Part shown: positions 1 to 19,475 of the stretch, piece by piece
How positions within the stretch are numbered: the stretch's first letter is position 1
Layout: each line of letters opens with the position of its first letter
Position numbers and translations under genes: made by a program
Assembly: GCA_934097085.1 (NCBI GenBank)
Contig: CAKONK010000018.1
Coordinates: 1-19,475, forward strand
DNA: 19,475 bases
Direction: 5' to 3'
Source of the DNA: an uncultured Bacilli bacterium
Lineage (GTDB): Bacteria > Bacillota_I > Bacilli_A > RF39 > UBA660
Notes under the pieces: model-generated
Databases searched by the model: none
What the model was told of the DNA's origin: nothing
Seen by the model: only the letters and a program-made list of their open reading frames with translations

Positions 1-554
1 CCATTTTGACTTTTTTCTGAGTTCTGTTTTTGAGAACCATCACTTTGCTGAGCATTTTTACCATTTTGACTATTATCTTTTTTTTGATGATTATTGCTAT
101 TTGAGTTATTTTGCTGATTTTGATGTTCTTGACTATTTTGTTGATTTTCTTGATTTTGCTGTTTTTCTTGTAATAGTTTTTCGTATAGTTGTTCAGCATC
201 ATAATTTAATGCATCTGCTATATCGACACCACCTTCTGGCATTTTTAAACCATCTCTTTTTAAAAATTGATTTGTAACTCCATCAGTTGCAATATTCCAT
301 AGGTTTATATCTTTCCCTTCACTTCTTAATATGTGATTAAAAGCAATATGACATACTTCATGAGCAAACACAAAAGTTTGCTCCTCTTTACTTAAACTAT
401 TTAAATAATCAGGATTATAATAAATTATCTGTCCATTAGTACCAGCTGTTCCTAAACTTTTATCTTCTTCATATTTAACATTTGCTATTACGCTTCCAAA
501 AAAAGGGTATTTTACTAACATTTTATTTTTTATTGACTTTATATCATAATTCAT
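1..554 (-). CDS. Putative zincin metallopeptidase (DUF2201_N / COG3864-like). N-terminal part only; the gene runs off the left edge, where a vWA-like domain is expected.
   Basis: Not in the ORF track. ATG at 552-554 (minus) is preceded by AGGAG (561-565) with a 6-nt spacer. My translation: MNYDIKSIKNKMLVKYPFFGSVIANVKYEEDKSLGTAGTNGQIIYYNPDYLNSLSKEEQTFVFAHEVCHIAFNHILRSEGKDINLWNIATDGVTNQFLKRDGLKMPEGG... It carries HExxH (HEVCH) and a downstream WNIATD motif typical of the 'putative metallopeptidase' domain that pairs with MoxR-type ATPases. A Q/N-rich linker (QQNQENQQNSQEHQNQQNNSNSNN...) then continues to nt 1 without a stop. Confidence 0.75.
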   Translation of the reverse strand, partial: MNYDIKSIKNKMLVKYPFFGSVIANVKYEEDKSLGTAGTNGQIIYYNPDYLNSLSKEEQTFVFAHEVCHIAFNHILRSEGKDINLWNIATDGVTNQFLKRDGLKMPEGGVDIADALNYDAEQLYEKLLQEKQQNQENQQNSQEHQNQQNNSNSNNHQKKDNSQNGKNAQQSDGSQKQNSEKSQN

Positions 555-564
555 AATTTACTCC

Positions 565-957
565 TTATATACATGCAACTAGTGAAAAGATTTCGTTACT
601 TATTTTTTCAGTATTTATTTCATTGGCAGTTATAATAATCAAACAATCTTTAGGTAATTCAAATGTAGATATTTTTCTATATTTTAATAATTCTACAAAT
701 TTTAATTGTTCTTCTTTAGAAATAGTATCAATTCTATCAATTACTAATATTTTATTTTTAGTTGAAGAAAGTATTTCATTTAACCATTTAGGGGGAATAA
801 AATCTAGCCCTTCATAATGACCATTTAATTCTTTAATATCAATATCAGCAGGTATAGTAACAGCAAAATCTAATTCATTAATAGATAAAAAATCCACTAA
901 TACGGGTGCAACATTTGATTTTAAATAAGTTAAAAACATTTCTTTTTTATCTTTCAC
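565..957 (-). CDS. Degenerate (P-loop-less) paralog of the upstream AAA_5 ATPase core
   Basis: 130-aa ORF. The GTG start (955-957) overlaps the TGA stop of the upstream gene (GTGA), with GGAGG 12 nt upstream. An alternative ATG start lies at 937-939. It aligns by eye to residues ~358-500 of the 668-aa ATPase: ELNGHY/SLNGKS, IPPKWLNEI/VPPTWLKKL, ILVIDRIDT/IVFFDEITN, ELPKDCLIIITAN/KLPENARIIAAGN, IFSLVACI/LFNRFAHVYI. Walker A is replaced (DFLSINEL versus GPSSEGKS) and the Walker B DE pair becomes DR. Confidence 0.6.
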   Translation of the reverse strand: MKDKKEMFLTYLKSNVAPVLVDFLSINELDFAVTIPADIDIKELNGHYEGLDFIPPKWLNEILSSTKNKILVIDRIDTISKEEQLKFVELLKYRKISTFELPKDCLIIITANEINTEKISNEIFSLVACI

Positions 958-2960
958 TTTCTACTTAAACCTCCACTAGCAAGTTTAATCTCAGCTAGTT
1001 TTTCTAATCTACTTTCATCACCATGAACCCATAATGAATCAAAAATTGCTCCAAACTCTTTTCCTAAATTAATTGCAAAATTTCTTACTTTTTCTAAATT
1101 TTCTTCATCTACTTGAGATAAACCTAATATTGTTGCATATCTTGCTGCTGTATTTAAAAAATCAATATCTCTGTAATTATAATTTTCATTTATTACATCA
1201 TTTAGTGTTATTACCTCTTGATTACAAAATGCTACAAACTCTTTTGTTATATCTTCTCCTACTAATGCTCTGAGCATTTCTGGATTTCTTGTACTATATA
1301 ACATTTTTGATGCCATTTCCCATTTTCTTGGATCTGCATTTGGTTTTTCTCCATTATAGTTACTTCTTAATACCATCCCTTTTTTATAAGCTATAAAAGT
1401 ATAAATTGCTGGATGAATATTATTTTCACTTGCCCATTTTAGCCAACTTTGAGTTGTTGTTTTTATATATACATGTGCAAATCTATTAAATAATGGTTTC
1501 GCTAACTGATTTGCTGCTAAGGAATCTTTCATATCATTTCCCGCTGCTATTATTCTTGCATTTTCTGGTAATTTCCATATTCCATTTACTTCTCTATCTA
1601 AAACTATATTAAAGGCTATTCCTTGAATACTTGGTAATGCATTTGTTATCTCATCGAAAAATACTATATGATATCTATCAGGTTCATTGCTACATTTTTC
1701 TTGCAATTTCTTTAACCAAGTTGGTGGAACATCTATCATTTCCCCAGTTTGCTGATTATACACACTTTTTCCATTTAAACTCTCTGGAGTTGCATTTCTT
1801 AAATATATTATTTCACAAGTTGGATCTATTTGTTTTACTCTTGCTGACTTTCCTTCAGATGATGGTCCATGTAAAAATACTGCCACTCCACTTTCAACAG
1901 CTCCCTTAATTATATCTTCCTCGCTTACTTCACCAAAGTCTAAATTATATGGATTTTTTCTTTTTTCTGCTTGTAATTCAACAACTTGCTCTATTTCTTC
2001 ATATTCAAAATTATTTTCAACTTCATATTCTGAATTATTTTCAACTTTTGGTTCTTCAGGCTTTGGTTCTTGAATTAATTTTTTTTGATAATCTTTTACA
2101 GCTTTATTAAGTTTCTGATTACGAATAGAGCTTTTCAAATGATTTTGAATATTTACATTTGAAATATTTAACGAAACAGTATTTTGGAAAAGATCATGAA
2201 GCATGTAATTATCAAGATATTTTTTCATTGCTGTATTATCAAAGCAGCCATCAAAACCTGCTCTATAAGGATTAAAACTTATACCGGCAACTAAACATTT
2301 TTTAGAAATTAGCAATTGTGTTTTATCATCAACAAGCCATTTAACTGGTGAGACTTCTACCCAAACATAATCACCATTTGTATATTCAACCCCGTTTGAA
2401 AGTAATAAGTAATGCTCATTATATCCTAAATTTGCTTCAATACGAATATATTTTTTCCCTTGATATTCATATTCCTTATAAGTTACAGGTTTAAATGATC
2501 CATCATTAAAACGACAAGGTACCGAATTAAATGTATAACTTCTTCCTGTTTTATTCAAACCTTTTTTATGTTTTAGTCTTAACTCTAACTCATTTTGTAA
2601 TGTTTCAGAAGCAGCATATTGAGGATACTCTCCATATTCGATTTCCTCTGTACCATCGTATCCTGTAGTTATAGCCCAAATAGATTGTGAATATAATAGA
2701 GAATTTAGCAACACTGGTCGAATAGAGATATTAGGTTTATGCACATAATTTAGAGCTTTTTTGCCATCTTCATCAACAATCCTAACATCGTTATCAAATT
2801 GAGATTTAGTATAAAAATAGCCATTTTTACACCCTGTTAAAATACACAAATCTGTTACTGTAGCTTGTGTTCCATATTCTTTCAAAACCTCTAATTGGGA
2901 TTCAGAGTCATCTCCCCAAATTTGTCCTTCAGTTAATAAAGTTAATTCTTGATTATTCAT
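954..2960 (-). CDS. AAA_5 / MoxR-like ATPase with a ~260-aa N-terminal putative ligand-binding domain
   Basis: 668-aa ORF with GGAGGGGG 4 nt upstream of the ATG. Walker A GPSSEGKS (nt 1845-1868), Walker B HIVFFDE, sensor-1-like IIAAGN, and LFNRF (Arg). An acidic linker carries the tandem repeat VENNSEYE/VENNFEYE. The N-terminus has ISIRPVLL, VKWLVDDKTQLLISKKCL and MKKYLDNYM motifs. No signal peptide or TM segment. Confidence 0.8.
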   Translation of the reverse strand: MNNQELTLLTEGQIWGDDSESQLEVLKEYGTQATVTDLCILTGCKNGYFYTKSQFDNDVRIVDEDGKKALNYVHKPNISIRPVLLNSLLYSQSIWAITTGYDGTEEIEYGEYPQYAASETLQNELELRLKHKKGLNKTGRSYTFNSVPCRFNDGSFKPVTYKEYEYQGKKYIRIEANLGYNEHYLLLSNGVEYTNGDYVWVEVSPVKWLVDDKTQLLISKKCLVAGISFNPYRAGFDGCFDNTAMKKYLDNYMLHDLFQNTVSLNISNVNIQNHLKSSIRNQKLNKAVKDYQKKLIQEPKPEEPKVENNSEYEVENNFEYEEIEQVVELQAEKRKNPYNLDFGEVSEEDIIKGAVESGVAVFLHGPSSEGKSARVKQIDPTCEIIYLRNATPESLNGKSVYNQQTGEMIDVPPTWLKKLQEKCSNEPDRYHIVFFDEITNALPSIQGIAFNIVLDREVNGIWKLPENARIIAAGNDMKDSLAANQLAKPLFNRFAHVYIKTTTQSWLKWASENNIHPAIYTFIAYKKGMVLRSNYNGEKPNADPRKWEMASKMLYSTRNPEMLRALVGEDITKEFVAFCNQEVITLNDVINENYNYRDIDFLNTAARYATILGLSQVDEENLEKVRNFAINLGKEFGAIFDSLWVHGDESRLEKLAEIKLASGGLSRK

Positions 2961-2982
2961 TTAACCCCCTCCATGGGACTAT

Positions 2983-3010
2983 ATTCTATCATAAAATAAT
3001 TAAAAGTCAA
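2983..3010 (-). promoter_or_regulatory. Sigma-70-type promoter for the ATPase operon
   Basis: Minus strand reads TTGACT (3005-3010), a 16-nt spacer, then TGa-TAGAAT (extended -10, 2983-2991). This lies about 20 nt upstream of the GGAGGGGG RBS. Confidence 0.5.
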
Positions 3011-3154
3011 GCTAAACTATCTTACGCATGAAATATAAAATTATATGGTTTTTCTAATACTATATCATCTGTATTTAAAAATTTAAATAATTTTCCAATT
3101 TTTTACATTTTTTAGCCATACTTCACCAACTTTATTCTTTACTTTATTATACAT

Positions 3155-3187
3155 AAAAAAACACGCGTTTCAAAATTTCATGTGTTT
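3155..3187 (-). terminator. Candidate rho-independent terminator (second of two downstream of the kinase-SIS gene)
   Basis: Minus-strand AAACAC ... GTGTTT stem (3182-3187 / 3159-3164) followed by UUUU. The loop is about 17 nt, so this is weak. Confidence 0.3.
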
Positions 3188-3205
3188 CTCCTATTCGTAA
3201 ATAAA

Positions 3206-3239
3206 TTATAAAAAGAAGTATGCTTTTGTTTACATACTT
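3206..3239 (-). terminator. Candidate rho-independent terminator of the kinase-SIS gene
   Basis: Minus-strand AAGTATG-taaacaaaag-CATACTT hairpin (3216-3239) followed by CTTTTTAT. It starts 16 nt after the TAA stop at 3255-3257. Confidence 0.45.
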
Positions 3240-3254
3240 TATCAGTCATATTAT

Positions 3255-5201
3255 TTACAACTGTCCTTTATAAAAATAGATTTTCATTGCATTATCTGTA
3301 TAATTAGGTTTAGAAACATCAATATCTAATAACTTACCTATTTGATATATTATAAATTGTGAAGCAATTAATAAATCAAATTCTGCCAAAAGGCCATCGT
3401 ATTTACTTTCAAAAATAGCAATTTTATTTCCTAAATAATTTAATAATTCTTCTTCATATTTTGAGGTAGTCTTTTGTTTGAAATAGATTACACATTTATT
3501 GTTCATATTTTCAAAATTAATAAATCTTCCGTGAGAAAAATTTTTCTTTTCGTGAATAATACAGTTAAATATACCAGATTCAATAAGTTTACTTTCTAAA
3601 TCATAACTTGCACAGTTACTATAATCTCCTCGAAAAACATTAATTATTTTATTATGATTAATAGCACTTTCAATAAAATTTTTATCAATTTCTTTTTGAA
3701 CTTTATTACTCCAGTAACTCATAGAATCCTTGATAAAATTATTTATATTAATATCACTATTGGACTTTTGTAAATATAATTTCATAAATAATGCAGCTGG
3801 TGCTAAAGCTCCCTCAAAAGATAAAAATCCCCTTTCTTTACCTTTATTTGCACTTGTCCTATAAGTGATTATATTATTTTTCATAATACCTGTTTTTGTT
3901 ACAATATTTTGGGTTTGCCCTTTTGTAATTACATACACATTATTTTTATCAAAATCTTTAACACTTTGAATTATATCATTAGTCGTTCCTGAATATGAAA
4001 ATAAAAATGCTTTATCTATATTTGCATTATTTCTATAAAATGCATCTCTTGGGTACAATGAATAAGTACTTGCACCATATAACTCATTTATAACTGTTGA
4101 TGCAAAACTAGCCCCTGCAAAAGAACCACCTGTTCCAATGAATAAATAGCTTTTACTTTTATCAAAATTTATATCTAGTAACTTATCATAAGCACTAGAA
4201 TTAATAGCATTAATAACTCTTGCCTCAAGATTATTTATATTAATATTACATCTTTTAATTTTTCTTCTTTCATTATACTCAAAATTTTCACAAGTACAAA
4301 CTTTATCTATTTTTTTAATTTTATATAATGAATTTAAATGTCCTCTTGCACCAAAGTTAGATACAACCTTACTAGTTAATTTAATAGATTTTTCATACCA
4401 TTTTGGAAAAAGTTCTTTATTAAATTCATAATTATTTTTTATATAATCAAATATTATGCTAGATAAAAATGCATCTCCGGCACCCGAAGAATCAATAACA
4501 TTACCATTATCTTTTAAATTAAATTTATATTCTTTACTATTATATATAAAGATTGCACCATTTTCTCCACGAGTAATAGTTACTAATTTTGCCTTTAGTA
4601 ATTTATATAATTCAATATTATTTTTTAAATTTAATTTATCAAGTAAATAGTTTGACACTCTTTCATTAAAATTAATTATTTCAAAACCATTATTTAATTT
4701 ATTTATAATGTCCTCTTTTGATAAATTTTCAAATTCAAAATACTGGCCAATATCAATTATTTTTTTATTAGAAACGTTTTTTATTATTTCAATATTTTTA
4801 TCATTTAAATTATCAAAGACTAAAATATCATCATTTTGTATATTATTAGTTATATATTCTATATCAATTTGACTTTCTTCATACCATTTTTTTTCATTAC
4901 ATTTTGGACATCTTTTTTTAGAAATAAAACCTTCTTCATCATAAGAAACATGAAAGCATCTTGTCTTAATATTATCTTTAATTAATACTTTGCTTACATC
5001 AACATTTAATTTTTTTAAACTTAAATTAGCAATATTGCCTTGTATATCATTACCAGAAACTCCATATACTGCTGTAGAAATTTTTCTTTTTGCTAAATTT
5101 GCAATAATATTATGGCTACTCATTCCTCCATCAACACCAATTAAATTTCCATTTTTATAGTAATAATCTAAAACTAAATCTCCAATACTAACTACTCTCA
5201 T
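3255..5201 (-). CDS. Fusion protein: PfkB-family sugar kinase (with a Cys/His zinc knuckle) + tandem SIS (GlmS-C/AgaS/FrlB-like) sugar-phosphate isomerase/deglycase module
   Basis: 648-aa ORF. The N-terminus MRVVSIGDLVLDYYY plus VIDSSGAGDAF (PfkB signature 2, ~aa 236-245) mark the kinase. C82-x-H84 ... C98-P-K-C101 is inserted where the PfkB lid sits. The linker has C302-x-C304 ... C318. The SIS motifs are LFIGTGGSFAGASFA and FSYSGTTNDII. A second SIS-like half contains NFSHGRFINF. Confidence 0.75.
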   Translation of the reverse strand: MRVVSIGDLVLDYYYKNGNLIGVDGGMSSHNIIANLAKRKISTAVYGVSGNDIQGNIANLSLKKLNVDVSKVLIKDNIKTRCFHVSYDEEGFISKKRCPKCNEKKWYEESQIDIEYITNNIQNDDILVFDNLNDKNIEIIKNVSNKKIIDIGQYFEFENLSKEDIINKLNNGFEIINFNERVSNYLLDKLNLKNNIELYKLLKAKLVTITRGENGAIFIYNSKEYKFNLKDNGNVIDSSGAGDAFLSSIIFDYIKNNYEFNKELFPKWYEKSIKLTSKVVSNFGARGHLNSLYKIKKIDKVCTCENFEYNERRKIKRCNININNLEARVINAINSSAYDKLLDINFDKSKSYLFIGTGGSFAGASFASTVINELYGASTYSLYPRDAFYRNNANIDKAFLFSYSGTTNDIIQSVKDFDKNNVYVITKGQTQNIVTKTGIMKNNIITYRTSANKGKERGFLSFEGALAPAALFMKLYLQKSNSDININNFIKDSMSYWSNKVQKEIDKNFIESAINHNKIINVFRGDYSNCASYDLESKLIESGIFNCIIHEKKNFSHGRFINFENMNNKCVIYFKQKTTSKYEEELLNYLGNKIAIFESKYDGLLAEFDLLIASQFIIYQIGKLLDIDVSKPNYTDNAMKIYFYKGQL

Positions 5202-5248
5202 ATGTACCTTTTTAATTTTTTTAAATAGACAATACCTTTCTTAAGTGT

Positions 5249-5277
5249 ATTATATCACGGATGATAAATATAGCAAA
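5249..5277 (-). promoter_or_regulatory. Candidate promoter of the kinase-SIS gene
   Basis: Minus strand reads TTTGCT (5272-5277), a 17-nt spacer, then TGa-TATAAT (extended -10, 5249-5257). Confidence 0.4.
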
Positions 5278-5330
5278 TTAAAATTTCTAAAAAATACTCT
5301 ACCCGTGTTATAATATTTATGAGGTGTTTT

Positions 5331-5759
5331 ATGAATGAATTAATGTTAATTTCAATTAAAACTAAATATGCAAATCAAATATTCGAAGGTACTAAAAAAT
5401 ATGAATACCGAAGAAAAAGTATTGGTGAAAAAAATTGTAATAAAAAAATATATGTTTACTCCTCTGAAAAAGATAAAGCAATTATAGGTTATATAATCGT
5501 AGATAAAATTATCGAAGGTAATGCTGACTATGTACTAAAAAATACGGATAATGAAAATAATAGTGATTTACTTGCGTATTTCGAAGGAAATGATAAATGT
5601 TATGCTCTTCAAATAAAAAGTGCTTGCAAATTTAAAACACCTATTTATTTAAATGAAATTAAAAGTGAAGATAAAAATTTTGTTGTTCCACAGTTTTATA
5701 GATACATTAAAGAAAATGAATATATTTATAAAAAACTTACTAAAAAGGAAATAATATGA
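5331..5759 (+). CDS. ASCH (PUA-like) domain protein
   Basis: I prefer the ATG at 5331 (MNELMLISIKTKYANQIFEGTKKYEYRRK...) because GAGGTG sits at 5321-5326. The track start at 5319 lies inside that RBS. The pattern hh-SIKp-yA--IF-G-KKyEyR+ ... IYVYSS ... IIGY ... VPQFYRYI matches the small prokaryotic ASCH family. The stop TGA (5757-5759) overlaps the next ATG. Confidence 0.7.
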   Translation: MNELMLISIKTKYANQIFEGTKKYEYRRKSIGEKNCNKKIYVYSSEKDKAIIGYIIVDKIIEGNADYVLKNTDNENNSDLLAYFEGNDKCYALQIKSACKFKTPIYLNEIKSEDKNFVVPQFYRYIKENEYIYKKLTKKEII

Positions 5760-6328
5760 AAATAGATAATATTAAAAATTACCTTTCATCACCTGATTTT
5801 ATGAACCTTGCTAATGAAATGTATGAATTAACAATTAATAATGAATACCCAGATTATAAAAATTGGTTTTATAATAAACAAATCAAAGGTTGTCTAACTC
5901 CTTACCGAAATATTCTTTTTATTAAAAATGAAAATGGAAATATTATTGCATTATGTTCCTTAAAAAAAGATGCAAATGAAAGGAAAATATGTACTTTATT
6001 TGTTGCAAAAGAATATAGAAATCAAGGACTTGGAAGTCTATTAATCGAAGAGGCAATGAAATATTTAGAGACTACTAAACCTTTAATAACTATTAATGAA
6101 GAGAAACTTGCAATGTTTAAAAATCTAATTACCAAATATAATTGGAATTTAACCGAGGTTGCTTTAGGAATATATAGTGAAAACGTAAAAGAATTTTGTT
6201 TTAATGGAAAATTAACTTCACTTAATTATAAGGAAGAACTTATTAAAGTATTGAATAAAATAAAAAGTAAAGCCGAAACAAGTTTACAAGATAATGATAG
6301 AATTACCGAAATATCAATTAGAAAATAA
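5756..6328 (+). CDS. GNAT-family N-acetyltransferase
   Basis: 190-aa ORF. The acetyl-CoA motif A is ICTLFVAKEYRNQGLGSLLIEEAMKYL (R/Q-x-x-G-x-G). ATGA start/stop overlap with the ASCH gene. Confidence 0.75.
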   Translation: MKIDNIKNYLSSPDFMNLANEMYELTINNEYPDYKNWFYNKQIKGCLTPYRNILFIKNENGNIIALCSLKKDANERKICTLFVAKEYRNQGLGSLLIEEAMKYLETTKPLITINEEKLAMFKNLITKYNWNLTEVALGIYSENVKEFCFNGKLTSLNYKEELIKVLNKIKSKAETSLQDNDRITEISIRK

Positions 6329-6358
6329 TTTCTTAAATGCAATGTAAACCAGATTTTG

Positions 6359-6387
6359 TTGACTTTTACCCATATTTATAGTAAAAT
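6359..6387 (+). promoter_or_regulatory. Promoter of rpmB
   Basis: TTGACT (6359-6364), a 17-nt spacer, then TAAAAT (6382-6387). It lies about 30 nt upstream of the GGAGG RBS at 6406-6410. Confidence 0.55.
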
Positions 6388-6419
6388 TTAAAAGTAATGA
6401 AAAAAGGAGGAAACTAATA

Positions 6420-6587
6420 ATGGCTACTAAAATAACTAATAAAAAACCTTTATCAGGAAATAATAGATCTCATGCAGAAAATGCTACAAAAAGAGTTCAA
6501 AAACCAAATCTTCAAAAAAAAGTTATTAATGGAGAAAAAGTTATTATTTCTGCAAGAGAAGCAAGAACAATTAATAAACAAAAATAA
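6420..6587 (+). CDS. rpmB: 50S ribosomal protein L28
   Basis: Below the ORF-track size cut-off. My translation: MATKITNKKPLSGNNRSHAENATKRVQKPNLQKKVINGEKVIISAREARTINKQK (55 aa). It has the L28 signature SGNN-x-SHA-x-N-x-TKR...PNLQ. GGAGG lies 9 nt upstream and the stop is TAA at 6585-6587. Confidence 0.9.
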   Translation: MATKITNKKPLSGNNRSHAENATKRVQKPNLQKKVINGEKVIISAREARTINKQK

Positions 6588-6620
6588 AAATACTGGTTAT
6601 AAAAATCAGTATTTTTTATT
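6587..6620. terminator. Bidirectional rho-independent terminator between convergent rpmB and the histidine kinase gene
   Basis: AAAATACTG (6587-6595) pairs with CAGTATTTT (6607-6615). T-runs follow the hairpin on both strands. It sits exactly between the two stop codons (6585-6587 and 6620-6622). Confidence 0.65.
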
Positions 6621-8476
6621 TATCTTTTACAAAATATATTATTTAAAAGCACTTGAAGTTCTTCTCTATTAATAGGTTTTGAAATATAGCCATCAAAGCC
6701 CTCTTTTAAATAAAACTCTTTCATACCTACCATTGCATTAGCAGTAAGAGCAATTACCGGAGGAATCTTAACACCCTCTAAATTTTTAAGCGTTTTTAAA
6801 GTTTGAATACCATCCATAAGAGGCATCATATGGTCTAAAAATATTAAATCGTATCTTGCTCCACCTTTAATTTTTTCAATAGCCTCTGCTCCACTTTGAA
6901 GGCAAGTAATATTAAATTTATAATCAGATAATATTCTTTGAGCAACTTTTAAATTTAAAATATTATCATCAACAATTAATATATCATATAGTGAACCATC
7001 AAAATGTACATTTGTGGTACTTACTTTAGTTTGCGTATTAACTTCTTCTTTTTCAATAGCATTAAAATCTATTTTCTGTGGAAGTACTACTGTAAATGTT
7101 GTTCCAACCTTATATTTTGAGGTAAATGATATTGTTCCTCCTAAAAGTTCTACTAACTTCTTTGTTATAACAAGACCAAGTCCAGTACCCTCAACTTCGT
7201 TATAATTTTCTTGATTATGAATTCTTGAAAATTTAACAAATAATTTATCATAATCACTTTCTTTAATACCAATTCCTGTATCTGCTACAGAAAATTTAAC
7301 TGTAGCCATATCGCCAACATTTTCACTAGTGATATTAAAATCTATATGGCCCTCATCTGTATACTTTGCAGCATTTGATAATATATTCATAAGTATTTGA
7401 TATATTTTAAGTTCATCACCTATCATAAATTTAGGTACATCCGAAGATATATTTATATTAAGTTTTACTTTATTTTGATCTAGTTTAGCGGTTATTACCG
7501 ATGAAAGCTGCATAATAATCTTACGCATTTCATAAGTAGTTTCTTTCTTTTCCTCTTTACCACTTTCAATTCTTGAAACATCCAAAATATTATTAATAAT
7601 TCCTAAAAGTGTTGAGGCTGCATCATAAATACTTTGAACTTCATTTTTTTGATTTATTGGCATATTCTCTGTAAGAAGACTTTCAGAAAAACCTATTATA
7701 GCATTCATTGGTGTTCTAATATCATGACTCATATTTGATAAAAAGTCTGTTTTTGCTTTTGAGGCTTCATTAGCCTCTTCTTTATCTTTTTCAAGTTCAT
7801 TTATTATCTTTAAATCTGGATTTTCCATTGTAAAGTAAATAAGTGCTATTACAAGTCCCATTATCGAGCTATTAATTGAAACACTTGGATTTACCCAACT
7901 AATAATTATACCTATAAGGCCCAAAAAAGCAAATAAGAAAACTATTATTTTTTTACTGAAATCAAGTTTTTCTTTTTTATAAATCATATATATTACCAAA
8001 AGTCCACTGTAAACGATATTAACTATATATGTAAAATATAAATCTCTACCATTTTGATAAGCAATTAATTTATCGCTATCAACAAAATAATTTGGTTTTA
8101 AATAAATACTTACTGCACATAATATTAAACTTATTATCATTAAAATTATATAAAAAGGATTACTTTTAAATAATTCTTTTAAAGTTTTAAATTCTTTTTT
8201 TAGGGAACTAATATAAATGATTAGCCAAGTGCTCCATATAATAGTGCTTACTAAAAATCCTTTACAAATAATCATATTTAATAGTTCATATTTATCTTGA
8301 AAAAATAATAAATAGTTTTTAACGCCATCAAATAAAATTACAATAAATGTTAAAATTGAAAATACCTCAAAGTTTTTATTTTCTAAACTTTTTTCTTTTC
8401 TTTTTTTAGTAAATACACTAAGTAGTAATAATAAATAACATATTGATAATATCTGAAGTAAACAAGATCTTATCAT
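6620..8476 (-). CDS. Membrane-bound hybrid sensor histidine kinase (multi-TM sensor + HisKA + HATPase_c + receiver)
   Basis: 618-aa ORF with about 6-7 hydrophobic segments in the first ~215 aa. H-box SHDIRTPMNAI, N-box NILSNAAKYT, G1 DTGIGI and G2 GTGLGL. The C-terminal REC domain has ILIVDDN ... DLIFLDHMMPLMDG ... ALTANA ... YISKP. The ATG overlaps the upstream TGA (ATGA). Confidence 0.9.
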   Translation of the reverse strand: MIRSCLLQILSICYLLLLLSVFTKKRKEKSLENKNFEVFSILTFIVILFDGVKNYLLFFQDKYELLNMIICKGFLVSTIIWSTWLIIYISSLKKEFKTLKELFKSNPFYIILMIISLILCAVSIYLKPNYFVDSDKLIAYQNGRDLYFTYIVNIVYSGLLVIYMIYKKEKLDFSKKIIVFLFAFLGLIGIIISWVNPSVSINSSIMGLVIALIYFTMENPDLKIINELEKDKEEANEASKAKTDFLSNMSHDIRTPMNAIIGFSESLLTENMPINQKNEVQSIYDAASTLLGIINNILDVSRIESGKEEKKETTYEMRKIIMQLSSVITAKLDQNKVKLNINISSDVPKFMIGDELKIYQILMNILSNAAKYTDEGHIDFNITSENVGDMATVKFSVADTGIGIKESDYDKLFVKFSRIHNQENYNEVEGTGLGLVITKKLVELLGGTISFTSKYKVGTTFTVVLPQKIDFNAIEKEEVNTQTKVSTTNVHFDGSLYDILIVDDNILNLKVAQRILSDYKFNITCLQSGAEAIEKIKGGARYDLIFLDHMMPLMDGIQTLKTLKNLEGVKIPPVIALTANAMVGMKEFYLKEGFDGYISKPINREELQVLLNNIFCKR

Positions 8477-9969
8477 TTAATATCACCAATTATTTTATTA
8501 AATATTTCAATACTTTCAGGACTATATTTAGTGCCATTTTTACTTACAATTAATTTAATCATATCTTCTTTAGAAACTTTTTTAATAATGCCTCTTGCAT
8601 ATTCATAAGCAATATTTACAAGATATACATATAAAGGTACTTCACCCTCTTTTAAAGATTTAGGAAATCCTTTACCATCATATCTTTCATTATGCATTAA
8701 ACAAATATTTCTAGCATATTCTTTAGTTTTTTCATCCAAGAAATTCATATTATTTAATACCATAACTGATTTATATGGATAAGAATATATTACCTTTTTT
8801 TCATCGTCATTTAAATTACTGAAACTATTAAAATATGATACTGGTGCAAGTTTTAAACCTACATCATAATACTTTGCAGCATTAATAATTATATCTTTGT
8901 TATCTGTAAGCATTAGGAAAAGCACTTCTGATACTTTTTGATATACACCGTTATTATCTATTAAGTAAGATTCTACATAATCATCTAAAATACTACTTAA
9001 ATCTTTATTTTGAGATTTAATAATTTCTGATAAATAATTATTTTTTGAATACATTCTTACCATATTATTTAATCTTTTATTAATAATTTCAAAGTTAAAT
9101 GGTTTTTCTATCATATCGGCTATTTCATAAGCATAGACCTTTTCTTTAGTATCTTTACTATCATCAGCAGAAACTATAACAACAGGCATTTTATTAAGTA
9201 GTCTTTTTTCATTTAGAAAGTCTAGTACGCCAAAGCCATCCATAACTGGCATTTTTAAATCTAAGAACATACCAACAATATTTTTTTCATTTGTTTTTAA
9301 ATTATTATTAATTATTTCTACAGCTTCTTCACCATTTTTCGCTTCGATTATGTTATACGAAGAAAATGCTTTTTTAAAAATACTTCTTGTTAAATCATCA
9401 TCATCAATTATCAAAAGGTATTCTGTAAAATTATTCATTTTACTTATAAGTTTTCCTTCATAATATTTATTAATCTCTGGATTTTTCTTAACTACATCAT
9501 ATAAAAGTGATGAAAAATAGTTATATAGATTATTAATTTCATTATTATCTCTTGAGATACTTTCTAAAGTATTTTCAATATTTAAAATTAAATCTGTTAT
9601 ATCACTACTTATATCATTTTTTTCTTCTTTTTTAGGTTTTTCCTCAGACTTAAAGGAAACAATAAATACTTTATTTCCCGGAAGTAATTTAACAAGAGCA
9701 GTATAATTATCATATATAAGTAAATTAGATAATTTTAGAAAGTTAATAGTTTTATAACCATCAAGTGGTAAATTATTAGCGCTTATTTCATTAAAATAAG
9801 TATTTGCATAATCGGGATGAAGACTTTTTTTACATCTTTCAAAGTAATCTTCATAACTAATACTTGATGGATTTTCTGTATATTTATCATATAAATAAAC
9901 TTTATCTTCGTTTAAATCTATTAAAGTTATATCAATGATATTAAATAAATCATTTATTAAATTATTCAT
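8473..9969 (-). CDS. Response regulator: unknown N-terminal domain (~180 aa) + receiver + degenerate HD-GYP-like domain
   Basis: 498-aa ORF. REC: LLIIDDDD ... MFLD237LKMPVMDG ... VIVSADD ... IEKP. C-terminus: AAKYYDVG in place of HDxGK, and MHNERYDGKGFP in place of HHExxDGxGYP. Confidence 0.8.
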   Translation of the reverse strand: MNNLINDLFNIIDITLIDLNEDKVYLYDKYTENPSSISYEDYFERCKKSLHPDYANTYFNEISANNLPLDGYKTINFLKLSNLLIYDNYTALVKLLPGNKVFIVSFKSEEKPKKEEKNDISSDITDLILNIENTLESISRDNNEINNLYNYFSSLLYDVVKKNPEINKYYEGKLISKMNNFTEYLLIIDDDDLTRSIFKKAFSSYNIIEAKNGEEAVEIINNNLKTNEKNIVGMFLDLKMPVMDGFGVLDFLNEKRLLNKMPVVIVSADDSKDTKEKVYAYEIADMIEKPFNFEIINKRLNNMVRMYSKNNYLSEIIKSQNKDLSSILDDYVESYLIDNNGVYQKVSEVLFLMLTDNKDIIINAAKYYDVGLKLAPVSYFNSFSNLNDDEKKVIYSYPYKSVMVLNNMNFLDEKTKEYARNICLMHNERYDGKGFPKSLKEGEVPLYVYLVNIAYEYARGIIKKVSKEDMIKLIVSKNGTKYSPESIEIFNKIIGDIK

Positions 9970-10333
9970 TGTTACCTCCGAAGAATGTATCTAATACTTT
10001 ATATAGTTCATTGGCCTTTACAAAAAGATTAGTAATATTTTGATTTATAAAATTAATATCACCATTTTTCGCAGCCATTTCGTGTTCATACGCCATATTA
10101 GCAAAATTCATTATTCCAAAAGTTTTACAATTACTTTTTAGAGCGTGAACTTTTACTCCATAGTTTTCAATATCTTTATTTTCATATAAAGTTCTTATCT
10201 CATTCATTTGATTAATAAAACCATTTTTAAACTCTAATAAAAGTTCTTTGTAAGATGTTTCATCGCCAATAAAAGATAATCCTAAATCTACATCAATTCC
10301 ATTATTTTTTAAATATTCTAAAGTATTATTCAT
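9962..10333 (-). CDS. Hpt (histidine phosphotransfer) domain protein
   Basis: Hpt motif VHALKSNCKTFG (H-x-x-K-[GS]). I prefer the ATG at 10331-10333 (MNNTLEYL...). The track start at 10375 has no RBS and lies in the A-run of the upstream hairpin. The stop overlaps the RR start (ATGAATAA). Confidence 0.7.
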   Translation of the reverse strand: MNNTLEYLKNNGIDVDLGLSFIGDETSYKELLLEFKNGFINQMNEIRTLYENKDIENYGVKVHALKSNCKTFGIMNFANMAYEHEMAAKNGDINFINQNITNLFVKANELYKVLDTFFGGNNE

Positions 10334-10402
10334 AAGTCCACTACCCTTTCCTAGTATACAATAATATTTTAGCATAAAAAAACACTATTTAAAATAGCAT
10401 TT

Positions 10403-10942
10403 TTATAAATTTACTTTAATATTTTCTCTTTTTTCACTTTCAATTTTAAATAAGTCTTTTTTCTCAAAGTTAAATATTTTAGCAATTATGTTTGATGGTA
10501 CACTTTCTACTGCATTATTGTATGATGTAACTGCATTATTATAACTTGTTCTTGCATAACTTAATTTATTTTCGATTTCATTTAAATTTCTTTGTAAACT
10601 TAAAAAGTCTGCATTTGCTTTTAAATCTGGGTAACTTTCTGCGATTGCCATAAGATTATTAATTTGTTTATCAATCTTCTCGGTTTCCTGTGTACTAAAG
10701 CCATTATTTTGATACTCACTTCTTAATTTAGTAACATTTTCTAAAGTTGATTTTTCGTGTTTAGCATAGCCTTTAACACAATTAACTATATTTGGTATTA
10801 AATCAAATCTTTGATTTAAAAGAACATCTATTTGAGACTCTCTTTCTTTAACTCTATTACCTTTCTTAACAAAACCATTATAGTATGATAGAATCATTCC
10901 TGATATAATTACAATAATTAATAAAATAATATTTAATAACAT
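10403..10942 (-). CDS. lemA: LemA family membrane protein
   Basis: 179 aa with an N-terminal TM segment. NQRFDLIPNIVNCVKGYAKHE and YNNAV repeats match the LemA family. GGAGG lies 7 nt upstream of the ATG. Confidence 0.8.
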   Translation of the reverse strand: MLLNIILLIIVIISGMILSYYNGFVKKGNRVKERESQIDVLLNQRFDLIPNIVNCVKGYAKHEKSTLENVTKLRSEYQNNGFSTQETEKIDKQINNLMAIAESYPDLKANADFLSLQRNLNEIENKLSYARTSYNNAVTSYNNAVESVPSNIIAKIFNFEKKDLFKIESEKRENIKVNL

Positions 10943-10954
10943 CTTACTTCCTCC

Positions 10955-11479
10955 TTACTTTGTCTCAATAGTTACTTTATTTACATAACCATTTTCATCA
11001 TAATCTACAGATATTTCATAATCTTGTAACTTGTAACCATTAAAACTTTTAAGCATACTTTTAATTTCTTTGATTTTATCTGGATCAGTTCCATAAGAAG
11101 TACCATCAAATATTACCTCGATTAAATGATCACTTGATTTTTTATTACTTTTGATTATTTCATCAACCTCAAGGCCAGTAGCAGTTCCACCTTTAGTTCC
11201 AGCATAAAATTCATGCATATTATTAAAGCTATCTTTTTCTCTTTCAAGTTCTTCTTCTTTCATTTTTTGTTCAATTTCCTCTTGTCTTTTTTTAGCTTCT
11301 TCCTCAGCCTGTTTTTGCTTATCTTTAATTTCTTGCTTTTCTTTATTAAATTCCTCTTTTATAGCATCTTTCTTAGCTTTAATCGATAAACCAACTCTAT
11401 AAGTAAGGGTTCCAAGTGATGCAATAAAAATTATAATTACAATATATAATATAAACTTTCTATCTTTTTTCTTTTCCAT
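10955..11479 (-). CDS. Membrane-anchored protein with a K/E-rich coiled coil and a small C-terminal domain (unknown function)
   Basis: 174-aa ORF with GGAGA RBS. TM segment FILYIVIIIFIASLGTL, then KEEFNKEKQEIKDKQKQAEEEAKKRQEEIEQKMKEEELEREK, then a ~85-aa C-terminal domain. It ends 12 nt before lemA. Confidence 0.6.
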   Translation of the reverse strand: MEKKKDRKFILYIVIIIFIASLGTLTYRVGLSIKAKKDAIKEEFNKEKQEIKDKQKQAEEEAKKRQEEIEQKMKEEELEREKDSFNNMHEFYAGTKGGTATGLEVDEIIKSNKKSSDHLIEVIFDGTSYGTDPDKIKEIKSMLKSFNGYKLQDYEISVDYDENGYVNKVTIETK

Positions 11480-11530
11480 TTTAATACTTCTCCTTTTTAA
11501 TTATATTTATAGTATATCAATTTTATTAAT

Positions 11531-11560
11531 AAAAAACTAGGTTTAAATTTCAAGCCTAGT
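11531..11560 (-). terminator. Rho-independent terminator of the 315-aa secreted-protein gene
   Basis: Minus-strand ACTAGG-13 nt-CCTAGT hairpin (11536-11560) followed by TTTTT (plus-strand A-run at 11531-11535). It starts 18 nt after the stop. Confidence 0.55.
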
Positions 11561-11578
11561 ATTTATTTAAATGATTTA

Positions 11579-12526
11579 TTAAGGTTCAGAAATAATTTGT
11601 GAATATTCTATGTTTGCCATAAATCTTTTAGAACCATTTTGAATTTGATTATGCATGTAATTTATTAAAGTAACTCTAGCCATATAATAATCATTAATTT
11701 TGCCAATAGCTTTGCTTGTAGTCATTTCTACATTATCCGCTAAATTAATTGTTCCTTGAGTATTTGTAATATCATATGTATTTTGAAGAACATAACACTT
11801 GTTATTTGATGCATTATAGTAATCAGCAACCCATCTATTTAAGCCATCACAATCTGCTTCAGAAGTTATACCATCAACAACTTGTCTATTAGGATCATAA
11901 CATTTACCAGTATTACAATTTTCTTGTGTTCTAGAATTATCAACTTTATAAAAATCTAATACTAATTCTGCATCTTTTCTAGTTTCCCAAATATATGTGT
12001 CACTAGCGGTACATGAGAACATATTATCTAAATAGCCATCACTTGATAATGTATTACCTTTGGCATAGCATTTTTCCTCTTTACCATCCGTCGCCCAAAT
12101 ATTTGCACCAGTACATTCTTCCTTAGAAACATCTACAGTCTCTCTTTTTTCATAACAAGTACCTGAGGTATATTCCATATCATTTTGTGTAATATTTAAA
12201 TCAATTTTATACTTTCTTGTTGATTCAGCTTCATTTCCAGTTGTAAAAGTAATACTTCCAAATGAATTATCACTTAAATCCTCCCCAGCAACAGCTTGAT
12301 CTTTACCAAAATTTTCAGTATTTGCTACTAACTCGATTGGCGTACCAGCATCAATTAAAAATAAATCGCTTGATACATTAGTCGTAACATTAATATTAGA
12401 ATTACCCTTTCCATCAACTTGACTTGCTAAGTAGGCAAATGTTGCTCCGATTACAACAACTAACATAGTTACTATTGCTATTACTGTAAGAAGAACTACA
12501 TTGCTTTTTTTTGAACTTTCATCCAT
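11579..12526 (-). CDS. Secreted/cell-surface protein with a SipW(TasA)-type signal peptide and a duplicated Cys-rich insert
   Basis: 315-aa ORF with GGGAG 9 nt upstream. N-terminus: KKSNVVLLTVIAIVTMLVVVIGATFAYLAS (G-x-TFAY[FL] motif). Eight Cys residues fall in two similar units. Confidence 0.75.
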   Translation of the reverse strand: MDESSKKSNVVLLTVIAIVTMLVVVIGATFAYLASQVDGKGNSNINVTTNVSSDLFLIDAGTPIELVANTENFGKDQAVAGEDLSDNSFGSITFTTGNEAESTRKYKIDLNITQNDMEYTSGTCYEKRETVDVSKEECTGANIWATDGKEEKCYAKGNTLSSDGYLDNMFSCTASDTYIWETRKDAELVLDFYKVDNSRTQENCNTGKCYDPNRQVVDGITSEADCDGLNRWVADYYNASNNKCYVLQNTYDITNTQGTINLADNVEMTTSKAIGKINDYYMARVTLINYMHNQIQNGSKRFMANIEYSQIISEP

Positions 12527-12556
12527 TTTTAAAATCTCCCTTCTATTATCAAAATA

Positions 12557-12585
12557 ATCATATAATATTTTTTTACTTTAGTCAA
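12557..12585 (-). promoter_or_regulatory. Promoter of the 315-aa secreted-protein gene
   Basis: Minus strand reads TTGACT (12580-12585), a 17-nt spacer, then TATGAT (12557-12562). Confidence 0.5.
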
Positions 12586-12660
12586 TAAATTAAAAATTAT
12601 TTTTTAAAAATTATACATTTTTTTTACTTTTTTTGATATGATTATAATGGAGATAAAAAT

Positions 12661-12993
12661 ATGATATTACAAATAAGTGATGATGAAAATATAAAAGTAA
12701 AAATAGCAAATAATTTTTTAAAGAAACTAATTGGTTTTATGGGTAAAAAAGATTTTGATTATGGAATAATATTTCCTAAAACAAATTCAATTCACACTTT
12801 TTTTATGAAAGAAAACATTGATGTAATTGGTTTTGATAATCATGGAATAATTATTTTTAAAGCAGTTAATGTAGAAAAGAATAAAGTTATAGTAATAAAA
12901 CAGCAATTAAAAAATACAAACATTTTAGAAATGCCTGCATTTAAATCAAAAAAATTAAAAATGTATGATAAATTAACCTTTATACGTAAATAA
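12661..12993 (+). CDS. DUF192 (COG1430) family protein
   Basis: 110 aa with GGAG 8 nt upstream. KIANNFLKKLIGFMGKKDF-YGIIFPKTNSIHTFFMKENIDVIGFD matches the DUF192 pattern (A--...-GLMgR ... G-lF ... IHTfgM-f-IDvvflD). Its 3' end overlaps the obg 3' end by 21 nt (convergent). Confidence 0.65.
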   Translation: MILQISDDENIKVKIANNFLKKLIGFMGKKDFDYGIIFPKTNSIHTFFMKENIDVIGFDNHGIIIFKAVNVEKNKVIVIKQQLKNTNILEMPAFKSKKLKMYDKLTFIRK

Positions 12994-14241
12994 ATAATCA
13001 TTTATTGCTACATCATCACCAGGTTTAGCACCCATTTTTTCTAAGGTTTCTTCAACTCCCATAGCACGAAGTATTCTACCAAAACGAAGAACTCCCTCTT
13101 CTTCAGTAAATTTAGTCATGTTAAATAACCTTTCAATTTCTTTACCTGTAACAACCCAAGTATCACCATCTTTAGTTATTTCATAAGGTTTATCTTTTTT
13201 AAATTTAATATAAACTTCATCCTCAAACTCATCTTTATCATAAGAAAATTCTTCTTCAGTTTTTAAAGTTTCATTTATCTTATTTAATAAATCATCAATA
13301 CCTTGATGCGTTATAGAGCTTATTTCAAATATATCTTTATCTGGATAAGCTTTTTTAAATTCTATTAAATTATCTTTACTATCAGGCATATCCATTTTTG
13401 AGGCAACAATTATTTCTTTTTTATTTGCAAGTTTTTTAGAGTATTTAGAAAGTTCTTCCCTAATTACTTTATAATCATTAATAGGATCATTACCCTCCAT
13501 TTTAGACATATTTACCATATGTACTAACACTTTACATCTATCAGCGTGACGAAGAAATCTGTCTCCTAAACCTACTCCTTCACTTGCTCCCTCGATTAAA
13601 CCTGGAAGGTCTGCTACTACAAAAGAATCACTACCTAATTTAACTACTCCTAAATTAGGTGATAAAGTAGTAAAATGATAACTTGCTATTTTAGGTTTAG
13701 CCGAAGATATTACACTTAAAAATGTTGATTTACCAACACTTGGCATACCTATAAGTCCTACATCCGCTAAAACTTTAAGTTCGCATCTTAAATATTTTAT
13801 TTCTCCTTGTTCACCATTTTCTGAAAACTTTGGAGCGGGATTTTCATGAGTAGCAAAGGCTTTATTACCTCTTCCACCTCTTCCACCGTGTGCTACTATA
13901 ACTGATTGATTGTCCTCAACTATATCACTAACAATAAGACCTGTATCATCATCATAAACTGTTGTTCCAAGAGGTACTTTAATAATGATATCTTCACTAT
14001 TTTTACCAAATTTATTGGAACCCATACCATTTTCGCCTTTTTTACCTTTAATAATTTTTTGAAATCTTAAATCTACTAAAGTTTTTAAAGATTTATCTCC
14101 AACAAAAACAATATTACTTCCTCTTCCACCATTTCCACCATCTGGTCCACCCATAGGTACAAATTTTTCTCTACGAAAGGAAGTACATCCCATACCTCCA
14201 TCACCAGCAATTAACTTAACTTTAACTTCATCAACAAACAT
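12973..14241 (-). CDS. obg: GTPase Obg/CgtA
   Basis: 422 aa. MFVDEVKVKLIAGDGGMGCTSFRREKFVPMGGPDGGNGGRGSNIVF is the Obg fold. G1 GMPSVGKST, G3 DLPGLIEGA, and a C-terminal OCT/TGS-like domain. Confidence 0.95.
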   Translation of the reverse strand: MFVDEVKVKLIAGDGGMGCTSFRREKFVPMGGPDGGNGGRGSNIVFVGDKSLKTLVDLRFQKIIKGKKGENGMGSNKFGKNSEDIIIKVPLGTTVYDDDTGLIVSDIVEDNQSVIVAHGGRGGRGNKAFATHENPAPKFSENGEQGEIKYLRCELKVLADVGLIGMPSVGKSTFLSVISSAKPKIASYHFTTLSPNLGVVKLGSDSFVVADLPGLIEGASEGVGLGDRFLRHADRCKVLVHMVNMSKMEGNDPINDYKVIREELSKYSKKLANKKEIIVASKMDMPDSKDNLIEFKKAYPDKDIFEISSITHQGIDDLLNKINETLKTEEEFSYDKDEFEDEVYIKFKKDKPYEITKDGDTWVVTGKEIERLFNMTKFTEEEGVLRFGRILRAMGVEETLEKMGAKPGDDVAINDYLFTYKG

Positions 14242-14242
14242 A

Positions 14243-14623
14243 TTATCTTCCCCTTAAACTTATATCTATTGTATCAAATTCCTTATAATTTGCATAGTAA
14301 GAAATCATTTCTACAATAATTTCTTTTAAAATACTATTACTTTCACTATACATATTATTTTCATTAAAGTACTTTTCCATACATCTTGCATAATTAATAT
14401 TATTTCTAATAGTCTTTTTCTTTTCAAAATCATATTTACTTAAATCATAAGAACAAAATAAAATACTTATATTATCAAATAAATCACTTAATACTTTATT
14501 TTTTTCTTCTTCATCAAGGTAATCAATAAATAATATTCCATCTGAAAAGTAATCACTAAAACTATTTATATTAATTCCCATTGGAAGTGGTAATACTTTT
14601 TCATCAATACTAATTAAATACAT
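14243..14623 (-). CDS. Hypothetical protein (126 aa) translationally coupled to obg
   Basis: Strong AAGGGAGG RBS 6 nt upstream of the ATG. The stop TAA lies 1 nt before the obg ATG. Acidic, with no His residues and no motif I recognise. Confidence 0.6.
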   Translation of the reverse strand: MYLISIDEKVLPLPMGININSFSDYFSDGILFIDYLDEEEKNKVLSDLFDNISILFCSYDLSKYDFEKKKTIRNNINYARCMEKYFNENNMYSESNSILKEIIVEMISYYANYKEFDTIDISLRGR

Positions 14624-14637
14624 AATAAACCTCCCTT

Positions 14638-14660
14638 AAAAAAAATGCCATTAAGGCATT
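14638..14660 (-). terminator. Rho-independent terminator/attenuator after rpmA
   Basis: Minus-strand AAUGCC-UUAAU-GGCAUU hairpin (14644-14660, overlapping the rpmA TAA) followed by U6. The RBS of the next gene starts directly after it. Confidence 0.6.
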
Positions 14661-14943
14661 ATTTTTCATAAACAGATACTTTTTTCTTATCTTTACCCAT
14701 TCTTTCATACTTAACAGTTCCACTAACTTTAGCAAATAAAGTATGATCTTTTCCCATTCCTACATTAGTTCCTGGATAAATTCTAGTTCCTCTTTGACGG
14801 TAAATAATACTTCCAGCATTACAAGTTTGTCCATCAGAAAGTTTAGCACCTAATCTACGACCTGCTGAATCACGATTGTTCTTAGTAGAACCTTGAGCCT
14901 TAACGTGAGCAAATCTTTGAATATTTAAACTTATATATAACAT
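14659..14943 (-). CDS. rpmA: 50S ribosomal protein L27 with a cleavable N-terminal extension
   Basis: 94 aa. [34 protein letters not shown]... The Firmicute-type propeptide ends in F, as in B. subtilis MLRLDLQFF/ASKKG. Confidence 0.95.
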
Positions 14944-14961
14944 TTCTATTCTCCTTTACTA

Positions 14962-15255
14962 TTATTCTTCATTAACTTTAATATTTTTAGGATAACTTTT
15001 TTCTAACTCTTTAAGCATAGTCATCATATTTAAAATTAATGAGTTTGTAATATCATCAGATAAAAGAACTTTTATTTCCATATATTCATCATTATCTAGA
15101 AATTCAATACTTTTTTCATTGATATTTAATAGACCATTTACAGTAGTATAAATTATACTTGATACGCTAGCACATACAATATCTTTACCAGCATTATCAT
15201 AACCTGAATGACCTGTTATTTTAATAACATTTCCATTTTTATTAACTTTAATCAT
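14962..15255 (-). CDS. prp: Ribosomal-processing cysteine protease Prp (YsxB family)
   Basis: 97 aa. ITGHSGYDNAGKDIVCASVS carries the conserved His/Cys dyad. It sits in the canonical position between rplU and rpmA. Confidence 0.9.
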   Translation of the reverse strand: MIKVNKNGNVIKITGHSGYDNAGKDIVCASVSSIIYTTVNGLLNINEKSIEFLDNDEYMEIKVLLSDDITNSLILNMMTMLKELEKSYPKNIKVNEE

Positions 15256-15257
15256 TA

Positions 15258-15557
15258 TTAACCATTAATTTTTTTAACTTCAACTAAAGTATATGCTTGT
15301 CTATGTCCTTGAGTTTTTCTAGATTTTTTCTTAGGACGATAATGGAATACTTTTATTTTTTTACCTCTACCATTTTTAATAACTTCAGCTTCAACTGATG
15401 CTCCTTTTACAAATGGTTTTCCAGCTTTTCCATCAACAAATAATACTTCATCGAAAACAACTTTTTGTCCAGCTTCAACATCTAATTTTTCAACATAGAT
15501 ACGGCTATTTTCTTCAACATAATATTGTTTTCCACCTGTTTTAATTATAGCTTTCAT
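15258..15557 (-). CDS. rplU: 50S ribosomal protein L21
   Basis: 99 aa. [16 protein letters not shown] ... [19 protein letters not shown]. Confidence 0.95.
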
Positions 15558-15575
15558 TTCTTTTCCTCCTTTTCA

Positions 15576-15639
15576 TAAGTCACACCTTTAAGGTAAGATA
15601 ATCTTTTAAAAACCTTTTTAGAGTGGATGAAATGACTTA
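15576..15639 (-). promoter_or_regulatory. Structured 5' leader of rplU (candidate L21 ribosomal-protein leader)
   Basis: The minus-strand RNA can form a stacked hairpin: UAAGUCA (15633-15639) with UGACUUA (15576-15582), CAC with GUG, AAGGU with ACCUU, and an apical AAGA/UCUU. It ends 5 nt before the AAGGAGG SD. Position and context match the Firmicute L21 leader, but I cannot run a covariance model. Confidence 0.3.
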
Positions 15640-15649
15640 AAACAATAAG

Positions 15650-15679
15650 ATTATACCAAAAAATCCCTGATATAGTCAA
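15650..15679 (-). promoter_or_regulatory. Promoter of the rplU-prp-rpmA operon
   Basis: Minus strand reads TTGACT (15674-15679), an 18-nt spacer, then TGg-TATAAT (extended -10, 15650-15658). Confidence 0.6.
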
Positions 15680-15684
15680 GGATT
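15657..15684 (-). terminator. Rho-independent terminator of the upstream 189-aa gene, overlapping the rplU promoter
   Basis: Minus-strand AAUCCUUGA-cuaua-UCAGGGAUU (9 bp including one G-U, 15662-15684) followed by UUUUU. It starts 22 nt after the stop at 15707-15709. Confidence 0.65.
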
Positions 15685-15706
15685 TTCACTAACTTTTTTC
15701 ATACAT

Positions 15707-16276
15707 TTATTTTATAGTTCCATATTGGCTCTTTAATCGTTCAATTGATCTTTTTTTTATTTTTTGCATTGTTTCTGGATTTTTTTCTTTACCTATAAAT
15801 TCGCCGGTGACTATACTTGGATACTTTGGATATTGAAGTACTTCATCCTCAAATAAAAATTCCCAATTTCCAATACCATATTTCAGATCATTATTAACAA
15901 AAAACATTAAGTCTCCAAAACTTTGTAACACATCTTGACAATATTTTTCTTTTAATTCATTTATTTTTTCAAAACTTGCTACAATCATAAATTCATTTTC
16001 ATGGCTTTCTATTATTAGTCGCTCTTCTAACATCTTTTCATAAATATCAGTTAGATCAACAATAGGAAAATTATTTAGGTTTGTTATAACATTTAAATTT
16101 TCATATATATTCTTAAACCTTTCCATTCTAGCATAACAGCCTAATGATTCCATAATATTATTTATATTAAAAAAATCAATTTCTCCATATTTAAAAATTA
16201 AAATTAAATTAAAAATATCTTCCTCAGTTATTTTTTCAGTTTTTTTATTTCTATAACTATTAAAGTCTATTATCAT
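15707..16276 (-). CDS. Hypothetical protein (189 aa)
   Basis: I prefer the ATG at 16274-16276 (MIIDFNSYRNKK...), which has AAGGAGG 10 nt upstream. The track start (16321) falls inside the predicted promoter spacer. No motifs recognised. Confidence 0.6.
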   Translation of the reverse strand: MIIDFNSYRNKKTEKITEEDIFNLILIFKYGEIDFFNINNIMESLGCYARMERFKNIYENLNVITNLNNFPIVDLTDIYEKMLEERLIIESHENEFMIVASFEKINELKEKYCQDVLQSFGDLMFFVNNDLKYGIGNWEFLFEDEVLQYPKYPSIVTGEFIGKEKNPETMQKIKKRSIERLKSQYGTIK

Positions 16277-16304
16277 ACTACTGAATCCTCCTTGATGTGT
16301 TAAT

Positions 16305-16333
16305 ATTCTAGCATATAACATAGTTTAATTCAA
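16305..16333 (-). promoter_or_regulatory. Promoter of the 189-aa gene
   Basis: Minus strand reads TTGAAT (16328-16333), a 17-nt spacer, then TAGAAT (16305-16310). Confidence 0.5.
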
Positions 16334-16348
16334 CTTTTATTATTATCT

Positions 16349-17089
16349 TTATATTTCAAAATCAAGCATATCATTAACTGCTATTTCATATAAATCTTGT
16401 TCATGTTTCACTGTATCAATTAAAAACATTTTATCACTTTCATAATTTTTAAGACCTCTTAAATAAAAATGTTTATCATTATCTGATACTATGAATGGCA
16501 TTATATCATTTTTTAAGCATTCTTTAAACATTATCATTCTTCCCACTCTACCATTGCCAGAACCAAAAGGATGTATTTTTTCAAATCAATAATGAAATTC
16601 AATAATATCCTCAAGAGTAACATTTTCAATTGAATTATACCAAGAAAGTAAATTATCAATATCTTTTGGAGTATTCTTAGGGGAAGATGTATTTATAACA
16701 TTAATTAAGCCTATTTTATTAGGAACTATCTTAAATCCTCCGACATTATATCTTGGATTATCTTCATCAGTCGTTCCTCTTTTAAGAATTTTATTCATTT
16801 CAATAATCATGGATTTATCAAGTCTTTTTTCATAAGTATCTAACATATAATCAAATAATCTAAAATGATTTTTCATTTCAATTAAATCATCTAATTTTAC
16901 TACATCATCTGCCTTAGGTATATAAGAGTTTGTTACAAATATTTCTTCAGTTTCATCCTCACTTAAATGTGTACCCTCAATTTTATTAGAATTATATGCA
17001 AAATTAACCTGTGAATAATGATAAATATTTCCCTTAAATTTTGAATATTTTTGACTAATTAATTCACTTTTTAACTTTTCTATATTCAT
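16349..17089 (-). pseudogene. Fic/DOC family protein interrupted by a single in-frame TGA
   Basis: Track ORFs 16586-17089 and 16349-16546 are in the same frame. Reading through gives ...LEDIIEFHY-TGA-FEKIHPFGSGNGRVGRMIMFKECLKNDIMPFIV... The TGA is at 16586-16588 and the Fic motif HPFxxGNGRxxR at 16538-16573. Confidence 0.75.
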
Positions 17090-17264
17090 AATTATTCCCT
17101 TTCTTTCACTTCGTGGAAACTTTACGCCCCATAAAGGGGTGTATTACTTTAGTATGATTTACTGCTTTAATATTTCAGTCACATTTAGTTTTATTTTTTT
17201 ACCGACGCACAATCGAGGATTGTACTATATTTTTTTCTCAGAAAAGTTGCCCTTCTCTTCGGCT

Positions 17265-19028
17265 CTAATTTACTGTGTAAACATCATTATATTTTCCACT
17301 TCCTAGTAACTTACTTTCAGAGGATAGAGAAACTACACCACGGACCGCAACATTGCGAGAATCAACAAGGCCATCAAGAAAACTACCAAACGGATCAAGA
17401 CCAAACACATGCGAACCACTATCAATGAACACAAGAGGGGAGCCCGCCCAATATGCCATATTATTATTTAAATAGAAAGCACTGTTGTCCGTGCCAATTT
17501 TTCCTCCAGCTAGCACTATTTCATCCTCTGTTATTAGTCCTAAATTATTTGTTACCACATCTGCATTATTACATTCAAATGTAGGTGTTGGAGGACTTGA
17601 ACTTAATCTAGTATATGGAGCATATTCAAAATCTCTGCCATTCGATGCCCATGTTCTAGATGTATTTCTATCATTGCAAAATGTTGTTTTAACAAATCTT
17701 GATGTTCCTATATTTTCATTAAAATATTTTGTATACCAATTATCTAAATATGTTTTTATTGTACTATTTGTGTTTGTTCCTCTTTGAGAACCAGTTGTAT
17801 ATTGAAATCCTACATATTCTGCTTTATCATATTTATTATTATAAGCTGTAAAGCCCATATTTGTATCTGCCCCAGTAATTGCAACTTTTGCATTTTCACT
17901 CGGTGCTTTACTTCCTGCATATATCATTTTTATTTTATTATTTTTATCTACTCTTATTATTCTCCAGTACATATCATCACCTTTATTGGCATATACTACT
18001 TCTTTACATTTATAGTTATATGTTGAATCATAATCCACACCAGTTTGACATTCTGCTAATGTTGGGTAATCTATGTAGTTAGCCTGATTATTTACACTAT
18101 CAAACCATACATCAGTGTTTGTTGTATCGTCTCTAAAACCTCTATAAACAATTTGGTCTGCTTTAAACTTACCATATTTTACCCAGTTGTTATCTACTGC
18201 ACCTCTATAATAATATGTTTTACCTGTTCCTTCTGTATATGAAAACATTCCTGCATTACTAGTTTCTACTGTTGTAAAATCTGCTGTTTTTGCCTCAATT
18301 GCAGTTTTACCACCATTATTAGCAAGTATTGTTTCATAACCTTTTTTAACTGTTGTACCATCTTTTGTAGAACAATTTACATTTTCTACATATATTTTAC
18401 CAGTAAAAGATTTACCACTTAAAGCATATTGATTTAAATCTAAATTATAATATCTACCAGTAACTTTCCATCTTACTGATTGCTCCGTACCCAAACTTTT
18501 TAATGTAGCTCCAGTTACTAATGTAACTTTTGCTCCTGTTGAGGAAGTAGCATTACTCCATCCTTTACTTGTATCAAAATTAAAATTAGTTTCTGTAGCA
18601 AAATGATTATTTCCATTCATACCATTTACTTCAATAGTTATTTCTTTAGTAGCATCAGTAGTAACTGGTACAGTTTTACCATATATATCACTATTTGTAT
18701 TATATTCATAAACTAAATCATAAGAACATGTTGTTAAAAAACCTTCTGCTCCTGTTAAAGTTATATCTACAAAACCAGTATCTTCTTTCGCAGCAACTGT
18801 ATTATTTGTATTATACTGAGCCATTGAGGTATCAGGTACTTGTATATTTAACTGAGTAGAATTTGCAATAAAAGATAAATTACCAGGACTTGTAGAATTA
18901 ATGTTAACTGCTACATTATTATTTAAATTTATATTAAATGTTCCTAAATATGCATAAGCTGCACCAATAACTAAAATAAGAAAGAATACACTTGATAAAA
19001 TAACTTTTAATTTATTTTTGCTTTTCAT
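17265..19028 (-). CDS. Large secreted/cell-surface protein: SipW-type signal peptide, beta-rich N-terminal module, C-terminal lectin-like module
   Basis: 587-aa ORF with GAGGA 5 nt upstream and a TAG stop. N-terminus: KLKVILSSVFFLILVIGAAYAYLGT. Later motifs in order: MYWRIIRVDKNNKIKMIYAG, STIKTYLDNWYTKYF, LGLITEDEIVLAGG, AYWAGSP, VAVRGVVSL. Confidence 0.8.
   Translation of the reverse strand: MKSKNKLKVILSSVFFLILVIGAAYAYLGTFNINLNNNVAVNINSTSPGNLSFIANSTQLNIQVPDTSMAQYNTNNTVAAKEDTGFVDITLTGAEGFLTTCSYDLVYEYNTNSDIYGKTVPVTTDATKEITIEVNGMNGNNHFATETNFNFDTSKGWSNATSSTGAKVTLVTGATLKSLGTEQSVRWKVTGRYYNLDLNQYALSGKSFTGKIYVENVNCSTKDGTTVKKGYETILANNGGKTAIEAKTADFTTVETSNAGMFSYTEGTGKTYYYRGAVDNNWVKYGKFKADQIVYRGFRDDTTNTDVWFDSVNNQANYIDYPTLAECQTGVDYDSTYNYKCKEVVYANKGDDMYWRIIRVDKNNKIKMIYAGSKAPSENAKVAITGADTNMGFTAYNNKYDKAEYVGFQYTTGSQRGTNTNSTIKTYLDNWYTKYFNENIGTSRFVKTTFCNDRNTSRTWASNGRDFEYAPYTRLSSSPPTPTFECNNADVVTNNLGLITEDEIVLAGGKIGTDNSAFYLNNNMAYWAGSPLVFIDSGSHVFGLDPFGSFLDGLVDSRNVAVRGVVSLSSESKLLGSGKYNDVYTVN
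17331..17450 (-). other. Adenine-depleted 3' patch; candidate DGR variable region (VR)
   Basis: Hand count: 11 A in 120 coding-strand nt, versus 51 in the adjacent 120 nt (17451-17570). About 48% GC. Synonymous codons are A-free. See findings. Confidence 0.4.
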
Positions 19029-19067
19029 TATAATCCTCTTTTCTATTTATCTTTACTTTTTAATAAT

Positions 19068-19096
19068 ACTATATTTTTTTAAAAAATTCTACACAA
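19068..19096 (-). promoter_or_regulatory. Candidate promoter of the 587-aa surface-protein gene
   Basis: Minus strand reads TTGTGT (19091-19096), a 17-nt spacer, then TATAGT (19068-19073). Confidence 0.4.
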
Positions 19097-19133
19097 TTTT
19101 ATGTATTTTATTTTAAAAAAATAAAACTAGAGA

Positions 19134-19475
19134 TTATTCCTTAGTTTTATTAACTTCTTTAAGAAGAGTATTAAATTCTTCTTCAGTCACATTAGTGGCC
19201 TCAATAACAATATTTTTTTCAAATCCCATTTCAATAAGTTTTTTTGCATTAGCAAGTTTAGTTTGTTCAACGCCATACTCAAAAGATAATTCTTTCATTT
19301 CTGCTTCATGAAATTTCTTTGGATCATAATATATTAACTCATCTAAATTTTTTTGCATTTCTTTTAACTCCTTTACAATTCTTAGCATCATTTTATCACC
19401 AATAAATGCTTTCTTTTTATTTGTTATGCATATTAGTGATAAATATTCTAAGCCATCCCTATCTAACTTTCTAAT
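19134..19475 (-). CDS. C-terminal part of an Rpn/YhgA-like PD-(D/E)XK nuclease ('putative transposase') family protein. The gene runs off the right edge.
   Basis: The reading frame stays open from 19475 (IRKLDRDGLEYLSLICITNKKKAFIGDKMMLRIVKEL...), so the track's ATG at 19391 is probably internal. The tail EYGVEQTKLANAKKLIEMGFEKNIVIEATNVTEEEFNTLLKE resembles the helical C-terminal repeats of Rpn-family proteins. This is recognised from memory only. Confidence 0.4.
   Translation of the reverse strand: MRKLDRDGLEYLSLICITNKKKAFIGDKMMLRIVKELKEMQKNLDELIYYDPKKFHEAEMKELSFEYGVEQTKLANAKKLIEMGFEKNIVIEATNVTEEEFNTLLKEVNKTKE

Follow-up and report, generated by a model that had tools for sequence, protein, structure and literature searches.

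Several described systems place a MoxR-type AAA+ ATPase beside a vWA protein. In the VMAP/iSTAND vWA-MoxR ternary systems (PMC7159879) and in loci of Thiohalocapsa and cyanobacteria (PMC10907252), these two proteins are accompanied by a third component, which in iSTAND-type systems is an inactive NTPase (PMC7159879). MoxR-vWA conflict systems have been linked to diversity-generating retroelements (DGRs), and the DGR-linked members carry a peptidase effector and a DGR-diversified sensor of lectin fold (PMC7159879, PMC10907252). RavA-ViaA, CbbQ-CbbO and NorQ-NorD likewise set an AAA_5-like motor beside a MIDAS-bearing vWA partner, and the gp24-like and gp25-like genes of phage N4 (phrog_1297 and phrog_1314), which lie close together, encode an AAA+ protein and a DUF2201_N-vWA protein. 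Lectin-like DGR targets are also known from gut Firmicutes phages, as DUF6273 C-type-lectin-like proteins with the VR at the C-terminus of DUF6273 (tentaclins, PMC10743442; a Faecalibacterium prophage, PMC11792537), and from CPR bacteria, where, as summarised in PMC10907252, CLec-AAA proteins fuse a DGR-diversified lectin fold to an AAA ATPase.

Here we describe a three-gene locus that we judge to be a previously undescribed variant of the DGR-linked MoxR-vWA theme. It lies at the left end of a 19,475-nucleotide stretch of DNA from an uncultured Bacilli bacterium (the window) and consists of three co-oriented minus-strand ORFs, encoding an ATPase, a protein of 130 aa and a zincin peptidase that is cut by the window edge (Table 1). 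An earlier note had read these genes as tightly coupled, behind one good promoter and without a terminator between them. The coupling was borne out: the start of the 130-aa gene overlaps the ATPase stop within a GTGA at 954-957, and a gap of 10 nt (555-564) separates this gene from that of the peptidase. An AAGGAG stands 6 nt ahead of the peptidase ATG, GGAGGGGG forms the ribosome-binding site ahead of the ATPase ATG, and no terminator-like site was found on the minus strand between positions 1 and 3400, in agreement with the note. As for the promoter, the motif is present, with 10 of 12 hexamer positions matching and an extended -10 TG. However, promoter-like sites in this AT-rich window are not enriched over shuffled sequence (21 found, 22.8 expected), so that the motif alone is weak evidence.

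Table 1. Features of the three-gene locus, in window coordinates
Feature	Position	Strand	Description
Candidate sigma-70-type promoter	2983..3010	-	TTGACT-16-TGaTAGAAT, upstream of the ATPase gene
Gene 1, sensor-ATPase	954..2960	-	668 aa, ATG start; N-terminal variable domain, linker and AAA+ module
N-terminal domain	2181..2960	-	aa 1-260; DUF6273-like/lectin-like, no signal peptide
Block equivalent to DGR VR	2706..2792	-	aa 57-85, NDVRIVDEDGKKALNYVHKPNISIRPVLL; aligned to the VRs of nine relatives, fixed here
Variable charged linker	1956..2180	-	aa 261-335, from N-domain to AAA+ module; 45% identity between alleles
AAA+ module	957..1955	-	aa 336-668; phrog_1297 'ATPase', E 1.2e-48; nearly invariant across relatives
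Walker A	1845-1868	-	GPSSEGKS, sequence verified
Walker B	1650-1661	-	FFDE, sequence verified
Sensor-1	1536-1547	-	AAGN, sequence verified
Arg finger	1479-1490	-	FNRF, sequence verified
Gene 2, degenerate AAA+ alpha/beta core	565..957	-	130 aa, GTG start
DR replacing Walker B DE in gene 2	721-747	-	LVIDRID, sequence verified
Gene 3, 5' part, DUF2201_N zincin	1..554	-	start at 554; 184 codons, exits the left end of the window
HExxH motif of gene 3	348-362	-	HEVCH, sequence verified
Q/N/S/E-rich repeat linker of gene 3	from ~176 to beyond 1	-	vWA-like domain also left of nt 1

The same order of ATPase, 130-aa protein and zincin-vWA protein recurs with tight spacing in ~50 species-level genomes of gut Bacilli, at different chromosomal sites, indicating that the gene order is not due to chance and that the trio co-occurs well outside its own genome. 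Relatives in Clostridia lack the 130-aa gene. When the three proteins were compared with databases, no significant match to a defence model was found in PADLOC-DB 2.0 and no match to a named family in NCBIfam.

We found 2514 homologues of the ATPase. None of its catalytic motifs is lost: Walker A, the DE of Walker B, the sensor-1 Asn and the Arg finger are intact, and they do not vary across relatives. The linker between its two domains is mostly deleted in relatives of 643 aa. The assignment of this protein to the MoxR/AAA_5 ATPases stood in part: the catalytic motifs and the adjoining gene for a vWA/MIDAS partner (the vWA-like part of which was seen in 97.8%-identical relatives, DUF2201 E 1.3e-13) agree with it, but Pfam AAA_5 scored 17.2 bits (E 0.005), below its cut-off of 22 bits, and searches of the PDB by sequence or by AAA+ profile gave no meaningful match to a solved relative. 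An AF2 model of the full-length ATPase, built from an 18-sequence alignment, was unusable (pLDDT 37).

The 130-aa protein resembles the AAA+ core of the ATPase (BLASTP E 0.004; hhalign probability 80%, E 1.4e-5 over 100 columns), yet it has no Walker A, catalytic Glu or Arg finger, and carries IFSL at the position of the ATPase FNRF. The description of gene 2 as an inactive, P-loop-less ATPase paralog wedged between ATPase and peptidase is thus upheld. Its 534 homologues are all ~130 aa long, and the window copy is 100% identical to those of two relatives (L001 and L004).

The peptidase is a clear DUF2201_N protein (Pfam E 2.6e-35; 122.8 bits against a cut-off of 23.2). In full-length relatives of 711-786 aa (L001, L002), DUF2201_N is followed by DUF2201, a vWA-like domain, and the suspicion that the peptidase continues into a vWA domain was correct insofar as it does so in these 97.8%-identical relatives. 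Read from the sequence, the MIDAS-type DTSGS, GGTD and TDGE motifs are intact in the L001 protein, in the part that falls outside the window. The zincin also gave weak matches to the SprT-like, M48 and M78/IrrE families, and the full-length peptidase had no meaningful sequence match in the PDB. No signal peptide was seen on reading any of the three proteins, and all look cytoplasmic.

[quoted passage not shown] In the predicted structure it folds independently (AF2 pLDDT 95, pTM 0.92), and it is common to 1545 representative clusters, in which it stands alone, in tandem, or fused to the same AAA+ module. By this model and distribution, the N-domain has a fold of its own and moves as a module, and its description as a ligand-binding-like domain gains from the separate predicted fold and from its being a DGR target in relatives. 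Its relationship to DUF6273 is distant: the window domain had no match to Pfam DUF6273 (threshold 23.5 bits), those of relatives matched weakly at 15.8-16.6 bits, below this gathering threshold, and the tandem-domain relatives reached 26.3 bits (above the cut-off) and 20.9 bits. The matches in the latter span the junction between the copies, suggesting that the unit is permuted or re-bounded. A Foldseek search of the N-domain model against the PDB and BFVD returned nothing below E 0.1 and no C-type lectin match, and the N-domain profile had no meaningful match in the PDB; one candidate from a PDB search, hemopexin (E 0.0016), was judged spurious, as it involved only a short, repeated YxFKGxKYVR-like motif. 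Neither did comparison with the secreted 587-aa and 315-aa proteins of the window yield anything significant by BLASTP, profile HMM or Pfam (E up to 10). The claim that the N-domain shares motifs with the 587-aa protein is not supported (BLASTP E 0.35, profile HMM 1.5 bits, no Pfam match).

At a minimum of nine related loci, in gut Bacilli, a DGR composed of Avd, template repeat (TR) and reverse transcriptase (RT) lies directly upstream of the module. The nine TR/VR pairs (L006, L015, L024-26, L028, L034, L053, L082) are 80-100 nt long and have sharp boundaries and 10-14 mismatches each, 82-100% of which, depending on the locus, fall at template adenines. The VR corresponds to the surface block equivalent to aa 57-85 of the window N-domain and lies at the C-terminal end of the weak DUF6273 matches, as it does in the published DUF6273 targets. 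Avd and RT were confirmed in the relatives by Pfam (bAvd-like and RVT_1) and by PHROG ('Avd protein of DGR', E 9e-13; 'Reverse transcriptase', E 2e-107), and of 84 loci, the window being one of the 84, 19 have RT or its remnants directly upstream. The DGR survey of Wu et al. has three cases of N-terminal VRs, among which these loci might be listed. Of all the computational evidence, this targeting in relatives argues most strongly that the N-domain presents a ligand-binding surface.

At this locus the window's species has no retroelement. A self-BLAST for A-biased repeats found no TR/VR pair in the 19.5 kb of the window, and no homologue of RT, Avd or up162 was detected there. A DGR may lie elsewhere in this genome, but the aa 57-85 block is invariant in 15 cluster members, and no hidden diversification across strains was found in either the window allele or an alternative allele. 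The N-domain of the window species is thus static, and ongoing diversification cannot be claimed there. Variation takes another form: between the window and the alternative allele that occupies this chromosomal position, the N-domains are 54-63% identical and the AAA+ modules 95%, and among paralogs inside one genome the corresponding values are 43-88% and 91-98%. Tandem ATPase copies and arrays of the whole module are frequent. N-domain alleles in the window species are hence fixed and strongly divergent on a nearly identical motor, and occur singly or in tandem.

The core pair extends to phages. The ATPase and the zincin-vWA protein match phrog_1297 (Table 1) and phrog_1314 (E 1.4e-57), with homologues in 709 and 411 phage records, respectively; in Schitoviridae they bear the labels N4 gp24-like and gp25-like, and they also occur in the jumbo phage PA5oct. 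Identity to the phage proteins is 25-32%. These homologues show that the ATPase/zincin-vWA pair, as far as homology can tell, also serves some phage-encoded role. In the phages, neither the N-domain nor the 130-aa gene is present: the small genes between the gp24-like and gp25-like genes are unrelated, and no homologue of the 130-aa protein was found among them.

Compared with the other described systems, the trio is arranged differently. The diversified domain of its family sits at the N-terminus of the ATPase, whereas in DGR-linked vWA-MoxR systems it is at the C-terminus of the vWA protein. The zincin is N-terminal and the vWA domain C-terminal, whereas Kaur et al. 2020 describe effector domains C-terminal to vWA and trypsin or caspase peptidases on VMAP. 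As in iSTAND-type systems, the third component is an inactive NTPase, here a bare 130-aa AAA+ core in place of a VMAP/iSTAND protein (VMAP being compared by its description). Its hosts are unicellular Bacilli and Clostridia of the gut with small genomes, as opposed to multicellular cyanobacteria, actinobacteria and Chromatiales, and the window copy has no DGR. What sets the trio apart from RavA-ViaA, CbbQ-CbbO and NorQ-NorD is an additional sensor domain, the dead paralog, the zincin on the partner and the absence of a client gene. The Avd-TR-RT cassette of the relatives is of the same phage type as that of the DUF6273 phage targets, but the latter are adhesins that have Ig domains and are either secreted or part of the virion (PMC10743442, PMC11792537), while the domain of the trio forms part of an ATPase and is cytoplasmic. 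CLec-AAA proteins, by their description, have a C-terminal variable domain and an RT of another clade, and no zincin-vWA partner is reported for them there (PMC10907252).

How, then, might the trio act? Our judgement tips slightly towards a cytoplasmic, three-part, invader-sensing conflict machine of the DGR-linked MoxR-vWA type, the conflict function being one that we infer. Its first part would be the MoxR-like (N4 gp24-like) AAA+ ATPase with a lectin-like, DUF6273-related N-terminal binding domain; its second, the copy of the AAA+ core that has lost its catalytic residues, may serve the ring as adaptor or regulator; and its third would be the zincin, carried with a long disordered repeat linker and a vWA/MIDAS domain (N4 gp25-like, DUF2201). 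The variable domain would recognise a changing, probably foreign, ligand, whose binding would gate the ring's ATP hydrolysis; acting via its vWA/MIDAS partner, the ring would then switch on or release the zincin, leading to target cleavage. Weighing against a conflict function are the lack of a PADLOC model, the mostly housekeeping neighbours in five other loci, the static N-domain in the window species, the AAA_5 score below threshold, the unusable full-length AF2 model, the lack of a lectin or any other match for the N-domain in Foldseek, and the fact that N4-like and jumbo phages also encode pairs homologous to the ATPase and the zincin-vWA protein. An AAA_5-like motor with a vWA/MIDAS partner would also suit a classical MoxR-vWA chaperone or maturation system, with the N-domain as substrate adaptor for assembly of, or metal insertion into, a housekeeping complex, and the static N-domain of the window species and the housekeeping neighbours in the window and at several loci are consistent with this. 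We nevertheless consider it unlikely: in relatives the N-domain is targeted by a DGR, paralog and module arrays carry divergent N-domains, neither the position nor any client gene is conserved, and the partner bears an intact zincin motif that classical MoxR partners do not need.

The phage homologues raise another explanation, that the trio is a phage module of the N4 gp24/gp25 kind, domesticated or cryptic, serving phage-type DNA or nucleoid transactions or superinfection exclusion, its N-domain derived from a receptor-binding lectin of a phage. The phrog matches, the several hundred phage records and the fact that DUF6273 and such DGRs typify the phages of gut Firmicutes (PMC10743442, PMC11792537) point this way, but neither the window nor the loci of the relatives hold any other phage genes, and the low identity of the phage homologues, together with their missing N-domain and 130-aa gene, makes this origin unlikely. 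Finally, the trio could be a regulatory sensor of its host's own or of environmental signals, its zincin cleaving a regulator as ImmA/IrrE-type metalloproteases cleave repressors. Such a role would fit the weak zincin matches to SprT-like, M48 and M78/IrrE families and the cytoplasmic appearance of all three proteins, and cyanobacterial DGR targets have been proposed to tune regulation (PMC7517822). It is quite unlikely, however, as no conserved regulator or HTH gene lies beside the module, and multi-copy arrays fit the expansion of a repertoire better than the regulation of a single pathway.

Building on the conflict function, we propose, as a possibility that we still hold somewhat doubtful, that the trio family constitutes a class of immune receptor that acts inside the cells of human-gut Bacilli and has yet to be described. 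In it, a hexameric MoxR-like ATPase would display permuted, DUF6273-type lectin-like domains at its N-terminus, specificity would come from the upstream DGR in a somatic-style manner or, where the DGR would have been lost, as in the window, from germline repertoires of divergent alleles and tandem arrays, and the zincin-vWA effector would be triggered via the dead-AAA+ adaptor. The human gut has a very high density of DGRs, and the targets characterised there are nearly all phage tail or surface adhesins, and the DGR hypermutation of the relatives' binding domain marks the trio family as a probable programmable molecular sensor. If true, a cytoplasmic, ATP-driven machine with a DGR-targeted binding domain would carry the idea of a 'hypermutated antigen sensor' over to gut Firmicutes that are unicellular and have small genomes; until now the case for it has been made mainly in multicellular cyanobacteria and in Chromatiales. 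It would also give the widespread but uncharacterised N4 gp24/gp25-like ATPase/zincin-vWA pair a testable role. The family lends itself naturally to comparing diversification by DGRs with repertoires of alleles or paralogs of one and the same sensor, and the three-gene cassette is compact, small enough for heterologous reconstitution.

With regard to genomic context, no conserved client gene was found beside the module across loci, and its chromosomal position is not conserved either. The neighbours of the trio in the window are housekeeping genes. A defence-island context, sought in five further loci, was absent; their neighbours are mostly housekeeping genes as well (TsaD, TyrRS, PNPase, FemAB, a permease), alongside one transposase-like gene of the PD-(D/E)XK nuclease family and a single Fic gene. 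At a single locus, L082, Abi_2 and a DNA methylase are encoded nearby.

The ATPase, the 130-aa protein and the peptidase encoded within the window's leftmost 3 kb are co-oriented, and the earlier note had read them as one operon. The tight coupling it described is present: the GTG start of gene 2 overlaps the preceding stop as GTGA, and a 10-nt spacer (555-564) separates genes 2 and 3, with Shine-Dalgarno sequences present. A minus-strand terminator was looked for across the operon and is absent, again as claimed. The proposed promoter motif also exists, yet by itself it is weak evidence, as promoter-like hexamers number 21 against 22.8 expected from shuffled AT-rich sequence and so are no commoner than by chance. 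What supports an operon is therefore the spacing, terminator absence and conservation. Directly upstream of the promoter region lies a gene whose 648-aa product joins a PfkB-family sugar kinase to a SIS-like C-terminal half, kept at the same position in L001-L005 (loci with a homologous ATPase in other genomes).

Positions of features in the window and in related loci
Feature	Position	Strand	Basis or remark
Gene 1, 668-aa ORF (ATPase)	954..2960	minus	ORF call
Gene 2, 130-aa ORF	565..957	minus	ORF call; GTG start
Gene 3, 5' part, 184 codons	starts 554, runs off window end	minus	ORF call
HEVCH zincin motif, gene 3	348-362	minus	motif check
Zincin-vWA linker, seen within	window 1-176; L001:10413-12548 / L002:10413-12773		repeat analysis
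Promoter-like motif TTGACT-16-TGaTAGAAT	3010..2983	minus	motif present
VR-equivalent block, gene 1	2706-2792		
PfkB/SIS-like fusion gene	3255-5201	minus	
Hybrid histidine kinase operon	6620-10375	minus	
Secreted protein, 315 aa	11579-12526	minus	no Pfam match
Secreted protein, 587 aa	17265-19028	minus	no Pfam match

The C-terminal 333 aa of the ATPase form an AAA+ module with intact motifs (Walker A GPSSEGKS, Walker B FFDE, sensor 1 AAGN and Arg finger FNRF). This module scored 17.2 bits against Pfam AAA_5, below the 22-bit threshold, and had no match among solved structures by sequence or profile; it strongly matched phage family phrog_1297 (E 1.2e-48). The gene 2 protein can be aligned with residues 381-496 of the ATPase, a stretch that begins at strand 2 and takes in Walker B, sensor 1 and the Arg-finger region (BLASTP E 0.004; profile-profile probability 80%, E 1.4e-5, 100 columns), and has no GK[ST], with DR replacing DE and IFSL replacing FNRF. 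The suggestion of a P-loop-less ATPase paralog was thereby borne out, and by its sequence the protein is a predicted dead AAA+ core without a lid.

Gene 3 encodes a DUF2201_N zincin (Pfam E 2.6e-35). Its relatives are 97.8% identical over the window's 184 aa, reach 711-786 aa at full length and end in a DUF2201 vWA-like domain (E 1.3e-13), with the MIDAS-type motifs DTSGS, GGTD and TDGE readable in a full-length relative; the expectation that the peptidase continues into a vWA domain was correct. At full length the predicted protein joins a zincin whose catalytic motif is intact to a vWA domain that bears a MIDAS. The linker between the two domains is Q/N/S/E/K-rich and built of 225-nt (75-aa) tandem repeats (4.4 copies, 94% match, in L002), whose copy number depends on the strain (711 vs 786 aa); it is shorter in other species, and recalls the acidic linker preceding the MIDAS domain of midasin/Rea1.

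The full-length protein matches phrog_1314 (E 1.4e-57), and the pair has phage counterparts in Schitoviridae, labelled N4 gp24-like ATPase and N4 gp25-like protein, with homologues in jumbo phage PA5oct too. In the phages, as here, the ATPase and zincin-vWA genes lie close together, but the gp24-like ATPases are without any N-terminal extension. Of note, RefSeq and PHROGs (phrog_1314) call the gp25-like zincin-vWA genes of NC_048654.1 (16518-17687) and NC_071039.1 (238080-239264) 'HNH endonuclease'. This is apparently a mis-annotation that has been propagated, since the region of homology comprises DUF2201_N and the vWA-like domain.

The N-terminal extension (ATPase residues 1-260) is modelled as one compact, mostly beta domain (AF2 pLDDT 95, pTM 0.92). 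Clustering at 50% identity gives 1545 clusters for this widespread domain; among the best 150 of these, 83 hold a single copy, mostly in proteins of ~270-350 aa, 46 a tandem pair, and ~18 a fusion to the same AAA+ module. No signal peptide was seen on the N-domain proteins inspected.

In relatives, this domain is the target of a diversity-generating retroelement (DGR). At L082, whose ATPase is 64% identical to the window's, an RVT_1 reverse transcriptase (RT) gene lies directly upstream of the ATPase and is preceded by a gene for a bAvd-like accessory protein (PHROGs labels 'Reverse transcriptase', E 2e-107, and 'Avd protein of DGR', E 9e-13). An 80-nt repeat between Avd and RT recurs inside the ATPase gene, and wherever the two copies differ (11/11 mismatches) the upstream one has an adenine. 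Self-BLAST screening revealed template and variable repeats (TR and VR) arranged in this way in L006, L015, L024, L025, L026, L028, L034 and L053 as well. Each pair has 10-14 mismatches (82-100% at TR adenines), the repeats end sharply, and an A-to-C marker at their 3' end is invariant. The TR encodes the peptide VRAVNKNGNRNNKYRYKRNGAVRPDL, in which the AAY and AAR codons are the variable ones, and VR differences among genomes fall exactly at these positions. The VR corresponds to window ATPase residues 57-85, a beta-hairpin-rich segment in the AF2 model, and aligns, in weak matches, to the C-terminal end of DUF6273, where published DUF6273 DGR targets carry theirs (PMC11792537, PMC10743442). 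This targeting by a retroelement in relatives is direct evidence for the N-domain as a putative ligand-recognition surface. A ~162-aa conserved protein without a Pfam match is encoded directly upstream of Avd (L082:6346-6834; homologues in L006, L015, L024, L025, L028 and L034) and is possibly another accessory factor of the DGR or a component of the system.

Of 84 loci, counting the window, 19 have an RT gene or RT fragments immediately upstream of the ATPase. Pseudogene remnants are clear in L007, L016, L020, L039 and L056, and these fragmented frames show repeated decay of the DGR in the lineage while the three-gene module was kept. The window holds the DGR-less form: self-BLAST and homologue searches found no RT, Avd or TR in it, and its VR-equivalent block is without the GC-rich 3' element common to the relatives' TR and VR (ATCTCTATTCGACCAGTGTTGC against GGTGCTGTTCGCCCAGCTTTGC). 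The block does not vary in the 15 members of the window's 90% cluster (>100 contigs together), and the alternative version at this chromosomal site, allele A, is equally static across about 105 sequences. Between PfkB and RuvA, L001-L003 and L005 carry only allele A, the window only allele B, and L004 both in tandem. The two alleles are 54% identical over N-domain aa 1-100, 63% over aa 100-260, 45% in the linker and 95% in the AAA+ module, and the gene 2 protein is 100% identical between strains. Instead of varying in this block, the window's species shows allelic replacement. At aa 44-45 (nt about 2826-2831), the window allele lacks ~22 aa present in most relatives (consensus ..D.DY.DED.SLTGRT.., immediately before the WWT.S motif and VR-equivalent block); despite this deficit, its N-domain is still modelled with pLDDT 95.

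Paralogs within other genomes have N-domains 43-88% identical and motors 91-98% identical. The ATPase is duplicated in tandem at L004:763-4896, L023/L027, L033, L035, L038 and L043, up to three copies preceding one small gene and one zincin-vWA gene, and a single contig can hold as many as three ATPase genes in tandem, or three whole modules in tandem (the latter in CAKOQK010000005.1). Divergent N-domains beside motors >90% identical suggest that the motor evolves in concert across tandem copies. Diversification, retroelement-driven or allelic, is shown by these comparisons as restricted to the putative binding domain.

To gauge conservation, one genome was scanned for each species, which gave 77 loci. 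The full trio recurs in the same order in about 50 uncultured gut Bacilli (including Tenericutes- or Mycoplasma-labelled records, Clostridium sp. CAG:417 and CAG:609, Coprobacillus sp. CAG:605 and Candidatus Faecisoma), so its co-occurrence outside the window's genome was confirmed, and the three genes are tightly co-inherited. About 16 Clostridia, including Zhenpiania hominis and Lentihominibacter, have the ATPase and zincin-vWA genes only. The phage or island context raised in the earlier note was largely not seen: flanking genes vary by genome and are mostly housekeeping, indicating that the module is a self-contained cassette and not part of a prophage, and no obvious defence-island context was seen at the loci examined except L082, which has Abi_2 and a DNA methylase nearby.

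Taken together, these features favour, by a modest degree, a sensor, switch and protease arrangement with a role in biological conflict, centred on an AAA+ motor that is potentially active and bears a variable binding domain. By capturing ligand, the N-domains would control the ATPase ring, which would remodel the vWA partner, possibly via its long disordered linker, and so activate or release the zincin; the dead AAA+ core could serve as adaptor or brake. These proposed steps have their analogues in MoxR-vWA pairs and in the vWA-MoxR conflict systems linked to DGRs (PMC7159879, PMC10907252). A housekeeping chaperone role, a domesticated phage function and the regulation of endogenous signals are each weakened as explanations yet keep some probability, because the trio proteins match no PADLOC defence model and the loci examined offer little defence-island context.

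Among related systems, DGR-diversified lectin-fold sensors occur on MoxR-vWA systems of cyanobacteria, Chromatiales and actinobacteria (PMC7159879, PMC10907252), CLec-AAA fusions in CPR bacteria (summarised in PMC10907252), and DUF6273 DGR targets in gut phages (PMC10743442, PMC11792537). In the literature searched, a diversified domain at the ATPase N-terminus, a zincin-vWA (N4 gp25-like) partner, a third component that is only a dead AAA+ core, presence in gut Bacilli and Clostridia with small genomes, and fixed allele and paralog repertoires replacing the DGR all appear to be undescribed.

Elsewhere in the window, the histidine kinase operon encodes a HisKA-HATPase_c-Response_reg kinase, a response regulator with HD_5 (Pfam labels as assigned at L001, the syntenic locus) and a possibly Hpt-like protein of 137 aa for which no Pfam hit is recorded; LemA-family and unknown membrane proteins adjoin it. 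The N-termini of both secreted proteins hold a TM segment followed by ...ATFAYLAS or ...AAYAYLGT, and resemble SipW/TasA-type signal peptides. The 587-aa protein has DUF6273-like motifs (LITEDEI, YWAGSP, VAVRGVV) below significance. Motifs common to it and the N-domain, as once proposed, were not substantiated by BLASTP, profile or Pfam searches; the best profile alignment of the two places VLAGG / YWAGS / VAVRGVV in register with ILTGG / WYWTKS / AIRPVL, so a distant homology is possible.

Follow-up and report, generated by a model that had tools for sequence, protein, structure and literature searches.

This locus raises the question of why the 3' end of a gene for a secreted or surface protein should carry a sharply bounded segment that is depleted of adenine on its coding strand. 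The gene lies at positions 17265-19028 on the minus strand of the window, the whole 19,475-nt stretch of DNA analyzed here, and its ORF encodes 587 aa with an N-terminal hydrophobic helix (residues 4-27 in the AF2 model). The initial annotation had proposed that the segment is the variable region (VR) of a DGR target without a local template. In positions 17331-17450, the minus (coding) strand contains 11 A among its 120 nt, alongside 22 C, 37 G, and 50 T (GC 0.49), exactly as first reported, against a mean of 48.5 A (sd 7.3) per 120-nt window on the coding strand of the 19.5-kb window. It has the fewest A among all 120-nt windows of the minus strand, and a count this low or lower has a binomial probability of 2e-14. 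The neighboring 120 nt of the same ORF (17451-17570) contain 49 A rather than the 51 counted originally, a small miscount, and the whole target ORF is 39% A and 30% GC. The A-depleted block as a whole spans 132 nt (~17319-17450), from TGG (W527) to TCT (S570), with both edges sharp, and A occupies the third position in 2 of its 44 codons vs 232 of the 544 outside it (Fisher p = 6e-8). A codon-by-codon recheck bore out the A-avoiding synonymous choices listed in the initial annotation (CTT x4, CGC/CGT, GGT/GGC, CCT/CCG, and GCG), as well as its statement that ten of the 11 A's sit at positions 1-2 of NNT codons, the remaining one being in GTA.

A bias of this kind might have an origin other than a DGR, such as a foreign GC-richer segment introduced by recombination, an overlapping RNA or DNA element, or amino-acid composition. 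The patch GC of 49% vs ~30%, the mosaic nature of the gene family, in which paralogues recombine, and the occurrence of VR alleles common to different backbones would all be compatible with such an origin. However, the depletion is specific to A, with T still accounting for 42% of the patch and no general GC shift, and Rfam searches of the window and of one cassette locus returned nothing. The VR-proximal 3' flank (136 nt, 17215-17350) likewise lacks a significant fold, its DNA folds being no better than those of shuffled sequences (z from +0.1 to -1.3).

The window itself contains no local element that could have written the patch, in agreement with the initial annotation. A repeat search of the window and 9 kb beyond it detected no second copy of the patch, a scan of the same sequence (L001) in which each position could be either the VR base or A matched at best 105 of 132 positions, which equals background, and thus revealed no template repeat (TR), and Pfam scans of the window recovered neither a reverse transcriptase (RT) nor Avd. 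Weak inverted repeats at 124-162 and 17344-17403, considered as a candidate TR, proved to be T-rich chance matches. No TR, Avd, or RT was found on the 28-kb contig sequence of this strain (L001), and the link to a cassette comes from related genomes.

To locate such a cassette, a predicted TR was constructed from the VR by placing AAY at the hypervariable codons, giving the pattern AAYTCNAAYGTNTTYGANCTNAAYCCNATHAAY. The predicted TR matched one place among 185,579 species-representative genomes, namely the uncultured gut Bacilli MAG CAKOIF01, in which the TR lies downstream of a homologue of the target and an Avd gene. Complete target-Avd-TR-RT cassettes were observed on ~30 gut-metagenome contigs, so that the TR, Avd, and RT expected elsewhere by the initial annotation were all recovered in related sequence. 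The cassettes are arranged in the order target, Avd, a 99-aa ORF, TR (~120 nt), and a 446-aa RT, which lies directly 3' of the TR in L022, L025, L029-L038, and others (related loci only). Behind the target, the Avd protein (112-113 aa) aligns along its entire length to NF033474 (DivGenRetAVD; E = 5e-9, short of the curated cut-off) and also matches PF22296 (bAvd; E = 1.5e-7); one exact Avd protein (P0164) occurs in 183 blocks of the collection, and the 99-aa ORF behind it is a second, weakly Avd-like one. The RT matches Pfam RVT_1 with 59.5 bits, and its best PDB match is 8ub7_A (328 aa; E = 2.8e-16), which we take, judging from its sequence, to be bRT; the RT motif IGNVCSQ aligns to IGSLTSQ in this protein and is followed by YMDD. 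TR types of 119, 122, and 125 nt circulate within one species group, in which cassettes with two TRs also occur. IMG/VR scans with TR-specific and general VR/TR patterns gave 0 matches, so that nothing points to carriage of the element by phages.

Alignment to 14 distinct TRs delimits the VR to 117 nt (17334-17450, minus strand), homologous to the TR from TGGGCGGGCTCCCCT to CGTGGTGTA. Relative to its closest TR (L036/L038), the window VR is changed at 26 of 35 A sites and at 6 of 73 non-A sites (Fisher p = 4.6e-12), and the cognate VR/TR pairs of the cassettes show 12-28 differences at the adenines of the TR and 0-1 at other bases, the latter confined to the IMH-like end. This is the pattern anticipated by the initial annotation, in which mismatches fall at template adenines. 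VR copies are A-poor and GC-richer than their host (27-30% GC) because the scaffold codons of the TR are A-free and its A's occur only in codons that are meant to vary. The recovery beside Avd and RT of a TR predicted from the patch, together with the A-specificity of the mismatches (p = 5e-12), argues strongly against a non-DGR source for the patch, which is therefore extremely improbable.

The adenine-mutagenized span, as defined by column entropy and TR codons, extends over codons 532-560 (17349-17435, minus strand) and includes 19 hypervariable codons (532, 533, 535-538, 540, 543, 545, 547, 548, 551-554, 556, 557, 559, and 560). Among 121 homologues, the entropy at these codons is 2-3.5 bits, with 8-16 residue types, compared with ~0.2-0.5 elsewhere, and near-invariant scaffold residues alternate with the hypervariable positions, behind which the TR carries the codons AAT, GAA, GAT, AGT, ATT, GAC, and GTA. 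The VR terminates in an IMH-like 3' end (17317-17348, minus strand) that, according to the alignments, consists of GC-rich GCGGTCCGTGGTGTA followed by GTTTCTCTATCCTCTGA. TR/VR homology stops at CGYGGYGTA, with the last mutagenized codon just upstream, and GTTTCTCTATCCTCTGA is invariant in all targets, including that of the window, whereas the TR diverges there (GTATTTTCCTTACAAAGTGAG; continuing as TTTTCCTTACAAAGTGAG). The GC-rich, IMH-like end postulated in the initial annotation is thus present, since the VR sequence GTTTCTCTATCCTCTGA differs from the TR continuation and marks the boundary of mutagenesis.

Beyond the stop codon lies a conserved spacer of ~175 nt (17090-17264, minus strand), which alignments A2 and A4 and the L036 sequence show to be homologous to the spacer that separates target and avd in the cassettes. 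In the window, this spacer leads into a Fic pseudogene where the cassettes have avd. Genetic code 4, considered for the in-frame TGA of the Fic gene, was rejected, as this codon corresponds to Arg in orthologues and TGA ends four other ORFs of the window. The spacer contains two hairpins, AGAGAAG..CTTTTCT and ACACCCC-TTTAT-GGGGCGT, located ~95 nt past the VR; with 1 covarying pair only, their structural role is a candidate one. In BPP-1, a hairpin/cruciform immediately follows the IMH (Guo et al. 2011, PMC3240598), whereas no cruciform was detected directly past the IMH here.

The target protein has more than 2100 homologues, and genomic contexts distinguish four or more paralogous loci that are DGR targets in the species group, the window's gene being one of them. 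Pfam and NCBIfam searches with the 587-aa protein gave no match, and full-length AF2 modeling with a shallow MSA was unusable (pLDDT 41), so that a usable model came solely from the domain with an MSA of diverse sequences. This model covers a putative C-terminal ligand-binding domain (aa 340-587; 17268-18011, minus strand), of which the VR forms the last strands and loops, and reaches a pLDDT of 87.1 and a pTM of 0.87. Foldseek matched it to DUF6273 phage proteins (E = 8e-7 to 1e-3) and, in the PDB, to 9qa6 (E = 3.6e-5), whose N-terminal domain is DUF6273 (PMC12402451). PDB sequence searches returned nothing, whether the query was the profile of the family (A1) or that of the diverse domain sequences (A3), PF19789 (DUF6273) gave no Pfam match to the window's domain at E ≤ 0.01, and 7 of 30 diverse relatives matched it weakly (best E = 4.8e-4). 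The predicted fold resembles those of DUF6273 and C-type lectin domains, and the VR sits where the domain ends at its C-terminus. DUF6273 is described in the literature as a C-type-lectin-like DGR target domain, and the C-type-lectin/FGE-like fold suggested by the initial annotation is consistent with this confidently modeled domain. Together with the TR, the A-specific mismatches, and the variability among strains described below, the fold supports the assignment of the patch as a DGR variable region whose template lies elsewhere.

The mechanism of DGRs is already well known, and the advance made here is incremental. The retrohoming mechanism itself we infer from an analogous element, the DGR of Bordetella phage BPP-1. 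On this model, the chromosomal cassette would transcribe a TR of ~120 nt, which the RT would copy to cDNA with misincorporation opposite adenines, and this cDNA would then replace the homologous 3' segment of the target genes up to the IMH-like boundary. The order target-avd-TR-RT also matches that of BPP-1 (mtd-avd-TR-brt), the mechanistic prototype, and the two systems have in common the IGxxxSQ motif of the RT and a homology that ends GC-rich and is followed by an IMH-like segment unlike the TR. The element described here differs from BPP-1 in being cellular rather than phage-borne, in the length of its RT (446 aa vs 328 aa), and in its target fold, which matches DUF6273, Mtd being absent from the Foldseek top 50.

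Another parallel is provided by chromosomal DGRs with several targets. In the Treponema denticola DGR, TvpA is reportedly joined by as many as seven targets that are not adjacent. Wu et al. 2018 (PMC5758913) catalogued non-phage DGRs whose targets are remote. Like these, the system of the gut Bacilli is chromosomal and non-phage (no IMG/VR match), one cassette is accompanied by several paralogous targets, some of them tens of kb or more away, and the VR occupies the C-terminal end of a ligand-binding domain and varies by A-to-N changes only. Unlike these, its target domain is DUF6273-like and without a Pfam match rather than FGE-sulfatase or TvpA-type, its host belongs to an uncultured lineage of gut Bacilli with very AT-rich DNA, a 99-aa weakly Avd-like ORF follows avd, several TR types and two-TR cassettes occur, and the window copy is fixed rather than variable. 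DUF6273 domains serve as DGR targets in human-gut phages, including the tentaclins (PMC10743442) and targets of Faecalibacterium prophages (PMC11792537), and gut-phage DUF6273 proteins are the best structural matches of the present model. However, the protein studied here is a chromosomally encoded bacterial surface or secreted protein, its similarity to PF19789 is below threshold, and the domain is C-terminal, whereas tentaclins carry DUF6273 at the N-terminus. The literature searched gave no match to a multi-target DGR family of this gut Bacilli lineage, a prevalent and uncultured one in the human gut in which the DGR acts on surface proteins without Pfam annotation. In such a very AT-rich genome, a DGR VR is recognizable by a sharp, strand-specific A gap (132 nt) even with its template and RT elsewhere, and this route could find orphan or remote targets missed by homology-based DGR finders.

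Diversification of these targets is directly observed among strains, in line with the hypervariability predicted for the patch. The 19 codons with entropies of 2-3.5 bits fall within it, and the cassette targets of seven samples differ by 0-2 nt over the upstream 1500 nt and by 17-29 nt within the 113-nt VR, every mismatch of these VRs lying at a TR adenine. Targets outside the cassette are written as well: a remote VR ~45 kb from a cassette has 1 non-A mismatch to the TR of that cassette (L064, L078), and another ~42 kb from its TR has 0 (L053, L075). At the orthologous EF-P...rplU locus, other strains carry VR alleles that derive from three TR types and show 0-3 non-A mismatches, and the rplU genes of these strains are 99.7-100% identical to that of the window. 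The window copy might accordingly be an active remote target, with an intact cassette elsewhere in the genome still rewriting its VR and one allele dominant by selection or through rare retrohoming. Such activity would agree with the rewriting of the orthologous locus in close relatives, with the clean A-only copies 42-45 kb from a cassette, with the abundance of cassettes in the species group (P0164 in 183 blocks), and with the intact IMH-like end and 3' spacer, both of which match those of active targets. Judged by its IMH-like end, identical to that of the active targets, the window copy looks competent for retrohoming.

However, new retrohoming would restore the TR sequence at the non-A positions and randomize ~35 positions afresh, and the allele of the window has instead been maintained. 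The exact target protein occurs on 17 contigs from independent samples, and the DNA of the window VR is also found in P0002 (37 contigs). Among 14 listed members of its cluster, the allele is unchanged in nine and one residue off in three more. Independent samples yielded at least 90 contigs on which the allele is identical, its six non-A differences included, a figure taken from assembly consensus, in which low-level diversification within a sample would not show. It also persists in a more distant lineage, L099, with an rplU identity of 97.7% and gene flanks 90-94% identical to those of the window, and there it diverges no faster than the flanks; L099 and L100 keep the allele with 4-5 point changes, the 4 in L099 including non-A sites. 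Judging from the identity of the allele and its six non-A differences, the window copy does not appear to be undergoing diversification, and a still active target is unlikely. Some of the non-A differences could stem not from drift but from a cognate TR variant outside the sampled set. Across the species group, cassette-adjacent VRs differ in every person sampled, and remote VR alleles are common to people and lineages.

The most probable explanation is that positions 17334-17450 represent the VR of a DGR target, a remote paralogue outside the cassette that is no longer rewritten in the window's lineage. Its VR would derive from a TR of type A, 26 of whose 35 adenines are replaced, and the allele, now fixed, would since have been inherited as ordinary sequence and gathered non-A point changes. 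The initial annotation had left open a remote target or a relic of one; the remote position stands, and a relic fits better given the fixation across samples and lineages and the non-A substitutions. It had also reasoned that the same patch in orthologues from DGR-free genomes would point to a conserved foreign segment or gene conversion. This expectation is borne out in part, and the patch shared by orthologues is read here as a fossilized DGR-written segment rather than as a sign of non-DGR origin.

An alternative scenario is that the allele spread mainly by recombination or gene conversion, in a sweep between strains and paralogues, rather than by long vertical inheritance after loss of the DGR. 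In support of this, the window and L010 are identical over 17350-17949 and differ on both sides, the allele occurs on two N-terminal types that are only ~54% identical, and another recurrent allele is found on two paralogue backbones (L051, L072). However, the VR of L099 has its own substitutions within flanks that are 90-94% identical, which looks like co-divergence, and such a spread would be more of a complement than an alternative to the fossil reading, since it still needs a VR that is not rewritten. As the principal explanation it is rather doubtful.

For the VR that is no longer rewritten, the cause of the freeze could be a loss of TR and RT in the lineage or selection on the allele. 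The former has a precedent in the cassette of L045, from which the TR and most of the RT are deleted, and whose VR allele is found in five samples with three non-A mismatches. The contrast between active and frozen copies, together with the strains that lack TR and RT, bears on how frequently DGR targets are active and on their fate once a useful variant has been found. Cis mutations were rejected as the cause of the freeze: L010 has the same allele but not the G.T mismatch of the post-stop hairpin, L099 and L100 likewise have the allele but not A562V, and L016, which is without hairpin 2, still has a VR with A-only changes. A further, tentative possibility is that the window VR is a locked-in DGR product kept by purifying selection across strain- to near-species-level lineages, while sister strains still rewrite the locus from interchangeable TR types. 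If so, the species group would form a series from active diversification to a domesticated, DGR-evolved ligand-binding site, with RT-deleted cassettes such as that of L045 marking the transition.

The adenine-poor patch lies in an open reading frame (17265-19028, minus strand) encoding a 587-aa surface or secreted protein, which matched nothing in Pfam or NCBIfam and has chromosomal housekeeping genes as neighbours (rplU, prp, rpmA, obg, lemA and a two-component system). The minus strand of 17331-17450 contains 11 A, 22 C, 37 G and 50 T; the initial annotation had the patch count right, but the 51 adenines it gave for the following 120 nt of the coding strand are 49 on recount. This A count is the minimum among all 120-nt windows on the same strand of the 19.5-kb window (mean 48.5, sd 7.3; binomial P = 2e-14). 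Delimited by codon, the depleted block spans 17319-17450 (132 nt), starting abruptly at TGG (W527) and ending at TCT (S570), and only 2 of its 44 codons carry a third-position A, compared with 232 of 544 elsewhere. Because T still makes up 42% of the patch, the pattern reflects avoidance of adenine rather than a general GC island.

A repeat search of the window found no second copy of the patch, a per-position scan for "VR base or A" (VR, variable region) stayed at background in the window and in the same contig extended 9 kb beyond the window end (L001), and the window ORFs include no reverse transcriptase (RT) or accessory variability determinant (Avd). Collections were scanned with a predicted template repeat (TR) pattern in which hypervariable codons became AAY and synonymous sites N; it had no match in IMG/VR and a single match among species-representative genomes, contig CAKOIF010000003.1 of an uncultured Bacilli MAG from a Hadza sample. 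There, a 588-aa target homologue is followed by a 112-aa Avd (NF033474, E = 5e-9; PF22296, E = 1.5e-7), a 104-aa ORF and the TR, which begins TGGGCGGGCTCTCCT AAT AGA TTC AAT GAT AGT AAT TCG AAT GTA TTT GAA, continues CTT AAT CCG ATT AAT GGT CTG AAT AAT GAC AAT GTT and ends AAT AAT CGT AAT AAT GCG GCT CGT GGC GTA. Complete cassettes were reached via relatives of the Avd and carry a 446-aa RT directly 3' of the TR. This RT scores above the Pfam RVT_1 threshold and, among solved structures, is closest to chain 8ub7_A (E = 2.8e-16), which we take to be the Bordetella phage bRT; its IGNVCSQ aligns with IGSLTSQ of 8ub7_A, corresponding to the IGxxxSQ motif typical of the RTs of diversity-generating retroelements (DGRs). 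A general VR/TR pattern yielded 60 further loci on metagenome contigs, bringing the distinct TRs to 14, with lengths of 119, 122 or 125 nt.

The cassettes themselves vary in their templates. Some (L022, TRs at 2273 and 2707; L050, at 1424 and 1858) have a tandem pair of different TRs, separated by approximately 434 nt, and a single RT downstream of both; in L022 the adjacent VR fits TR1, and a VR on a separate contig (L023) fits TR2 better. In addition, the cassettes of L029-L038 (TR at 4756) share an identical Avd (P0164) and an SDF neighbour of 96-100% identity, yet carry different TR types of 119 nt (NEFNDDNSNEFNVNDDGNL...) and 122 nt (NEFNDSNSNVFELNPINGL...), so TRs seem to pass between cassettes that otherwise hardly differ.

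Compared with the closest TR (L036/L038 type), the window VR (17334-17450, minus strand) is changed at 26 of 35 adenine positions (74%, against 75% expected from random replacement) and at 6 of 73 other positions (Fisher p = 4.6e-12). The non-adenine changes from TR to window fall in codons 549 (GGT to AGT), 550 (CTG to TTT), 558 (CGT to CGC) and 562 (GCT to GTC). The adenine anomaly is explained by the make-up of the TR, in which the scaffold is encoded free of adenine and AAT-type codons undergo later randomisation, leaving an adenine-poor VR. The initial annotation had proposed a DGR variable region lacking a nearby template, to be sought elsewhere, and this proposal is borne out by the TR beside an Avd in CAKOIF010000003.1, the TR-RT cassettes in related contigs, the adenine-specific mismatches and the lack of a template in the window and L001; the patch is almost certainly of DGR origin.

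The 3' end of the window VR reads CGTGGTGTA then GTTTCTCTATCCTCTGA, as in actively diversified targets, and the TR departs from the VR at this end, as expected of an IMH/IMH* pair (the 3' VR boundary element and its TR counterpart). The approximately 175-nt spacer after the stop codon (17090-17264, minus strand) is homologous to the target-avd spacer of cassettes and is kept between cassettes and remote loci, even in lineages whose avd is only ~86% identical (alignments A2 and A4). It contains the conserved hairpins AGAGAAG/CTTCTCT, GCACAAT/ATTGTGC and ACGCCCC/GGGGCGT, one with an apparently compensatory change (GCACAAT to GCGCAA), and RNAalifold detected just 1 covarying pair; the spacer might be a cis targeting element or a leader of avd-TR-RT. 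Directly downstream, at the position of avd in cassettes, lies a Fic-domain gene (16349-17089, minus strand; motif HPFGSGNGRVGR) interrupted by an in-frame TGA (16586-16588), where the orthologues in L044 and L080 encode Arg and carry the motif HPFGDGNGR, indicating a pseudogene in the window's lineage.

Gut metagenomes contain more than 2100 homologues of the target protein. When the query was aligned with its 120 best matches, column entropy came to ~0.2-0.5 bits over most of the protein, and 19 codons between 532 and 560 each showed 8-16 residue types, interleaved with the near-invariant F534, S539, V541, F542, L544, P546, V555 and R558. The residue spectra fit single-adenine changes, with I/V/F/L at position 547 expected from ATT, G/D/A/V at 553 from GAC, and S/G/R at 537 from AGT. 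Codons 511-512 (17493-17498, minus strand), ~20 codons upstream of the VR and surrounded by invariant A-rich codons (N515, N522), are also hypervariable (11-12 residue types). They are constant between cassette strains differing only in the VR and so are not written by the DGR; they may form part of the lining of the binding site and change in step with the VR.

The initial annotation had also anticipated between-strain variability concentrated in the patch, and such variability was found. Cassette targets from seven samples (L029, L030, L032-L035 and L037) differ by 0-2 nt over 1500 nt upstream of the VR and by 17-29 nt inside the 113-nt VR. Against its own TR, each VR has 15-28 mismatches, all at TR adenines except one in L033, and every cassette-adjacent VR/TR pair has 0-1 non-adenine mismatches. 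These comparisons indicate that the DGR is active in the window's species group. In L068, the VR (minus-strand offset 1217) is 121 nt long rather than 119 or 122 nt, which shifts the frame and creates a stop; the probable explanation is pseudogenisation of the target or a misassembly.

Target paralogues occur in four or more genomic contexts. Contig OLQV01000004.1 bears a cassette at 57-70 kb and a separate VR at ~12-15 kb that departs from the cassette's TR at 1 non-adenine position; on ERZ827512 NODE-426, VR and TR lie ~42 kb apart and show no non-adenine mismatch. The window-locus orthologue sits between EF-P and rplU (rplU 99.7-100% identical), and orthologues there in other samples (L016, L062, L073, L089 and L044/L080) carry different VR alleles that trace to TRs of three types, from which they differ at 0-3 non-adenine positions. 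As judged from these sequences, remote targeting is real in this species group. No VR or TR of this DGR family was found in IMG/VR, which fits the reported confinement of remote targets to non-phage DGRs (Wu et al. 2018, PMC5758913).

The window allele itself is stable. The exact 587-aa protein occurs on 17 contigs from independent samples, and a protein 95% identical overall (P0002, 37 contigs) has the same VR DNA. Of 14 members listed for the 90% cluster, 9 carry the allele unchanged and 3 more differ from it by one residue; summed over listed members, the exact allele is on at least 91 contigs. It also occurs on backbones merely 74-86% identical overall, owing to a mosaic N-terminal half, with the C-terminal half 88-100% identical. 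In L099 (rplU 97.7% identical; flanking gene part 90-94% nucleotide identity to the window), the allele is retained with 4 point changes, some non-adenine, and L100 is similar. Fixation across contigs and lineages implies that this VR evolves like ordinary sequence under purifying selection. A decayed cassette (L045, 2095-3363) serves as a natural control: it retains avd together with the 99-aa ORF, the TR and the greater part of the RT are deleted (~630 nt before the Bro-N gene versus ~2.4 kb in intact cassettes), and its VR allele, seen in five samples, has 3 non-adenine mismatches. The window VR is probably not being rewritten at present, and the most fitting reading of the copy is a remote VR that is fossil or has at least long been quiescent. 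As candidate cis causes of the freeze, a hairpin G.T mismatch, A562V and the L016 spacer deletion do not explain it. The system is of a well-known kind; its value lies in detection from composition and in the contrast of active and frozen copies inside one species rather than in a new mechanism.

Across the family, the N-terminal ~250 aa (18280-19028, minus strand) exist in two or more types, which are only ~54% identical to each other and are combined in different ways with the conserved C-terminal half, indicating that the target gene is mosaic by recombination. One VR allele can also occur on different paralogue backbones (L051, L072).

An AF2 model of the full-length protein was unusable (pLDDT 41), whereas the C-terminal 248 aa with a diverse alignment reached pLDDT 87 and pTM 0.87. 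Foldseek matched this model to gut-phage DUF6273 proteins (E = 8e-7 to 1e-3), and the sole significant PDB match was 9qa6 (E = 3.6e-5), whose N-terminal domain is DUF6273 (PMC12402451); PF19789 was matched weakly by 7 of 30 diverse relatives. DUF6273 in gut phages has been described as a C-type-lectin-like DGR target domain with a C-terminal VR (PMC10743442, PMC11792537). The C-type-lectin or FGE-like fold foreseen in the initial annotation is favoured through DUF6273; canonical C-type lectins were matched only at E about 1-2. A second secreted protein (11579-12526, minus strand; 315 aa, Cys-rich) has no Pfam match. Its N-terminus, VVIGATFAYLAS, is similar to LVIGAAYAYLG of the target and resembles SipW/TasA-type signal peptides, but no NCBIfam model matched.
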